Positions 1 to 64,000 of a stretch of 64,000 bases of DNA are shown here, in pieces. Below the pieces are notes generated by a model. It searched no databases, was not told where the DNA came from, and saw only the letters and a program-made list of their open reading frames with translations. How positions within the stretch are numbered: the stretch's first letter is position 1; every line of letters begins with the position of its first letter. The stretch is from contig JAZRKN010000009.1 of NCBI GenBank assembly GCA_045646345.1, forward strand, positions 25,355 to 89,354. The letters are read 5' to 3'. This DNA is from Candidatus Scatovivens sp. (GTDB lineage: Bacteria > Bacillota > Clostridia > TANB77 > CAG-508). The position numbers and the translations under genes are program-made.

Positions 1-287
1 CAAGAAATGATGCGGTGGAGTACAATGTAAGTGATTCAGCTAATAGTCCAGTATTACAACTAACAGTAAAAACGACAGATTATAAAGGTGATGTAAAAAT
101 AACATGGCCAGCTAACATTGTGCCAGATAATACAGATTCTAAATTTGCAAATGTAAATTCTGGTTATAGTGGTGGAAATATAATAATTCCTTTTGAAGCT
201 AATTCAGAATATACATTTCAATTTTTTAAAAAACAACCTAGTATGAGTTATGGTAAAACAAGCTTTGTGGTAGAAAGGAGCGAATAA
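1..287 (+). CDS. C-terminal part of a hypothetical protein (5' end outside the window)
   Basis: The reading frame stays open upstream of the GTG at 15 to the window edge (aga aat gat gcg). Beta-rich sequence; its stop lies 2 nt before the next ATG. Confidence 0.7.
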   Translation, partial: RNDAVEYNVSDSANSPVLQLTVKTTDYKGDVKITWPANIVPDNTDSKFANVNSGYSGGNIIIPFEANSEYTFQFFKKQPSMSYGKTSFVVERSE

Positions 288-289
288 TA

Positions 290-3200
290 ATGAGAAATAA
301 TTCAAAAAATAATATAAAATTATTACTTATACTTATTATTGTTTTAGCTTTCATACCATATAAGCTTATTTTTTCGAAAGCGGAAGAAACTAATAATGAA
401 GTAGAAAAAAATACAATTATTGAATCTAATATAGAAACGACAAATTTGAATTTAGGTCAAGAAGAGAATATTGTATCAAATGAAGTACAAATTTCAAATG
501 ATAGAGAAACAGAAAATATTGTAAGTGAAAAATCAAATACAGAAACAAATACAACTGTAGAAAATGTGGTTACAGAAAAAAACAACGAAAATCAGGTTGT
601 CGAAAATGAAGTAAATGAGAATACTATAAATCAAAATACTATAAATCAAAATACAGTAGAGAATATTGTTTCAAAAGATGAATATGAAAATAAAGTTGCA
701 ACAAATGAAATATCAAATACAGTTGCTACATCAAATGAGAACGTTGCTATCGGAAATTTTGTTGTTAGTCAAGAAATGCAAGAATTATTAGGTGCTATGG
801 CAGAACCAGTTGATGAACCGGAAGTACAAGAGATTTCTGAAATTGGGTTAAAAGCAACTCTTTGGGATTCTGAACAATATAGTGCAGGAACTGGAACAGA
901 ATTAACAGAAGTTGGAGCAACAGTTAATAATTGGCAATTTGAAACAAATAAATATTTACAAATTGATCCAAAAGTAGTTGCTGATGGTAATACATACATT
1001 ATAACGGTTGAACTACCACAAGAATTTTATATAATAGGATCAGAATTATCTGTACCAACAGGATATCAAAATGTTAACTTTACAAAAAATGCAGAAATTG
1101 TGATAAATGATTCCCAAAAGTATGAATTAAAACCATATAGTGGAACAGCTGAATATACATTAAATAATATGGTTGAAAGTGGAACTATACAAATTGGTAT
1201 AGGATATGATGTTGTTTTGTGGGATAAACAAGAAAATTCTTCATTAACTCCGGATGGGGTTAATCCAATAACAGTTAAACTTTCAAAAAAAGAATCTGAT
1301 GGAACACTAACAGAATTAAATAGAGTACTAATTTCAAAAGCTTTTTCGGGAAGTAAAAATCAAGATGCGGTTAATGTAAATGGAATGTTAGAAGGGGAAT
1401 CTTCAGGATTATCAACTATTGTTGCAAATAAAGATGATAGAATTAAATTTGTAAAATCTATTAATAATAATGATGGTATGGTTAGATATAAATATTATAA
1501 ATCAGCAAAAATTACTGTAAAATTACCAAGCTATACTGATACTAATGGAAAAATACATTATTTATCTTTTGATGAATCAACTTTAGATTTATCAAAAGTT
1601 GCACATACTTCCAAAAATGTGGATTTATCGCAAGCTGATGCTGGTATAGTTACAATTGATTTAGTAAATCCTTACTGGAATTCTGGAACGTTAGTTGGAT
1701 TTGTTGTAGGCCCGCTTCCAGAAGAATTATTAGAACAAAATATAAATTCTTTTATATTTAAAAATGGAACTATAACAACTGTTGTTAATGGAAAAAATGG
1801 AAATAATAATATAACATATCGTACTTGTTCAATTCCATCAGTAGAATATCAAAAAGAAAGTTTAGAAAATGTAGTAATATCTTCACAAAATAAAGGTGTT
1901 ACTATAGTTGAAAGACCAAATGACGCAGTGTCAATTTTGGGAGGAATATATTTAGAAAACAAAGGTACTGGTGTAAGTTGTCCAAAAAATATTGATTTGA
2001 AATTCGACATTAATAATACAAATTTAATAAAAGTTACAACAATAAATATATTTGCTGACACGATACAAGAATATATAGATGTTACATATACATTGGTTGA
2101 TGAAAATGGAAATAGAGTATTTTTGGATAATAATGGAAATAGAGTTTCAGAAGGTTCTAATGAGGCGATTGGAGAATGGGTATATTCACTAAAAAATACA
2201 TATAAAAATTCAACAAAGAAAGAAAATTTAAAAAATACAATAACAAGAGGAAAATTACCTGAAGCACATAGACAATATTATTTTAAATCTGTAAATTATA
2301 ATTTAGAATCAATAAATGAACAAACTAGATTATATGCACCATCTTCAGTTTTAACTCTTACAGCTGCTGGTAATTTTTTAGGATATGTTGATGATTCAAG
2401 TGGAAATAATGAAAAAACAGCAGCTTCAAAAATGGTTGTTACATCATTAGATGCAGGTATTACTAATCTAGAAAGAACTGTAACTACAACACTTCAAAAT
2501 ACAAGTACGCCAACATATATAATTGATAATGCAACTATAAATAAAACAAAAATACAAGCTGGAGAATCATTTAATATTTCTGGAAAAGTAGTTACTCCTT
2601 CTTATCCATATGGAAATAGTACATGGTTAAAAAGAATAACTTTAGCTGTTAAACTTCCAAAAGATATTACAATAAATGAACAAGCAATTGTATTGAAAAA
2701 TGCGAAAGGACTATTAATAAGTGGTTCTACTGTTACAACTCAAGATATAGGTAATGGAAATATTTTATGGAAAATAAAATTACCAGAAGATATATGTATA
2801 GGAAGAGCTTCTGAAGATATAGGTACGTTACCTTCTGGAGATACAATATCATTTGATTTACAATTAGATACTTCATATACAATGAATGCAGTAACAATAT
2901 TTGTTAAAGATTTAGTAACTGTAGGTGCTTATAAACAATTGAATAATGCAAGCGGATCATATTCGTGGGCTTCTAAAGCGGATATATATGATATAAACGA
3001 AAATGGATCTACAACAGATAATATAGGTGGTATAAAATCAAGTAACGCTAGTGCATGTCAAATTATTTCTCAAACAGCTACGTTGGAAATTCAAGATTCT
3101 ATAAGTGTTGAATCAAATGGAATTGTTTCAGAGGAATCAAATGTCGGTAAGATTTTTTCAGTAGAAGATACTATCAATTATAATTTAGATATAGGATGTT

Positions 3201-5395
3201 TTAGTGGTGGTAGAGCAGAAGGGTTTGTTTATTACATACCAATTCCTAAAAAAACAACAATTACAGATAATTTCTTAATTGAAAATAGTAAGAATGGTAA
3301 ATTCGAACTTGAATTAACAGAAGAACCGATATATACAGGAACTAACATATTTGATTTAAGTTATGTTATGCAAGATGGAATTACATATGCTTCAGCTCCA
3401 AGTGTAACTAATTGGTACACAGCAGAACAAATAAATAATGATGATTCTTTAAATTTTGAAGATGTTACAATGATAAAATTAACAGTTAAAGATGCTGCTA
3501 TAAAAAATGGTGATAAAGTAAGAATTACATTAAAATTGAAATATGTAGGTGAAAGTTTTAGAGAAGAAGCTGGTAAAGAAAATATCTGGCATAGTGGTGG
3601 ATATTATAGATTTATAAACAGTGACAGAGAAAGTGCAGGAAATTTTGCAACAGAAGGTGTTTCTATAAAATTAAATTGTGAAGATATTGAACTTGATGAA
3701 ATAACATTAACTGCAGCAAGAGGTATGGTTCCAACTGGTGTGGGAAATGTTAATGTAGTAAATATATCAGAAACAGAATTCCCAATTTTTGAAAATGCTC
3801 ACACATTTGAAATAACAGATGTAGAAACTTACAATGTAATTTTAAAATCAAAAGATTATATGCTTGCTAATCCAGATATGCCGGGTATAGATGCAAATCA
3901 AAATTTTGCTATAACGGTAAATATGGGAACAAAAGAAGTAAATATATTAGAAAGTGCAAAAGAAAATCCTATTGAAATAGGAACTATTTCAGCAAATTCG
4001 TCACCAAGCTTCACTTACCAAATATATAATGCAGATGCTTTAAATGATAATTCGCAAATAAGATATATAATTGTAACGTTACAAAGTGAAAATGGAATAA
4101 CATTAAAACAAAAAATTAATATAAATAGAGAGGTTGTTCAAGCTTCAGATCCACAAATTGCTATAGTAGCAGGAAAAAGATATGTGACATTTGATGATTT
4201 AACGACAGATACAGTAATAAGTCAAGATTCATCATTTACAGCACAATTTATATTAGAATATATACCAAATACATATAAAGATGAGAGAATTACTTTTTCA
4301 AATGCTTTACCTGTCGGAACAAAAATAATATTAGAAAATTTTACTGATGAGGCAAATCCAACATATTGGTATTATTCAGTGAATTCTGCTATTTCTACAA
4401 TTAAATTAGAAGATTTTGTTGCAATGGGAAGAACTGGAAGTGATAATTACAATATGCCAAACGATTTGGATATTATAAAAGAAAAACTTTTAGTATTAGT
4501 TGATTTCTCTCAATGTTCAAATTGTCTTTCATCAGAAACATATTCAATAAAATTACAATTAACAGGAACAACTACAGATGTTGAAGATTTTGATTCAAAT
4601 GAATTGAAATTTTCGCTAAGAAATAAAAATACTTTTGTGTTAAATGAAATTTCAAATGCAAAAATGGGAGAAAAATTTAATATAAATTATACAATGAACT
4701 TGACCCAAGGTGCAGACACTAAATATGGAGGAAGAAAAGCTTCTTTGGTAATAACTGCTCCGGATAATATTCCATCAGATACTATGCTAACAATTCAAAA
4801 TAATGTGTATAATTTGAATGCTGAAAAGCAATTTATAGTATCGCTTGGAGATATAAAAACACAAACAAGTTCATTAGAAATGAATATCTTTTCTAATATG
4901 CAACCAGATGTGGAAACGATATATGAATTTGATATAGCATTATGGATTTCAGCAACTGCTAATGCTGATGCTCCAAAATTAGGAGAATTAATTTCTGCTA
5001 AAAAAATAAATATAACAACTAATAATGAGTTGAATCCTGCTCTTAAAGTAACAAATATAAGTTCAAGAATTATTAAAAAAGATGAACTAAATCAATTATA
5101 TACACTTGATTATAAGTACAAGCCGGATGCTAATTGCAAAGTAACTGTAGAATTACAACAAAAAATTGGTAGTGCTTATAAGAAAGTAACTGATAAATTA
5201 AATCAAGTAAATGGATCAACGGCTCATACAATGGGAACATTTGATATAAATCCTGATTCAGGAAATAATATATTAGAATTTAGATTGTCATCAATAACAG
5301 AAAAAGCAACATATAGAATTGTGTTTAAAGTTTGTGACGATGCAGGAACAACAATATTAGAAGTTCCATATAATTTTATAGTGTTAGACAAATAA
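290..5395 (+). CDS. Large secreted/surface protein of unknown function (1701 aa)
   Basis: N-terminal basic + hydrophobic signal, N/E/T-rich low-complexity stalk, long beta-rich body, DxNxNG-like motif (DINENGSTTD). No C-terminal LPxTG or TM. Confidence 0.75.
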   Translation: MRNNSKNNIKLLLILIIVLAFIPYKLIFSKAEETNNEVEKNTIIESNIETTNLNLGQEENIVSNEVQISNDRETENIVSEKSNTETNTTVENVVTEKNNENQVVENEVNENTINQNTINQNTVENIVSKDEYENKVATNEISNTVATSNENVAIGNFVVSQEMQELLGAMAEPVDEPEVQEISEIGLKATLWDSEQYSAGTGTELTEVGATVNNWQFETNKYLQIDPKVVADGNTYIITVELPQEFYIIGSELSVPTGYQNVNFTKNAEIVINDSQKYELKPYSGTAEYTLNNMVESGTIQIGIGYDVVLWDKQENSSLTPDGVNPITVKLSKKESDGTLTELNRVLISKAFSGSKNQDAVNVNGMLEGESSGLSTIVANKDDRIKFVKSINNNDGMVRYKYYKSAKITVKLPSYTDTNGKIHYLSFDESTLDLSKVAHTSKNVDLSQADAGIVTIDLVNPYWNSGTLVGFVVGPLPEELLEQNINSFIFKNGTITTVVNGKNGNNNITYRTCSIPSVEYQKESLENVVISSQNKGVTIVERPNDAVSILGGIYLENKGTGVSCPKNIDLKFDINNTNLIKVTTINIFADTIQEYIDVTYTLVDENGNRVFLDNNGNRVSEGSNEAIGEWVYSLKNTYKNSTKKENLKNTITRGKLPEAHRQYYFKSVNYNLESINEQTRLYAPSSVLTLTAAGNFLGYVDDSSGNNEKTAASKMVVTSLDAGITNLERTVTTTLQNTSTPTYIIDNATINKTKIQAGESFNISGKVVTPSYPYGNSTWLKRITLAVKLPKDITINEQAIVLKNAKGLLISGSTVTTQDIGNGNILWKIKLPEDICIGRASEDIGTLPSGDTISFDLQLDTSYTMNAVTIFVKDLVTVGAYKQLNNASGSYSWASKADIYDINENGSTTDNIGGIKSSNASACQIISQTATLEIQDSISVESNGIVSEESNVGKIFSVEDTINYNLDIGCFSGGRAEGFVYYIPIPKKTTITDNFLIENSKNGKFELELTEEPIYTGTNIFDLSYVMQDGITYASAPSVTNWYTAEQINNDDSLNFEDVTMIKLTVKDAAIKNGDKVRITLKLKYVGESFREEAGKENIWHSGGYYRFINSDRESAGNFATEGVSIKLNCEDIELDEITLTAARGMVPTGVGNVNVVNISETEFPIFENAHTFEITDVETYNVILKSKDYMLANPDMPGIDANQNFAITVNMGTKEVNILESAKENPIEIGTISANSSPSFTYQIYNADALNDNSQIRYIIVTLQSENGITLKQKININREVVQASDPQIAIVAGKRYVTFDDLTTDTVISQDSSFTAQFILEYIPNTYKDERITFSNALPVGTKIILENFTDEANPTYWYYSVNSAISTIKLEDFVAMGRTGSDNYNMPNDLDIIKEKLLVLVDFSQCSNCLSSETYSIKLQLTGTTTDVEDFDSNELKFSLRNKNTFVLNEISNAKMGEKFNINYTMNLTQGADTKYGGRKASLVITAPDNIPSDTMLTIQNNVYNLNAEKQFIVSLGDIKTQTSSLEMNIFSNMQPDVETIYEFDIALWISATANADAPKLGELISAKKINITTNNELNPALKVTNISSRIIKKDELNQLYTLDYKYKPDANCKVTVELQQKIGSAYKKVTDKLNQVNGSTAHTMGTFDINPDSGNNILEFRLSSITEKATYRIVFKVCDDAGTTILEVPYNFIVLDK
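620..654 (+). repeat. 15-bp tandem repeat (NTINQ x2 plus partial)
   Basis: aatactataaatcaa twice, then aatac. Confidence 0.8.
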
Positions 5396-5397
5396 AT

Positions 5398-5433
5398 AAA
5401 AAAGAAGAAGTTGTTTTAACTTCTTCTTTTTTT
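5398..5433. terminator. Bidirectional intrinsic terminator
   Basis: aaaaaagaagaag-ttgttttaa-cttcttcttttttt between convergent genes. Confidence 0.85.
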
Positions 5434-5435
5434 AT

Positions 5436-6365
5436 TTAAATTTTATTATTTGTTCTTCTTTTTGGAAGTGGCTTTGAAGAGATTACTGTTGGCGAAACTT
5501 CAAAAACAATATTAAAACAATCAAATTTATACATTTCATTATTATCTAAATAATCTAAGTAAATATCAAGTTCATCAATATTTCTACAAGCCGCTATAAT
5601 TGCTGGATGTAGGTTGTAATTGAAAAATAATTCAACTCCTAATTCTAGTCCGTCTTTTGTTGATAGATTTTCTTTGTTCTTTATCAATTTAAAGGCTTCT
5701 TTAAATCTAGATATTGAAGCATTTTTGAAGAACGATAATGGAATTGTATAATGTGTTTGAATAATTTCTTCATATGATGAAAATTTATTTTTATTAGCAG
5801 AAAAGATTTGCTCTAATTCATGATATGTATATGGTAAAAAAACAGTTTGTTTTGTTTCTGAAATTACTAGAGTGTTTTCTCTTTTTAAGTCTTCTGGTAA
5901 ATTATTTTTTAATTCTTCGAAATTGACAATAGGATCAGCTTCAGTTAATTCTAATTTTATATTTATGTTTTGGTCTGAAAATTGATTTAATGCTTTTTCA
6001 ATTTGTAGAGTATTTAATTGAACAGTACTATAAGCTTCCGAAAAAGTAGAATTAAAGTTGTTAATTTTTTCTTCAGTTAGTGAATTCATGTTATTCTCTT
6101 TTATTGCATTTGTTAGAATTGTAAGCAATAGGTTTAATTTATTTAAAATTGCAATATTAGAATTAGAAACTTCAAGAGTTTCTTTTAGAAAATTTACTAT
6201 TTCTGGGGTTGAATTATTTTTTTGAAATTTATCAAGATATTTTGAAATAGTTTCTTTTTTTATGTTTTGTACATCTAACATTGATGATAAAATCTTTTTT
6301 TCATAATCCAAAAGCATATTAAATTTTTCATGATTTTTAATTAATTCTTCTGTAAAAAATATCAT
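5436..6365 (-). CDS. Hypothetical protein (coiled-coil N-half, globular C-half)
   Basis: 309-aa ORF with a GAGGTG RBS upstream on the minus strand. No recognised motif. Confidence 0.75.
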   Translation of the reverse strand: MIFFTEELIKNHEKFNMLLDYEKKILSSMLDVQNIKKETISKYLDKFQKNNSTPEIVNFLKETLEVSNSNIAILNKLNLLLTILTNAIKENNMNSLTEEKINNFNSTFSEAYSTVQLNTLQIEKALNQFSDQNINIKLELTEADPIVNFEELKNNLPEDLKRENTLVISETKQTVFLPYTYHELEQIFSANKNKFSSYEEIIQTHYTIPLSFFKNASISRFKEAFKLIKNKENLSTKDGLELGVELFFNYNLHPAIIAACRNIDELDIYLDYLDNNEMYKFDCFNIVFEVSPTVISSKPLPKRRTNNKI

Positions 6366-6578
6366 ATATTTACACCTCGAATATATTATATATTAAAAAA
6401 TTTTAAAAATCAGTATTTTAATATAAATTTAATATAAGAGATATTTTGATAAATAAAAGGAGTTTAACTTTCGTGAAAAAATAATTTAAAAAAGTATAAA
6501 TGATACATAAAAGTTATTGTAAAAAAAATATATTATTTGTAAAATATTGTTATAAACAAAAGATAATGGGAGGTTTCT

Positions 6579-9500
6579 ATGACTAGAAAAAAAGTAGGAA
6601 AATTTTTATTATATATAATAATTGCTATGCTTATTATTTCTTCATGTTACTGTTTTTGGTCTTATTTTTCCAAAGGTAAACAAAAAATAACAGTAAAAAC
6701 AAGTAACAATTGTTATAGTGGTGAAAGTATTAATGCTACTATTGCTGTAATGAATGTTAAAACTAATAAAGCGATAGATGCAAAAATCACAGCAACATTA
6801 TATGATAGTGATGACAAGAAAGTAAAAGATGTTGTTACTAAAATGGAAATTGAAAAAGGAGAAGCTGGAGAATTAGCTTTAAATGTACCGGAAGACTTAA
6901 AAAGTGGAAAGTATACTTTAAAGATAAAATCTAATTCGGGATTTTATTCCGATACAGCAGAAATTCCAATTAATGTTAAAAATGATAAAAAGTCAAATGT
7001 GATAATTTCTTTTGATAAAGGGATTTATAAACCTGGAGATGAAATTAATTATAGAATTTTAATGCTTTCTAAAAGAGATGAAACTCCTTTGAGTCAGAAT
7101 ATTAAAGTTTCAATATATGATGGAAATGATAATAGAGTTTATATAGAAGAAGCTGTGACTTCTGAATATGGTATTATTTCAGGAAAGTTTAAATTAGCAG
7201 ATGAGGTTAATAGTGGTACTTATAAATTAAAAGTTGAATCTGATAGACAGGAAGTTACAAAAACTTTTAATGTAAATCCATATATAATTCCAACCTTTGA
7301 AGTTGAAGTTTCATCAGATAAAGATAATTATATTGTTGGAGATGTGGCTAAAATAAAGGTAGATGCTAAATACTTTTTTGGAGAGCCTGTAAAAAAAGCT
7401 GAAATAAAAGGAACTGTTGACGGAAAAGAAGTTGTTGGATTGACAGATGAAAACGGAAGTTTTACATACGAATATAAATTTGGAAAAGCTTCTAAAATAG
7501 TTGCAGATTTTACTGTGGTAGATTCATCTAATTATTTGATAGAGGCGTCAAAAATATTATGTTGTGGAACAGCATTATATGAAGTTGAAGTTATTCCAGA
7601 ATATTCAGATATAGCTTATGGATTTGATAATGATATATATGTAATTACTAAAAAAATAGATGGAACTCCAGTTAAAACTTATTCAACATTAAAAATAGGA
7701 AAAATTTCAAAACAAGTAATTTCTGATGAAAATGGAATCGGAAAAGTTACAATAACATCTAGCGAAACAGAAGAATTACCAAAAAAAGAAATGCTATCTG
7801 TTAAAGTTGAATCTGAAGATATGGAGTCAAACAAAGTAACAAAAACACATCAATTATTAATTCATGATGCATTTCCTAATTTAATAAAAACGAACAAAAC
7901 AAAATACAATGCTGGAGAAGATATTGAAATAAAATTAAATTCAAAAGTGAATACAAATACCAAAAATATATATGTCTTCAAAAGTAATGAACTTATTAAA
8001 ACTATTGTTACAGATGATGATAATGTGAAAATTAATTTAGGCGATGTCTCAGGGTTAGTTGATTTATATATTCCAAATCAAAAAAATATGTCAACAATAT
8101 ATAATTATTATGATGATTTTTATGAAACTTATAAAGTTAATATAGATTATTCTAAAAAGACAATTTTTATAAAACCAGAGAAAGAACTAAATATTTTAGT
8201 AGAACCGGTAAAAGATGAATATAAACCAGGAGATACTTTAGATGTTAAGTTCACTACAACTAATGAACAAAATGAGTTGGTAAATTCTGCTTTATTAGTG
8301 AGTATTTTAGATGAAGCGATACTTGCGTTAGCTGATAATGATTTGTCTATTGATAATATAAAATTAGCGTTAGAAGATATTGTTTTAGAACCAGGTATGA
8401 CTGCTGCAGATTTATATGTAATGGCACTAGACGAATCTTCAGATCTTGCTTTTAATTCTGTATTATTAAAACAAAAAGTAACAAATCCAGATATTTATAC
8501 TAAAAATTATAGAAATTACGAAACAGAAATATATTTGATGTTTGGAATTATAGCTATTATAGTAGCTGCAATTTTAATAGCTTTAAGTTATATTGCTAAG
8601 AATAAAGAAAAAGTAGCTAAAGTGATAATTCCGGTAATAGATGTTTTGGCAATATTTATTTTAATGTATATATATGCTGAGGAAGTATTCGGTTTAATAG
8701 ATAATTTATTTATGGTATTTGCAACATTTATTCTTTCAATAATTGCGTATTTGTTGTTCTTGTATAAAGAACGTGACTTTATATTTAAATTAGTATCAGA
8801 AATGATTGTAATTCCAATTGTCTCAATAATAGGAATATTCTTGATTTCTATATTAGTATCTTTGGTATTTGATATATATATACCAAAAATATTTGCTTTA
8901 GTTTTAGGTGTAGTCGTTTTATTAATATTATTAGAGTTTGCTATATTAAAATCATTACAAAGAAAAAGAGGATTAAATAAAGTTTTAACAAAGATTTTTG
9001 AGTTTTCAAAACTAATTTCAAGAGCTGTTGTATTTTGGTTTTTAACAATAGTATTAACAGAAATTACAGAATTTGGATTACTAATAGTTCTTGCTCTTTA
9101 TTATTTATATAGAAAATTTATATTAAAAGAAGCAAAAACTAAAGTAGAAGATGGGAAAATAGTATTAAATTTAAATGTTTCTGAATTAGTGGGAATGCTA
9201 ATAGGAATGTTATTAATTATAATTGTTATAGTAATAGTAATTTCTTCTAATTTAAATGATTATAGAGTAATGAATGATTCTGTAACTTCAGATGTTACGG
9301 CTCCTAGTTTACCTATGAAGGATTCGACAACAAATTCAAGTACTGTAACATTAGATTTTAGTCAAGTTACAGAGGATATGATAATCTCAGGAGCGTCTGA
9401 TGCTACAGGAGCGGGAAGTAGCATAAATAATTCATTCGGTTCAATGTTTGATTTTGATTTGAATATTATGCAAGATTCAAAAGCCGAATCATCTGTTGAG

Positions 9501-11636
9501 ATGTCTACAGAAGATTTTGTTTCAGAAGGTGATAATTCAAATGAAATAGAAAATGAAATAGAAGAAAATGTTAGAAATGTATTTTTAGAAAGCTTAGCAT
9601 TTATTCCAGAATTAGTTACAGAAAATGGTGTAGCAAATTTTAAAACAGAGATTAGTGATAATATAACAACTTGGAATATTCAAACAATAGGAAATACAAA
9701 AGAAGGAAATGTAGGATTTGGTTCAGGAAGTTTTAAAGTATTTAAAGAATTTTTTGTAGAATATACTCTTCCGGCAAATTCGGTTGTTACAGATAAAGTA
9801 AGTATTCCAGTAACACTACATAATTATACAGAAAAAAATCTAATAATTGATTTATTAGTAAAAGAAAATGATTGGGCGATTATTGGTGATTATGAAAAAC
9901 AAAATGTAGTTGAAGCTAAATCAACAAAAATGATATATGTACCAATTGAAATTTTAAAAGATGGAAACAATACATTAAGAATAGAAGCGAATTCAGGAAA
10001 AAAATCAGATATAGTTGAAAAAACGTTAGTTGTTAAACCTAATGGTTTAGAAAAAAATGTAGTAGTTTCAAGCGGAATGATTGAAAATAAATATTCTCAA
10101 GATATCATATTTAATGAAAAAGCGATTGAAAAAACTGAAAAAATAAAAGTAAAATTATATGCATCGCCAGTTGTTCAAGCGATAGAAAATATAGATGCTA
10201 TGTTAAGAATGCCAACAGGATGTTTTGAACAAACTTCTTCTTCGTTATATCCAGATATTTTAGTTTTGAAATATTTAAGAGAACATGATTTAAGTAATAA
10301 AGAATTAGAAGAAAAAGCGTTAAATTATATATCTAAGGGATATCAAAAGTTATTAACTTATGAAGTAAAAACTAAAAAAGGTGGATATTCATTGTATGGA
10401 TATGCACCAGCAGAACCTGTAATAACAGCCTTTGGGTTAATGGAATTTAATGAACTTTCAGAAGTTTATGAAGTTGAAGAAAAAGTTATTGATAATATGG
10501 TTGAGTATTTATTTGATGTTCAAAATGTAAATGGAAGTTTTGATTATAATACTGTTTATATTGGTGGAACTGCTAGTAGAGATGATTTAGCAATGAATGC
10601 ATATATTATTTGGGCTTTATCAGAGGTTGTTCCAAATGATAAGAGATTAGAAAAATCAATAAGTTATTTAGAAAATAAATTAGATAAAATTAAAGATAAC
10701 TATACATTAGCATTAATTGCAAATATTTTTGCTAATACTGATAATAAGAATTCAGCAAATGAAGTTTTAAAAATGATAAATCAAAATATTAAAGTAACAG
10801 AAAATGGTGCTTATATTGCTTCAAATATTTCGGATTATTATGGAACAAGAGGTAATCATCAAAATAACCAAGCGACAGCACTAACATCAATGGCTTTGAC
10901 TAAACTAAATTCAAATCAAAAAAATAATGAAGAATTTGTAAAATTCTTAGTAAGTCAAAAAGATAAATATGGAAGTTGGGGAACAACACAAGCAACAGTA
11001 CTTGCATTAAAAGCAATTAATAGCTTTACTCAAAATTCTGATATTAAAGATCAAACAATAACTATAAAATTAAATGATAAAGAAGAAAAAATAGAAATAA
11101 AAGAAAATGCTTTAGATGTTTATGAAGTAGAGTTTGATAATGTATCAAAAGAAAATAGATTATTAATTGATATGAAAAAAGGTAAAATAACATATGAAGT
11201 AATTAAAAATTATTATCAAAGTTATGCAGAAATAGATGATGATTTACAAAATGAGAATAAATTAAGTGTAGTACAGAACTTAAGTAGTGTAGCAAAAGTA
11301 AACGATATAATTACTCAAAACATATCAATAAAAAATAATAAAACATATATTGAAAATGGATTGATAGAAATTAATATACCACAAGGAACTACTCCGGTAG
11401 AAGCTTCATTAATGAATTTGAAATATAATGGAATAATTGAAAAATATGAATATAATTATAATAAAATTAATCTTTATATAAGGGGATTTGAACCTGGAGA
11501 AGAAGTATTATTGGATATTCAATATAGAGCATTATATCCAGAAAATATTACTGGTGGAGCAATAAGATTTTTTGATTATTATAATCCAGAAATTGAAGAA
11601 ATTTGTTACCCAAAAGTTCTTATAGTAGAAGAATAA
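6579..11636 (+). CDS. Alpha-2-macroglobulin family thioester protein with an internal polytopic membrane segment
   Basis: GGAGG RBS; N-terminal TM; MG-domain motifs DKGIYKPGD and YKPGD; thioester motif PTGCFEQT (CFEQ 10221-10232); WGTTQATVLAL; C-terminal FDYYNPE. Confidence 0.9.
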   Translation: MTRKKVGKFLLYIIIAMLIISSCYCFWSYFSKGKQKITVKTSNNCYSGESINATIAVMNVKTNKAIDAKITATLYDSDDKKVKDVVTKMEIEKGEAGELALNVPEDLKSGKYTLKIKSNSGFYSDTAEIPINVKNDKKSNVIISFDKGIYKPGDEINYRILMLSKRDETPLSQNIKVSIYDGNDNRVYIEEAVTSEYGIISGKFKLADEVNSGTYKLKVESDRQEVTKTFNVNPYIIPTFEVEVSSDKDNYIVGDVAKIKVDAKYFFGEPVKKAEIKGTVDGKEVVGLTDENGSFTYEYKFGKASKIVADFTVVDSSNYLIEASKILCCGTALYEVEVIPEYSDIAYGFDNDIYVITKKIDGTPVKTYSTLKIGKISKQVISDENGIGKVTITSSETEELPKKEMLSVKVESEDMESNKVTKTHQLLIHDAFPNLIKTNKTKYNAGEDIEIKLNSKVNTNTKNIYVFKSNELIKTIVTDDDNVKINLGDVSGLVDLYIPNQKNMSTIYNYYDDFYETYKVNIDYSKKTIFIKPEKELNILVEPVKDEYKPGDTLDVKFTTTNEQNELVNSALLVSILDEAILALADNDLSIDNIKLALEDIVLEPGMTAADLYVMALDESSDLAFNSVLLKQKVTNPDIYTKNYRNYETEIYLMFGIIAIIVAAILIALSYIAKNKEKVAKVIIPVIDVLAIFILMYIYAEEVFGLIDNLFMVFATFILSIIAYLLFLYKERDFIFKLVSEMIVIPIVSIIGIFLISILVSLVFDIYIPKIFALVLGVVVLLILLEFAILKSLQRKRGLNKVLTKIFEFSKLISRAVVFWFLTIVLTEITEFGLLIVLALYYLYRKFILKEAKTKVEDGKIVLNLNVSELVGMLIGMLLIIIVIVIVISSNLNDYRVMNDSVTSDVTAPSLPMKDSTTNSSTVTLDFSQVTEDMIISGASDATGAGSSINNSFGSMFDFDLNIMQDSKAESSVEMSTEDFVSEGDNSNEIENEIEENVRNVFLESLAFIPELVTENGVANFKTEISDNITTWNIQTIGNTKEGNVGFGSGSFKVFKEFFVEYTLPANSVVTDKVSIPVTLHNYTEKNLIIDLLVKENDWAIIGDYEKQNVVEAKSTKMIYVPIEILKDGNNTLRIEANSGKKSDIVEKTLVVKPNGLEKNVVVSSGMIENKYSQDIIFNEKAIEKTEKIKVKLYASPVVQAIENIDAMLRMPTGCFEQTSSSLYPDILVLKYLREHDLSNKELEEKALNYISKGYQKLLTYEVKTKKGGYSLYGYAPAEPVITAFGLMEFNELSEVYEVEEKVIDNMVEYLFDVQNVNGSFDYNTVYIGGTASRDDLAMNAYIIWALSEVVPNDKRLEKSISYLENKLDKIKDNYTLALIANIFANTDNKNSANEVLKMINQNIKVTENGAYIASNISDYYGTRGNHQNNQATALTSMALTKLNSNQKNNEEFVKFLVSQKDKYGSWGTTQATVLALKAINSFTQNSDIKDQTITIKLNDKEEKIEIKENALDVYEVEFDNVSKENRLLIDMKKGKITYEVIKNYYQSYAEIDDDLQNENKLSVVQNLSSVAKVNDIITQNISIKNNKTYIENGLIEINIPQGTTPVEASLMNLKYNGIIEKYEYNYNKINLYIRGFEPGEEVLLDIQYRALYPENITGGAIRFFDYYNPEIEEICYPKVLIVEE

Positions 11637-11648
11637 GTATGTAAAACT

Positions 11649-11681
11649 GAAGGAGTCATAAATAAAAGACTCCTTCTTTTT
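11649..11681 (+). terminator. Intrinsic terminator
   Basis: gaaggagtc...gactccttc followed by a T run. Confidence 0.8.
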
Positions 11682-11761
11682 ATGGTTATGATTTTTGGGA
11701 GAAAAAATTAAATCTAATTATGAAAAAAGATTTGATAATGTAACAAAATTGTAAAAAGTAC

Positions 11762-11790
11762 TTGAAAAGTTCGATAAAATATTATAGAAT
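11762..11790 (+). promoter_or_regulatory. Sigma-A promoter of the gap operon
   Basis: TTGAAA-N17-TAGAAT. Confidence 0.7.
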
Positions 11791-11867
11791 GTCTTTGGTC
11801 AAAAGTAGGCCAAAATAAAAGAGATACTAAAAGACATTTAAGTATCAGAAGTGGAGGAATTTATATT

Positions 11868-12887
11868 ATGTCAGTAAAAGTAGCTATAAATGGTTTTGGA
11901 CGTATTGGACGTCTAGCATTTAGACAAATGTTTGGAGCAGAAGGGTATGAAATCGTTGCAATTAACGATTTAACAAGTCCTGTTATGTTAGCTCACCTTT
12001 TAAAATATGATTCTGCACAAAAAAGATATGATAAAGCAGATACAGTAGTAGCTGGAGAAGGATCTATTACAGTAGATGGAAAAACAATCAAAATTTATGC
12101 AGAAAAAGATGCGGCTAATTTACCTTGGGGAGAAATAGGAGTTGATGTTGTTTTAGAATGTACAGGATTCTATACATCTAAAGAAAAAGCAGCAGCTCAT
12201 ATTACAGCAGGAGCTAAAAAAGTAGTTATTTCTGCACCAGCTGGAAAAGACTTACCAACAATCGTTTATGGAGTAAACGAAGGAACATTAACAGCAGAGG
12301 ATAATATTATTTCTGCAGCATCTTGTACAACAAACTGTTTAGCACCTATGGCTAAAGCATTAAATGATTATGCACCAATCCAATCAGGAATTATGACAAC
12401 AGTTCATGCTTATACAGGAGATCAAATGGTACTTGATGGACCACATAGAAAAGAAGATTTAAGAAGAGCTAGAGCAGCAGCAGTAAATATCGTTCCTAAC
12501 TCAACAGGAGCAGCAAAAGCTATCGGATTAGTTATTCCAGAATTAAATGGAAAATTAATCGGATCTGCACAAAGAGTTCCAGTTCCAACAGGATCTTCAA
12601 CAATATTAGTAGCAACAGTTAGATCAAATGAAGAAGTTACAGCTGATTCTATCAATGCAGCTATGAAAGCAGCTTCAAATGCATCTTTCGGTTATACAGA
12701 AGAACCATTAGTTTCTTCAGATATTATCGGTATTACACACGGTTCTTTATTTGATGCAACACAAACAATGGTTGCTAAAGTAGAAGAAGGATTATACCAA
12801 GTACAAGTTGTATCATGGTATGATAACGAAAATTCTTACACAAGCCAAATGGTAAGAACAATAAAATATTTTGCTGAATTAGGATAA
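11868..12887 (+). CDS. gap: Glyceraldehyde-3-phosphate dehydrogenase (type I)
   Basis: [25 protein letters not shown]. Confidence 0.98.
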
Positions 12888-12931
12888 TAATTGTATAAAA
12901 GATAGCAATTATGTTTAATATATGAGCAATA

Positions 12932-12974
12932 AAGAGCTAGTGGTGGAGGTCGGACCTTTATTGCTAGCTCTTTT
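12932..12974 (+). terminator. Intergenic hairpin/terminator after gap
   Basis: aaagagctagt...gctagctctttt. Confidence 0.7.
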
Positions 12975-13014
12975 GTATTAAAATAAAACTTATTTTTAAG
13001 AAAGGAAAATAAAA

Positions 13015-14199
13015 ATGAATAAGAAAACAGTAAGAGATATTGATTTAAAAGGAAAAAAAGTATTAGTTAGATGTGACTTTAACGTACCATACAATGATGA
13101 AAGAGTTATTACAGATAACAGAAGAATAGTAGCAGCTTTACCTACAATTAAATATTTATTAGAAAATAATTGTAAAGTAATATTATGTTCTCACTTAGGA
13201 AGACCAAAGGGACAAGTTAAACCAGAGTTTTCTCTAGATATAGTAGCTGCTGAATTATCAAGACTATTAGGGTTAGAAGTAAAATTAGCTAAAGATGTAG
13301 TTGGAGAAGATGCAAAAGCTTTAGCTGCTGATTTACAAGAAGGAGAAGTTATGCTTCTTGAAAACGTAAGATATGAAGCTGGAGAAGAAAAAAATGATGA
13401 AGAATTATCAAAAGCATTTGCTTCTTTAGCAGAAGTTTTTGTAAATGATGCATTTGGAACAGCTCATAGAGCACACAGTTCAACAACAGGTGTTGCAAGT
13501 TATTTACCAGCAGTTTCTGGATTCTTAATTGAAAAAGAATTAAATTTCTTAGGAACAGCTTTAGAAAATCCTGAAAGACCATTCATGGCTATTTTAGGTG
13601 GTAAAAAAGTTTCTGATAAAATTGGTGTTATAGAAGCATTAATTGAAAAAGTTGATGTATTAATGATTGGTGGAGCTATGGCATACACATTCTTTAAATC
13701 AATGGGTTATAGTGTTGGAAATTCAATTTGTGAAGAAGATAAATTAGATTTAGCAAAAGAATTAATGGCAAAAGCTGAAGCTAAAGGTGTTAAATTAATG
13801 TTACCAGTTGATACAAAAGTTGGTAAAGAATTTGATGCTAATACAGAAAGCAAAACAGTTAAATATACAGAAATTCCTGATGGATGGGAAGGATTTGATA
13901 TTGGTCAAGAAACAATTGAACTATATGCAAATGAACTAAAAAATGCAAAAACAGTTATCTGGAACGGACCGGTTGGATTATTCGAATTTGATCAATTTGC
14001 TATTGGAACAAATAGTATTGCAAAAACATTAGCTGATATTGATGCAGTTAAAATAATCGGTGGTGGTGATTCTGCAGCTGCTGTTGAAAAAGCAGGATTA
14101 GCTGAAAAATTTACACACATCTCTACAGGTGGTGGAGCTTCACTTGAATTTTTAGAAGGTAAAAAATTACCAGGAATTGAAGCTTTACAAGATAAATAA
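13015..14199 (+). CDS. pgk: Phosphoglycerate kinase
   Basis: [42 protein letters not shown]. Confidence 0.98.
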
Positions 14200-14213
14200 A
14201 TTTCAGAAAAGTA

Positions 14214-14241
14214 AAAGTGGGAAATATAAATCTCCCACTTT
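14214..14241 (+). terminator. Intergenic hairpin after pgk
   Basis: aaagtggga...tcccacttt. Confidence 0.55.
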
Positions 14242-14284
14242 GAATATATTTTTATAAGATTAAAAAATCTAGAAGGAGATTTTT

Positions 14285-15037
14285 ATGAGAAGAAAAGTTA
14301 TTGCAGGAAACTGGAAAATGAACATGCTTCCAAATGAAGCAATTGATTATATTCAAGCATTTGAACCATTAGTTAAAGATGCTGAAGCAGAAGTTATTTT
14401 ATGTGTTCCATATACAGATTTATTTTATTGTTTAATGAACGCACAAGGAACAAATATTAAAATAGGTGCTCAAAACATGCACTTCGCTGAAACAGGAGCA
14501 TATACTGGAGAAGTTTCAGCTAAAATGTTAAAATCAATTGGAGTTGAATATGTAATCATAGGACACTCTGAAAGAAGACAATATTATAATGAAACTGATG
14601 AAACAGTAAATAAAAAATTAAAAGCTGCTTTTGAAAATGAATTAAAACCAATTGTTTGTGTTGGAGAAAGTTTAGAAGAAAGAGAAGCTGGAAAAACAGA
14701 AGAAATTATTACTTCTCAAACAAGACTTGCTTTAGAAGGATTAACAAATGATCAAGTTAAAGCAACAATTATAGCTTATGAACCAATCTGGGCTATTGGA
14801 ACAGGAAAAACAGCAACTTCAGAAGATGCTAATAATTCAATAAAAGCAATAAGAGCTGAAGTAAAAAGAATTTACGGAGAAGAAGTAGCTGAAGAAGTTA
14901 TTATTCAATATGGTGGAAGTGTTAAATCTTCAAATGCAAAAGAATTATTCTCAACATCAGATATTGATGGAGGATTAGTTGGTGGAGCAAGTTTAAAACC
15001 AGATGAATTCAGTAAAATAGTAAATTATAATAAATAA
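14285..15037 (+). CDS. tpiA: Triosephosphate isomerase
   Basis: AGNWKMN, GHSERR, AYEPIWAIGTG, YGGSV. Confidence 0.98.
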   Translation: MRRKVIAGNWKMNMLPNEAIDYIQAFEPLVKDAEAEVILCVPYTDLFYCLMNAQGTNIKIGAQNMHFAETGAYTGEVSAKMLKSIGVEYVIIGHSERRQYYNETDETVNKKLKAAFENELKPIVCVGESLEEREAGKTEEIITSQTRLALEGLTNDQVKATIIAYEPIWAIGTGKTATSEDANNSIKAIRAEVKRIYGEEVAEEVIIQYGGSVKSSNAKELFSTSDIDGGLVGGASLKPDEFSKIVNYNK

Positions 15038-15124
15038 ATTATGCAAAATTAAAATATGGAATAGCAATATCATATTGCTATTCTATATGAACTTTTTTAG
15101 GAGAAATGAGGACGAAATAATATT

Positions 15125-16657
15125 ATGGGAAAACTTACAATGTTAATGATACTAGATGGTTTTGGTGTCAATGAAAAAGAAGAAGGAAATGGAGTAAAAC
15201 AAGCTAATATCCCACATTTAAATGAAATATTTACAAAAAATCCAAATACAATAATTCATACAAGTGGATTAGAAGTTGGATTACCAGAAGGCCAAATGGG
15301 AAATTCAGAAGTTGGTCATACAAATATAGGTGCAGGAAGAATTGTATATCAAGATTTAGCTAAAATAACAAAAGCTATTGAAGATGGAGATTTCTTTAGT
15401 AGACCAGAATTTGTAAAAGCAATTGAAAATTGTAGAGCTAATAATTCAAAATTACATTTAATGGGATTATTATCTGATGGTGGTGTACATAGCCATAATC
15501 GTCATTTATATGGACTTTTAGAATTAGCTAAAAGAAAAGATTTTGAAAATGTATATGTACATTGTTTTATGGATGGAAGAGATACTCCACCAGCTTCAGG
15601 AGAAGGTTACATTGCAGAATTAGAAGAAAAAATGAAAGAAAAAGGTGTAGGTCAAATTGCAACTATTTCTGGAAGATTCTATGCAATGGATAGAGATAAA
15701 AGATGGGAAAGAGTTCATGAAGCTTATAATGCAATGGTAAATGGTATAGGAGAAAAAGCTAATTCAGCTGTTTCTGCTATTGAAGAATCATATCAAAAAG
15801 AAGTTTTTGATGAATTTGTTAAACCAACAGTTATAACAAATAAAAACGGAGAACCAATTGCAAAAATTGAAGATGGAGATTCTGTAATATTCTTTAATTT
15901 CAGACCAGATAGAGCTAGAGAAATAACAAGAACAATTGTTGATAAAGAGTTTGACTGTTTTGAAGTGAAAAATATTAATACATATTTTGTTTGTATGACT
16001 CCTTATGATGAAACAATGCCAAACGTAGATGTTGCTTATAGAAAAGAAGAAATTAGAAATACTTTTGGAGAATATATTAGTAGAAGAGGATTAAAACAAT
16101 TAAGAATTGCAGAAACAGAAAAATATGCACACGTAACATTCTTCTTTAATGGTGGAGAAGAAAAACAATATGAAGGTGAAGATAGAATTTTAGTGCCATC
16201 ACCTAAAGTTGAAACATATGATTTAAAACCTGAGATGAGTGCTTGCGAAGTTTGTGAAAAAGTTGTTGAAGCAATAAAATCAGAAAAATATGATTCTATT
16301 ATATTAAACTTTGCTAACCCTGATATGGTTGGACATACAGGAAATATTGATGCTGTAATTAAAGCTTTAGAAACAATTGATGAATGTGTTCAAAATGTTG
16401 TTGATGCTGTAAAAGAAGTAAATGGTACTTTATTAATAACAGCAGATCATGGAAATTGCGAGCAAATGATTGATTATAAAACTGGAGAACCACAAACAGC
16501 TCATACAACAAACCCAGTTCCGCTTGTAATTGTTGGATTACCAAGTAATAAAAAAATTAAAGAAGGTCGTTTAGCAGACTTAGCTCCAACAATGTTGGAT
16601 ATCATGGGATTAGAAAAACCAGATGAAATGACAGGAGAAAGTTTAATTCAAAACTAA
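15125..16657 (+). CDS. gpmI: 2,3-bisphosphoglycerate-independent phosphoglycerate mutase
   Basis: ILDGFG, GQMGNSEVGH, NPDMVGHTG, TADHGN. Confidence 0.97.
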   Translation: MGKLTMLMILDGFGVNEKEEGNGVKQANIPHLNEIFTKNPNTIIHTSGLEVGLPEGQMGNSEVGHTNIGAGRIVYQDLAKITKAIEDGDFFSRPEFVKAIENCRANNSKLHLMGLLSDGGVHSHNRHLYGLLELAKRKDFENVYVHCFMDGRDTPPASGEGYIAELEEKMKEKGVGQIATISGRFYAMDRDKRWERVHEAYNAMVNGIGEKANSAVSAIEESYQKEVFDEFVKPTVITNKNGEPIAKIEDGDSVIFFNFRPDRAREITRTIVDKEFDCFEVKNINTYFVCMTPYDETMPNVDVAYRKEEIRNTFGEYISRRGLKQLRIAETEKYAHVTFFFNGGEEKQYEGEDRILVPSPKVETYDLKPEMSACEVCEKVVEAIKSEKYDSIILNFANPDMVGHTGNIDAVIKALETIDECVQNVVDAVKEVNGTLLITADHGNCEQMIDYKTGEPQTAHTTNPVPLVIVGLPSNKKIKEGRLADLAPTMLDIMGLEKPDEMTGESLIQN

Positions 16658-16673
16658 CTTTTAGGAGAAATTT

Positions 16674-17411
16674 ATGATAAGTTTACCAGAAGAAAAAATT
16701 TTGTATTCAGAAATACAAAAAAAGTTGTTTTATATAATACCTGAGAAATGGGAAAGTATATATTTATATGCTTCTGTAATTGATATGCCAAATCAAAAAC
16801 CTGTTGGAGAAATGTATTTTTACTACTTACCAAAAGGTATAATAAAAAAGAAATTTGTTAATGGCTATGAGATTCCATCAATTTTTAATATTGATGAAGA
16901 ACAATATTCTAAATTAATTACAGATGTTTATAATTTAATAAAATTATTACGTGAACGTGCTGTAGAAACAAAAAGAAAAGTTTGGAGTAATATAAATATC
17001 ACAATTGAGAATTTTAAATTTAAAATAGAGTTTGATTACGAAGATTTAAAAAAATCTGAATTTGATTCTTATGAACGTCATGTAATATGGAGATATAATT
17101 ATTTAAAAGAGGATTCGGAAGTTTTAAGTAGAAAAGATAGAAAGATAATTGATAAATATTTAAAATATACAGAAACAAGAATCCCGTTAAAGAAAGATTC
17201 TTATATTGAAGGAATATATAAACAACCTGTTAAAAATATTATAGATTTTGAAAAGACTTTAACAGTTGAAGAAGCTATAGCTCAATCTAATGAACCGAAA
17301 GAGAAAAAGAAAAAAAGAATTTTTGGTAACAAGAATAAAATAGATGATGTTATTGACGAGGATGATGAAAATCAAACATATAATAATCAGATATTAAATT
17401 GGAAAAAATAA
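16674..17411 (+). CDS. DUF600/YezG-like immunity family protein
   Basis: The LYSEI...IPEKWESIYLYA...EMYFYY and FKIEFDYEDL pattern resembles DUF600 antitoxins. Confidence 0.6.
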   Translation: MISLPEEKILYSEIQKKLFYIIPEKWESIYLYASVIDMPNQKPVGEMYFYYLPKGIIKKKFVNGYEIPSIFNIDEEQYSKLITDVYNLIKLLRERAVETKRKVWSNINITIENFKFKIEFDYEDLKKSEFDSYERHVIWRYNYLKEDSEVLSRKDRKIIDKYLKYTETRIPLKKDSYIEGIYKQPVKNIIDFEKTLTVEEAIAQSNEPKEKKKKRIFGNKNKIDDVIDEDDENQTYNNQILNWKK

Positions 17412-17416
17412 AGTTT

Positions 17417-17448
17417 AAAGAGTACTTAGAAATAAGTACTCTTTTTTT
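17417..17448 (+). terminator. Intrinsic terminator
   Basis: aaagagtactta-gaaa-taagtactcttttttt. Confidence 0.85.
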
Positions 17449-17509
17449 GTTCTAAATAAAAAAATGTTGAATATATATTATTATATTAAAATGTGAAAGG
17501 TTATATTAT

Positions 17510-18508
17510 ATGGATCGAATTTTAAAATATTTTCCTATAAATATAAAAGTGATTTTAGAAAAAGAAATTGGAGAGAAAAAGAACAGTTTAGAAGAAATTA
17601 GAATAAGAGTACAAAAACCAATTATTTTAAAATTTAATTCTGGTGAAAAAATTGTAAGATATTTTATAACTCAAGAAGAAATTTTAAATATATTGCAATA
17701 TGTTTGCGAAAATTCAATATATAGTTATCAAAAACAAATTTCTGAAGGATTTGTAACTGTTACTGGTGGACATAGAGTGGGAATATCGGGCTCTTGTGTG
17801 ATGGAAAATGGTAAAGTTATAAATATTAATTATATAAATGGCTTAAATTTTAGAATAGCGAGACAAGTTATAGGTGCTAGTGAAAAAATATTAGAAAGTA
17901 TATTAGACGTTGATAAAAATTCTATTCGAAATACATTAATAGTGTCTCCTCCAGGATGTGGTAAAACTACTATTTTAAAGGATTTAGTAAAACAAATATC
18001 AAGTGGAATAAGGCAAAAAAAGTTTAAAGGAATTGATGTTGGAGTTGTTGATGAAAGAGGAGAAATTGCAGCACTATATAAAGGAGTTCCTCAAAATGAA
18101 ATTGGAATAAAAACAGATGTAATGTCTAATGTTACTAAAAGTATTGGATTAAAAATGTTAATAAGAAGTATGGCACCACAAATTGTTGTTGCAGATGAAA
18201 TTGGAACGAAAGAAGATGTTGATATTATAAATTATGCGATGTGTTCAGGATGTAAAGGGATATTTACGGCTCATGGTTCAAATTTTGATGAGTTGTATTT
18301 GAATCCTATAATAAAAGAATTAATAAATAATCACATATTCGAACTGATTGTTTTTTTAGATGAAAAAATCAAAGGAGAAATAAAAGAATTATATATTCTT
18401 GATAAGAAAATGACACAGTATAAAAAAGAAGAAAAAAGAAAAATTAAAGATAATGTAGGGTTAGATTTTTTATTAGGTGAAAATGATGGAATTGATAAAA
18501 TGTTTTAA
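17510..18508 (+). CDS. spoIIIAA: Stage III sporulation protein AA (ATPase)
   Basis: EEIRIR, GHRVGISG, Walker A SPPGCGKTT, VDERGEIA, DEIG. Confidence 0.95.
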   Translation: MDRILKYFPINIKVILEKEIGEKKNSLEEIRIRVQKPIILKFNSGEKIVRYFITQEEILNILQYVCENSIYSYQKQISEGFVTVTGGHRVGISGSCVMENGKVININYINGLNFRIARQVIGASEKILESILDVDKNSIRNTLIVSPPGCGKTTILKDLVKQISSGIRQKKFKGIDVGVVDERGEIAALYKGVPQNEIGIKTDVMSNVTKSIGLKMLIRSMAPQIVVADEIGTKEDVDIINYAMCSGCKGIFTAHGSNFDELYLNPIIKELINNHIFELIVFLDEKIKGEIKELYILDKKMTQYKKEEKRKIKDNVGLDFLLGENDGIDKMF

Positions 18509-18989
18509 TTTGATAGGAATATTTTGTTTATGTTCTTATATTGGTGTAATTAAAGCTCAAAAATATGAAATAAGAGTTATAGAATTAAATAGATTTAAAA
18601 ATGCACTTTATGTGTTTAAATCAAAAATAGAATTTACTTATGAACCTATCAAAAATATCTTTGAAGAAATATCAAAAATAATATATAAAGAAGAAAAAAA
18701 TATTTTTAAAGAAGCTATAAAATGTGAAGAAAAAATAAATGAAAATTGGGAATTGGCAGCAGAAGAATTAAATGACAAATTAGATAAAGAAGATATATAT
18801 GCAATTAAAACATTAGGAAAATTATTGGGAAAAACAGATGTAAAAGGACAAGTTAGTGAGATTTTGTTAGTAGAAAGTTTGATTGAAAAACAAATTAGTA
18901 AAGCTGAATGTGAAAAACAAAAAAATTCAAAATTATGTAAAAATATGGGGATTATTATAGGATTAGGAATTTGTATAATGTTTGTTTAG
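18486..18989 (+). CDS. spoIIIAB: Stage III sporulation protein AB (start uncertain, 18477-18486)
   Basis: Operon position, N- and C-terminal TMs, LGKTDVKGQ motif. Confidence 0.88.
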   Translation: MELIKCFNLIGIFCLCSYIGVIKAQKYEIRVIELNRFKNALYVFKSKIEFTYEPIKNIFEEISKIIYKEEKNIFKEAIKCEEKINENWELAAEELNDKLDKEDIYAIKTLGKLLGKTDVKGQVSEILLVESLIEKQISKAECEKQKNSKLCKNMGIIIGLGICIMFV

Positions 18990-18998
18990 GAGTTTTTT

Positions 18999-19193
18999 AT
19001 GAATATAGAGTTATTATTTAAGATTGCTGGAATTGGAATATTAGTTGCTGTTCTTCATCAAGTATTATCGAAAGCTGGAAGAGAAGATCAAGCGATGATG
19101 ACAACTTTGGCTGGAATCGTTATTGTATTAACTGTTGTTGTTAAAGAAATTAGTACCTTATTTGAAACAGTAAGGACGGTGTTTAATTTATAA
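18999..19193 (+). CDS. spoIIIAC: Stage III sporulation protein AC
   Basis: LFKIAGIGILVAVLHQVL..AGREDQA. Confidence 0.95.
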   Translation: MNIELLFKIAGIGILVAVLHQVLSKAGREDQAMMTTLAGIVIVLTVVVKEISTLFETVRTVFNL

Positions 19194-19573
19194 TGGACAT
19201 CTTAAAAATAATTGGAATTGGTTTTTGTAGTTTGATTATATCTATAATTTTAAAAGAATATAAAAAAGAATATGCGGTTTATAGTATGCTAATAGGCGGA
19301 GCGATAATAATTTTTTTTTCTTTGGAAACAATAAATATTATTATAAATTTTATAAGGCATTTTTCTAAAAATTATAATAACGGATTTATTGAAATTTTAT
19401 TAAAAATTACAGGAATATCGATACTTGCAGAATATGCAACATCTATATGTAAGGATTCGGGAGAGGTTTCGATAGCTAATAAGATTGATTTTGCATCTAA
19501 GATTATTGTTGTTTCAATGTCAATTCCAATAATATCAAGTACATTGTCTTTATTACTCAAATTATTACCATAG
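19193..19573 (+). CDS. spoIIIAD: Stage III sporulation protein AD
   Basis: LLKITGISILAEYATSICKDSGE..IANKID. Confidence 0.93.
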   Translation: MDILKIIGIGFCSLIISIILKEYKKEYAVYSMLIGGAIIIFFSLETINIIINFIRHFSKNYNNGFIEILLKITGISILAEYATSICKDSGEVSIANKIDFASKIIVVSMSIPIISSTLSLLLKLLP

Positions 19574-19584
19574 GAGTAGTTTTT

Positions 19585-20661
19585 ATGAACGAAATTTTAA
19601 CCACAGAGATAAATGTATTCGGAATAGATGAATTTTTGTATCAAGCAGAAAAATATACAAAAGAAGTGTTTCCAAATCTAGAAATAAAAGAATTTTTTAA
19701 AGAAAGTTTAACTGGAAATTTAGGAGATTTTTTTTCTACTAGTAATATAAGTAATGTATTAACAAAAGAATTGCAAGAAACTCTAAATATATTAGCGAGT
19801 ATATTAATAATTATTATTATACATAGCATATTGAAATCTATTGTAGAAAGTTTAGGAAATTCTTCATCAAGTCAGATTGTATATTTTGTTCAATATATTG
19901 CAATTGTAACAGTTATTGTTAATTCATTTGTTAATATTTTGGACATTACAAAAGAAGCTATAAATGAAATTATAAATTTTATGAATTTACTTACACCTAT
20001 TTTTATAACTTTACTTATAACTACAGGAAATTTAGTAACAAGTAATATTGTACAACCAGTATTACTGTTTATAGTTAATTTTATAGGAAATTTTACAAAT
20101 GTTTTTTTAATACCTCTATTATTAATTTCTATTACTTTATCTATAATTTCTAATATTTCTGATAAAGTTCAAGTAAATAAATTATCAAAATTTTTTAAAA
20201 CTTCAATTGTTTGGATTTTGGGGATAATATTAACTATATTTGTAAGTGTACTCTCAATAGAAGGTACTTTAAGTAGTAGTGTTGATGGAATAACTAGTAA
20301 AACAGCTAAAGCTGCTGTTTCGAATTTTATTCCTGTTGTTGGTAAAATAATGGGAGATACAGTTGAAACTGTATTGGGATGTACAAATATATTAAAAAAT
20401 TCTGTTGGGATAGTTGGAGTAATAATTATTATAGGTATTGTACTAGTACCGATAATTAAAATATCTGTTTTATGGATTTCATTTAATATTACATCAAGTA
20501 TTTGTGAAGTTATTGCAGATGAAAAGATTGTTAAATTGTTGGATAATATTGCGGATAGTTATAAAATTTTATTTGCAATATTAGTTTCTATTTCAATAAT
20601 GTTTATTATCGGAATAACTATAGTTATAAAAATTACAAATAGTTCATTAATGTATAGGTAA
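19585..20661 (+). CDS. spoIIIAE: Stage III sporulation protein AE
   Basis: Polytopic; KTAKAAVSNFIPVVGK; ILKNSVG. Confidence 0.93.
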   Translation: MNEILTTEINVFGIDEFLYQAEKYTKEVFPNLEIKEFFKESLTGNLGDFFSTSNISNVLTKELQETLNILASILIIIIIHSILKSIVESLGNSSSSQIVYFVQYIAIVTVIVNSFVNILDITKEAINEIINFMNLLTPIFITLLITTGNLVTSNIVQPVLLFIVNFIGNFTNVFLIPLLLISITLSIISNISDKVQVNKLSKFFKTSIVWILGIILTIFVSVLSIEGTLSSSVDGITSKTAKAAVSNFIPVVGKIMGDTVETVLGCTNILKNSVGIVGVIIIIGIVLVPIIKISVLWISFNITSSICEVIADEKIVKLLDNIADSYKILFAILVSISIMFIIGITIVIKITNSSLMYR

Positions 20662-20663
20662 AT

Positions 20664-21128
20664 ATGATATTAAAAATAAGAGTTTGGTGCGAAGAATTAA
20701 TAATAGCAATAATTCTTTGTATAATAATTGAATGTTTAATTCCAAATGGAAATAATAAAAAATATGCAAAAGTAGTAATTGGTGTTTTTATTATGTTTAT
20801 AACTATCAATCCACTGTTAGAAATCTTGAATTATGAATATGACTTTGATGAAGTATTTGATATGAGATATGAGGAAACTTATAGTAGTTTAGATTATGAT
20901 ATAAAAGATGTGTATATTATTGGGATTAAAGAGGAAATAAAAAAAGAAATAATGAATCTTGGTTATAAAGTAAATGATATAAAATTTGAGTTTGATTATG
21001 GTTATGAAAAAATAAGTAAAATTAAAATTGAATTTTTAGAAAATGAAATAGATTATCAGAAGGTTTTGGATATGTTAAAAGAACGATATTTGGTTGAAAA
21101 AAATAATGTTATTATAACATTTAAGTAG
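20664..21128 (+). CDS. spoIIIAF: Stage III sporulation protein AF
   Basis: LIPNGNNKKYAKVVIG...INP; operon position. Confidence 0.88.
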   Translation: MILKIRVWCEELIIAIILCIIIECLIPNGNNKKYAKVVIGVFIMFITINPLLEILNYEYDFDEVFDMRYEETYSSLDYDIKDVYIIGIKEEIKKEIMNLGYKVNDIKFEFDYGYEKISKIKIEFLENEIDYQKVLDMLKERYLVEKNNVIITFK

Positions 21129-21136
21129 GAGGAGTT

Positions 21137-21715
21137 ATGTTTGATAAATTAAAGAACATATTTGAAAATAAGGATAAAAAAATAGAAAATTTAGTGGTTT
21201 TTTTAATTATTTTGATAATAACTTTAATTGTTATTAATAAAATTTTAGATAAAGATGAAAATGATGTCACTGATTATGAAAATAAAACTGGAGTAGAACT
21301 AGCAACTGAAAAAAATATTGATATTAATTTAGAAAATACAAATTTTGAAAAAAGATTGGAAAATATATTAAGCAAGATTTCAGGAGTTGGAAAAGTTGCA
21401 GTTCTTCTTACATATACAGAATCAGATTCATTAGTTCCAATTTATAATATTAATTCAAGTACAAGTGTTTCTGAAGAAAAAGGTAGTGATGGAATCAGCA
21501 AATTAACAGAATCAGAAAATGTTCAAAAAGATGTTGTTATGGATGAAAATGGTAGTCTTAGTGTTGAAAAGCAAATAAAACCAGTTGTAGAAGGAGCGAT
21601 AATTATTGCAGAAGGTGCATCTAATGTAAGTGTTAAAAGTAATATAATATCTGCTGTAGAAGCTGTAACTGGAGTTAAAACTCATAAAATTCAAGTTTTT
21701 GAGATGGAGGAATAG
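21137..21715 (+). CDS. spoIIIAG: Stage III sporulation protein AG
   Basis: LENILSKISGVGKV, PVVEGAIIIAEGA, HKIQVFEM. Confidence 0.93.
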   Translation: MFDKLKNIFENKDKKIENLVVFLIILIITLIVINKILDKDENDVTDYENKTGVELATEKNIDINLENTNFEKRLENILSKISGVGKVAVLLTYTESDSLVPIYNINSSTSVSEEKGSDGISKLTESENVQKDVVMDENGSLSVEKQIKPVVEGAIIIAEGASNVSVKSNIISAVEAVTGVKTHKIQVFEMEE

Positions 21716-21717
21716 GT

Positions 21718-22329
21718 ATGAAATATAATAAAGAAAGTGTAAAACAAGTTCTACTTATAACTGTTGCAATAATATTAATTTTTATGGGGTATTTTAATTA
21801 TAGTTTGGATATAAATATTGATAAAGAAAATATAGCTAAGGAAGAAAGAAATGAACATTCATTAGGTGACGTGCAATTAGTAAATGCAGAACCGTCGCTT
21901 GTTGCTAATAATGATATTGTTCCGAATGAAGAGGTTAATGATAATGGAACGACAAAAGAAATTGTAAATAATGTAAATGAAAATAAGTATTATGAAGAAA
22001 CAAAGTTGGAAAGAAATAGAATGTATTCTGAAATGCTTGAGTCATATCAAAATTTAATTGATTCACCAGAAACGCCACAAGATCAAAAAGCGATTGCAGC
22101 TAAAGAAATTTCTAATATAAATAAAAGAAAAAATGGTTTGATGATTGCTGAAAACCTAATAAAAAATAAAGGTTTTGAAGATGTTGTTATTTTAGTAAAT
22201 GATAACATAGTTAGTGTTGTTGTGAAATCATATATATTAAATCAAGAACAAATTTCTAAAATTCAAAATATTGTTGAACGAGAGTTGGATGTAGAAATTA
22301 AGAATATTAATATAAGTAATAGATATTGA
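21718..22329 (+). CDS. spoIIIAH: Stage III sporulation protein AH
   Basis: N-terminal TM, KLERNR, ENLIKNKGFEDVV; ends in TGA. Confidence 0.92.
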   Translation: MKYNKESVKQVLLITVAIILIFMGYFNYSLDINIDKENIAKEERNEHSLGDVQLVNAEPSLVANNDIVPNEEVNDNGTTKEIVNNVNENKYYEETKLERNRMYSEMLESYQNLIDSPETPQDQKAIAAKEISNINKRKNGLMIAENLIKNKGFEDVVILVNDNIVSVVVKSYILNQEQISKIQNIVERELDVEIKNINISNRY

Positions 22330-22346
22330 TTTCTCAAAAATTTCTT

Positions 22347-22375
22347 GAATATTTTTTTGCCGAAAACTAATAATA
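22347..22375 (+). promoter_or_regulatory. Putative forespore sigma-G/F-type promoter
   Basis: GAATA-N17-AATAATA matches the GHATR-N17/18-MATAMTA consensus, but the AT-rich context weakens it. Confidence 0.4.
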
Positions 22376-22423
22376 AGCTATATGAAATTAAATTTCATAT
22401 AAATTATAAAAAAGAGGTATAAT

Positions 22424-22882
22424 ATGGCAAGAAAATCTATTATTTTTGTTCTAGCTATATTAATGCTTTCATTGTTTTCGAGTATTTGTTTTGCTGCTGA
22501 TTCAGGAAACTCAATAAATTTGGGTAATGAAATAATGCAATCAATAGATAAAACAGAAAATAGTATGAAGAATGTGGTTTCTGGAAATGCAGTAAGAGAT
22601 GCAGGAAATATGATGAAAGATGGAGTGAATAGTGTAGGAAATGGAATAAATAATATGGGAAATTCTGTTAATAACGGTGTTAACCATATGGAAAATGGTA
22701 TGAATGATGGAATGAATAGAATGGAAAACGGGGATGGTTATAATGCTACGAGAACAACTGCAGAAGCAACAACAGTTAATAACACAATGACAACAACAAC
22801 TTGGATGTGGATTATACTAGCTCTTGCTGCAACAATTATTTTTGTTGCAATTTGGTATTATGCTACACAAGATAACGGCTAG
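22424..22882 (+). CDS. Exported, C-terminally membrane-anchored hypothetical protein with N/G/M-rich repeats
   Basis: Signal peptide (CFA-A), imperfect repeats, C-terminal TM WMWIILALAATIIFVAIWYY. Confidence 0.75.
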   Translation: MARKSIIFVLAILMLSLFSSICFAADSGNSINLGNEIMQSIDKTENSMKNVVSGNAVRDAGNMMKDGVNSVGNGINNMGNSVNNGVNHMENGMNDGMNRMENGDGYNATRTTAEATTVNNTMTTTTWMWIILALAATIIFVAIWYYATQDNG

Positions 22883-22883
22883 A

Positions 22884-22914
22884 AAAAAACGGCTTTATAA
22901 AAGCCGTTTTTTTT
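22884..22914. terminator. Bidirectional intrinsic terminator
   Basis: aaaaaaacggcttt-ata-aaagccgttttttt between convergent genes. Confidence 0.9.
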
Positions 22915-22927
22915 ATATATTTATAAA

Positions 22928-23272
22928 TTATTTTGATAATCTAATTAAAAGAGCAATTGCAAATAAAATTAATAAAACTCCAATTGCGATCAAGATTATT
23001 GATAATATATTGTTTAATTGTAAGTTTGCTTGTTCATAACTATTTATATTTGAAACTTTTGTAACAGAAGATGTAGATAGCGCATCTAAAGTAGATGTAC
23101 TTGGATTGTCTGGAGTTGGTATACTATTTTCTTCTGTAGTTTCGGTATTTTCTGAAATAGCATCTACTGTTTCTGGATTTTCTACATCAGAAGTAGCATG
23201 TACAAAGTTAAAATTTAAAGAAATTATTAACAATAAAAATAATATTAAACAAAATTTTATAGTTCTAGACAT
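22928..23272 (-). CDS. Small exported protein with acidic S/T linker and C-terminal TM
   Basis: AGGAGG RBS on the minus strand, signal peptide (VHA-T), C-terminal hydrophobic helix. Confidence 0.75.
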   Translation of the reverse strand: MSRTIKFCLILFLLLIISLNFNFVHATSDVENPETVDAISENTETTEENSIPTPDNPSTSTLDALSTSSVTKVSNINSYEQANLQLNNILSIILIAIGVLLILFAIALLIRLSK

Positions 23273-23504
23273 AATATCCTCCTAAATTGTACGATATAAC
23301 TATAATATACAAAAATATAAAAAAAGTCTATAGATATTTATAAAATATATTATTGTAATATTAAAAATATATGTTGAAAAAAATTTTTTTATATGTGATA
23401 ATTTATGTGTATATTTATGTATTTTATATTTAAAAATATGTATATACATATGAAAAAAGTTTATAATTTTTAATAAAAATATATATAAAGAGGAGGAACA
23501 AAAG

Positions 23505-24659
23505 ATGGCAGAAAGATTTATTCTAAATGAAACATCTTATTTTGGAAGAGGTTCAAGAGTTGAACTTGCAAATGAAATTAAAACAAGAGGATTTAATAAA
23601 GTATTAGTAGTAACAGATCAAACTTTATTAGATTGTGGAGTAGCTGGAAAAGTTATTTCAGTATTAGAAGAAGCTGGTATTGCATTTGATGTATATGCTG
23701 ATGTAAAACCAAATCCAACAGTAAAAAATGTACAAGATGGTGTTAATAAATGTAGAGAAGTAGGTGCTGACGTAATCGTTACAATTGGTGGTGGTTCAGC
23801 TATGGATACTGCAAAAGGAATATCAATAATAATGACAAATCCAGATAGATATGATGTTGTGTCATTAAATGGATTATCAAATACAGTAAACAAAGGAATG
23901 CCAGTTATAGCTTTACCTACAACACATGGAACTGCGGCAGAAGTAACAATCAATTATGTAATAACAGATGAAGAAAGACAAATAAAAATGGTTTGTGTAG
24001 ATCCACATGATATACCAGTTTTAGCTATAGTAGATTCAGAATTAATGGAAACACTTCCAAAAGGAACAGCAGCTGCTACAGGTTTAGATGCTTTAACACA
24101 TGCGGTTGAAGGATATATAACTAAAGCTCACAATACAATGTCTGATATGTTCCATATGAGAGCAATTGAATTAATATTTGAAAATTTACCAAAAGCAGTT
24201 AACGAAAAAGATTCAGCAGCTATTGAAAACATGGCTTTAGCTCAATATATGGCTGGAATGGGATTCTCAAATGTAGGATTAGGAATTGTTCACTCAATGG
24301 CTCACCAATTAGGTGCTGTTTATGATACACCACATGGAATTGCTAACGCAATAATTCTTCCAACAGTAATGAGATTTAACGGAGAAGTATGTGCTGATAG
24401 ATTTAGAGAAATTTTATGTCATATTGGAAGACCAGATGCAAAAGATTTAAATGATCAAGATGTTATAAATACATTCGTATGGATGATACAAGAATTATCA
24501 AAATCAGTAGGAGTTACTCAAACTGTAAAAGATACTGGATGTAAAGAAGAAGATATAGAAATGCTTGCAGATAAAGCAATGGAAGATCCTTGTAAACCAG
24601 GAAATCCAAGAGAAGTAACTAAAGAAGATTTTATAAGATTATATAGAGAAGCAATGTAA
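23505..24659 (+). CDS. fucO: Lactaldehyde reductase / iron-containing alcohol dehydrogenase
   Basis: RFILNETSYFG, GGGSAMD, PTTHGTAAEVTINYVITD, DALTHAVEGY, HSMAHQLG, PHG. Confidence 0.88.
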   Translation: MAERFILNETSYFGRGSRVELANEIKTRGFNKVLVVTDQTLLDCGVAGKVISVLEEAGIAFDVYADVKPNPTVKNVQDGVNKCREVGADVIVTIGGGSAMDTAKGISIIMTNPDRYDVVSLNGLSNTVNKGMPVIALPTTHGTAAEVTINYVITDEERQIKMVCVDPHDIPVLAIVDSELMETLPKGTAAATGLDALTHAVEGYITKAHNTMSDMFHMRAIELIFENLPKAVNEKDSAAIENMALAQYMAGMGFSNVGLGIVHSMAHQLGAVYDTPHGIANAIILPTVMRFNGEVCADRFREILCHIGRPDAKDLNDQDVINTFVWMIQELSKSVGVTQTVKDTGCKEEDIEMLADKAMEDPCKPGNPREVTKEDFIRLYREAM

Positions 24660-24664
24660 TAATA

Positions 24665-24705
24665 AAAAGAATCACCGCATATATAAATATGGGGTGATTC
24701 TTTTT
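24665..24705 (+). terminator. Intrinsic terminator
   Basis: aaaaagaatcacc...ggtgattcttttt. Confidence 0.8.
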
Positions 24706-25618
24706 GATATATATAGAACTTGAAGATTATTTGGAAAATGATGATGAAAGACGTGGATTTTTTTCTAAGAAAATACAGGCTATAAAAAATAAATTTTTAA
24801 AATTAAAAATTGAAAAATTTGAAGATATTGTCTTGATAAAAATTCCTAATACAGAAAAAAGTGTATTAGATAAGCTAGCTAAATATATAAAAATAAAATG
24901 TATTACAAGGGTTTGTTTGTCAAAAAAATTAATGAATAATTTTGAATTTATAAATTTTATAGAAAATCAAAAAGTGAAAATTTTTGATGGAAGATGGTTG
25001 TTTAAATATTTAATAAATGATTGTATTCAATATATTTGTTCATCCAAAAAAGAAAATATGCAATATCAAGAAATATCTTTTGTAATAAATAAGCTTGATA
25101 GAGTGGGCTTTTTTAATATATTAGAAATAGCTCCTAAAGTAAAAGTGTTAAATATAATAACGTCTAATGTGAAACAATTTAAAAGAATTGAAAATATATT
25201 ATATGAAGAAAGTGGGATTGTTTTAAATATCAATAATAACTATTCAAAGAGTTTAATAAAAAGTGATATTATATTTAATTTTGATTTTTCTGAAGAAGAA
25301 TTTAATAAATATGAGTTGCCAAGAAAAGCTTGTATAATAAATTTAAATCAAGAAATGAATATAAAATCTAAAAGTTTTGAGGGTATAAATTCTAATTTTT
25401 ATGAGATTCAAATGCCGGTAAAGTATTTGAAAAATATATGTTTAAAAGATTTTTTCGATGAGATTTTATACGAAAGTTATATTTATAAAAATACTAATCC
25501 TGAAAATATAAAAAGGGAATTAAAACAAGATAATATTAGAATAAATTTTCTTATAGGAAAGAATGAGCGAATAAGAAAAAATGAATATTTAAAATTATCA
25601 AAAAAAATGGTAAATTAG
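24704..25618 (+). CDS. Hypothetical protein (start uncertain)
   Basis: 304-aa ORF filling the gap between fucO and greA. SDIIFNFD hints at a degenerate Rossmann-like region. Confidence 0.65.
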   Translation: MIYIELEDYLENDDERRGFFSKKIQAIKNKFLKLKIEKFEDIVLIKIPNTEKSVLDKLAKYIKIKCITRVCLSKKLMNNFEFINFIENQKVKIFDGRWLFKYLINDCIQYICSSKKENMQYQEISFVINKLDRVGFFNILEIAPKVKVLNIITSNVKQFKRIENILYEESGIVLNINNNYSKSLIKSDIIFNFDFSEEEFNKYELPRKACIINLNQEMNIKSKSFEGINSNFYEIQMPVKYLKNICLKDFFDEILYESYIYKNTNPENIKRELKQDNIRINFLIGKNERIRKNEYLKLSKKMVN

Positions 25619-25619
25619 C

Positions 25620-25648
25620 TTGACAAAACCTAAAATAAACCGTATTAT
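25620..25648 (+). promoter_or_regulatory. Sigma-A promoter of greA
   Basis: TTGACA-N17-TATTAT. Confidence 0.7.
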
Positions 25649-25689
25649 AATTTAAGTATAAAAGAAACAATTAAAGGAGGCCTTTTATA

Positions 25690-26166
25690 ATGGGAGAAAA
25701 AGAATATTTATTAACACAAGAAGGTTATGATAATTTAGAAAAAGAATTAGAAAGATTAAAAACAGTTGAAAGATATGAGATTGCTGAAAGAATAAAAGTA
25801 GCTTTAGGATTTGGAGATTTATCAGAAAACTCTGAATATGATGAAGCAAAAAATGCACAAGCAAATAATGAAATAAAAATAGCTGAATTAGAAGAAAAAA
25901 TCAAATATGCTAAAATTATAGATGAATCTGAAATTGATACAGAAGTTGTTCAAGTAGGAAATATTGTTAAAGTTTTAGATATAGAATTTGATGAAACAGT
26001 AGAATATACAATTGTTGGTTCAACAGAAGTTGATGTTGTTGCAAATAAAATATCAAATGAATCTCCAATCGGAATGGCTTTATTAGGTAAAAAAAGAAAT
26101 AACGTTGTAGAAGTTCAAGCTCCTGTTGGAATAATTAAATTAAAAATATTATCAATAAAAAAATAG
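25690..26166 (+). CDS. greA: Transcription elongation factor GreA
   Basis: [22 protein letters not shown]. Confidence 0.97.
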
Positions 26167-26173
26167 AAAAATA

Positions 26174-26205
26174 AAAAAAGATATATGCGTGCATATATCT
26201 TTTTT
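26174..26205 (+). terminator. Intrinsic terminator
   Basis: aaaaaagatatatgc-gt-gcatatatctttttt. Confidence 0.75.
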
Positions 26206-26342
26206 GTTGTTTTATAAAGCTTTAAAATACTATAAATATCGAAAAACTATGTAGACAAATTATAAAAAATTAGATATTCTTAATGTGTATTAAAAGTCAA
26301 AAAAATATAAACAAATATAAATAAAAAGAAAGGGATGAAATT

Positions 26343-26783
26343 ATGAAAAGAATAAGAGTTGCAGGTTTAGTAGAAATGGAAAATGGATATGCACTTATGC
26401 ATAGAATGAATGTAAAGAAAAAAGAAAATTCTAATGCACCATATGGAGAGTATTATGTATTTCCTGGTGGAGGAATAGAAGGTGATGAAGCTTTCGAAGA
26501 AGGTGTTGCAAGAGAAGTTTTAGAAGAATTTGGAATAAATGTAGAAGTAAAAGAAAAACTATATTTTAGACAAATTGGTGAAGAATTAGATGAATATTTA
26601 TATTTGTGCAAATATGTGAGTGGAACATTAGGAACTGGTACAGGGCCTGAATTTTCAGGGGATCCTAAATATGCTGATAGAGGACTTTATATTCCAACGA
26701 TAGTTCCAAAAAATGAAATAAGAAACATAAGATTATTACCAGAAGAATTTAAAGAAAAATTAGTAAAAGATTTTAATTTATAA
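26343..26783 (+). CDS. NUDIX hydrolase
   Basis: Nudix box FPGGGIEGDEAFEEGVAREVLEEFGI. Confidence 0.9.
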   Translation: MKRIRVAGLVEMENGYALMHRMNVKKKENSNAPYGEYYVFPGGGIEGDEAFEEGVAREVLEEFGINVEVKEKLYFRQIGEELDEYLYLCKYVSGTLGTGTGPEFSGDPKYADRGLYIPTIVPKNEIRNIRLLPEEFKEKLVKDFNL

Positions 26784-26797
26784 AAAGAGGTATTTAA

Positions 26798-27325
26798 ATG
26801 AAAGTATATATTGTAAGACATGGGCAAACCGATTCTAATTTAGCTAAAGTGTATAATTTTCAAGGTGAAGATATAAATAAAAATGGAATTGAGCAAGCAA
26901 AAATTTTAAGTGAAAAAATAAAAGATTTAAAATACGATGTGGTTTATTGTTCTCCATTTTTGAGAGCTAGACATACAGCAGAAATTATAAATAGAAACAA
27001 CATTCAAACAATATATGATGAAAGAATTCAAGAAAGAAATCCAGGAAATCTAGAAGGAAAACCATGGGGGACTACAGATAGAAATGAATATTGGAATTAT
27101 TATTCAAAGAATAAATTTGGAACTGAAGAATCAGTTGAGCATTTATTTGAAAGAGTATATTCATTTTTAGAAGATTTGAAAAATAAAGATTATGAAAGTG
27201 TTTTAGTTGTTGCGCATAGCGGTGTATCTAAAGCTTTTTATGGTTATTTTAATGGTATTCCAGAAGATGGCAATTTTTTGGAATTAGGACTAAAAAATGG
27301 AGAGATTGCAGAATATAAATTTTAA
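26798..27325 (+). CDS. Histidine phosphatase family protein
   Basis: VRHGQT, SPFLRARHTA, VVAHSG. Confidence 0.9.
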   Translation: MKVYIVRHGQTDSNLAKVYNFQGEDINKNGIEQAKILSEKIKDLKYDVVYCSPFLRARHTAEIINRNNIQTIYDERIQERNPGNLEGKPWGTTDRNEYWNYYSKNKFGTEESVEHLFERVYSFLEDLKNKDYESVLVVAHSGVSKAFYGYFNGIPEDGNFLELGLKNGEIAEYKF

Positions 27326-27511
27326 TGTAAGAGGGTTTTACTTTTCATAAAATAAATAATAAAAAATTATGTTATCATAAGCGAAAAATGACGATTAAAA
27401 ATATAAAAAATATGTAAAAAAATAGTGAAAAATAAAAACTTTTATGATAGAATACAAAAAGTATAATTGTATACTTAATTAATAAAAATTAAATATAAAA
27501 GGAGAAGGATA

Positions 27512-28219
27512 ATGGTAGCCTATAAAAGAGTTCTATTAAAATTAAGCGGTGAAGCTTTATCTGGAAAAGAAGGTCATGGAATTGATCCAGAAGTAGTTGG
27601 TTCGATATGTGATAAAGTAAAAGAAATTGTAGATATGGGAGTTCAAGTATCAATTGTTGTCGGAGGAGGAAACTTCTGGAGAGGACTAAAAAATGGTAAA
27701 AAAATGAACGACAGAGCTACAGCTGATTACATGGGAATGCTAGCAACAGCTATGAATGGATTAGCACTTCAAGATGCTTTAGAGTACAGAGGTTTATACA
27801 CAAGATTACAAACTGCAATTGAAATGAGAGAAATTGCAGAACCTTATATAAAAAGAAAGGCTGAAAAACATTTGGATAGAGGAAGAGTAGTAATATTCGC
27901 TTGTGGAACAGGTCATCCATTCTTCTCAACAGACACAGCAGCAGCTTTAAGAGCAGCTGAAACAGAATCAGAAGTAATATTACTTGCTAAAACAATAGAC
28001 GGAGTATATTCTGCTGATCCTAAATTAGATCCAAATGCAGTAAAATATGATGAAATTTCATATAAAGATGTTTTAGATCAAGACTTAAAAGTTATGGATT
28101 CAACAGCAACAGCTCTTTGCAAAGATAATAATATTCCATTATTAGTATTTGCAATAAGTGATCCAGAAAATATTGTAAGAGCTGTAAAAGGTGAAAATGT
28201 GGGTACAATAGTATCTTAA
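27512..28219 (+). CDS. pyrH: UMP kinase
   Basis: [32 protein letters not shown]. Confidence 0.97.
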
Positions 28220-28253
28220 AAAATAAAATATAAAAATGAAAGGAAGTTTTAAA

Positions 28254-28802
28254 ATGGATTTACAAGAATTAGAAGGAAGAATGATAAAATCAATAGATGT
28301 ATTTAGTCAAAATTTATCAGAAATTAGAGCTGGAAGAGCAAACCCAGCAATATTAAACAAAATTAGTGTTGAATATTATGGAGTTCCAACTCCAATAAAT
28401 CAAGTAGCTGGAATTTCAGTTCCAGAAGCTAGAACAATCGTTATTCAACCATGGGATGCAAGTGTTTTAAAAGCAATTGAAAAAGCAATTTTAGCATCAG
28501 ATATTGGATTGAACCCAAATAATGATGGAAAATTAATTAGATTAAATTTTCCTGAATTAACAGCTGATAGAAGAAAAGAATTAGCTAAAGATGTTAGAAA
28601 ATTAGCTGAAGAAGCTAAAGTAAGTATTCGTGCTATAAGAAGAGATGGTATGGATGTAATTAAAGATGAACTAAAAAAATCAGAAATAACAGAAGATGGA
28701 AAAGCTGATTTAGAAGATAAAATACAAAAATTAACAGATAAATATGTTGCTGAAATTGATAAATTAACTGAAAACAAAGAAAAAGAAATAATGAGTATAT
28801 AA
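28254..28802 (+). CDS. frr: Ribosome recycling factor
   Basis: IRAGRANP, LNPNNDG, PELTADRRKEL. The ATG at 28254 follows AAGGAAG. Confidence 0.96.
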   Translation: MDLQELEGRMIKSIDVFSQNLSEIRAGRANPAILNKISVEYYGVPTPINQVAGISVPEARTIVIQPWDASVLKAIEKAILASDIGLNPNNDGKLIRLNFPELTADRRKELAKDVRKLAEEAKVSIRAIRRDGMDVIKDELKKSEITEDGKADLEDKIQKLTDKYVAEIDKLTENKEKEIMSI

Positions 28803-28813
28803 TTGGAGTAATT

Positions 28814-29521
28814 ATGGAAGAAAGAATAATGCCAAAACATATTGCCATCATAATGGATGGCAATAGAAGATGGGCTAAACAAAGAAGTTTACCAGTAAAA
28901 TTGGGACATAAACAAGGTGCTGAAACTCTAAAAAAAGTAGTAAGATATGCTAATGAAATTGGTATAAAATACGTTACAGTATATGCTTTTTCTACAGAAA
29001 ATTGGAAAAGAAGCGAGGAAGAAGTTAGTGCATTAATGAATCTTTTAGAAACATATCTAGATGATTTTGCCAAAGAAGCTGATACAGAAAATATTGTAAT
29101 TAGAGTTTTAGGAAATATGGCTCAATTGTCAGAATCTTTACAAGAAAGTATTAGAAAAACAATTGAGAGAACAGAAAATAATACAGGAACAATTTTTAAT
29201 ATAGCATTAAACTATGGTGGAAGAGATGAAATTACTAATGCAGCTAAGAGCTTAGCCAAAGATGTTAAAGAAGGAAATGTTGCATTAGAAGAAATTTCAG
29301 AAGAACTATTTGCTAAATATTTATATACAAAAAATGATCCTGATCCGGATTTATTAATAAGAACAAGTGGAGAATTGAGATTAAGCGGATTCTTGCCTTG
29401 GCAATCTACATATTCAGAGTTCTTGTTTTTAGATAAACTATGGCCTGATTTTTCTAAAGAGGATTTAGATAATGCGATAGAAGTATTTTCAAAAAGAAAT
29501 AGAAAATTTGGAGCTAAATAA
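28814..29521 (+). CDS. uppS: Undecaprenyl diphosphate synthase (cis-prenyltransferase)
   Basis: HIAIIMDGNRRWA, YAFSTENWKR, RTSGELRLSGFL. Confidence 0.97.
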   Translation: MEERIMPKHIAIIMDGNRRWAKQRSLPVKLGHKQGAETLKKVVRYANEIGIKYVTVYAFSTENWKRSEEEVSALMNLLETYLDDFAKEADTENIVIRVLGNMAQLSESLQESIRKTIERTENNTGTIFNIALNYGGRDEITNAAKSLAKDVKEGNVALEEISEELFAKYLYTKNDPDPDLLIRTSGELRLSGFLPWQSTYSEFLFLDKLWPDFSKEDLDNAIEVFSKRNRKFGAK

Positions 29522-29541
29522 AATATATAACAAAGGATAGT

Positions 29542-30366
29542 GTGAGAAAAATGATGAAAAGAATTATTACAGCACTAATAGGTTTTCCTATTGTTGTTGC
29601 TGTACTTGCATTTGCTAACAAATATGTTGTTGATATAATAGTTGCAATTGTTGCATTAATATCAATGAACGAATATATTAAATGTGTCGCACATAAAGAT
29701 GTTCATGTAATAAAATGGGTTAGTTATTTATCTGTTTTAGGAATTGCATTAATACATGTGATACCACAAGCGTTATATTTGAATATTTTGATATTTGCAA
29801 TGCCAGTATTACTTATGATTTTGTTTTTACATGTAATTGTAACTGATATGAAAATAACATTTCAAGATGTTGCTTATACATTAATAGGAATAATATATAT
29901 ATATTCATTTTTAGTATTTTTAGCAGCAATTTTCGGAATTGAAGGTTCAGTTTCAGGAAGATTATTAATATGGTATGTATTTTGTGCTGCATGGGGAACT
30001 GATACATTGGCATATTTTGCAGGAATGAAATTTGGAAAACATAAATTTAGCAAAGTAAGTCCTAAAAAGTCAATAGAAGGCTGCGTTGCAGGAGTGATTG
30101 GATCACTAGTTTTATGTTTGATATATACTTTTGCAATAAATACAATTTTTGGATTAACAATACCATATGTATGGGTTTCAATTATGAGTGTAATACTAAG
30201 TGTAATTGGTCAAGTAGGTGATTTTTCAGCATCAGTTATAAAAAGATATTTTGATGTTAAAGATTATAGCAATATCTTTCCAGGGCATGGTGGAATGCTA
30301 GACAGAATAGATAGCGCAATGTTTATATCACCATTTGCATATATGTTTATTATGATAATATTATAG
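29542..30366 (+). CDS. cdsA: Phosphatidate cytidylyltransferase
   Basis: SPKKSIEG, KRYFDVKD..IFPGHGGMLDRIDS. Confidence 0.96.
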   Translation: MRKMMKRIITALIGFPIVVAVLAFANKYVVDIIVAIVALISMNEYIKCVAHKDVHVIKWVSYLSVLGIALIHVIPQALYLNILIFAMPVLLMILFLHVIVTDMKITFQDVAYTLIGIIYIYSFLVFLAAIFGIEGSVSGRLLIWYVFCAAWGTDTLAYFAGMKFGKHKFSKVSPKKSIEGCVAGVIGSLVLCLIYTFAINTIFGLTIPYVWVSIMSVILSVIGQVGDFSASVIKRYFDVKDYSNIFPGHGGMLDRIDSAMFISPFAYMFIMIIL

Positions 30367-30376
30367 GAGGAAGAAA

Positions 30377-31384
30377 TTGACATTTTTAATTAATGCTTTC
30401 AAAATAATATTTTTATTAGGTTTTTTAGTATTTATACATGAAGGTGGTCACTTTCTAGCTGCTAGATTATTTAAAGTAAAAGTAGAAGAATTTTCAATTG
30501 GTTTTGGACCAAAGATATTTACCAAAAAAGGGAAAGAAACACAATATAGTATTGGTTGTATCCCTTTTGGTGGATATGTAAAGATGTTAGGAGAAGAAGA
30601 AAGAAGCGAAGAAGAAGGAGCTTTTAACAAAGCTAGTGTTTTTCATAGAATAATAATTGTTGCTGCTGGAGCAATTGTAAATATTGTTTTTGCAGTAATA
30701 GTATTTTTCTTTCTATCAATTTTTTCAGGTTATAACATTTCGACAACAATTAGTGAAATAATGCCGGAAGCAAGAGAAAATTTAGCAGATATTGAAATTG
30801 GTGATAAAATAATAAAAATAGATAATCAAAAAATAAGATTAAAATCAGATATTTCAAATGCTTTGCTTGGTTCAGATGGATCTGAAGTTAAAGTGATTGT
30901 TGAAAGAGATGGAAAAGAATTAGAATTTGATGTAAAACCAATTGAATATGCAGAAAATACTTATATATTAGGGATTCAAGTTGCTTTATTAGATGCAACT
31001 TGGCAAGAAAAAATTTACTATGGATATTGGGAAACAGTAAATTTTGTTGAGTCAATGTTTAAAACAGTAAAATTATTATTTACAGGAAATATAAAAATAG
31101 ATCAAATGACAGGACCTATTGGAATTTCAGAGATAGTAGTAAAATCAAATGGAATATATAATTTTATATATTTACTTTGTTTAATTTCTTTATCACTAGG
31201 AGTAACCAATTTATTACCAATACCGGCGTTAGATGGAGGAAGAATATTTTTACTAATTATTGAAGGAATTAGGGGAAAAGCACTAAAAGAAGAAATAGAA
31301 TTAGGAATACAATCAGCTGGCTTTTTGCTATTAATTTTACTCTCACTTTATGTGTCTTATAAAGATATTTTAAGAATTTTTTAA
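30377..31384 (+). CDS. rseP: RseP/RasP site-2 zinc metalloprotease
   Basis: HEGGH, PDZ region, NLLPIPALDGG; TTG start after AGGAGG. Confidence 0.93.
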   Translation: MTFLINAFKIIFLLGFLVFIHEGGHFLAARLFKVKVEEFSIGFGPKIFTKKGKETQYSIGCIPFGGYVKMLGEEERSEEEGAFNKASVFHRIIIVAAGAIVNIVFAVIVFFFLSIFSGYNISTTISEIMPEARENLADIEIGDKIIKIDNQKIRLKSDISNALLGSDGSEVKVIVERDGKELEFDVKPIEYAENTYILGIQVALLDATWQEKIYYGYWETVNFVESMFKTVKLLFTGNIKIDQMTGPIGISEIVVKSNGIYNFIYLLCLISLSLGVTNLLPIPALDGGRIFLLIIEGIRGKALKEEIELGIQSAGFLLLILLSLYVSYKDILRIF

Positions 31385-31402
31385 AAGAAAGAGTGAAGAA
31401 TT

Positions 31403-31975
31403 ATGAAATGTAGAATTTGTGGAGCAAAATTAAAAAAAGATGGAGATATATGTACAACATGTTACAAAGAATTCCAAGAAGAGGAAGATCTAAAAAAAGA
31501 TACTAATGAAAGACTAAAAATTAAAAGAAAATATTCTATTAGTTATGAAATCTCAAAATGTACAGAAATAATTATATTAGCAATACTTTCTATAATTTTA
31601 TGTTTGTCAGCAGGAGGAATATTAGAAACATTAGGTGTTGTATTAATATTTGCTGCAATTATTGGAATTGTGCTTTTTATAGATAAAAGATTAGCAATGG
31701 CAACAAAAGCGGTTTTTTATGATAAGAAAACAGTATATACATTTAAATTTTTATTTTTTGATGTAACAAAAGTTGTAAAATATACGGATATTGCTGATGT
31801 TAGATATTTCCAAACACGTAGACAAAAGAAATATGGTTTTGGAGATTTATGCGTATATGCAAAAGGAGTAATACCAGGAGCTGGCTTTTTAAATGGATAT
31901 CAGATTAAAAATATTGAAAATGTAGAAGAAGTATTAAGTCAAATTGGTGAAATTGTAGGACCAATCGAGGAATAA
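31403..31975 (+). CDS. Membrane protein with N-terminal zinc ribbon and bacterial PH-like domain
   Basis: CRIC..CTTC, two TMs, YTDIADVRYFQT.RQKKYGFGDL resembling bPH_2. Confidence 0.65.
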   Translation: MKCRICGAKLKKDGDICTTCYKEFQEEEDLKKDTNERLKIKRKYSISYEISKCTEIIILAILSIILCLSAGGILETLGVVLIFAAIIGIVLFIDKRLAMATKAVFYDKKTVYTFKFLFFDVTKVVKYTDIADVRYFQTRRQKKYGFGDLCVYAKGVIPGAGFLNGYQIKNIENVEEVLSQIGEIVGPIEE

Positions 31976-31990
31976 TGAGAAGAGGAAAAT

Positions 31991-34900
31991 ATGCCAAAAT
32001 ATATAAAAGAAGTTTTCAATGATTATGTGATTGATAATAATTTAATAGAAGCAGAAATTGAGAATATAAATTTATATAAAAAAACGAATAAATTACAAAT
32101 AAAATTAGCATCTTCAAAAGTTATAACTTTGCAAAACATAGAGAGTTTTGAGGAATATTTGGTAAAGACTTTTAAAGTAAATAAGGCTTCTATTGATATA
32201 AATTATAATGATGTAGTAATTGATCAAAATATATCAGAAAATTGGAATAATATAATTAAATATATTGCCAAAAAAGAACCTTTTAGTAAAGCAATTTTAA
32301 CAAATAGTAAAATTGAAATACAAGACTCTGATGTTGTTAAGGTAAAGTTAGCTATGAAAGGTGCTTCTTTTTTAGTTGCTCAAAAATTTGATAAAGGATT
32401 AGAGCATCTATTTAGTAACCTTTATAACAAACAATACGTTGTAGAGTTTATTGAAGATGTTTCGGAAAATTTTGAAAAAGAGTTAATTGAAAGAAGGAAA
32501 CAAGAAGAAAAAGAAGCTTTAATGGAACTTGAAAGACAAGCTTTAATTGAAGTAGAACAAGCAAAAGAAAGAAAGAAACAAGAAAAAGAAGCTGAAAAAG
32601 AAAGAAAACGTGAAGAAGATGAAAAACTAAAAGAAACTTTAAGACAACAAAATCCAGAACTTGCTGCAAAAATTGAAGCTCATCAAAATAAAGACCCTGA
32701 AGTTAAGGACGAAGCATCACCTTTAATTTTAGGTAGAAGCATGATGATAAGAACTGAACTTGTAAAAATAGAAAATATTCCAATGACAGAAGATGCGGAT
32801 ATAAGAGTTTGTGTTGATGGAGAAATTTTAGATGGTTCAATTGATTCGAGAGATATAAAAGATGAAAAAACAATCTTGATGTTTAATCTTTTTGATGGAA
32901 CAAGTACTATTGGTTGTAAAGCTTTCTTGCCTAAAGATAAATTAAAAGAAGTAAAAGGAAGAATTTCATCTGCAAAAGGTTTAAGAATAGAAGGGCAAGC
33001 AAGATATAGTCCATACTCAAAAGAAGTTGAAATTATGGCGAATACAATATTAGAATCAACTGGTTTCAAAAAAGAAAAGAGAATGGATAATAGTGAACAA
33101 AAAAGAGTTGAGCTTCATATGCATACTCAAATGAGCCAAATGGATGCTATTACTCCTTGTAGTGATTTGATAAAAAGAGCAATTTCATGGGGATGGAATT
33201 CAATTGCAATTACAGATCACGGTGTTGTTCAAAGTTTCCCGGATGCGCATAAGCTTTTGGGAAAAGTAGGAGATGTTATTAAAGTTATATATGGAGTTGA
33301 AGCTTATTTCTGTCCAGATAAAGATCCTGCTGTAATAAATTCAAAAGGTCAAGAAATAGATACAGAATATTGTGTATTTGACTTAGAAACAACAGGTTTA
33401 TCACATATAACAGAAAAAATTACAGAGATTGGTATTATAAAAATAAAAAATGGTGAAGTAATTGATACTTTTGAGACATTTGTAAATCCAGAAAAACCAA
33501 TACCACAAGAAGTTGTAGAAGTAACTCATATCACAGATGATATGGTAAAAGATGCAGAAACAATTGATAAAATAATGCCAAAAGTATTAGAGTTTATGAA
33601 AGGTTCTGTTTTAGTAGCTCATAATGCCGATTTTGATATTGGTTTTATGAAATATAATTGTGAGCAATTAGGATTACCTTTTAACTTTACTCATATAGAT
33701 ACACTTCGTTTAGCGAAAGCTATATTCCCAGAATTTACAAGATATAAATTAGGATTTATAGCAGATAAATTAGGTATAAAAGTAGAAGTTGCACACCGTG
33801 CTTTAGATGACGTTAAAACTTTAGTTCAAGTATTTAACGAAATGATTTTAAAAGCTAAAGACAGAGATGCAAAGACGATAGATGATTTTGATAATGTATT
33901 TGAAACTGATTTTAGAAAACTACCAGCATATCATATGATAATTTTAGCAAAAGACTATGTTGGACTAAAAAATCTTTATAAATTAGTATCTTATTCGCAT
34001 TTGGATTATTTCTATAAAAAACCAAGGATATTAAAATCTATGCTTAATCAATATAGAGAAGGGTTAATTATAGGAAGTGCGTGTGAAGCGGGAGAACTTT
34101 ATAGAGCGATTGTTTCGGGAAAATCTGATGAAGATTTAGAAGAAATAGCAAGTTACTATGATTATTTAGAAATTCAACCTTTGGCAAATAATGAATATAT
34201 GATTCGTGAAGGTCAAGTTGAAAGTTGGGATACATTAAGAAACTTCAATAAAAAAATAGTTGAGCTTGGAGAAAAGATGAATAAACCTGTAGTAGCTACA
34301 TGTGATGTTCATTTCATGGATCCTCAAGATGAAGTATATAGAAGAATACTTCAAGCTGGTCAAAAATATGATGATGCAGATAATCAAGCTCCGCTTTATT
34401 TAAGAACAACAGAAGAAATGCTTGAAGAATTTAGTTATTTAGGAGAGGAAAAAGCATTTGAAGTTGTTGTAACAAATACAAATAAAGTTGCGGATATGTG
34501 TGAAAGAATAAGACCTATTTCACCTGAAAAATGTCCGCCACATATCCCGGGATGTGAAGAGGATATTAAAAGAATTACTTTTGAAAAAGCTCATGAACTA
34601 TATGGTGATCCACTTCCAGAAATAATTCAAACAAGGCTAGATAAAGAATTAAATTCTATTATAAATAATGGATATTCCGTAATGTATATTATTGCTCAAA
34701 AGTTAGTTTGGAAATCAAATGAAGATGGATATATAGTAGGTTCCAGAGGATCTGTTGGTTCATCTTTGGTAGCATTTATGACGGGTATTACAGAAGTAAA
34801 CTCACTTCAACCACATTATAGATGTCCAAAATGTAAATATTCTGATTTTACAGATTATGGAATTGGAAATGGATATGATCTTCCGGATAAAGATTGTCCA

Positions 34901-36418
34901 GTATGTGGTGAAAAACTTGCTAAAGATGGAATGGATATACCGTTTGAAACTTTCCTTGGATTTAATGGAGATAAAGAACCTGATATCGACTTAAACTTCT
35001 CAGGAGAATATCAAGCAAAAGCACATAAATATACTGAAGTTATATTCGGAAAAGGTACTACTTATAAAGCTGGAACAGTTGGTACTGTTGCTGATAAAAC
35101 TGCCTTTGGATATGCAAAAAATTATTTTGAAGAAAGAAATATAATAAAACCAAATGCTGAGGTTGCAAGAGTTTCTGCAGGTTGTGTTGGAGTAAAAAGA
35201 ACTACTGGACAACACCCGGGAGGAATCATAGTTGTACCTAAAGGAAGAGAAATTTTTGAGTTTACTCCTGTACAACACCCAGCAGATGATGCAGGTTCTG
35301 ATATCGTAACAACTCATTTTGATTATCACTCAATAGATGCAAATTTATTGAAGCTTGATATTCTGGGTCATGACGATCCGACAGTTATTCGTATGCTTCA
35401 AGATTTGAGTGGAATAGCGCCAACTCAAATTCCACTGGATGATAAAGAAACAATGTCTATATTTAATTCTACAGATGCTCTTGGAGTGACTCCAGAACAA
35501 ATAGGTTCAGAAGTAGGAACTTTTGGGATACCAGAATATGGTACAAAATTTGCTCGAGGGATGCTTGTGGACACTCGTCCAACAACATTTGATGAATTAA
35601 TTCGTTTGTCTGGTTTATCACATGGTACAGACGTATGGCTTGGAAATGCTCAAAGTTTAATTGAAGAAGGAGTGGTTACTCTTAAAGAAGCAATATGCTG
35701 TCGTGATGATATTATGGTTTATTTAATGAAAAGAGGATTACCACCAGATAAAGCATTTAAGATAATGGAAACAGTTCGTAAAGGAAAAGCTTTAAAAGAT
35801 CCTGAAAAATGGGAAGGATTTAAAGCGGTTATGAAAGAGTTTGATATACCAGAATGGTATGTAAAATCTTGTGAGAAAATAAAATACATGTTCCCTAAAG
35901 CCCATGCTGCAGCTTATGTAACAAATGCGTTTAGAATTGCTTGGTTTAAAGTACATATGCCACTTGCTTATTATGCTGCATATTTTACTATTAGAGCAAA
36001 AGCATTTGATGCTGAATTTATGATAAATGGAAAAAGAATTGTAGAAGATAAAATGAAAGAAATTACTGCACTTGGAAACAATGCTGCACCAAAAGATAAA
36101 GACATGTATGATGACTTAGAACTTGTGCATGAAATGTATGAAAGAGGATTAGAATTTTTACCAGTAGATTTATATAAATCGCATAGTACCAAATTCTTAA
36201 TCGAAGATGGAAAACTTCGTCCACCTCTAAATTCAATTGCTGGTCTTGGAAATGTTGCTGCTGAAAGTATTTATGCGGCAAGATGTGAAGAACCATTCGA
36301 ATGTATTGAAGACTTACAAGCGCGTTCTAAGATAGGAAAATCAATTACTGAACTTTTAGAAAAGTTTGGTTGCTTAAAAGGAATGACTAAATCAAATCAA
36401 ATGAGCTTATTTGTGTAA
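31991..36418 (+). CDS. polC: DNA polymerase III PolC-type
   Basis: PHP RVELHMHTQMS, exonuclease VFDLETTG, GSRGSVGSS, KEPDIDLNFSGEYQ. Confidence 0.98.
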   Translation: MPKYIKEVFNDYVIDNNLIEAEIENINLYKKTNKLQIKLASSKVITLQNIESFEEYLVKTFKVNKASIDINYNDVVIDQNISENWNNIIKYIAKKEPFSKAILTNSKIEIQDSDVVKVKLAMKGASFLVAQKFDKGLEHLFSNLYNKQYVVEFIEDVSENFEKELIERRKQEEKEALMELERQALIEVEQAKERKKQEKEAEKERKREEDEKLKETLRQQNPELAAKIEAHQNKDPEVKDEASPLILGRSMMIRTELVKIENIPMTEDADIRVCVDGEILDGSIDSRDIKDEKTILMFNLFDGTSTIGCKAFLPKDKLKEVKGRISSAKGLRIEGQARYSPYSKEVEIMANTILESTGFKKEKRMDNSEQKRVELHMHTQMSQMDAITPCSDLIKRAISWGWNSIAITDHGVVQSFPDAHKLLGKVGDVIKVIYGVEAYFCPDKDPAVINSKGQEIDTEYCVFDLETTGLSHITEKITEIGIIKIKNGEVIDTFETFVNPEKPIPQEVVEVTHITDDMVKDAETIDKIMPKVLEFMKGSVLVAHNADFDIGFMKYNCEQLGLPFNFTHIDTLRLAKAIFPEFTRYKLGFIADKLGIKVEVAHRALDDVKTLVQVFNEMILKAKDRDAKTIDDFDNVFETDFRKLPAYHMIILAKDYVGLKNLYKLVSYSHLDYFYKKPRILKSMLNQYREGLIIGSACEAGELYRAIVSGKSDEDLEEIASYYDYLEIQPLANNEYMIREGQVESWDTLRNFNKKIVELGEKMNKPVVATCDVHFMDPQDEVYRRILQAGQKYDDADNQAPLYLRTTEEMLEEFSYLGEEKAFEVVVTNTNKVADMCERIRPISPEKCPPHIPGCEEDIKRITFEKAHELYGDPLPEIIQTRLDKELNSIINNGYSVMYIIAQKLVWKSNEDGYIVGSRGSVGSSLVAFMTGITEVNSLQPHYRCPKCKYSDFTDYGIGNGYDLPDKDCPVCGEKLAKDGMDIPFETFLGFNGDKEPDIDLNFSGEYQAKAHKYTEVIFGKGTTYKAGTVGTVADKTAFGYAKNYFEERNIIKPNAEVARVSAGCVGVKRTTGQHPGGIIVVPKGREIFEFTPVQHPADDAGSDIVTTHFDYHSIDANLLKLDILGHDDPTVIRMLQDLSGIAPTQIPLDDKETMSIFNSTDALGVTPEQIGSEVGTFGIPEYGTKFARGMLVDTRPTTFDELIRLSGLSHGTDVWLGNAQSLIEEGVVTLKEAICCRDDIMVYLMKRGLPPDKAFKIMETVRKGKALKDPEKWEGFKAVMKEFDIPEWYVKSCEKIKYMFPKAHAAAYVTNAFRIAWFKVHMPLAYYAAYFTIRAKAFDAEFMINGKRIVEDKMKEITALGNNAAPKDKDMYDDLELVHEMYERGLEFLPVDLYKSHSTKFLIEDGKLRPPLNSIAGLGNVAAESIYAARCEEPFECIEDLQARSKIGKSITELLEKFGCLKGMTKSNQMSLFV

Positions 36419-36453
36419 TAGGCTCATTTGATTACAAATGAAAGGAAGAAAAA

Positions 36454-36747
36454 ATGAAAGCATTACTTGGATTAATTAATTGGAAATATGTTTTAATTTA
36501 TTTACTTGCTATAAATGTTATTGGTTTTCTTGCAATGGGAATCGATAAATTAAAGGCAAAAAAAGATTGGTGGAGAATTCCAGAAGGCACTTTAATGACA
36601 ATATGTTTATTGGGTGGAGGAATTGGAACAATTGCTGGTATATATACATTTAGACATAAAACAAAAAAATTAAAATTTACAGTAGGAATGCCAACAATTT
36701 TGATTTCTGAAATTGCTTTAGTGATATATTTGTTTATAAAATATTAA
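36454..36747 (+). CDS. DUF1294 family membrane protein
   Basis: DKLKAKK..WRIPE.TL...GG.IG......FRHKTKK. Confidence 0.9.
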   Translation: MKALLGLINWKYVLIYLLAINVIGFLAMGIDKLKAKKDWWRIPEGTLMTICLLGGGIGTIAGIYTFRHKTKKLKFTVGMPTILISEIALVIYLFIKY

Positions 36748-36822
36748 TACAAAAAATATTGTATTATATTATAAAAAACAGAAGAGGAATATTACATATT
36801 TTATACAAATACAGTAAGTATC

Positions 36823-36850
36823 TTGATTTTTAAACTAGTTGAGATATAAT
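36823..36850 (+). promoter_or_regulatory. Putative sigma-A promoter of the NRPS-HK-RR unit
   Basis: TTGATT-N16-TATAAT, 30 nt upstream of the ATG. Confidence 0.5.
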
Positions 36851-36880
36851 TTTGTTGTAAAATATATTAGGATGTAGAAT

Positions 36881-39800
36881 ATGAAAAAATTAGTTAGTTT
36901 AACATATCCGCAAAAATCAATACTACTTACAGAGAAGTTTTACAAAAATGCTTCTATGAATAATATTTGTGGGACAGCAATTATCGATTCTGTTCTTGAT
37001 TTTGATGCGTTAAAACAAGCAATAAAAGTTGTAATAAAGGAAAATGATGTATTCCATATTCACTTATCTCAAAAGAAAAATGAAGTAAAACAATTTATAT
37101 CATATAATGAAATTACTGATATAGAAATAATAGATATAAAAGATGAATCAGAAGTATACTTAATAGAAGATGCATTGATGGCAAAACAATTTAATTTATA
37201 TGAATCTGATTTATTTGAGTTTAAAATTTTTAGATTTGAAAATGGTGCTGGAGGTTTTTTATTAAACATTCATCACATTATTTCTGATGGTTGGACATTA
37301 GGTTTAACTTGTAGAAAAATTATGAAAGCATATTCAAATATTAAAAATAATGAAAACGGAGAAGAAGAGACTTTTTCGTATATTGATTATGCAAAAAATG
37401 AAGAAGAATATTTTAATAGTTTAAAATTTCAAAAAGATAAAGAATACTGGAATGAATTATTTTCAGAAAATATAAATCCAGCAATTTTACCTTCAGATAG
37501 TTCTGAGAAAAATACAGAATTTTCATGTTTAGGAGAAAGAATGACTTTCTCTATTCCAAAAGCCAAAATGAAAATAATTAATGAATATTGTAGTAAAAAT
37601 AAATTGACTGTATTCAATTTTCTTATGGCAATTTATTCAGTTTATATTTCAAAAATTATTGGTTCAGATGATTTTAGTATTGGAACACCAATATTAAATA
37701 GAACAAATTTTAAAGAGAAAAATATAATTGGTATGTTTGTAAATGTTGTTCCTTTTAAAGTAAAGGTAGAACAATCTGCAGACTTTATTAGTTTTGCAAG
37801 TAATCTTTCAAAAGATACTGTTTCATTATTAAGACATCAAAAATATCCATATCAAATGTTATTAGAAGATTTGAGAAAAAAAGACTCTTCAATTCCAAAT
37901 CTTTATAACGTTGTTTTGTCATATCAATTAACAAAAGCTAACAATGAAACTGAATACAAATATTCAACTAGATGGGCATTCAATAAGAATGTAACTGACG
38001 ATATGACTATTCAATTTTTGGATTTAGATGAACAAGGAATATTAACTGTTTGTTATGATTTTAAAAAATTAAAATATTCAAATGAATATGTGAAAAATAT
38101 GCATTCTAGAATTTTAGAAATGATTAATAAAGTCTTAGAAACAGAAAATATATGTGTAAAAGATATAGAAATCATTACTAAAAATGAAAGAGAAAAACTT
38201 TTAGTTGATTTTAATAATACTGAAGTTAAATATGATAAAAATAAGAATGTAATAAAAACATTTAAAGAAATGGTAAAAAAATACCCAGAGAAAATTGCTA
38301 TAAGCTTTGAAAATAGACAAATGACTTATAAAGAATTGAATCAAAAATCAAATATTTTAGCTAATAGTTTAATTAAAGAAGGAGCAAAAGCAAAAGATAT
38401 AATTGCTATTTGTGTAAATCGTTCTTTGGAATTAGCTATTGGTCTTTTAGCAATATTAAAAGTTGGAGCAGCATATTTACCAATAGATCCAGAATATCCA
38501 GAAGATAGAATTGAGTATATGTTAACAGATAGTAATGCTAAAATGATACTTTCAAATAAGAGAACTCAAAGTGCAATAAATGAAAAAATAAAAATAAAAA
38601 GAATTGATATTGGATTAGAATCTACTGTTTACAATAGAGAAAATATAGAAATTGAAGAAAAAATATTACCAGAAGATTTGATTTATTTGATATATACTTC
38701 AGGTTCTACTGGAAAACCAAAGGGTGTTATGTTAAAACACAAAAATATAATTAATTTCTTACTTGGAACAAAGGAAGTTATTGATTTTAATCCAGAAAAA
38801 ATAATGGTATCAATAACTACAATATGTTTTGATATATTCGTTTTAGAATTTTGGGGTGCATTAACTTCTGGTATGACATTGGTTTTAGCAAATGAAGTAG
38901 AACAAAATAATGCTGTGGCGTTAAATAAACTTTGTTTAGAAAATAAAGTAACTATGATTCAAACCACTCCTTCTAGATTTAAAGCATTACTTGAAAATAA
39001 ATCTGCAACTGAGTTTGTCAAAAAAATGACAGATATTATGGTTGGAGGAGAAGGACTACCAAAAGGTTTGATTGACAAGTTTGAAGGTTTAACTAATGCT
39101 AATATTTTTAATATGTACGGTCCAACTGAAACGGCAGTATGGTCTACTATTAAAAAGGTTAGAAGCAAAGATAAAATTACAATAGGAAAACCGATTGCAA
39201 ATACTAAATGCTATATTTTGGATAAAGATCAAAATATACTTCCAATATATGTTCCAGGGGAATTATATATCGGTGGGGATGGAGTTTCTAGAGGATATTT
39301 AAATAGAGATGAATTAACAAATGAGAAATTCATTAAATCTCCATTTGAAAAAAATGAGATTATTTATAATACAAATGATTTGGCTTATTATACAAATAGT
39401 GGAGAAATAGTTCATTTAGGAAGAACTGATTTTCAAGTTAAAATTAGAGGTTATAGAATTGAGCTTGAAGAAATTGAAAACGAAGTAAATAAGATACCTG
39501 GAATTTTAAATAATGTGGTAGTGGCAGATGAAAATCAAAAATATTTGATTTGTTATTATATATCTAATGAAATTCAAGATACCAATAAAATAACTGCTAG
39601 TCTACTAAAAGAACTTCCTAATTATATGATACCAGCGGTATTTTTCAAGATTGATGAATTTCCACTTACTCCAAATGGAAAATTGGATAGAAAAAAATTA
39701 CCGAAAGTAAAATTAGAAACAACAAATCTTAATGTAGGACAAACAAAGACAGAGAAAATCTTAACTAAAATTATTGCTGAAATTTTAGAAGTAGAAAAAG

Positions 39801-41185
39801 TAGATATAGATACACCTTTTATGGTATTAGGATTAGATTCTTTGGGAATTATTGAGGCGCAAACAATGCTTCTTCAATATAATTACAATTTAAATACACA
39901 AGACTTTTATAAATTTACAACTATAAGAAGTTTGGCTGAAAATATAGACAGTAATTCGAAGAGTGATAAAAATCAAGATTATCAAATACCAGAAAAATTC
40001 AAACATAATATAGAAAAAAATGATTTAGATGATTTGACTAAAGAAAATGATTCACTAGGAAATGTATTTTTGACAGGAGCAAATGGTTTTATAGGAATAC
40101 ATTTGTTAAATGAATTATTAAAAAATACAGAGTCTAAAATTTATTGCTTAGTAAGAGGTAAGAGAGAACAAACTCCAAAAGAAAGATTGATAGAACAATA
40201 CAAATTTTACTTTGGAGAAGATTTATCAAGTTATTTAGAGAGTAGAGTTATTGTTGTTGACGGTTCTATTTCAGAAAATAATATAGGATTAACAGATAAT
40301 GTGATAAAAAAATTAAAAGAAGATGTTTCAACAGTAATACATACAGCAGCTAGAGTAAAACACTATGGAGAATATAAAGAATTTGAAAGAATAAATATTG
40401 ATGGAACAAGAAATGTAGCTGAGTTTTCTTTAGAAAATAATTTTAAACTTATACATATATCTTCAATAAGTGTATCTGGAAATTATCTTGTAAAGCAAGA
40501 TAATAGAGATTTAGATTTTACAGAAAATGATTTATATATAGGACAAAATTATAAAGATAATGTATATGTTAATAGTAAATTCGAAGCGGAAAAAATAGTA
40601 TTAGACTATATGGAAAAAGGATTAGTTTCGCAAATCCATAGAATTGGAATTTTGTCAGGAAGATTTTCGGATGGTAAATTTCAAGAAAATATATCAGAAA
40701 ATGCATTTTATACAAGAATAAAGTCAATGGTTGTTTTAGGATGCGTTTCAAAAGAAATGTTAGAACAAAAAATAGAATTTACACCAGTTGATGTTTGTTC
40801 TAAAGCGATAATAAATCTTGCAAAAACGAATGTTGCAGATAATAAAGTTTTCCATTTATACAATCATAATTTTATTGAAATTAGAGAGATTGTAGAAGGA
40901 TTAAAATCTATTGGAGTTAATATTAAGATTGTTTTTGAAGAGGAATTCCAAAATAAAATATTAGAAATTTCAAAAGGAAAAGATGCTCAAATTTTATTTG
41001 GAATAATAAATGATATAAATAATACAAAAAATTCAAAGATATCTATTGACTATAATTTTTCTGTAAATATAAAATCTGATTACACACAAAAATATTTGAA
41101 AAGTTTAAAAACAGAATGGAATAAGATTGATAAAAAATATATAGAAAAAATTGTAAAATACATGAGAGAAGTTAAGTTTATTTAA
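36881..41185 (+). CDS. Single-module NRPS, C-A-T-R (condensation, adenylation, thiolation, terminal thioester reductase)
   Basis: C: HHIISDG (37271). A: YTSGSTGKPKG, NMYGPTE, GRTDFQVKIRGYRIEL, NGKLDR. T: LGLDSL (Ser 39839). R: TGANGFIG and YVNSK. Confidence 0.95.
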   Translation: MKKLVSLTYPQKSILLTEKFYKNASMNNICGTAIIDSVLDFDALKQAIKVVIKENDVFHIHLSQKKNEVKQFISYNEITDIEIIDIKDESEVYLIEDALMAKQFNLYESDLFEFKIFRFENGAGGFLLNIHHIISDGWTLGLTCRKIMKAYSNIKNNENGEEETFSYIDYAKNEEEYFNSLKFQKDKEYWNELFSENINPAILPSDSSEKNTEFSCLGERMTFSIPKAKMKIINEYCSKNKLTVFNFLMAIYSVYISKIIGSDDFSIGTPILNRTNFKEKNIIGMFVNVVPFKVKVEQSADFISFASNLSKDTVSLLRHQKYPYQMLLEDLRKKDSSIPNLYNVVLSYQLTKANNETEYKYSTRWAFNKNVTDDMTIQFLDLDEQGILTVCYDFKKLKYSNEYVKNMHSRILEMINKVLETENICVKDIEIITKNEREKLLVDFNNTEVKYDKNKNVIKTFKEMVKKYPEKIAISFENRQMTYKELNQKSNILANSLIKEGAKAKDIIAICVNRSLELAIGLLAILKVGAAYLPIDPEYPEDRIEYMLTDSNAKMILSNKRTQSAINEKIKIKRIDIGLESTVYNRENIEIEEKILPEDLIYLIYTSGSTGKPKGVMLKHKNIINFLLGTKEVIDFNPEKIMVSITTICFDIFVLEFWGALTSGMTLVLANEVEQNNAVALNKLCLENKVTMIQTTPSRFKALLENKSATEFVKKMTDIMVGGEGLPKGLIDKFEGLTNANIFNMYGPTETAVWSTIKKVRSKDKITIGKPIANTKCYILDKDQNILPIYVPGELYIGGDGVSRGYLNRDELTNEKFIKSPFEKNEIIYNTNDLAYYTNSGEIVHLGRTDFQVKIRGYRIELEEIENEVNKIPGILNNVVVADENQKYLICYYISNEIQDTNKITASLLKELPNYMIPAVFFKIDEFPLTPNGKLDRKKLPKVKLETTNLNVGQTKTEKILTKIIAEILEVEKVDIDTPFMVLGLDSLGIIEAQTMLLQYNYNLNTQDFYKFTTIRSLAENIDSNSKSDKNQDYQIPEKFKHNIEKNDLDDLTKENDSLGNVFLTGANGFIGIHLLNELLKNTESKIYCLVRGKREQTPKERLIEQYKFYFGEDLSSYLESRVIVVDGSISENNIGLTDNVIKKLKEDVSTVIHTAARVKHYGEYKEFERINIDGTRNVAEFSLENNFKLIHISSISVSGNYLVKQDNRDLDFTENDLYIGQNYKDNVYVNSKFEAEKIVLDYMEKGLVSQIHRIGILSGRFSDGKFQENISENAFYTRIKSMVVLGCVSKEMLEQKIEFTPVDVCSKAIINLAKTNVADNKVFHLYNHNFIEIREIVEGLKSIGVNIKIVFEEEFQNKILEISKGKDAQILFGIINDINNTKNSKISIDYNFSVNIKSDYTQKYLKSLKTEWNKIDKKYIEKIVKYMREVKFI

Positions 41186-41199
41186 ACGGAGGGATACTT

Positions 41200-43206
41200 G
41201 TGAGAAATAAGAAAAAGATAAAATGGAATAGTACACCAAGTAATATAATATCATTCAGATATGCTACTATAGCTTTTTTGATTATATTAGTATTAATGCT
41301 TATAATACCTAAAATTTTAAATTATGGACCTGGAACAATAAATACACCATTTGATATACAAATGTCTTATGTTTCATTTAATACACAATTTTTGATTTTG
41401 GGAATTGTAATTGTTTTGGGAATTGTATTTTTCACAAAGATTGCCCTAAGAGATATTGATAAGTGGTATAAAATATCTTTAACCAAAAGATATAGTGATA
41501 AAGAAAAAATAAAGCAAATTAGAACGAAATGCTTAAGTCTACCGTATCAATTTTATGCATTTGAGATATTAACACCGTCATTGGTAACAATATTGTTTTT
41601 ATCGTTAACGGGTAGCCATTTAAGTATAATGATTGCAAAAATTATTATATTATTAGCAGCATTTTCAATACTATTGGGTGTTGTATCATTTATATTTTCA
41701 AAAAACTTATATGATGAAATATTAACGCAAACTTATATAGAAGGTTCTGATATTGGATTTAGAGTAAGTCTAAGAAAAAGAATTATTATACTATTATTTC
41801 CAATATTTATAGCATCTATAATACTTACTGCGCTTGTGGGATATTCAGCTAGTGTTATAGAAAAAGAAGATGCTTTTTATAAAATTTACAATGAGGCTTT
41901 AGCAGAAAATTTTGATAAAGAAAAAATATATACACATGAGGAAATAAAAAACATTGCCCAAAGAATTAATTTATACACTGATACAGATAGAGTGTTTATT
42001 TTAAAACAAAACAAAACCTATGATATGGTAAAAGGGGAAAAAATAAGTAATTTTATTGTTGAGTATACGATTCAAATATCTGAACAAAATAATGGAAGAT
42101 TATATGATAGTTATGGTGTTGATACACAAGGTGCTTCTATAAAATTAAAAACAGATAATGGTGAAGTATATGTTGGAATTTTATATGATATTTATGCAGA
42201 AACTGCATTTAATTATTTAATACTAACAGCATTATTCTTATTTGGTATAAGTGGAATTATTATAACTATATTTGCGTCATCAATTTCAAAATCTTTAAGA
42301 CAAATTCATAAAGGTTTTAGAAATATTTGCGCAGAAAGTGGAAAAGAAATGCTTTTACCTGTTGTATCGAATGATGAAATTGGTGATTTGGTTGTAGCAT
42401 TCAATGATATTCAAAAATTAAATAATGCTCAAATAGAAGATATTCATAATAAACAAAATATGCTTGTTGAAAGAGAACGTTTAGCTTCTTTAGGACAAAT
42501 GGTTGGAGGAATTGCACATAGTTTAAAAACACCAATTTTCTCAATATCAGGAGGAGTGACAGGTTTAACTGATTTGGTAAATGAATTTGATGCATCAATA
42601 GGAAATCCAACTGTAAATGATCAAGATATGCATGAGATTGCAAATGATATGAGAGTATGGCTTCAAAAAATAAAAGGACAGCTATCATACATGTCTGAAG
42701 TAATAACAACTGTAAAAGGACAAGCTGTTAATCTTTCTGGTGATGATACGGTTGATTTTACAATAAAAGAATTATTTAGTCATACAAATATTTTGATGAA
42801 ACATGAACTTCAATCAGCTTTGGTAACATTAAATATTAAAAAGGAAGTTGATAATAGTATAATTTGAGAAGGAAATATAAATAGTTTAGTACAAGTATTA
42901 AATAATTTAATCTCTAATGCAATACAAGCATATAAAAAAGCGCCAAATAAATCTATTGATTTAAGTGCTAAAATAAAAGATAATAATATTGTTATTTCTG
43001 TTAAAGATTATGGACCAGGAATTCCAGAAAATATTAAAGATAAATTGTTTAAAGAAATGATAACAACAAAAGGAAAAGAAGGAACTGGGCTTGGAGTGTT
43101 TATGTCATATTCAATGATAAAAGCTAAATTTAATGGAGATATAAAATTAGATACTTCAAGTAACGGAACAGAATTTACGATATATTTACCAATGAATAAT
43201 AAATAA
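41200..43206 (+). pseudogene. Membrane sensor histidine kinase interrupted by one in-frame TGA at 42865-42867
   Basis: Multi-TM N-terminus, HAMP (NDEIGDL..AFN), H-box IAHSLKTP. The same frame continues after the TGA with NLISNAIQA, DYGPGI, TTKGKEGTGLG and GTEFTIYLP to TAA at 43206. Confidence 0.85.
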
Positions 43207-43222
43207 TTTGTGGAGGTATACA

Positions 43223-44290
43223 ATGAGATTATCAGCACAGCAAAATGAAAACTTAAATGAAAAGAAAAATTATAAAATTATAGCAGTAGACGATGAGATT
43301 GGAATCATAGATTCTTTATCTGTATTTTTAAGACATTCAGGATATACATTAGTTGGATGTACAGATCCTTATGAAGCTATTGAAAAAGTTAAAAATGAAA
43401 AATATGATTTGATGCTATTAGACTTTATGATGTCACCAATTCATGGAGATACTGTTGTTGAAGAAATTAGAAAATTTAATAAAGAATTATATATAATTTT
43501 ATTAACTGGTCACAAAGACTTAGTACCACCACTTGAAACTATTAAAAGATTATCTATTCAAGCATATTGTGAAAAAGAGGATAAATTTGATCAATTATTA
43601 TTGCTTATAGAATCTGCATTTAAATCAATAGAACAAATGCAAACAATAAAAGAAATGAATGAAGAATTAAAAGCTTCAAAAGAAAAAATTGAAAAAGCAT
43701 ATTTAGAAACAATCCAAATGTTAAGATATACAGTTGAAGCAAAAGATACTTATATAAGAGGACATTCTGATAGAGTTTCTGCATATTCTGTTTTAATAGG
43801 ACAAGAACTGGGTCTTTATGATAAGGATATTGCAACTTTGAGAATAGGTGGACTTTTCCATGACATTGGTAAAATAGGAATATCAGATACCATTTTATTA
43901 AAACCATCAAAGTTAACTGAAGAAGAATATAGCGAACTAAAAAAACATCCATCTATTGGAAAACAAATTGTATCAACATCTTCGATTTTTAGAGATATTG
44001 TTCCAATTATTTATTCTCATCATGAAAGATTTGATGGTAATGGGTATCCACAAAAATTAAAAGGAGATCAAATTTCATTTTTGGCAAGAATCGTGAGTGT
44101 TGCCGATGCATTTGATGCAATGACTTCAAGACGTTCTTATAGAGATGAGATGGATTTAGAATATGTTACAAATCAAATAAGAGAAGGTGCGGGAACACAA
44201 TTTGATCCAGAAGTTGCAAATGTAATGCTAAATATATTAACAAATAAATTAGATAAAATAAACGAAATAAGAAGTAAATTTCCTTGCTAG
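43223..44290 (+). CDS. Response regulator with REC + HD-GYP cyclic-dinucleotide phosphodiesterase domain
   Basis: AVDDE, LLDFMM, LLTGH; HSDRVS, HDIGK, HHERFDGNGYP, ADAFDAMTSRRSYR. The ATG at 43223 follows GGAGG. Confidence 0.93.
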   Translation: MRLSAQQNENLNEKKNYKIIAVDDEIGIIDSLSVFLRHSGYTLVGCTDPYEAIEKVKNEKYDLMLLDFMMSPIHGDTVVEEIRKFNKELYIILLTGHKDLVPPLETIKRLSIQAYCEKEDKFDQLLLLIESAFKSIEQMQTIKEMNEELKASKEKIEKAYLETIQMLRYTVEAKDTYIRGHSDRVSAYSVLIGQELGLYDKDIATLRIGGLFHDIGKIGISDTILLKPSKLTEEEYSELKKHPSIGKQIVSTSSIFRDIVPIIYSHHERFDGNGYPQKLKGDQISFLARIVSVADAFDAMTSRRSYRDEMDLEYVTNQIREGAGTQFDPEVANVMLNILTNKLDKINEIRSKFPC

Positions 44291-44313
44291 ATAAATACAA
44301 AAATAATATAAGA

Positions 44314-44351
44314 AATAAGAGTATAACCGAAAAAATATACTCTTATTTTTT
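44314..44351 (+). terminator. Intrinsic terminator
   Basis: aataagagtata...tatactcttattttttt. Confidence 0.8.
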
Positions 44352-44418
44352 ATGTAATAAAATGTCAAAAAAAGTTATAAAAATGATAGGAATTAATTAA
44401 TATTTTGCACTATTTTTC

Positions 44419-44447
44419 TTGTCTAAAAAAACACTATATGATATAAT
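44419..44447 (+). promoter_or_regulatory. Sigma-A promoter with extended -10
   Basis: TTGTCT-N17-TATAAT with TG at the extended position. Confidence 0.6.
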
Positions 44448-44501
44448 CATTGAGTACTATGAGAAGTATACAAACAAGGATGTAGAAGTGGAGAAAAAAT
44501 T

Positions 44502-45809
44502 ATGCTTGAAAAATTAATTTTTAGTTTGCTTGCATGTTCATTATTTATAATAATCTTTTTCAAGATAATCAGAAGAAATGATGCGAACTATATAATTCTA
44601 TTAGTATTACAAGCTATAGGAATAACAGTTAGTTTTATTGAAATAAAGCTAAGAATAGGAGAAAATGCATTTTGGGGAACGATAAGATATGTGTTTTCGA
44701 TAATACTTCCATTAGCAATAATAATTATGGAATTAAAAGGTTTTAACTTTTCTGAATTGTTGAGTGTTACAGCAGCTAAGTTTTTTATGATGATAGGTGA
44801 TACTAAAACTGCCAAAACAATCTTGGTGAAACTTGTAACAAAATATCCAGAAAGTTATTTAGGACATAAATTACTTGCAGAATGTTATGAAAAAGAAGGC
44901 GGAATGAGAAGAGCAATTGATGAATATGTAACAGCAGTAGATATAAATAAAAAAGATTATAAATCATATTTTAAAATAGCAGATTTATTAAGAGATTTAG
45001 GGAAAAAAGATGAAGCTATTCAGATGTTAGAGCATTTAGTAAAAACAAAACCAGATTGTTATGAAGCTTCATGTTTGCTAGGAGAACTTCTTTGTGAACA
45101 AGAGAGATTTAAAGAAGCGGCGAATGTTTATAATGCAGCTTTAATATATAATCCTGGGGCATTTGATTTGTATTACAATTTAGGAATTGTATACACGAGA
45201 TTAAGTGATTTTCAAATGGCTAAAGAAATGTATGAAAAAGCAGCTGCGATAAACCATAAAATGTATGGTGCAAATTACAATTTAGGATTGATAGCATTTA
45301 TTCAAAGAGATTATGATACAGCTGAAAAATATTTTGAAAACAGTTTATATGGTGAATTAGAAGCAATGTCTTATTATCAATTGGCTAAAATTTATGTTCA
45401 AAAAGGTGATAAAGATAAAGCTATAAATTTCTTGAATAAAGCAATTGAAATAGAACCCAAACTTCTAAAACTTGCTGAGAAAGAAAAGAGTTTTGAAAAA
45501 ATTAAAGAATATATAACTGTATCTGTAAAGATGGATGAAAAAGAAGATGTTGAAGAGTTAGAAAATGAAGAAGAAAAAGAAGAAAAATCTTTAATTTTAA
45601 AAGAACAAGAAGCAGAAGCGAGAAAATATTTAGAGTATACAGCTAGACTTGTTGAAGAAATGAGTGACGGGGTATCTAAACAAAAAATTGATGAAAAATT
45701 GGATTATATTTTTAATAAAGAAAAGAGAAAAAAAGAAATAGAATTAGATTTTGAAAATAAAGAAATTAAAACTAAAGAAGAAAAATTAAAAGATCTAGGA
45801 AATAATTAA
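44502..45809 (+). CDS. Membrane-anchored tetratricopeptide repeat protein
   Basis: Three N-terminal TMs, TPRs (YYNLGIVY, NYNLGLIA, YYQLAKIY), charged tail. Confidence 0.85.
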   Translation: MLEKLIFSLLACSLFIIIFFKIIRRNDANYIILLVLQAIGITVSFIEIKLRIGENAFWGTIRYVFSIILPLAIIIMELKGFNFSELLSVTAAKFFMMIGDTKTAKTILVKLVTKYPESYLGHKLLAECYEKEGGMRRAIDEYVTAVDINKKDYKSYFKIADLLRDLGKKDEAIQMLEHLVKTKPDCYEASCLLGELLCEQERFKEAANVYNAALIYNPGAFDLYYNLGIVYTRLSDFQMAKEMYEKAAAINHKMYGANYNLGLIAFIQRDYDTAEKYFENSLYGELEAMSYYQLAKIYVQKGDKDKAINFLNKAIEIEPKLLKLAEKEKSFEKIKEYITVSVKMDEKEDVEELENEEEKEEKSLILKEQEAEARKYLEYTARLVEEMSDGVSKQKIDEKLDYIFNKEKRKKEIELDFENKEIKTKEEKLKDLGNN

Positions 45810-45865
45810 GAAAAGAAAATAATTTTAAGATACATAAGTTTAAAGAATAAAAAGAGAGGTAAAAG

Positions 45866-46738
45866 GTGAAATCTATGGAAAAATCAATAACAGTGGTTGG
45901 TGGAGATTTACGTATAGTAAAACTTATAGAAATGTTAGATAAAGATGGCTATAAAGTATTTACTTATGGTTTAGAAAATTCAGAAGAATTATTAAATTTA
46001 GAAAGTGTTGAAATGTGTCCAACATTAGAAGAAGCGGTTAACAGTTCTAAGATTGTAGTTGGTCCTATTCCATTATCAAGTGATAGAAAAAGACTTTCAA
46101 CACCATTTGGAAGAAATAGTGTTGAACTTACAGAATTTGTAGATTGCTTAAAAGATAAATATTTAATTGCTGGAAATATTAATATCAGAGAAGAATTAGA
46201 GGCTAAAGGGGTTCAATTTACTGATTTATTAAAAAGAGAAGAATTTTCAGTATTAAATACAATTGCGACTGCTGAAGGAACAATTCAAATAGCAATGGAA
46301 GAAACACAAAGAACAGTTCATGGTTCAAATGTACTTGTTATGGGATTTGGTAGAATTGGTAAAGTTTTAGCAAAAATGTTAGATGGAATTGGCGCAAAAG
46401 TATACTGTGAAGCTAGAAAAAATGAAGATATTTCTTGGATTAAAGCTTATGGATATAATCCAGTTCATCTAAATGATTTAAATGAAAATTTAAATAAATT
46501 TGATATAATTATTAATACAATACCATTCCAAATTTTAGATGCTGAAAGACTAGATTTAATAAAAAAAGAATCAGTTATAATCGACTTGGCATCTAATCCT
46601 GGTGGTGTTGATAGAAAAGCGGCAAGAGAAAGAGGAATAAAAGTTATTTGGGCATTATCTTTGCCTGCTAAAGTAGCACCTTTAACATCTGCTGAGTTTA
46701 TAAAAGAAACATTATATCATGTCTTAAAAGAATTATAA
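45866..46738 (+). CDS. dpaA: Dipicolinate synthase subunit A
   Basis: VVGGDLR, NTIATAEGTI, GFGRIGK, IDLASNPGGVD, LSLPAKVAP. Confidence 0.93.
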   Translation: MKSMEKSITVVGGDLRIVKLIEMLDKDGYKVFTYGLENSEELLNLESVEMCPTLEEAVNSSKIVVGPIPLSSDRKRLSTPFGRNSVELTEFVDCLKDKYLIAGNINIREELEAKGVQFTDLLKREEFSVLNTIATAEGTIQIAMEETQRTVHGSNVLVMGFGRIGKVLAKMLDGIGAKVYCEARKNEDISWIKAYGYNPVHLNDLNENLNKFDIIINTIPFQILDAERLDLIKKESVIIDLASNPGGVDRKAARERGIKVIWALSLPAKVAPLTSAEFIKETLYHVLKEL

Positions 46739-46762
46739 AATATAAAAAAACGGAGGATAAAA

Positions 46763-47590
46763 ATGACTGTAATACAGGCGTTAATATTAGGTATAATACA
46801 AGGATTGACAGAATTATTGCCGGTTTCAAGTTCTGCACATTTAAATGTTATTCCATGGATTTTTAATTGGACACAAAATGCCCAATTTGTAGAAGATTTT
46901 GGAGGTTCATTTGATGTAGCGCTTCATTTTGGAACATTAATAGCAATTGGTTTGTTTTTTATAAAAGATTGGTTAAAAATGATAAAAGCTGGTTTTAAAC
47001 AAGTGTTTAAAAAAGAAGATTCAGTGGAAGGAAAAATGTTTTGGTATTTGGTGATTGCAACAATACCTGCTGGAATCTTGGCTTTAGTTTTAGATGAAGT
47101 TTCTGAAATGATTATAAATGGAAACTTTAAAGTAGAAATGGGAATGATTGCTATAGCTTTAATTGTAATGGGGATAATTTTAGCAATAGTAGATAAGAAA
47201 GCTGAAAATAAAACTAAATATGAAGAAATAACATTTAAACAATCAATGTTAATTGGGCTTTCTCAAGCACTAGCTGCAGCTTTTCCTGGTGTATCTAGAT
47301 CAGGGATCACAATGACTATTGCAAGAAGTTTAAAAATAGATAGAGAAAGTGCTGCAAAATTTTCATTTCTTTTATCAACACCTATAGTTGCAGCTGCAGT
47401 TTTAGTTGATATAACGGAATTTGCATTAATGTCAATTCCATTTTGGATTGGTGTTTTATCAAGTTTTATAGTAGGTTTGATAGTTGTGAAATTTTTAATG
47501 GATTATTTGAAAAAAGGTAGTTTTAAAATATTTGCAATATATAGAGTAATAGTTGGAGTTATAATATTAGGATTAATATTCATAAGATAA
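46763..47590 (+). CDS. uppP: Undecaprenyl-diphosphate phosphatase (BacA)
   Basis: GIIQGLTELLPVSSSAHL, PGVSRSG, AAKFSFLLS. Confidence 0.96.
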   Translation: MTVIQALILGIIQGLTELLPVSSSAHLNVIPWIFNWTQNAQFVEDFGGSFDVALHFGTLIAIGLFFIKDWLKMIKAGFKQVFKKEDSVEGKMFWYLVIATIPAGILALVLDEVSEMIINGNFKVEMGMIAIALIVMGIILAIVDKKAENKTKYEEITFKQSMLIGLSQALAAAFPGVSRSGITMTIARSLKIDRESAAKFSFLLSTPIVAAAVLVDITEFALMSIPFWIGVLSSFIVGLIVVKFLMDYLKKGSFKIFAIYRVIVGVIILGLIFIR

Positions 47591-47605
47591 AAGGGGGAAA
47601 TAAAT

Positions 47606-48277
47606 ATGGCACCTGGAAAACATTCGGCTGATTCTAAAGATTATTATGAATCAGATTATAATTATTCACAAAATAGTTATGAAACAAATTATCAAAGACA
47701 AGAAGATTATGAAGATGACTATGATGACGCTGATTATGAAGAAGGATTTGGAAGAAGAAAAGCAATAATCTTAGGAGTGATAATAGGAATTCTTGTTGTA
47801 GTTGTTGCAATAATAGGTATTAATAGTAAGAAACAAGAAAATATTGCTGCAAATAAAGTAGAGTCAGAAACAAGTGGTTTAATAGAAAAACACAATGGCT
47901 ATGACGTATTAGGAAAAATTGTTATAGAAAAAATTGGTGTTGATCAATATATTCTAGATTCAACTGAAGACAACGCTTTAGAAAGTGGAGTAATAAGACT
48001 TTACGGTGGAAGTTTAAATAATTATGGTAATTTTTGTATTGCAGGACACAATAAATCTGGAGTATTTGAAAAACTATCAGAAATGGAAGTTGGAGATTTA
48101 TTTACAGTAATAGAACCAGATATGAAGGAAACAAAATATAAAATTACAGAAATATACTCAGTTGAGGCAAATGACTTAAAATGTTTGCTTCAAGATGATG
48201 AAAAAATAGAAATAACATTAATTACATGTGAAAATGGATCAACAACAAGATTAATTGTAAAAGCTGAAGAAGTATAA
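47606..48277 (+). CDS. Sortase
   Basis: TM anchor, NFCIAGHN (His), ITLITC (Cys), RLIV (Arg). Confidence 0.92.
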   Translation: MAPGKHSADSKDYYESDYNYSQNSYETNYQRQEDYEDDYDDADYEEGFGRRKAIILGVIIGILVVVVAIIGINSKKQENIAANKVESETSGLIEKHNGYDVLGKIVIEKIGVDQYILDSTEDNALESGVIRLYGGSLNNYGNFCIAGHNKSGVFEKLSEMEVGDLFTVIEPDMKETKYKITEIYSVEANDLKCLLQDDEKIEITLITCENGSTTRLIVKAEEV

Positions 48278-48313
48278 TATTCAAAAGAAAATGTAAAAGA
48301 GGACGGTTGAAAA

Positions 48314-49588
48314 ATGAAAAAAGTATTATCACAAATTTCATTAATTTTATTAGTAATAACACTTGGATTGGCATCTGTTTTTATAACTAACACATATGCA
48401 AGTTCAGCTGGAATAAAATGTCCTGCAAGCGTAAAAGAAGGAGAAGAATTTTCGGTTTCTCTAATATTTCCAGCAGGTCGTGAAATAACAGCAGCTCAAG
48501 CAAATGTAACAGTAACATATTCAGATGGAACTAAACAAACAGATAAAATTGTATATACTGTAGATAAAGGTTTAAATTTAACAGTAGATACACCTGCTAA
48601 ATTTAAAGCGAAAGTTGCGGGAAATGCTACTATATCTTTAACTGGTATATATATGTATGAAGGAGATGGCACTGCGATTGAAGAAGGGAAAAGTAAATCT
48701 CAAAGTTTAACTGTAATAGGAACAACTCCGCAACCAAATCCGAACACAAATACATCTGGAGGTGGAACTAAACCAAATACTAATACAGCAACTTCTGGTA
48801 ATACAACTAGTGGTGGAACAAAACCAGAAACAGGAAATACGACTGGAAGTGGTTCGAATACAGGAACAGGAAATACAACCGGTTCAGGAAATAAACCTTC
48901 AACAGATTCGAAAGAGCCTAAATTTACTGCGGTTAATGAAACTGTGTATACAACAAAAAAATGTAATTTGAGAAAAAGTTATTCTACAGAAAGTGATAAA
49001 GTTGCAGTAGTAGAAAAAGATACAAAATTAATAAGAAAAGCTATTGGAGATAATGGATGGTCTAAAGTAGAATATGAAGGAAAAACAGTATATGTTGTTT
49101 CTGAATATTTAACTAAAGAAGAACCAAAAGAAGAAGTTGTCTTTAAAGATACACATGAGAATTTATATGCAAAACAAAGCTGTAATTTAAGAGCTAGCTG
49201 GAGTACAGATAGTGAAAAAGTAGGATATTTAGAAAAAGGACAACCTGTTGAAAGAACTGGTTATGCTGATAATGGTTGGTCAAGAATATTATATGAAGGA
49301 AAAACTGTATATGTTGCATCAAGATTATTAGTTGTAGAAAAACCGGAAGATGATGAAGATGAAAATACAGTAGCCAACGAAGTTGTTAATAATAGTGTAG
49401 AAAATGAATCTATTATTGATGATCCAACACAAATGTCAGAAGAAGATAGATTAAAAGAAATACAAGAAGAAGTTGGTGTATTGCCAGAAGTTGGTACAAA
49501 TGCAGCTAATATTGCTTATATGATTGTTACTTTAATAGCTGTAGCGGGACTTGTTGCTGTGATTATATATATCAAAAAAATTAAATAG
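48314..49588 (+). CDS. Cell-surface protein with two SH3b domains and an LPEVG sorting signal
   Basis: Signal peptide, G/T/N/P linker, two CNLR.S.ST.S.KV...NGWS...YEGKTVYV repeats, LPEVG + TM + KKIK. Confidence 0.85.
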   Translation: MKKVLSQISLILLVITLGLASVFITNTYASSAGIKCPASVKEGEEFSVSLIFPAGREITAAQANVTVTYSDGTKQTDKIVYTVDKGLNLTVDTPAKFKAKVAGNATISLTGIYMYEGDGTAIEEGKSKSQSLTVIGTTPQPNPNTNTSGGGTKPNTNTATSGNTTSGGTKPETGNTTGSGSNTGTGNTTGSGNKPSTDSKEPKFTAVNETVYTTKKCNLRKSYSTESDKVAVVEKDTKLIRKAIGDNGWSKVEYEGKTVYVVSEYLTKEEPKEEVVFKDTHENLYAKQSCNLRASWSTDSEKVGYLEKGQPVERTGYADNGWSRILYEGKTVYVASRLLVVEKPEDDEDENTVANEVVNNSVENESIIDDPTQMSEEDRLKEIQEEVGVLPEVGTNAANIAYMIVTLIAVAGLVAVIIYIKKIK

Positions 49589-49620
49589 GAGGATTGTTAG
49601 ATTCTAACAAGGTAGAGAAA

Positions 49621-50469
49621 ATGGCAGAAATAATTGATGGAAAAGAACTTGCAAAAAAAGTAAGAAAAGAGTTAAAAAAAGAAGTTGATGGATTAAAAGA
49701 AAAAGGTATTGTTCCAAAACTTGCAGTAATAATGGTTGGAAATGATCCTGGATCAACCGTTTATGTAAGAAATAAATCGAAAGCTTGTGAAAAAGTTGGG
49801 ATTGAATTTGAAGAATTTTTATTTGAAGAAACGATTTCAGAAGAACTTCTATTAGAAACTATAGAAAAATTAAATCAAGATGATTCTGTTCATGGGATTT
49901 TATTACAATGTCCAGTTCCAAAACATATCGACGTAAATAAAGCTTTTAGAACAATTTCACCAAATAAGGATGTTGATGGTTTTAATCCAATAAATGTTGG
50001 AAACTTAACAATTGGAGAAGATGCATTTGTTTCTTGCACACCTTTTGGAGTAATAAAAATGTTAGAAGAATATAATATTGAAACAGAAGGAAAAAATGCA
50101 GTAATTCTTGGTAGAAGTAATATTGTAGGAAAACCAATGATTCAATGTATGCTTAATAAGAACTCGACAGTTACAGTTTGCCATTCTAGAACAAAAGAAA
50201 TTGGAGAAGTTATAAAAAGAGCAGATATTGTCATAGCAGCTATCGGAAAACCAAAATTTGTTAAAGCGGAAATGGTTAAAGATGGAGCTGTTGTTATAGA
50301 TGTTGGTATAAATAGATTGGATGATGGTTCAATTTGCGGAGATGTTGATTATGATGCGATTTTTGAAAAAGCAAGTCATATAACTCCTGTTCCAGGTGGT
50401 GTTGGACCAATGACTATTGCAATGCTTTTGAACAATGTAGTTAAAGCGGCAAAATTAAAATTAAATTAA
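49621..50469 (+). CDS. folD: Methylenetetrahydrofolate dehydrogenase/cyclohydrolase
   Basis: KDVDGF, CTPFG, GRSNIVGKP, TPVPGGVGPMT. Confidence 0.97.
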   Translation: MAEIIDGKELAKKVRKELKKEVDGLKEKGIVPKLAVIMVGNDPGSTVYVRNKSKACEKVGIEFEEFLFEETISEELLLETIEKLNQDDSVHGILLQCPVPKHIDVNKAFRTISPNKDVDGFNPINVGNLTIGEDAFVSCTPFGVIKMLEEYNIETEGKNAVILGRSNIVGKPMIQCMLNKNSTVTVCHSRTKEIGEVIKRADIVIAAIGKPKFVKAEMVKDGAVVIDVGINRLDDGSICGDVDYDAIFEKASHITPVPGGVGPMTIAMLLNNVVKAAKLKLN

Positions 50470-50479
50470 ATAAAAAAAT

Positions 50480-50510
50480 AAAAGAGCATAGAATTTTCTA
50501 TGCTCTTTTT
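50480..50510 (+). terminator. Intrinsic terminator
   Basis: aaaagagcatagaa...ttctatgctcttttt. Confidence 0.8.
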
Positions 50511-50676
50511 GAGTGCGACTTTTTGCTAGAGTAGACAATATTTTCGAGATTTTAAAAATAACAAAAAAATAACAAAAAAGACTTTATCTTTTTGCTAAAT
50601 TGTAATATAATACATTTGTTAAAATAGTGAAAAAATGTGATTATAAAATTATAATTTAAAAGACAAAGGAGGATTT

Positions 50677-53481
50677 ATGAGTAAAGATAAAAACGAAACA
50701 AAAAAAGTAAAAACAACAGCTAGAAAAAAACAAGTAAAAAGTAAAACAACTGACTCAAAATCAAAAAAATCAAAATTCAAAGATAAACATCCGAAAGCAG
50801 CAAAAGCAATTAAAATTTCAATAATTGCTATAATATTAATTGGTATTATAGGAGCGGGAGTTTTAGTAGGAGCTTTTGTGGGAATTTTTGGTGATGAATT
50901 AAAAATAGATGAATCAATGCTTAAAGTAGGGTCTGAAAATTCAACTGTATATGATGCAGATGGGAATTTAATTGCTACTTTAAGTGGAGGTACAAAAAGA
51001 AAAAGTATACCTCTTTCAGAAATGAATGAGTATTTGCCAAAAGCATATGTTGCAATAGAAGACGAAAGATTCTATGAACATAGCGGTGTTGATATTGGAA
51101 GAACTGTATATGCTACTGCTACTTATGTTTTAAATGGAGGTAACTCTAAATTTGGTGGTAGTACAATAACACAACAAGTAATAAAAAATATAACACAAGA
51201 TAAAGAAAGATCATCTTTAGCTGGAGTTGTGAGAAAAGTAAAAGAAATATCTAAAGCTATTCAAGTAGAACACTATTTATCAAAAGATCAAATATTAGAA
51301 TTATATTTGAATTTAATATTTGTTGGTGGAGACGATATTAATGGTGTTGAACTTGGTTCTATATATTATTTTAATAAATCAGCAAAAGATTTAACTATTG
51401 AAGAATGTGCTTACTTGGCTGGTATAAATCACTCTCCAAATGCTTATAAACCATTTTCGGATTTTTCTAACAAAGAAGATCCAGCTAAAGCAAAAGAAGA
51501 GATGAACGAAAAAATTAAATTTAGAACAAAAACAGTTTTAGCAAAAATGTTAGAAGTAGGTTACATTACAGAAGAACAACACAAAGCAGCTGTTAGTGAA
51601 GTTGATAAAGGTTTAAAATTCGAAAAAGGTGAGAGCGCAGATGCAACTGTAGATGTTTCTTATTTAGCAGGTGCGGCAATAGAACAACTTTTAGATAGAA
51701 TTGTAGCCGAAGGTAATGAAGATATGGATAGAGATGCTGCTGAAATGATTTTATACAGCAGTGGATTAAAAATATATACAACACAAAAAACTGATATTCA
51801 AAATGTATTAGAAGAAGAAATTGTTAAAGATAAATATATAACAACTTCAAAATATAAAGAAGTTGTTAGGGATGAAAACGGAGAAATAGTAAAAGACGAA
51901 AAAGGAAATCCTAAAAAAGAAGATGTTATCCAATATTCTACTCCAACTATGGTAATTATGAATCATGAAACTGGAGAAGTTGTAGCAGCAGCTACAGCAA
52001 CTGGAGATAAAACAACAAGAACTGCAAAAACAAAATTAGGATTTTTCAATTACCCAATAGATGTAAAAAAACAAACAGGTTCTTCAATGAAACCTCTTTC
52101 AGTAATAGTACCAGGATTATCAACAGGAACAATTACTGGAGCGACAGTTTATATTGATCAACCAACAACTTGGGGAAACGGACCAAAACCATATAGTCCA
52201 AAAAACTATGATGGATTTGAAAAAAGATTTTTTGTAAATATGCGTCAAGCCATTGAAGTATCAGCGAATGTTCCGCATGTTAAAGCTTTATCAAATATTG
52301 GAACAGAAGCGGCGGTTGATTTCTGCGAAAGTATAGGAATGCCTAGATTTGAAGCTGAAGGTTTAAGTTTAGCTTTAGGTGGACTTCAAGATGGTGTATC
52401 ACCAACACAAATGACTGCAGGATATGCGTCTATAGCAAGTGGTGGTATGTATAGAACACCAATTTTCTATACAAAAGTAACTGATAGCAAAGGTAATATT
52501 TTATATGAACCTGAAAAAACAGAAAATAGAGTTATGACAGAGCAAGTTGCATATATAACAAAAGATATCTTAAAACAACCAGTTATAAGTGGAACTGCAA
52601 CTTATTGTAAGATAGCAGGAATGGATGTATCAGCAAAAACAGGTACAACAAATGACGATAATGATAGATGGCTTTGTGGATTTACACCATATTATACAGC
52701 AGCAGTTTGGTATGGATATCCTGTTGCAAAAACAGTTCGTTATTCAGGAACAAACCCAGCAGGACAAATATGGGATAATGTTATGACTGCAATTCATAAA
52801 GAATTAGAAAATAAAACATTTGAACAACCTGAAGGAATTATAAAGAAAACAGTATGTAGAATTTCGGGAAAATTAGCAACACCAGCTTGTGGAGCTAATG
52901 TATATGCTGAATTATTTACAGAGGAATTAGCACCAAAAACAGCTTGCGAAGGGCATGGTCAAATTAGAGTATGTAATGATTCTAAACAAATGGCAACAAG
53001 TCAATGCCCAAGTGTTTTAGATGCAATGGGATATATTCCAGAAAAAGAAAGAGGAGCGGTTTGGAAAACAGAAAATGCAGTAACATCAGATATTACTGGA
53101 ACATGTCCATTACATCCAGAACCAGCAGCACCTGTCGCACCACCTCCAACAACTAATACAACTACAGATAAAGATAAAGACAAAGATAAAAACCAAAATC
53201 AAGGAACAGATCCAAAACCAGGTGAAGGAACAACTCCAAAACCAGGTGAAGGAACAGATCCAAAACCAGGAGAAGGAACGACTCCAAAACCAGGTGAGGG
53301 AACAGAACCAAAACCAGGTGAAGGAACAACTCCAAAACCAGGAGAGGGAACAACTCCAAATCCGGGAGAAGGAACAACTCCAAATCCTGGAACTGGAAGC
53401 GGTGGAGGAACTACTCCTGCACCAGGTACTGGTTCAGGAGAAAATCCTGGAACAACGGACCCACAAGCAACTGCAAGTTAA
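50677..53481 (+). CDS. Class A penicillin-binding protein (PBP1A family)
   Basis: Transglycosylase EDERFYEHSGVD, GGSTITQQ, RKVKE; transpeptidase SSMK, SAN, KTGT. Confidence 0.95.
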   Translation: MSKDKNETKKVKTTARKKQVKSKTTDSKSKKSKFKDKHPKAAKAIKISIIAIILIGIIGAGVLVGAFVGIFGDELKIDESMLKVGSENSTVYDADGNLIATLSGGTKRKSIPLSEMNEYLPKAYVAIEDERFYEHSGVDIGRTVYATATYVLNGGNSKFGGSTITQQVIKNITQDKERSSLAGVVRKVKEISKAIQVEHYLSKDQILELYLNLIFVGGDDINGVELGSIYYFNKSAKDLTIEECAYLAGINHSPNAYKPFSDFSNKEDPAKAKEEMNEKIKFRTKTVLAKMLEVGYITEEQHKAAVSEVDKGLKFEKGESADATVDVSYLAGAAIEQLLDRIVAEGNEDMDRDAAEMILYSSGLKIYTTQKTDIQNVLEEEIVKDKYITTSKYKEVVRDENGEIVKDEKGNPKKEDVIQYSTPTMVIMNHETGEVVAAATATGDKTTRTAKTKLGFFNYPIDVKKQTGSSMKPLSVIVPGLSTGTITGATVYIDQPTTWGNGPKPYSPKNYDGFEKRFFVNMRQAIEVSANVPHVKALSNIGTEAAVDFCESIGMPRFEAEGLSLALGGLQDGVSPTQMTAGYASIASGGMYRTPIFYTKVTDSKGNILYEPEKTENRVMTEQVAYITKDILKQPVISGTATYCKIAGMDVSAKTGTTNDDNDRWLCGFTPYYTAAVWYGYPVAKTVRYSGTNPAGQIWDNVMTAIHKELENKTFEQPEGIIKKTVCRISGKLATPACGANVYAELFTEELAPKTACEGHGQIRVCNDSKQMATSQCPSVLDAMGYIPEKERGAVWKTENAVTSDITGTCPLHPEPAAPVAPPPTTNTTTDKDKDKDKNQNQGTDPKPGEGTTPKPGEGTDPKPGEGTTPKPGEGTEPKPGEGTTPKPGEGTTPNPGEGTTPNPGTGSGGGTTPAPGTGSGENPGTTDPQATAS
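53203..53394 (+). repeat. Eight 24-bp tandem repeats encoding GT(D/T/E)P(K/N)PG(E/T)
   Basis: ggaacagatccaaaaccaggtgaa-type units, counted from the translation. Confidence 0.92.
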
Positions 53482-53576
53482 TAATTCTTTTTAAGAATTG
53501 AAAATGGTAGTTAAATAAAAATAGAGCGGATTCAAAAATCCGCTCAAGTATTATTATAAAAGTAAAGGAGAAAAAC

Positions 53577-54962
53577 ATGAGTATGAAGATTTTTAATACA
53601 CTTACGAGAAAAAAAGAAGAGTTTAAACCACTAAATGAAAAAGAGATAAGAATGTATTCATGTGGTCCTACTGTTTACTATTTTGCTCATATAGGAAATT
53701 TAAGAGCATACTTATTTATGGATAATTTAAGAAGAGTTTTAAAATATAATGGTTATAATTTAAAACATGTTATGAATATCACTGACGTTGGGCATTTAGT
53801 ATCTGATGCTGACGAAGGTGAAGATAAAATGATGAAAGCAGCTAAAAGAGAAAATAAAAATCCGTTTGAAATAGCAGAATTTTATATGAATGCTTTTTTA
53901 GCAGATATTGATAAATTAAATGTAGACAGACCAGAGATTATTGCTAGAGCGACAGAACATATTGATGTTATGGAAGAATATGTTAAAAAGATAATTGAAA
54001 ATGGATTTTCTTATCAAACAGAAGATACAGTATATTTTGATACATCAAAATTAGATAAATATGGTGTATTATCTAATAGAAATGTTGATGAACAAAAAGC
54101 TGGTGCAAGAGTTGAATTTGACCAAAATAAAAAGAATATTTCAGATTTTGCGATTTGGATAAAAGCACCTGAAAACCATATAATGAAATGGGATTCATTC
54201 TTTGGAAAATCTTATCCAGGATGGCACTTAGAATGCTCTGCAATGGGATATAAATATTTAGGTGAACAATTTGATATTCACACAGGTGGAGTTGATCATA
54301 TTCCAATTCACCATGAAAATGAAATTGCTCAAAGTAAAGGTTTTTCAGGAAAACTTCCAGCAAATTATTGGATGCATGTAGAATTTTTACAAATTAATGG
54401 TGGAAAAATGTCAAAAAGTTTAAATAATCTTTATACTTTAAAAGATTTAGAAGAAAAAGGATATGAACCATTAGTTTATAGAATGTTCAATTATACATCA
54501 AACTATAGAGCTCAAATTAACTTCACATTTGAAGCTATGGATGCAGCAAAAGTTGCATTAAATAGATTAAGAGAAGGATATTTAAAACATTTAGAAGGAA
54601 ATGAAGATGTTTCAGATGAATTAATTAAAGATTATGAAGAAAAATTCTTAGATGCGATTAATGATGATTTAAATATGCCTGTTGCAATGAGTGTTGTGTG
54701 GGATGTAGTAAAAAATCCAAATAAATCTAAAAAATTACAAAATTTATTGTTAAAATTTGATGAAGTATTAGGATTAGATTTAAAAAATTATAAAAAACAA
54801 GAGAATGTTTTACCAGAAGAAATTACTGATTTAGTTAATCAAAGAAATGAAGCAAGAGCTAATAAGAATTGGGCTGAGTCAGATAGATTAAGAGATCTTT
54901 TAATTGAAAAAGGATATATAGTAAAAGATAGTAAAGAAGGAACAATTGTAGAAAAACAATAG
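53577..54962 (+). CDS. cysS: Cysteine--tRNA ligase
   Basis: CGPTVY..AHIGN, PGWHLECSAM, HHENEIAQ, KMSKS. Confidence 0.97.
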   Translation: MSMKIFNTLTRKKEEFKPLNEKEIRMYSCGPTVYYFAHIGNLRAYLFMDNLRRVLKYNGYNLKHVMNITDVGHLVSDADEGEDKMMKAAKRENKNPFEIAEFYMNAFLADIDKLNVDRPEIIARATEHIDVMEEYVKKIIENGFSYQTEDTVYFDTSKLDKYGVLSNRNVDEQKAGARVEFDQNKKNISDFAIWIKAPENHIMKWDSFFGKSYPGWHLECSAMGYKYLGEQFDIHTGGVDHIPIHHENEIAQSKGFSGKLPANYWMHVEFLQINGGKMSKSLNNLYTLKDLEEKGYEPLVYRMFNYTSNYRAQINFTFEAMDAAKVALNRLREGYLKHLEGNEDVSDELIKDYEEKFLDAINDDLNMPVAMSVVWDVVKNPNKSKKLQNLLLKFDEVLGLDLKNYKKQENVLPEEITDLVNQRNEARANKNWAESDRLRDLLIEKGYIVKDSKEGTIVEKQ

Positions 54963-54989
54963 ATAAAATTATTTTGGAGGATTAAAGTT

Positions 54990-56048
54990 TTGAGACTATT
55001 AGAAGAAAAAGATAAACAAGAATATAAGAAATTTTTGGAATCTCATGATAGATGTAATTTCCAACAATCTCTTGAATGGGGTGAAGTAAAAACTAGTTGG
55101 AAAAAAGAAGTTATTTTATCAGAAGATAAAGATGGAAATATAAGAGGAAGTCTTTGTGTATGGATTAGAAAAATTCCTATATTTGGAAACATTATGTACT
55201 CTGCAAGAGGACCTGTATGTGATCTTTATAATGAAGAAATAATTAAAGATTTAAGAGATGGAGCAGATGCTTTAGCAAAAAAATATAAAGCTTTTGTTTT
55301 AAGAGTTGAACCTGATATTTTAAAATCAGATGAAGAGTTTAGAAAAATTATTACAAAACACGGTTTTAAAATAAAAGATGATAGTAAGGATTTTAAAGAT
55401 GAAATTCAACCAAGATTCGTGTTTAGATTAAACTTAAAAGGAAAAACAGAAGAGCAAATTTTTGCAGAACTACATCCAAAAACAAGATACAATGTTCGTT
55501 TAGCAACTAAAAAAGGAGTTGTTATAAAAGAAGGAACAAGAGAAGATTTAAAAGATTTTCATAAAATAATGATCGAAACTGGTGAAAGAGATAATTTTAT
55601 TATTAGATCATTAGAATATTTTGAAAAAATGTATGATGAAATGGCTCCAAATCATATGAAACTTTTAATGGCATATCATGAAGATAAACCTATTTCTGGA
55701 ATTATTCCAATCATGTATGGAAATAAAGTTTGGTACTTGTATGGAGCAAGTAGTAATAGTCACAGAAATTTAATGCCAAACTATTTATTACAATGGACAA
55801 TGATTCAAGAAGCTATAAAAAAAGGTGCAGATATGTATGACTTTAGAGGGGTTTCTGGAGTTGTTGATGAATCTCATCCTCAATATGGTCTTTATAGATT
55901 CAAAAAAGGATTTAACGCTGAATTTACGGAATTTATTGGAGAGATATATGTTCCTTATAAGCCATTAGTTTATAAAATGTATAAATTCTCAGAAAAAGCT
56001 TTTAGAACATTAAGAACATTAAAGAAAAAATTAACTACTAAAAAATAA
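54990..56048 (+). CDS. FemABX/MurM family tRNA-dependent peptidoglycan aminoacyltransferase
   Basis: FQQSLEWG.VK, RGPV, KTRYNVRLA.KKGV, YLYGAS, YDFRG, GLYRFKKGF. Confidence 0.92.
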   Translation: MRLLEEKDKQEYKKFLESHDRCNFQQSLEWGEVKTSWKKEVILSEDKDGNIRGSLCVWIRKIPIFGNIMYSARGPVCDLYNEEIIKDLRDGADALAKKYKAFVLRVEPDILKSDEEFRKIITKHGFKIKDDSKDFKDEIQPRFVFRLNLKGKTEEQIFAELHPKTRYNVRLATKKGVVIKEGTREDLKDFHKIMIETGERDNFIIRSLEYFEKMYDEMAPNHMKLLMAYHEDKPISGIIPIMYGNKVWYLYGASSNSHRNLMPNYLLQWTMIQEAIKKGADMYDFRGVSGVVDESHPQYGLYRFKKGFNAEFTEFIGEIYVPYKPLVYKMYKFSEKAFRTLRTLKKKLTTKK

Positions 56049-56091
56049 GAATAAAAATAATAAATGTAATAATTTATGGAAAAGGTATTTT

Positions 56092-57192
56092 ATGAAAGTA
56101 GTAGAAATAGATAAAAATAATTTTAAAAATAATATTGAAGTAATTAAGAAAATAACTCAAGAAAGTCCAAATACAAAAATTTATGCGGTTGTTAAAGGGA
56201 ATGGTGGAGGACTTGATATAGTTAAGTATTCTAAATTTTTAATAGAAAATGGTATAACATCTTTGGCTGTTGCAACATATGAAGAATGTTTAAAATTAAG
56301 AAATGCAGAAATAAAAGAAGAGATATTAATGCTTTCTCCAGTTTCTATTGAAGAAGAAATGAGACAACTTGTAGAAAAAGATATAATTCTTACAATTGGA
56401 GATTATGAAGAACTTGAATTATTGAAAAAAGTATCAAAAGATTTAAATGTCGAAAAATGTAAAGCTCATTTAAAAATTGATACAGGATTTGGAAGATATG
56501 GAATTTTATATTCTAATATTGAAGAAATTATAAAAGTTTTAGAAAATGCTGAGAATATAGAAATTGAAGGAATGTTCTCTCATTTTAGTAAAGCAATAGA
56601 TGAAAAAATGACTAAAGTTCAATTTGAAAGATTTATAAACGTTGTAAAAGCGGTCGAAGAGAAAAATTTAAGACCTAAAATTTTACACATATCATCATCA
56701 ACTGCATTTTTGAAATATCCAGAAATGAGATTAGATGCAGTTAGAATAGGTTCACTATTCCAAGGTAGATCACTTGTAAAAAATATTGGATTAACACCAG
56801 TAGGAGTTTTAAAATCTAGAATTACTGAAATAAAAACTGTTCCAAAAGGATATACTATTAGCTATGGAAATACTTATATAACAAAACGAGAAACAAAATT
56901 AGCTACTATTCCAATCGGACATATGGATGGTTTAAATAAATTACCAGTTAGAGAAGATTTTTCTTTAAGAAATAATATAATTGCTATATTGATGGAAATA
57001 AAAAAATTATTTAAAGATAATAGTTTTAAAGTAAAAATAAATAACAAGGAATATAAAATACTTGGTAGAATTGGGTTATGTCATGTTACAGTTGATATAA
57101 CAGGTAGTGATGACATAAAAACAGGAGACGAAGTAATTCTAAATGTACATCCAATGAATGTTAATGAAGAAATTAGAAGGGAGTATGTATAG
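56092..57192 (+). CDS. alr: Alanine racemase-like PLP enzyme (divergent)
   Basis: AVVK, HLKIDTGFGRYG, SHF, VRIG, ISYG; several canonical motifs are altered. Confidence 0.7.
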   Translation: MKVVEIDKNNFKNNIEVIKKITQESPNTKIYAVVKGNGGGLDIVKYSKFLIENGITSLAVATYEECLKLRNAEIKEEILMLSPVSIEEEMRQLVEKDIILTIGDYEELELLKKVSKDLNVEKCKAHLKIDTGFGRYGILYSNIEEIIKVLENAENIEIEGMFSHFSKAIDEKMTKVQFERFINVVKAVEEKNLRPKILHISSSTAFLKYPEMRLDAVRIGSLFQGRSLVKNIGLTPVGVLKSRITEIKTVPKGYTISYGNTYITKRETKLATIPIGHMDGLNKLPVREDFSLRNNIIAILMEIKKLFKDNSFKVKINNKEYKILGRIGLCHVTVDITGSDDIKTGDEVILNVHPMNVNEEIRREYV

Positions 57193-58256
57193 TGGAAGCA
57201 AAAGATGAAAAACGAATTAATTTTTTTCAAAGAATAAAAAAATCAATATTTGAATTAGAGGACTATGGATTTTTCTTGGGAGAAAAACTATCAGTAGCAT
57301 TTAAATATTTATTTTTATTAACATTGTTAATATCTCTTCTAGTAACTGGTTCGATATCATTTATGATGTCAAAAATATTAAATAAAGGATTGAATTATTT
57401 AGAAAATGAATTTCCTGAATTTTCTTTCTCAAATGGAGTTTTAGATGTAACTAGATATGAAGAAGGTTATGATTCAGAGTTTGATTTTAAAATAATAGTA
57501 GATACAAAATCTGAAGTAAATGAAGAGAATATAAAAAAATATAAAAATAAATTATACCAAGCTTCAAATGGTGTGATTTTATTAAAAGATAAATTTATAG
57601 TTTCATTTCAAGGTTCAGAGCTTGAAAACTCTTATACAAGTATAATTACATCAAATAATGAGGTTGAAAATATAAGTTTAGAAGAACTAAGTATTACAAG
57701 TAAGCAAGATGTTATTGCAGAAATAAACAATTTGGGAATTACTAGAATTGTATTATCATATGCAGCACTTATTTTTGTGGCTTTAGTTTTTGCTAACTTA
57801 ATGTTTGTATTAAGTGATGTATTTGTTTTAACATTATTAGGATTAATATCTGCCAAAATATGTGGAGTTAATTTTAAAATGGATCCTATGATGACATTGT
57901 CTATTTATGCATTAACATTACCGTTATTGATTGATGCTATATTAGATATTGTGCTTCTTACAACAGGATTTAGTGTTCCATATTTTGAAGCAATTCGTAT
58001 GTTAATTGCATATATTTATGTTATTGCAGCAATTTTTATGATAAAGTATGATTTGATAAAACAAAGAGAAGAATTACAAAAAATAATTGAGGTGCAAAAG
58101 CAAGTAAAAGAAGAAATAAAAGAAGAAAAAACAGACGAATTAAAAGAAGATGCTGAAAAAGAAAATGAAGAAGACAATAAAGAAGATAAAAATGATACTA
58201 GTGAAGAAAATCCAGCAGAAAAAGAAAATCGTGAGCCAGATGGTTCAGAAATATAA
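57192..58256 (+). CDS. DUF1189-like membrane protein
   Basis: AFKYLFLL TM, PEFSFSNGVL, several C-terminal TMs with SIYALTLP, acidic tail. Confidence 0.65.
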   Translation: MEAKDEKRINFFQRIKKSIFELEDYGFFLGEKLSVAFKYLFLLTLLISLLVTGSISFMMSKILNKGLNYLENEFPEFSFSNGVLDVTRYEEGYDSEFDFKIIVDTKSEVNEENIKKYKNKLYQASNGVILLKDKFIVSFQGSELENSYTSIITSNNEVENISLEELSITSKQDVIAEINNLGITRIVLSYAALIFVALVFANLMFVLSDVFVLTLLGLISAKICGVNFKMDPMMTLSIYALTLPLLIDAILDIVLLTTGFSVPYFEAIRMLIAYIYVIAAIFMIKYDLIKQREELQKIIEVQKQVKEEIKEEKTDELKEDAEKENEEDNKEDKNDTSEENPAEKENREPDGSEI

Positions 58257-58278
58257 TAAAAAGGAATGTGTATGATTT

Positions 58279-60123
58279 ATGAAAGATGACAAAAAGAAAC
58301 CAAGAAAAAGAAAACAAAAAGATAAGAAAAAAAGAGATTTTGAATCAACAAAAACAATATTGTTATTAATCTTATTAGCGATGAGTATTGGAATGCTTAT
58401 TTATACAATGTACTTTGTTAATAAAGAAAAAGAAGAAAAAGAAATTCCATATACAGAAGTAATTACTTCAATAAATGAAGATAAAGTAGAGAAAATAAAA
58501 ATGACTTCTGGAAGTGCAACAATAAATGTTGTGTTTAAAGGAGAAGGTGAAGAAGAAGATAGAGAAAAAATGGTTTTAGTACCAAGCTTACAAGCCTTTA
58601 TGGAAATGGTTCAAGAGAAAGTTGATAAAGAAGGAAAGAAAATTGAACTTATTCAAGAACCAGTTAATATGCTTATTAAAGTTTCAGATACTATATTCTC
58701 TCTACTACCAACAATTTTGTTAGTTGTATTAATGTTTATGATGATAAAAATGCAAGGTCTTGGTGGAGATAGTGGTAAAGTATATGGTGGAGAAGACGGA
58801 AGTAAATCACCAGATGTAAGATTCGATGATATTGCAGGATTGGATGAAGAAAAAGGTGAATTAATTGAAATAGTAGATTTCTTGAAAAAACCAAAGGCTT
58901 ACTTAGATATGGGAGCTAAAATTCCTAAAGGAATTCTATTATATGGAAAACCGGGAACTGGTAAAACTTTAATAGCTAGAGCTATAGCTGGAGAAGCTGG
59001 GGTACCATTTATTTCTATGAGTGGTTCTGAATTTATAGAAATGTTTGCTGGTCTTGGAGCATCAAGAGTTAGAAAATTGTTTGATAAAGCAAAGAAAATG
59101 GCACCGTGTATTATATTTATAGATGAAATTGATGCTATAGGTTCAAGAAGAACAAGTAATAGTGGTTCAGAAACAGAAAATAATCAAACATTAAATCAAT
59201 TATTAGTAGAAATGGATGGATTTGATACAACTGAAACTATAATTGTTTTGGCTGCTACAAATAGACCTGAGATGCTAGATAAAGCTTTATTAAGACCAGG
59301 AAGATTTGATAGACAAGTAACAATTCCAGCACCAGATTTAATTGGAAGAGAAGAAATACTAAAACTTCATAGTAAAAATAAAAAATTTGCTACAGATGTA
59401 GATTTTAAATCAATTGCTGGTGATACAGCAGGATTTACAGGAGCAGAACTTGCAAATGTTTTAAATGAAGCTGCTATTATTGCTACAAGATTAAAACATA
59501 AAGAAATATCAAATGAAGATATTGAAAATGCAGTTAAGAAAATTACTGTTGGATTAGAAAAAACAAATAGAGTAATATCAGACAAAGATAAGAAGTTAAC
59601 AGCATATCATGAAGCGGGACATGCTGTAGTAAGTAAATTTTTACCAACACAAACAGAAGTAAAAGAAGTTTCTATTATACCTAGAGGTTTAGCAGGTGGA
59701 TACACAATGTATAAAACTAATGAAGATAAATACTATGTATCAAGAACAGAACTTTTAGAAAAAATGGTTGCTTTAATGGGTGGTAGAGCTGCTGAAAAAA
59801 TAGCTTTAAATGAAATATCAACAGGAGCAAGTAATGATATAGAAGTTGCAACAGGAATAGCAAAAGATATGCTTACTATATATGGAATGGATGATTCATT
59901 AGGACCAATTTCATTAAAAGTAGATGATCCTTATGAATTACAAATCTTTGGTGATAAAGTAATTGATAAAGTAGGAAATCAAATTCAAGTGTTAATAGAT
60001 AATGCATATGAGACTGCTCAAAAAATTCTTTTAAATAATATGGAAATTTTAGATAAAGTTGCACTTACATTATTAGAAAAAGAAAAAATAACAAGCGAAG
60101 AATTTGAGGAATTCTTTAAATAA
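58279..60123 (+). CDS. ftsH: ATP-dependent zinc metalloprotease FtsH
   Basis: Two TMs, GKPGTGKT, FIDEIDA, RPGRFDR, HEAGH. Confidence 0.96.
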   Translation: MKDDKKKPRKRKQKDKKKRDFESTKTILLLILLAMSIGMLIYTMYFVNKEKEEKEIPYTEVITSINEDKVEKIKMTSGSATINVVFKGEGEEEDREKMVLVPSLQAFMEMVQEKVDKEGKKIELIQEPVNMLIKVSDTIFSLLPTILLVVLMFMMIKMQGLGGDSGKVYGGEDGSKSPDVRFDDIAGLDEEKGELIEIVDFLKKPKAYLDMGAKIPKGILLYGKPGTGKTLIARAIAGEAGVPFISMSGSEFIEMFAGLGASRVRKLFDKAKKMAPCIIFIDEIDAIGSRRTSNSGSETENNQTLNQLLVEMDGFDTTETIIVLAATNRPEMLDKALLRPGRFDRQVTIPAPDLIGREEILKLHSKNKKFATDVDFKSIAGDTAGFTGAELANVLNEAAIIATRLKHKEISNEDIENAVKKITVGLEKTNRVISDKDKKLTAYHEAGHAVVSKFLPTQTEVKEVSIIPRGLAGGYTMYKTNEDKYYVSRTELLEKMVALMGGRAAEKIALNEISTGASNDIEVATGIAKDMLTIYGMDDSLGPISLKVDDPYELQIFGDKVIDKVGNQIQVLIDNAYETAQKILLNNMEILDKVALTLLEKEKITSEEFEEFFK

Positions 60124-60127
60124 ATTT

Positions 60128-60161
60128 TAAGATGGAGAATATTAATCTCCATCTTATTTTT
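60128..60161 (+). terminator. Intrinsic terminator
   Basis: taagatggaga...tctccatcttattttt. Confidence 0.85.
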
Positions 60162-60235
60162 ATGTAATTAAAATATTATTTGATTTTTTTCATTCTTATA
60201 TATAAAATGTAGTAAATAAAAAAACAGAGGAAATT

Positions 60236-60985
60236 ATGAAAAAATATATAACAATTTTTATTTTAATATTAATAAGTATAATTGCAATAATTAGTAATTT
60301 TTTGGATAATGGATTAGATGGTAAGACTATAGCTTTTTTAGGTGATTCTTTGATAGAAGGACATGGGAATGATTCTAAAAGCTTTGAATACTATTTTTCT
60401 GAGTCTCTTCCAAATTCGAAAATTATAAATAATAGTAGAAGTGGTTGTACTATAACAGATAATACAGGAAATGATGATATTGTATTATTAAATCAAGTTA
60501 AGAATTTAAAAGGTAATCCAGATTTTATTGTATTTAATGGTGGTGCAAATGATATTATAAGTTATGGATTAGGATTCAATAATAATGATTTAAAGAAACC
60601 AATAGGTGTTGTTGACGAAAATCCTAACTCTGTTTCTGATCAAAATACAGTTATTGGGGATTTAGAAGAGGCAATAGTTGAACTTCAGAAAAGATTTCCT
60701 GAAGCCAAACTTTGTTACTTACAAATGTTTTTGATTGATGATGAAACGATTGATGTGATTACTTTTGATGGTTCAGTAAAACCAGAAATGAAAGAAAGAA
60801 GAGATGCTCTAGAAACACAAATAAAAATTTTGTGTAAGAAAAGAAATGTAAATTACATAGATGTTGCAGATAAGTTTATAGGTAAAGGAACAATATACAG
60901 ACAACAAGATGGAATACATTTAAAAGAAGAGGGATACCAATTAATATCTCATTATATATTAGAAAAATTAGGAGAAATTGTTTAA
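60236..60985 (+). CDS. Exported SGNH/GDSL hydrolase
   Basis: N-terminal TM, LGDSL, SG, GANDI, DGIH. Confidence 0.9.
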   Translation: MKKYITIFILILISIIAIISNFLDNGLDGKTIAFLGDSLIEGHGNDSKSFEYYFSESLPNSKIINNSRSGCTITDNTGNDDIVLLNQVKNLKGNPDFIVFNGGANDIISYGLGFNNNDLKKPIGVVDENPNSVSDQNTVIGDLEEAIVELQKRFPEAKLCYLQMFLIDDETIDVITFDGSVKPEMKERRDALETQIKILCKKRNVNYIDVADKFIGKGTIYRQQDGIHLKEEGYQLISHYILEKLGEIV

Positions 60986-61039
60986 AAAACAAAAATAAAA
61001 AAATAGTATATTAACTATTCTTTTTGAATAATTAATATA

Positions 61040-61915
61040 CTATTTTATATTTTTTAAAATAATTTCTTTCTTATTTAAATAATATAACATTCCATTACTA
61101 TCTTTAAAATTGAACTTTAATTTATAACTATATAAATATTGGTTTTTTAATCCAAACTTTTTGTTAATTTCATTAGAGCCATATTTGCCATCACCAAGAA
61201 CAGGGAATCCAATATGAGAAAGATGAGCTCTTATTTGATGAGTTCTTCCTGTATGAAGATTTATATCTAATGTTGTAGTATTGTTTTTATGATCTTTATT
61301 TAAAACAGTGTATTCCGTGATTATTTCTAAATAATCTTTTTTTGGTATATCGGAAATATAGACTAAACTTTTTTTACTATCTTTAAAAAGGTATGCTTTT
61401 AAAATTTCATGATCTTTATTTATTATTCCATAGACTTTTGTGTAATAATGTTTTTCAATTTCTTTGTTTTTGAATTTTTCAAATAAAATATCTAGCGATT
61501 CTTTATTTTTAGCATAGATAATTAAACCTTTTGTATTTCTATCTAATCTATGACATGGTTCTAGATTTTTTCCATATTTTTCTTTTACAATTGAAGTTAA
61601 TGTGATATCAGAAATATTATCGGCAGTTACAGAAAGACCTTCAGGTTTGTTAAAAATAATTATATTATTATCTTCATATATAATATCTATATTGAAATTA
61701 GAAGTACCATAAAGAAAATCATCAATTATAAAAATTGTGATTTCATCGCCAGTTTGAATGGTAATATCTTCAGATACTCTTTTACCATTAATTCTAATAT
61801 CTTTTTTTCTTAAGGCTTTAAATAAAGTGTTCTTATTTAAATTAGGAAAAGAATCTAAAATAAAGTTATTTAATTTCTTGTTATTATATTTTTCATTTAC
61901 AATTAATTTTCTCAT
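61040..61915 (-). CDS. RluA/C/D family pseudouridine synthase
   Basis: S4-like N-terminus, NKPEGL, HRLDRNTKG, TGRTHQIR, GDGKYG. Start placed at MRKLIV (61915). Confidence 0.93.
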   Translation of the reverse strand: MRKLIVNEKYNNKKLNNFILDSFPNLNKNTLFKALRKKDIRINGKRVSEDITIQTGDEITIFIIDDFLYGTSNFNIDIIYEDNNIIIFNKPEGLSVTADNISDITLTSIVKEKYGKNLEPCHRLDRNTKGLIIYAKNKESLDILFEKFKNKEIEKHYYTKVYGIINKDHEILKAYLFKDSKKSLVYISDIPKKDYLEIITEYTVLNKDHKNNTTTLDINLHTGRTHQIRAHLSHIGFPVLGDGKYGSNEINKKFGLKNQYLYSYKLKFNFKDSNGMLYYLNKKEIILKNIK

Positions 61916-61921
61916 GATATT

Positions 61922-61950
61922 ATTATAAAGAAAAAATAGGTTTTTGACAA
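61922..61950 (-). promoter_or_regulatory. Sigma-A promoter giving a probable leaderless mRNA
   Basis: On the minus strand TTGTCA-N17-TATAAT-N6-ATG, with no SD. Confidence 0.7.
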
Positions 61951-62011
61951 GAGTACAAATAATAAAGATAAAAGTATTCGATAAAAAAATATCAAAGTTT
62001 AAAATAAACAC

Positions 62012-62040
62012 TTGAAAATATAATAAGGATGTGATACAAT
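62012..62040 (+). promoter_or_regulatory. Sigma-A promoter of eno (extended -10)
   Basis: TTGAAA-N17-TACAAT with TG at the extended position. Confidence 0.7.
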
Positions 62041-62125
62041 TCTAGACGGCGAAGAAAAGAGTTCGTCAAAAACATAATGAATTATACTTGCTAAATGAAA
62101 GCAAGATAAACAATAAAAATTTTAG

Positions 62126-63442
<1,317 letters not shown>

Positions 63443-63473
63443 TTTGTTTTAAATAATATATAATATATATATG

Positions 63474-63506
63474 AAGGAATCTTTAAGAAATTAAAGGTTC
63501 CTTTTT
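63474..63506 (+). terminator. Intrinsic terminator after eno
   Basis: aaggaatctttaa-gaaa-ttaaaggttccttttt. Confidence 0.75.
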
Positions 63507-63533
63507 ATTTTTTAAAGATTTTTAAAAAACATA

Positions 63534-63880
63534 TTGACAATAAATATTTATGGTGTTAAAATAACAAAGTTGTTTCTAGAAAACGTCAAAAAATGACAAA
63601 AAATAGCAGCGAAAATATGATAAAAAATACTTTTAAAAAAATAAAAATATTTTTTTAAAAAAGTGTTGACAATGAGATTAAGAAGTGTTAAAATAGTTTT
63701 CGTTGTTGAGAGAAAAACAACAAAAAAGTACATTGAATTTAACCGAAAAATTACTTGAAAAAAACTTAAAAAAATATTTTAAAAAATATTTTAAAAAAGT
63801 GTTGACAAGTAAATAAAACAGTGTTAAAATAATGACTGTTCACAGGAGTTGTGAATAAGAAAAGTACATTGAAAAGTAAA
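63534..63880 (+). promoter_or_regulatory. Three tandem sigma-A promoters with boxA-like motifs; probable rRNA operon control region
   Basis: TTGACA-N17-TAAAAT at 63534, 63666 and 63802, each with an extended -10 (GTGTTAAAAT) and upstream A/T tracts; aaagtacattgaa occurs twice. Confidence 0.75.
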
Positions 63881-64000
63881 CAATAAATATCCTTTAAGAG
63901 AAACCAAGCGGTAGTTATAAACTACCAAAATTATAATTTTTTTAAAATCGAGCTTTTAGCTCAAACTCAAATTGATTTATATTTATAAAATATAGATACC

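Follow-up and report, generated by a model that had tools for sequence, protein, structure and literature searches.

Domain architecture, trigger and thioester

Alpha-2-macroglobulins (A2Ms) are protease traps in which cleavage of a bait region triggers a thioester. The window analysed here, a 64,000-nucleotide stretch of contig JAZRKN010000009.1 from Candidatus Scatovivens sp., holds one open reading frame whose product is, as judged from its sequence, an intact thioester A2M that keeps the trigger residues. Its features are listed below.

6579..11636, + strand: whole open reading frame, thioester A2M with a polytopic insert, 1685 amino acids (Pfam and structure-family matches)
6603..6659, + strand: N-terminal membrane anchor, residues 9-27 (hydropathy; preceded by basic residues; predicted N-in)
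6681..8318, + strand: MG1-MG5 and first half of MG6, residues ~35-580 (inner boundaries approximate)
7281..7292, + strand: MG2-MG3 linker motif Y235-x-x-P238 (invariant in 112/112)
8319..8513, + strand: LNK region, residues 581-645 (helical in the model; mean pairwise identity 60%)
8529..9245, + strand: predicted eight-helix insert, residues 651-889 (hydropathy, loop charge, model), with helices at 651-672, 680-700, 710-729, 742-764, 771-791, 813-829, 832-846 and 870-889
9246..9569, + strand: bait region, residues 890-997 (disordered, fast-evolving)
9573..9587, + strand: BR-C plug R999-x-x-F1002-L1003 (R999 and F1002 invariant in 112/112)
9570..10163, + strand: second half of MG6, MG7 and first part of CUB, residues 998-1195
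10164..11033, + strand: thioester domain (TED), residues 1196-1485 (without the catalytic His; Gly at that column)
10218..10232, + strand: thioester motif GCFEQ, residues 1214-1218
11034..11633, + strand: second part of CUB and MG8, residues 1486-1685 (Y1667-Y1668 invariant)

The Pfam families MG2 (beginning at residue 141), A2M_BRD, A2M and TED_complement all scored above their cut-offs, and the domains followed the order MG domains, an MG6 split by LNK and bait, CUB, TED and MG8. Among the 112 full-length family proteins, residues Y235, P238, R999, F1002, C1215, Q1218, Y1667 and Y1668 were invariant. According to PMC9156758, the linker motif corresponds to A2ML1 Tyr214-Pro217, the channel for the trigger plug, and the plug corresponds to A2ML1 Arg730-Pro734, with Pro replaced by Leu in this protein. 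The column equivalent to Pro734 was Leu or Val across the family. The thioester, which the preliminary description had called intact, was found as GCFEQ in 121/121 family proteins. The column of the catalytic His was occupied by Gly in 108/112, and any His within residues 1318-1340 occurred in only 7/112; the absence of this residue predicts that the thioester would capture amines (lysine). A promoter and terminator scan of the gene gave chance-level results, and no RNA holder of the gene was among those listed.

The predicted eight-helix membrane insert

The stretch that first drew attention (8529-9569, residues 651-997) had been described as about eight hydrophobic segments with basic loops, then an S/T/D/E-rich stretch, after which the post-bait MG domain resumes. 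Both parts of this description agreed with our results: hydropathy and charge alternation supported the segments in residues 651-889, and the S/T/D/E-rich stretch gave way to MG6 at residue 998. The insert sits between LNK and bait. In complement this slot holds the furin-cut anaphylatoxin, and LNK and bait together are themselves an insert within MG6, as set out in PMC9156758.

At a single hydropathy threshold, seven insert peaks were observed in addition to the N-terminal anchor, the sixth peak being a hairpin of two short helices. Simple hydropathy counted eight helices in 73 and seven in 48 of the 121 family proteins. Loop charge was more regular. Across the 112 full-length proteins, the mean K+R of loops 1-2, 3-4, 5-6 and 7-8 was 3.2, 2.9, 6.8 and 5.7, against 0.3, 0.3 and 0.2 for loops 2-3, 4-5 and 6-7, so that every second loop is basic (four in all) and the three between them are acidic or neutral, and 111/112 proteins individually passed a charge-alternation test whose threshold was our own. 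The loop charges favour a count of eight. From this alternation and the N-in anchor, the helix count is predicted to be even and both halves to lie outside; on these grounds the earlier suggestion of a trap pinned to the membrane where it is triggered is retained as a prediction. The parts predicted to be cytoplasmic are a tail of 8 residues and loops no longer than about 26.

An AlphaFold2 model of residues 430-1200, computed from an alignment of 32 sequences (mean pLDDT 65, pTM 0.40), also made the insert helical, at a pLDDT of about 75-85 and with helices 3 and 4 forming one continuous DSSP run. Residues 892-1004 fell below pLDDT 50 and were disordered in the model. Purifying selection acts on the insert (dN/dS 0.31-0.43 in six close pairs from which this protein was absent), and its conserved residues include Y724, L728, Y729 and P746.

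No stand-alone family of the insert emerged from the searches made: the ESM Atlas gave no usable match, Pfam gave only a sub-threshold DUF4519, and an insert profile run against five genomes gave partial, weak matches (E 3e-4 or worse). An alignment search of proteins of 141-517 amino acids returned nothing for the insert, a weak negative because the family's own fragments were missed too. Fold searches with the whole model returned lists filled by MG domains.

Family distribution and genome context

A region search yielded 265 proteins, and all 120 relatives listed keep both the insert and GCFEQ, which answers the preliminary call for homologues with the same insert. These 120 and the present protein make up the family set of 121, of which 112 are full-length. 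The family, with its predicted eight-helix insert, resides in TANB77-type gut Clostridia. Forty-three loci were located in GTDB genomes, all from uncultured Clostridia and several from Ca. Scatovivens; 31 are intact, 8 are split into several open reading frames and 4 are cut by contig ends. Full-length matches occurred in 7/301 genomes of the order, the own genome included. In the class sample the own genome was the only match (1/399 at E 1e-20), as it was for full-length matches in the phylum sample of 401 genomes.

Among the family loci no conserved partner gene was found near the A2M gene, and pilus genes never adjoin it; a GAPDH gene was present in 20/44. The absence of an adjacent PBP1C gene, already remarked upon, was borne out by the neighbourhood check, and the genome holds no match above the TIGR02073 cut-off either. 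An assembly chimera was ruled out, as contigs from independent public runs bridge both insert junctions (for example X4, 7647-8805 and 8973-10759), with no single piece spanning the gene, and the architecture recurs in the 120 listed clusters. Neither the architecture nor pilin mimicry by an A2M was found described in the open-access literature; subscription surveys or supplementary tables could bear on this novelty.

Relation to known alpha-2-macroglobulins

The best PDB matches by sequence were human CD109, A2ML1 and A2M and mosquito TEP1, with E-values of 5e-45 for the single protein and 3e-60 for a profile of the C-terminal half. Fold searches agreed, placing the animal A2M family among the top matches together with C3/C5. 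Salmonella and E. coli A2Ms matched the profile at only E 0.007-0.04, and the protein stood apart from the classic Bacillota A2Ms in the tree; 20 other Bacillota A2Ms have short baits, with internal helices in 0/20. YfhM, to which the protein had initially been compared, is thus the wrong comparator, since sequence and fold place the protein in an animal-like clade.

With CD109, A2ML1, A2M and TEP1 the protein shares an MG6 split by LNK and bait, the plug-in-channel residues, the CxEQ motif and an N-terminal part too short for the additional pair of MG domains seen in ECAM-type proteins. It differs from them in having two membrane anchors (the N-terminal helix and the eight-helix insert at the anaphylatoxin slot), in lacking a basic furin site and in a bait that copies self pilins. 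Unlike the hydroxyl-reactive animal members (CD109, TEP, A2ML1), it lacks the catalytic His. The type I proteins of E. coli (ECAM/YfhM) and Salmonella (Sa-A2M) are likewise bacterial and membrane-tethered with a thioester and bait, but their sequences are barely similar, and the present protein has neither a lipobox, nor a PBP1C partner, nor the two extra N-terminal MG domains. Pseudomonas MagD (type II) is also membrane-held; it has no thioester, needs a separate membrane protein, MagB, and belongs to a six-gene operon, whereas the present protein carries its own anchor and is encoded by a solitary gene. For archaeal A2M homologues, no such insert is described in the accessible part of PMC8416519.

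The bait carries a mimic of a VirB2-like pilin

Two sites in and beside the bait resemble pilins.

9228..9296, + strand: outer end of helix 8 and exit, residues 884-906, Tad-type pilin mimic site (strong in many relatives, vestigial here)
9336..9446, + strand: mimic, residues 920-956, which copies residues 24-60 of the first VirB2/TrbC-like pilin, G000:C14:133442-133825

The stretch behind the insert had been described as disordered. Disorder was supported, and what that description missed were the mimics of the organism's own pilins there and in helix 8. Residues 920-956 were identical to the N-terminal residues 24-60 of the pilin at 18/37 positions without a gap. This pilin was the bait's best non-self match in the proteome, with a Smith-Waterman score of 96 against 68 for the next, low-complexity match, and a phmmer E-value of 6.2e-7 against 0.78; the match was missing from the default blastp output. 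The pilin scores above the cut-off for T4SS_pilin (Pfam PF18895), and on contig C14 a tandem array of seven VirB2/TrbC-like genes precedes a gene for a VirB4-like ATPase.

The likeness follows the genome. In a test of 36 genomes (2 dropped), the genome's own VirB2-like N-terminus ranked first in 9/36, a result reached in 0/10000 permutations, and for the present protein the own pilin scored 96 against 79 for the best of another genome. A second resemblance, to the C-terminal 'NFAG' of the VirB2-like pilin, tracked genomes weakly (first in 3/36; permutation 143/10000).

A Tad-type pilin mimic in relatives

A family profile matched a small gene on contig C15. A profile built on helix 8 plus the exit segment was run against 5562 open reading frames. 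Behind the A2M itself, the top matches were two pilin-like proteins of the Tad cluster (E 4e-9 and 4e-5), the next match standing at 0.003; profiles of the other insert helices gave no non-self match better than 3e-4. The pilin found the A2M reciprocally in 3/5 genomes. The C15 pilin (G000:C15:107746-108246) has a single N-terminal helix and no Pfam match, and lies downstream of ParA-like, TadA and TadB/C genes, a TadA-like match being found in the cluster. By layout, the cluster matches the TANB77 cluster in Table 1 of PMC11680825, which links pilin-like proteins of TANB77-type Clostridia to immunotherapy response; the match in layout suggests that the present organism is of TANB77 type. These Tad pilin-like proteins, and the T4SS_pilin/TrbC-VirB2 pilins, are the proteins mimicked; only their variable exposed segments are copied, and the A2M is itself no pilin. 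Neither the VirB2-like core nor the opening 24 residues of the pilin, which are invariant, were copied.

Of the 38 genomes scored with both genes (3 dropped), 17 ranked their own Tad-type pilin first, ties included, and after dereplication it was strictly first in 12/22; neither result was reached in 10000 permutations. Matches reached 17/18 identical residues (L022), with motifs private to each lineage. A general pilin profile reached E below 0.1 in only 9/153 family rows, because the likeness is genome-specific. For the present protein the Tad-type score of 37 was a tie, lacked significance and was equalled or exceeded by several unrelated membrane segments out of 1686. A Tad-type pilin was present in 39/40 A2M-bearing genomes against 36/61 in the order sample, counts in which kin are not independent.

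Several candidates were set aside. Small proteins of G567 and G530 matching the helix-8 region, which we take to be of VanW type, were treated as low-complexity chance, and a weak NCBIfam AB5 B-subunit match (E 0.005), far below its cut-off, was put down to chance. Release of helix 8 into a pilus by a prepilin peptidase was rejected: the mimic lacks the invariant N-terminal residues of the pilin, and the two halves are held to each other through MG6.

The mimics are maintained at the protein level

With pilins sampled within only about 1.5 kb on each side of the best pilin match, 20/36 genomes had at least one clear mimic and 16/36 had no clear mimic of the pilins compared. Three control pairings (28 genomes) were null. 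The genomes in these tracking tests are related and not independent. Motifs shared by mimic and pilin were specific to lineages (L034, L033, L040, L043, L008, L025, L014, L022, L038, L016, L031 and L039), so the mimics are no ancestral relic.

In the 17 best Tad-type pairs, synonymous codons agreed at 124/227 identical residues where 121 were expected, and in 10 VirB2-like pairs at 63/141 where 68 were expected. As this agreement is at chance, selection on the protein keeps the match, and recent gene conversion was rejected as a general cause of the mimics. An exact 28-base DNA match between mimic and pilin in L034 suggests that occasional gene conversion may seed a mimic.

The bait is the least conserved region, with a mean identity of 23% against 63% for TED. 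Its dN/dS ranged over 0.29-1.5 against 0.10-0.26 for the core (six close pairs, one undefined, this protein outside the set). Among 37 coding rows of the 40 strain variants listed (24 further rows lay outside the listing), nonsynonymous to synonymous changes stood at 10:3 in the bait and 8:16 elsewhere (p 0.017). Genome-by-genome tracking of the own pilins is kept at the protein level.

The same slot in distant relatives

Outside the family, 17/30 longer relatives have this slot filled by about 2, 6, 8 or 12 helices, counts that shift by one at other thresholds, and other longer relatives carry soluble T2SSG, CarboxypepD or TonB-plug domains there. Single 'helices' in L132, L149 and L151 were Gly/Val-rich repeats and were not counted. 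Among 57 long metagenome open reading frames of the clade, from a sample seeded with helix-bearing proteins and hence biased, 9 have helices and 48 have none. A FastTree phylogeny of 75 cores recovered the family as one clade, sister to two proteins with 7-8 helices, and the helix-bearing lineages were interspersed with helix-less ones and did not form one clade. HHalign comparison of the inserts between lineages gave probabilities of at most 15.6%, similar to unrelated membrane controls. What emerges is a clade of animal-like A2Ms that accommodates membrane bundles, mostly of even helix count, in the slot between LNK and bait.

In L161 the last helix matches the DUF1559 N-terminal helix above the cut-off; L143 weakly matches GspG, L123 has no match, and P0142 has a T2SSG domain at this site. 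The pilin-like last helices or domains of L161, L143 and P0142 point to the same theme in independent lineages.

An anti-sigma-like N-terminus was fused to 5/12 helix-bearing and 0/26 helix-less distant relatives in this biased sample. All five fusions lie directly behind an ECF sigma gene, and one distant relative carries a Ser/Thr kinase. ECF pairs also precede 5 helix-less loci.

A proposed decoy bait and its alternatives

We regard a membrane-presented decoy bait, one that traps putative pilin-cutting proteases, as the best reading and as having a little better than an even chance of being right. No A2M fires before its bait is cleaved, and this bait is selected to resemble pilins, which most simply points to proteases with extended pilin specificity. 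The mimicked segments are 15-37 residues long, exposed in the pilin and drawn from two unrelated pilins. With an even-numbered insert, the chain would dive into the membrane and re-emerge, leaving helix 8 N-in/C-out like a pilin subunit and displaying the mimics at the membrane surface, with the two halves of the trap kept outside. A protease with sequence specificity, coming from a competitor, a prey cell, a phage or the host, might then cut the decoy instead of the pilin, an attack that would otherwise shear pili or destroy the membrane pilin pool. Upon cleavage, the R999-F1002 plug would retract, TED would swing out and the His-less thioester would link to a lysine of the protease. Since MG6 is common to both halves and two anchors hold the N-terminal one, the captured protease would stay bound to the cell surface. 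The decoy role leaves seven of the eight helices, with their conserved Y724, L728, Y729 and P746, unexplained.

Against the decoy, tracking would be equally expected if the segments docked to the cell's own pili or to pilin-processing enzymes. The mimics would then be self-recognition tags that dock the protein to its own pili or assembly machines, or expose the bait to the cell's own pilin-maturing peptidase, with two-chain maturation (as furin brings about for complement) or a feedback brake on pilus assembly as possible outcomes. TrbC/VirB2 maturation enzymes act at the mature N-terminus and C-terminus, where the mimicked VirB2-like segments are predicted to lie. Such tags require the same own-genome tracking, and they would also fit the excess of Tad-type pilins in A2M-bearing genomes, subject to the kinship noted above, and the position of the insert at the anaphylatoxin slot that furin cuts in complement (PMC9156758). 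We nevertheless consider them unlikely. Copying is confined to variable exposed segments and spares both the VirB2-like core and the first 24 residues of the pilin; the disordered loop holds tandem mimics of two pilin folds that are unrelated; the gene never adjoins pilus genes; and a resident enzyme that cut the bait should set off the thioester all the time. The protein might instead be an ordinary, broad-spectrum trap against gut proteases, doubly anchored, with helices that pin the bait, a membrane that closes the cage and a pilin likeness left by DNA copying. A long, disordered, S/T/D/E-rich bait, the 16/36 genomes without a clear mimic, the one 28-base exact match and the 48/57 helix-less metagenome reading frames are all compatible with this. 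It is quite improbable all the same: a 17/18 identity at chance codons (L022) cannot persist in the fastest-evolving region without selection, and pilin-like last helices recur in unrelated lineages.

The preliminary description had proposed that the insert could transmit protease attack across the membrane or that cleavage could shed the thioester half. The distant anti-sigma fusions behind ECF genes, the one Ser/Thr kinase and the purifying selection on the insert speak for such a protease sensor, which we rate as very improbable for this family. The short tail and loops leave it without a cytoplasmic domain, it has no conserved partner, and an upstream ECF sigma gene was found in 0/36 family loci with enough upstream DNA; moreover, ECF pairs stand before helix-less loci as well, and helix-bearing proteins were used to seed the metagenome sample. 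The signalling idea holds for the distant relatives with fused anti-sigma or kinase domains. Shedding is unlikely since both halves share one MG6 domain (PMC9156758) and the bait-cleaved fragments of MagD stay together and co-migrate (PMC5764988).

Implications of a possible decoy immunity

Plant NLR integrated decoys are defence proteins that carry a copy of the attacker's real target. They are unrelated to the present protein and serve as an analogy only: here the decoys would be segments of 15-37 residues presented on a membrane helix, and the predicted output would be covalent trapping of a protease. Extended to the whole clade, the decoy reading would describe a bacterial integrated-decoy immunity in which a complement-like trap displays continually updated pilus mimics on a membrane helix against so far unrecognised, sequence-specific pilus proteases of the gut, in which the same slot bears pilin, pseudopilin or transporter decoys, and in which an ECF sigma factor adds a protease alarm in some lineages. 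We put this broader proposal somewhat short of an even chance. The principle of targeting self pilins in an A2M bait is probably new.

The natural targets of bacterial A2Ms are an open question, and the bait described here names a likely substrate class. As it copies and follows the organism's own pilins, the target question becomes directly testable and the protein could be used as a covalent probe for proteases in gut contents that cut pili. The results document self-mimicry at the protein level between unlinked genes, kept by selection, and point to an arms race, so far overlooked, around the pili that TANB77-type Clostridia carry. If decoy immunity is true, each bait would be a readable record of an attacked surface protein and a probe for its attacker.

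Genomic neighbourhood of the A2M gene

Three further genes of the window were recorded:
290-5395, 1701-aa protein with a hydrophobic helix at its N-terminus, one gene upstream of the A2M
5436-6365 (-), 309-aa protein
36881-41185, 1434-aa ORF, the start of which, judged by eye, is similar to the condensation domain of a non-ribosomal peptide synthetase

The 1701-aa protein had no Pfam match above the cut-off and the 309-aa protein no Pfam match, and relatives of the latter were located near the A2M gene at three other loci (L025, L026 and L035).

Diversity of the A2M relatives

The A2M gene was distributed over two or three ORFs at 8 of 43 loci (L013, L016, L021, L023, L036, L037, L041 and L042), which are either pseudogenes or assembly errors. 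A second A2M type, with a short bait and about 1550-1700 aa in length, was identified in further genomes of the order, including G402, G411, G414, G416, G425, G451 and G669 among others, and both types were present in genomes G628 and G486. Classic-type A2Ms of another Bacillota family (L074 and L076) carry a VanW-like C-terminal extension.

In the helix-less clade members P0142, P0143, P0132, P0139, L132, L149 and L151, the bait slot (the LNK-bait site in MG6) was occupied by T2SSG and CarboxypepD domains, by CarboxypepD and TonB-plug domains, or by Gly/Val/Pro repeats similar to TonB linkers. These contents are possibly decoys of other envelope proteins. Of the 24 relatives examined, P0129, P0130 and P0134 have a lipobox-like motif downstream of the final helix of the insert.

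Several animal-like A2Ms with helix inserts (L102, L123, L130, L134, L137, L161, P0129, P0131 and P0133) were fused either to an N-terminal zf-HC2 anti-sigma-like domain, with an ECF sigma gene directly upstream, or to a Ser/Thr kinase. These fused proteins are candidate protease-sensing receptors.

A VirB2/TrbC-like pilin array

The window's own genome contains the following array (L283):
G000:C14:133442-140321, seven VirB2/TrbC-like pilin genes in tandem, then a PrgI-like gene, then a VirB4-like ATPase gene

The searched passages of PMC11680825, on TANB77 Tad pilin-like proteins, made no mention of a T4SS-like system of this kind. Similar arrays were detected in 37 of the 40 A2M-bearing genomes searched, and this recurrence suggests that a T4SS-like system is common to the whole lineage.

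Follow-up and report, generated by a model that had tools for sequence, protein, structure and literature searches.

A linked NRPS, membrane histidine kinase and REC-HD-GYP regulator as a candidate make-and-sense circuit in Clostridia

A non-ribosomal peptide synthetase (NRPS), a membrane histidine kinase and a REC-HD-GYP response regulator lie side by side in the window analysed here, a stretch of 64,000 nucleotides from Candidatus Scatovivens sp. (genome G000, genus g1; f1, f2 and f3 denote families of relatives), which raises the question of whether the first gene makes a compound that the second one senses. The reading favoured here, and held to be fairly probable, is that of an autoinducer-type circuit, in which the NRPS would make a fatty-acyl-glycine-derived signal and the kinase would sense it and phosphorylate a REC-HD-GYP protein predicted to degrade c-di-GMP, the kinase of this particular strain likely being inactive. 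The features of the locus were the following:

36792..36807, + strand: direct repeat TTACA-N6-ATACA with an 11-bp period, upstream of the -35 box (from sequence)
36823..36850, + strand: sigma-70-type promoter-like element TTGATT-16-TATAAT (from sequence and hexamer conservation upstream of orthologs)
36881..41185, + strand: C-A-T-R NRPS of 1434 aa (Pfam Condensation, AMP-binding, PP-binding, NAD_binding_4)
41200..43206, + strand: membrane histidine kinase, interrupted by TGA (from domain and motif reading)
42865..42867, + strand: premature TGA at kinase codon 556 (from the reading frame and comparison with orthologs and sequencing runs)
43223..44290, + strand: REC-HD-GYP response regulator of 355 aa, counted from ATG
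44306..44355, + strand: A/T-rich terminator-like hairpin with a T run (from folding)

The first-pass annotation had described three co-oriented genes with one promoter-like element upstream and one terminator downstream, and this layout was confirmed, with all the genes on the + strand, gaps of 14 nt (NRPS-kinase) and 16 nt (kinase-REC-HD-GYP) and a GGAGG/GGAGGG ribosome site in each gap. The promoter-like pattern occurred at chance level by count (77 found vs. 76.3 expected), yet both hexamers were kept in 7/7 aligned upstream regions, the -35 box being TTGATT in six and TTGCTT in one. The TTACA-N6-ATACA repeat was also largely conserved across seven aligned upstream regions and, judging by its sequence, is possibly the operator of a trans-acting regulator. 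As for the terminator, a scan for GC stems detected none at the end of the unit, where folding yielded the A/T-rich hairpin (-19.5 kcal/mol, z -9.35, with 0/200 shuffles equally stable). Moreover, gene and domain content agreed with the earlier statement that the three-gene unit holds no transporter, tailoring enzyme, PPTase or DNA-binding regulator. The unit is flanked by polC/DUF1294 and by a TPR gene/dpaA, and an Rfam search of the window gave no match. Its neighbours are housekeeping genes, with a similar GC.

The NRPS is a single module, presenting the motifs HHIISDG (C domain), LGLDSL (T domain) and TGANGFIG, SSISVSG and YVNSK (R domain). The A-pocket residues, at positions which we take to be those of the GrsA scheme, were D651, I652, L655, Q694, M720, G722, M745, V753 and W754. 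Alignments placed this pocket (DILQMGMVW) against DILQLGLIW of 5U89 and DILQLGVVW of 4ZXH, the glycine-type pattern DILQ-x-G-x-x-W being present with 6/9 residues identical to 5U89, 7/9 to 4ZXH and the remainder conservative. PMC10510592 gives glycine for DhbF module 1 (5U89) and in the AB3403 site. Glycine loading is predicted from these residues and, the pocket being glycine-type, the predicted product is an N-acyl-glycinal or an N-acylethanolamine. The best PDB matches of the R domain were 6VTJ, AusA and MxaA, and the NCBIfam scores were far under the cut-offs for an equivalog of AusA (778 vs. 2500) or of MxcG (513 vs. 2300). An AcpS-family PPTase and a ketoacyl synthase are encoded elsewhere in the same genome.

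The kinase comprises six predicted TM helices, a conserved outer loop (motif IPxxLNYxPxTINxxFDxQ; residues P37, N41, Y42, N48, F51 and Q63), a small extracytoplasmic domain of the PDC/Cache-like type (about aa 216-330), a HAMP-like linker, a DHp part with His440 and a C-terminal HATPase_c, REC and HPt being absent. No Pfam family was assigned to aa 1-555, and the sensor domain PF16927 (HisKA_7TM), present in the kinases of two-module and f3 relatives, had no match in the window's kinase. With the whole kinase model, one fold search gave no match at E <= 0.001 and another gave mostly helical-hairpin matches, and the extracytoplasmic domain alone matched PDC/PAS folds (3CWF, Z 9.2; 4EXO, Z 8.9). 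The atlas search with the sensor returned unnamed clusters, with Cache-like leads only, and the matches of the plasmid search were limited to the kinase core.

The TGA at codon 556 falls between the His-bearing DHp part and HATPase_c, and the codon is TTA (Leu) in orthologs L001-L004 and in 4/4 other sequencing runs with the same species-level sequence. The intact L001 kinase shares 87% identity with this one. The kinase of this strain is likely inactivated by the premature stop, and because of this nonsense codon the circuit is probably deaf here; an assembly error may be an alternative source of the TGA. Read-through or an alternative code was rejected, as TGA ends 15/823 long ORFs and other strains have TTA, and ARAGORN, at its default cut-off, called no tRNA with a TCA anticodon, low-score SeC-like calls appearing only at a lowered one. 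Decay of the cassette in many relatives was likewise discarded, since 21/21 split genes were full length when CGGN was read as one Gly.

In the synteny search proposed by the first-pass annotation, the kinase directly adjoined the NRPS at all 45 R-terminated NRPS loci fetched (40/40 first and 5/5 further), and this adjacency was kept where the order was reversed (G044 and G058). One of the first 40 NRPS loci had an assembly gap inside the kinase. The REC-HD-GYP gene lay outside the locus in 17/47 NRPS-bearing relatives (all of f2, all of f3 and three of f1). Within genus g1, NRPS and kinase were both found in 23/36 genomes and neither in 13/36, with none having only one. In the 13 cassette-less genomes, the kinase profile reached a best E of 1.6e-23, two true controls having values of 1e-137 or lower, and no Condensation domain was detected in the 10 of them that were searched. 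Furthermore, the cassette relocates in one piece. Ancestrally it lies in the order htrA / cassette / DUF975 / tex; G000 has htrA directly beside a DUF975-like gene on contig C14, with the three cassette genes at polC instead. The usual divergent neighbour of the cassette is htrA.

A kinase-first search scored 399 Clostridia genomes, from which 40 loci of 35 genomes were fetched. Kinase and REC-HD-GYP appeared together at 26 loci, spanning seven families outside the order, and the directly upstream position was held by an NRPS or its remaining part (21), by a PilZ-GNAT gene (3) or by a contig edge (2), so that an acyl-transfer fold occupied the upstream slot at 24/24 evaluable loci. Kinases combining a related core with other sensors, at 12/40 fetched loci (f53/f29/f46), had no adjacent NRPS, and some sensor-type kinases also stand without an NRPS next to them, two of them in G001. 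The PilZ-tandem-GNAT protein takes the NRPS slot beside the kinase in three genomes (f45, all one genus); this 543-aa protein had no Pfam or NCBIfam match, is predicted to fold as a YcgR-like PilZ plus tandem GNAT (pLDDT 90) and, regarding the FeeM type, gave FeeM/PilZ clusters only at atlas scores of 0.82 or below. Three of the 24 evaluable upstream-slot proteins would therefore carry a c-di-GMP-binding fold, according to the models. A distant PilZ-GNAT homolog in G082 had no adjacent kinase.

The comparison of NRPS and sensor phylogenies supported their association, as the sensor tracked the A domain in 19 single-module systems (partial Spearman 0.61, with kinase core and PolC as controls) and the kinase core did not (-0.04), figures that are to be read with a rough PolC tree (f2 nests in f1) and relatives that are not independent. 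In AU tests, with groups that were named only after the trees were seen, the core data rejected the groupings of the sensor (p 1.7e-60 and 0.005), and the sensor data those of the core (p 0.002 and 0.001). When nine new systems were added, the sensor tree required 8 pocket-class changes and the core tree 12, against a minimum of 7, the newly added Gly and DIFL systems joining their own pocket class. G000 and G020 were 76% identical in the core and 21% in the sensor. The Thr class was an exception, its systems occupying three places on the sensor tree and not one clade; the sensor of G041 (Ser pocket) grouped with Thr systems, and the DLTK pair had a support of only 52. Across families, sensor identity was only slightly higher in same-pocket pairs (median 0.281, n=32, vs. 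0.254, n=262).

In the regulator, the REC residues D23/D24, D67, T95 and K118 are intact, and the phosphodiesterase motifs HD (H213-D214), HHExxDGxGYP (HHERFDGNGYP) and Rxx(K/R) (R304-x-x-R307) are all present, the last one aligning with PmGH. In 10.1101/600031, Rxx(K/R) is the guanine-reading motif, and its canonical form suggests c-di-GMP as the substrate, so the regulator is predicted to degrade c-di-GMP. A REC-GGDEF (GGDDF) protein was found in G000 by profile search, with a GGDEF match covering only positions 5-92 of 161, and the absence of diguanylate cyclases that a motif scan had indicated was consequently rejected. G000 further encodes a diadenylate cyclase. A search of it for PilZ domains came back empty, and the c-di-GMP-I riboswitch search gave no match in any control genome.

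The REC site (DD, D, T, K) was intact in 22/22 full-length regulators of cassette-bearing g1 genomes, while 9/10 regulators of cassette-less g1 genomes had lost the Thr and the acidic pair, the median identity of the two sets being 85% vs. 40% in REC and 73% vs. 69% in HD-GYP. The nine decayed RECs fall in only two clades of the HD-GYP tree and the cassette-less G022 retains an intact REC, which implies about 2-3 decay events and not 10. As this decay occurs specifically where the kinase is missing, it marks the HD-GYP regulator as the cognate partner in f1. In the four f3 regulators examined, the acceptor Asp was replaced by Asn.

The interpretation given in the first-pass annotation was partly supported, most of the comparative checks having turned out in its favour (synteny, co-phylogeny of sensor and NRPS, joint loss, and decay of the REC where the kinase is absent). 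According to the circuit favoured here, the NRPS would join a fatty acyl group to glycine, both the acyl donor and the glycine loading being putative, and free the product by reduction, either as the aldehyde (N-acyl-glycinal) or as the alcohol (N-acylethanolamine). The product would leave the cell passively and be bound by the adjacent membrane kinase, probably at the outer loop or the TM bundle; the kinase may then phosphorylate the REC of the regulator, which would degrade c-di-GMP, in a presumably density-dependent manner. As relatives differ in A-pocket code (Gly, Thr, Ser, DSEL and DIFL among them) and in the number of modules, each lineage would have its own signal 'dialect', resembling agr pherotypes. 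The unit is kept, moved, swapped and lost together in many Clostridia and is therefore likely a cell-to-cell signalling system. A wider proposal, put forward only tentatively, is that of a widespread quorum-sensing class of Clostridia: interchangeable NRPS/PilZ-GNAT synthases would make N-acyl amino aldehydes or alcohols that differ between lineages, and a new family of six-TM receptors would read them and act on c-di-GMP turnover. The glycine dialect of this genome would then be an N-acylethanolamine, a lipid of the endocannabinoid-like class known from hosts, synthesised de novo in an uncultured gut bacterium.

The first-pass annotation had likened the unit to the Rpf/DSF quorum sensing of Xanthomonas (RpfF, RpfC, RpfG). 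The likeness holds for the order of functions (synthase, membrane kinase, REC-HD-GYP output), the predicted lipid-derived signal and the second-messenger output. It fails for the synthase, a C-A-T-R NRPS here and an enoyl-CoA hydratase in RpfF; for the kinase, a plain DHp-CA protein with an unrelated sensor, RpfC being a hybrid with REC and HPt; and for the signal, here predicted to be an N-acyl amino aldehyde or alcohol. On the other hand, in agr pherotypes the signal-making gene and the sensor half co-vary, and here too signal gene and sensor vary together over a conserved kinase core and regulator, the Thr class excepted. The agr components of Firmicutes are AgrD, AgrB and AgrA, as given in PMC12180512. 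In contrast, no AgrD peptide, AgrB protease or LytTR-type AgrA transcription factor was found in the unit among ORFs of 80 aa or more, the gaps of only 14 and 16 nt leave no room inside it for a small peptide gene, and the predicted signal is non-ribosomal.

With the reductase-terminated NRPSs (MxcG, AusA, MxaA, PDB 6VTJ), the protein shares the C-A-T-R order (MxcG) and an SDR-type R domain, but it is a single module with a Gly pocket, far under the AusA/MxcG cut-offs. Products of such enzymes are described as siderophores or protease inhibitors, dipeptide-aldehyde NRPSs of gut Clostridia, including that of ruminopeptin, were reportedly described by Guo et al. in 2017 and others, and we know of no dedicated receptor for any of these products. 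Clostridial fatty-acid-amide clusters with stand-alone C, T and A proteins, said to have been described by Chang et al. in 2021, also use NRPS parts to produce N-acyl amides in gut Clostridia, possibly active on the host; the present unit differs in its one fused protein, predicted reductive release and linked putative receptor and phosphodiesterase. To our knowledge, the autoinducer chemistries described for Clostridia are few, and none that we came across is the product of an NRPS paired with a kinase of its own. The earlier impression of novelty was shared by a literature search (main texts, few of them from subscription journals), in which no description of an NRPS + kinase + REC-HD-GYP unit appeared.

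Several other explanations were weighed. It is rather unlikely that the kinase and regulator sense an unrelated cue and control the NRPS or merely travel along with it, the product being an effector (e.g. a protease-inhibiting aldehyde or a host-directed lipid amide). As NRPS and sensor are physically contiguous, one recombination tract would move both without any ligand match, and adjacency would explain the block swaps and the co-variation; the non-monophyletic Thr-pocket sensors, the PilZ of the replacing GNAT protein, which fits a synthase as c-di-GMP output, the aldehyde-releasing AusA among the R-domain matches and htrA as the usual divergent neighbour are also in keeping with it. However, the kinase would not need to vanish with the NRPS, yet 13/36 g1 genomes lack both and none lacks only one; fast sensor change would be unneeded, yet the G000 and G020 sensors have diverged far beyond their cores; and the regulator has no DNA-binding domain for direct control of the NRPS.

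Self-monitoring, in which the kinase would sense the cell's own product in the membrane for feedback or protection, without a density-dependent role, is quite improbable: all the co-evolution results fit it equally well, the unit has no exporter and the predicted product is lipophilic and possibly a reactive aldehyde, but there is no linked immunity or efflux gene, and high pocket allelic diversity, second kinases and solo sensors better suit inter-lineage signalling. Little probability is given to Spo0A as the main target of the kinase, with a product that times sporulation and the HD-GYP regulator as a secondary partner. Clostridial Spo0A is phosphorylated directly by kinases, G000 showed only one other sensor-kinase-like gene and one Spo0A-like REC protein, and in f2 and f3 the regulator lies away from the other two genes; on the opposing side, the specific REC decay points to the HD-GYP protein as the partner in f1. 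Finally, a chance co-location of unrelated genes, to which the housekeeping neighbours of similar GC could point, is effectively refuted by the synteny counts, the unit being found at several genomic sites and in seven families outside the order.

If the make-and-sense circuit is true, a common class of orphan gut NRPSs would have a signalling role, and the kinases would define a new receptor family, for which the A-pocket codes predict the ligand-receptor pairs to be tested. The strain studied here would naturally produce the signal while being deaf to it. Moreover, abundant uncultured gut Clostridia would release lipids of the N-acyl-glycinal/N-acylethanolamine type, which hosts may sense.

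The three co-oriented genes of the unit and the gaps of 14 and 16 nt between them were borne out in the window, with ribosome sites found in both gaps, as was the downstream terminator, which corresponds to a strong hairpin. The upstream promoter-like element of the first-pass annotation was found to be conserved in seven aligned upstream regions, but its count was at chance level. The assembly, of 1.79 Mb and 27% GC, belongs to Clostridia, probably to the GTDB order TANB77, and its named relatives are uncultured gut members of the class. The features considered were the following:

36792-36807, direct repeat TTACA/ATACA, upstream of the promoter
36881-41185, + strand, NRPS
41200-43206, + strand, membrane histidine kinase
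43223-44290, + strand, REC-HD-GYP regulator

The direct repeat is also largely conserved in the seven aligned regions and may be bound by a regulator whose gene lies elsewhere. Further downstream (45866-46738), a dpaA-like gene was found without a dpaB gene after it, the next ORF being uppP-like.

An NRPS of this type was present in 47 of 60 relatives, while both the NRPS and the kinase were absent in the other 13. The synteny of the NRPS, kinase and REC-HD-GYP genes, proposed as a check of the unit, held for the first two, which adjoin on the same contig in 46/47 (in G056 the pair is apparently divided between contigs), whereas the regulator was inside the locus in only 30/47: 20/23 in family f1, 4/4 in f4, with intervening genes, and 6/6 in f5. 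In all f2 and f3 genomes the regulator was outside the locus. At the ancestral htrA site, several cassette-less genomes retained the regulator with an empty interval in between, and the relative G022 showed the same emptiness, but at the polC site. Moreover, the REC domain was decayed and the HD-GYP domain retained in nine out of ten cassette-less genomes, these nine belonging to two clades and G022 being the undecayed exception. A kinase-first search gave matches in 44 of the 399 scored genomes of the class, and the survey covered 40 loci drawn from 35 genomes. The kinase and REC-HD-GYP genes appeared together in 26 of these loci, preceded by an NRPS (21), a 543-aa gene (3) or a contig end (2). 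Two loci had the NRPS and kinase without HD-GYP, and 12 lacked an NRPS and had other sensors or HTH regulators.

The window NRPS presented the architecture C-A-T-R, with the motifs of C, T and R intact. Its A-pocket code, DILQMGMVW, with positions by the GrsA scheme, matched those of 5U89 (DhbF; DILQLGLIW) and 4ZXH (AB3403; DILQLGVVW), which were matches 1 and 3 for the pocket region. According to PMC10510592, glycine is the substrate of DhbF module 1 and occupies the AB3403 site. The genome also encodes a PPTase, a ketoacyl synthase and ligases that weakly resemble A domains. By established NRPS logic, a C domain at the N-terminus of a one-module NRPS points to an acyl donor, which is thus implied for the window enzyme. 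The nearest matches of the R domain were, in order, 6VTJ, AusA and MxaA; as AusA releases aldehydes and MxaA alcohols, the predicted product would be either an N-acyl-glycinal or an N-acylethanolamine. The relatives' NRPSs have one or two modules and many other pockets, with codes labelled, for example, as Thr, Ser or Val. Outside the order, a thioesterase may serve as the release domain, or else a Rossmann-type domain of another kind that is related to PDB 9E4S. In loci L236, L243, L242, L244 and L246, the NRPS ended in a Rossmann-type domain akin to 9E4S and to the PigE N-terminus, not in an SDR-type R domain.

The proposed co-phylogeny of the NRPS and the kinase sensor was largely upheld. 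Between the window's genome (G000) and its relatives G036 and G020, PolC identity was 85% and 84%, and kinase core identity 80% and 76%, respectively, while sensor identity was 59% vs. 21% and C domain identity 65% vs. 26%. The sensor and core histories differed, and the sensor tracked the NRPS in partial correlations and AU tests, whose groups were chosen post hoc and whose kin are not independent. When nine systems were added, the Gly and DIFL predictions held and that for DLTK held weakly, but that for Thr failed. This co-variation supports ligand-receptor matching without proving it, because contiguity alone can cause joint transfer. Within the species, pieces of the sensor TM region were about 3-4% divergent from other strains (e.g. 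28/824 bases), compared to <1% for most other pieces, and 21 of the 24 sensor differences listed were synonymous. The tract of mostly synonymous differences at 41310-41853, seen against four other strains, suggests recombination over the sensor TM region.

Six TM segments are predicted for the kinase sensor, which also contains a conserved outer loop and a PDC-like domain; a Pfam search of it returned no family, and 205 representatives (50% clustering) matched it. In the two-module and f3 systems, the sensor is of the HisKA_7TM-PAS kind, and the core is either the same or a related one. The phosphorylation site of the regulator is complete, and its Rxx(K/R) motif aligns to that of PmGH; according to 10.1101/600031, this motif reads guanine, with variants carrying Q or N in the case of cGAMP. 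G000 also encodes a diadenylate cyclase and, at G000:C6:70138-71091, a REC-GGDEF protein whose motif reads GGDDF and which is a candidate for the cyclase that counteracts the HD-GYP; a partial GGDEF match of similar size recurs in f1, f4 and f5. A PilZ search of G000 found none. In four f3 loci (L180, L181, L184 and L185), the REC-HD-GYP acceptor Asp is replaced by Asn and the gene is unlinked from the NRPS-kinase pair. A second output class is seen in L135, L186, L228, L092 and L187, where the kinase lies beside a REC protein of some 330 aa whose C-terminal domain has no annotation, with the NRPS present or absent; the L092 kinase has an AHDIN-type H-box, and the core match is weak in the other four.

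The window's kinase frame carries a TGA at 42865-42867, by which the HATPase_c domain is cut off. At this position, TTA was found in orthologs L001-L004 and in 4/4 sequencing runs from three studies, none of which is the source strain because several nearby sites differ from the window. From these alignments, the TGA is private to the window's strain or to its assembly, and the circuit is probably disabled in this strain. Among relatives, 21/21 split kinase, NRPS and regulator genes became full length when CGGN was read as one Gly step, while control words restored at most 2/21. Example loci are L168 (PolC codon 590), L130, L094, L077, L070, L080, L073, L059 and L129; four genomes have the same extra C at one PolC codon. 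In G000, the CGGN signature was present at 7 of 56 in-frame CGG sites, and the tRNA search found no tRNA-Arg(CCG). A divergent tRNA-Gly (G000:C1, complement 228598-228671; loop CUUCCGA, anticodon stem mismatched) could pair through UCCG with CGGA. Judged from sequence, there is apparent four-base decoding or a +1 slip at CGG in the relatives and G000.

Outside the order, in family f45, the synthase slot of a kinase / REC-DUF3369-HD-GYP unit is occupied by the following protein:

L247:3854-5485 (also in L245 and L249), PilZN-PilZ-tandem-GNAT protein, 543 aa, motifs RxxxR and DxTxxG

Its predicted fold is a YcgR-like PilZ with tandem GNAT, and a c-di-GMP feedback loop is possible. GNAT folds include acyl-amide signal synthases, and also ordinary acetyltransferases; a distant homolog had no neighbouring kinase. 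No mention of GNAT or acyl was found in 10.1101/2020.02.11.943704.

In literature searches for the unit and its parts, titles and abstract openings gave no description of the unit, although subscription papers or supplements could contain one. The RpfF/RpfC/RpfG-like logic initially proposed stands as a likeness in wiring, but the unit is not a member of that system; similarly, it resembles agr in its variation pattern and falls outside the agr system. The three-gene unit is real, conserved and mobile, and it is fairly probable that it constitutes a circuit responding to a self-made signal.
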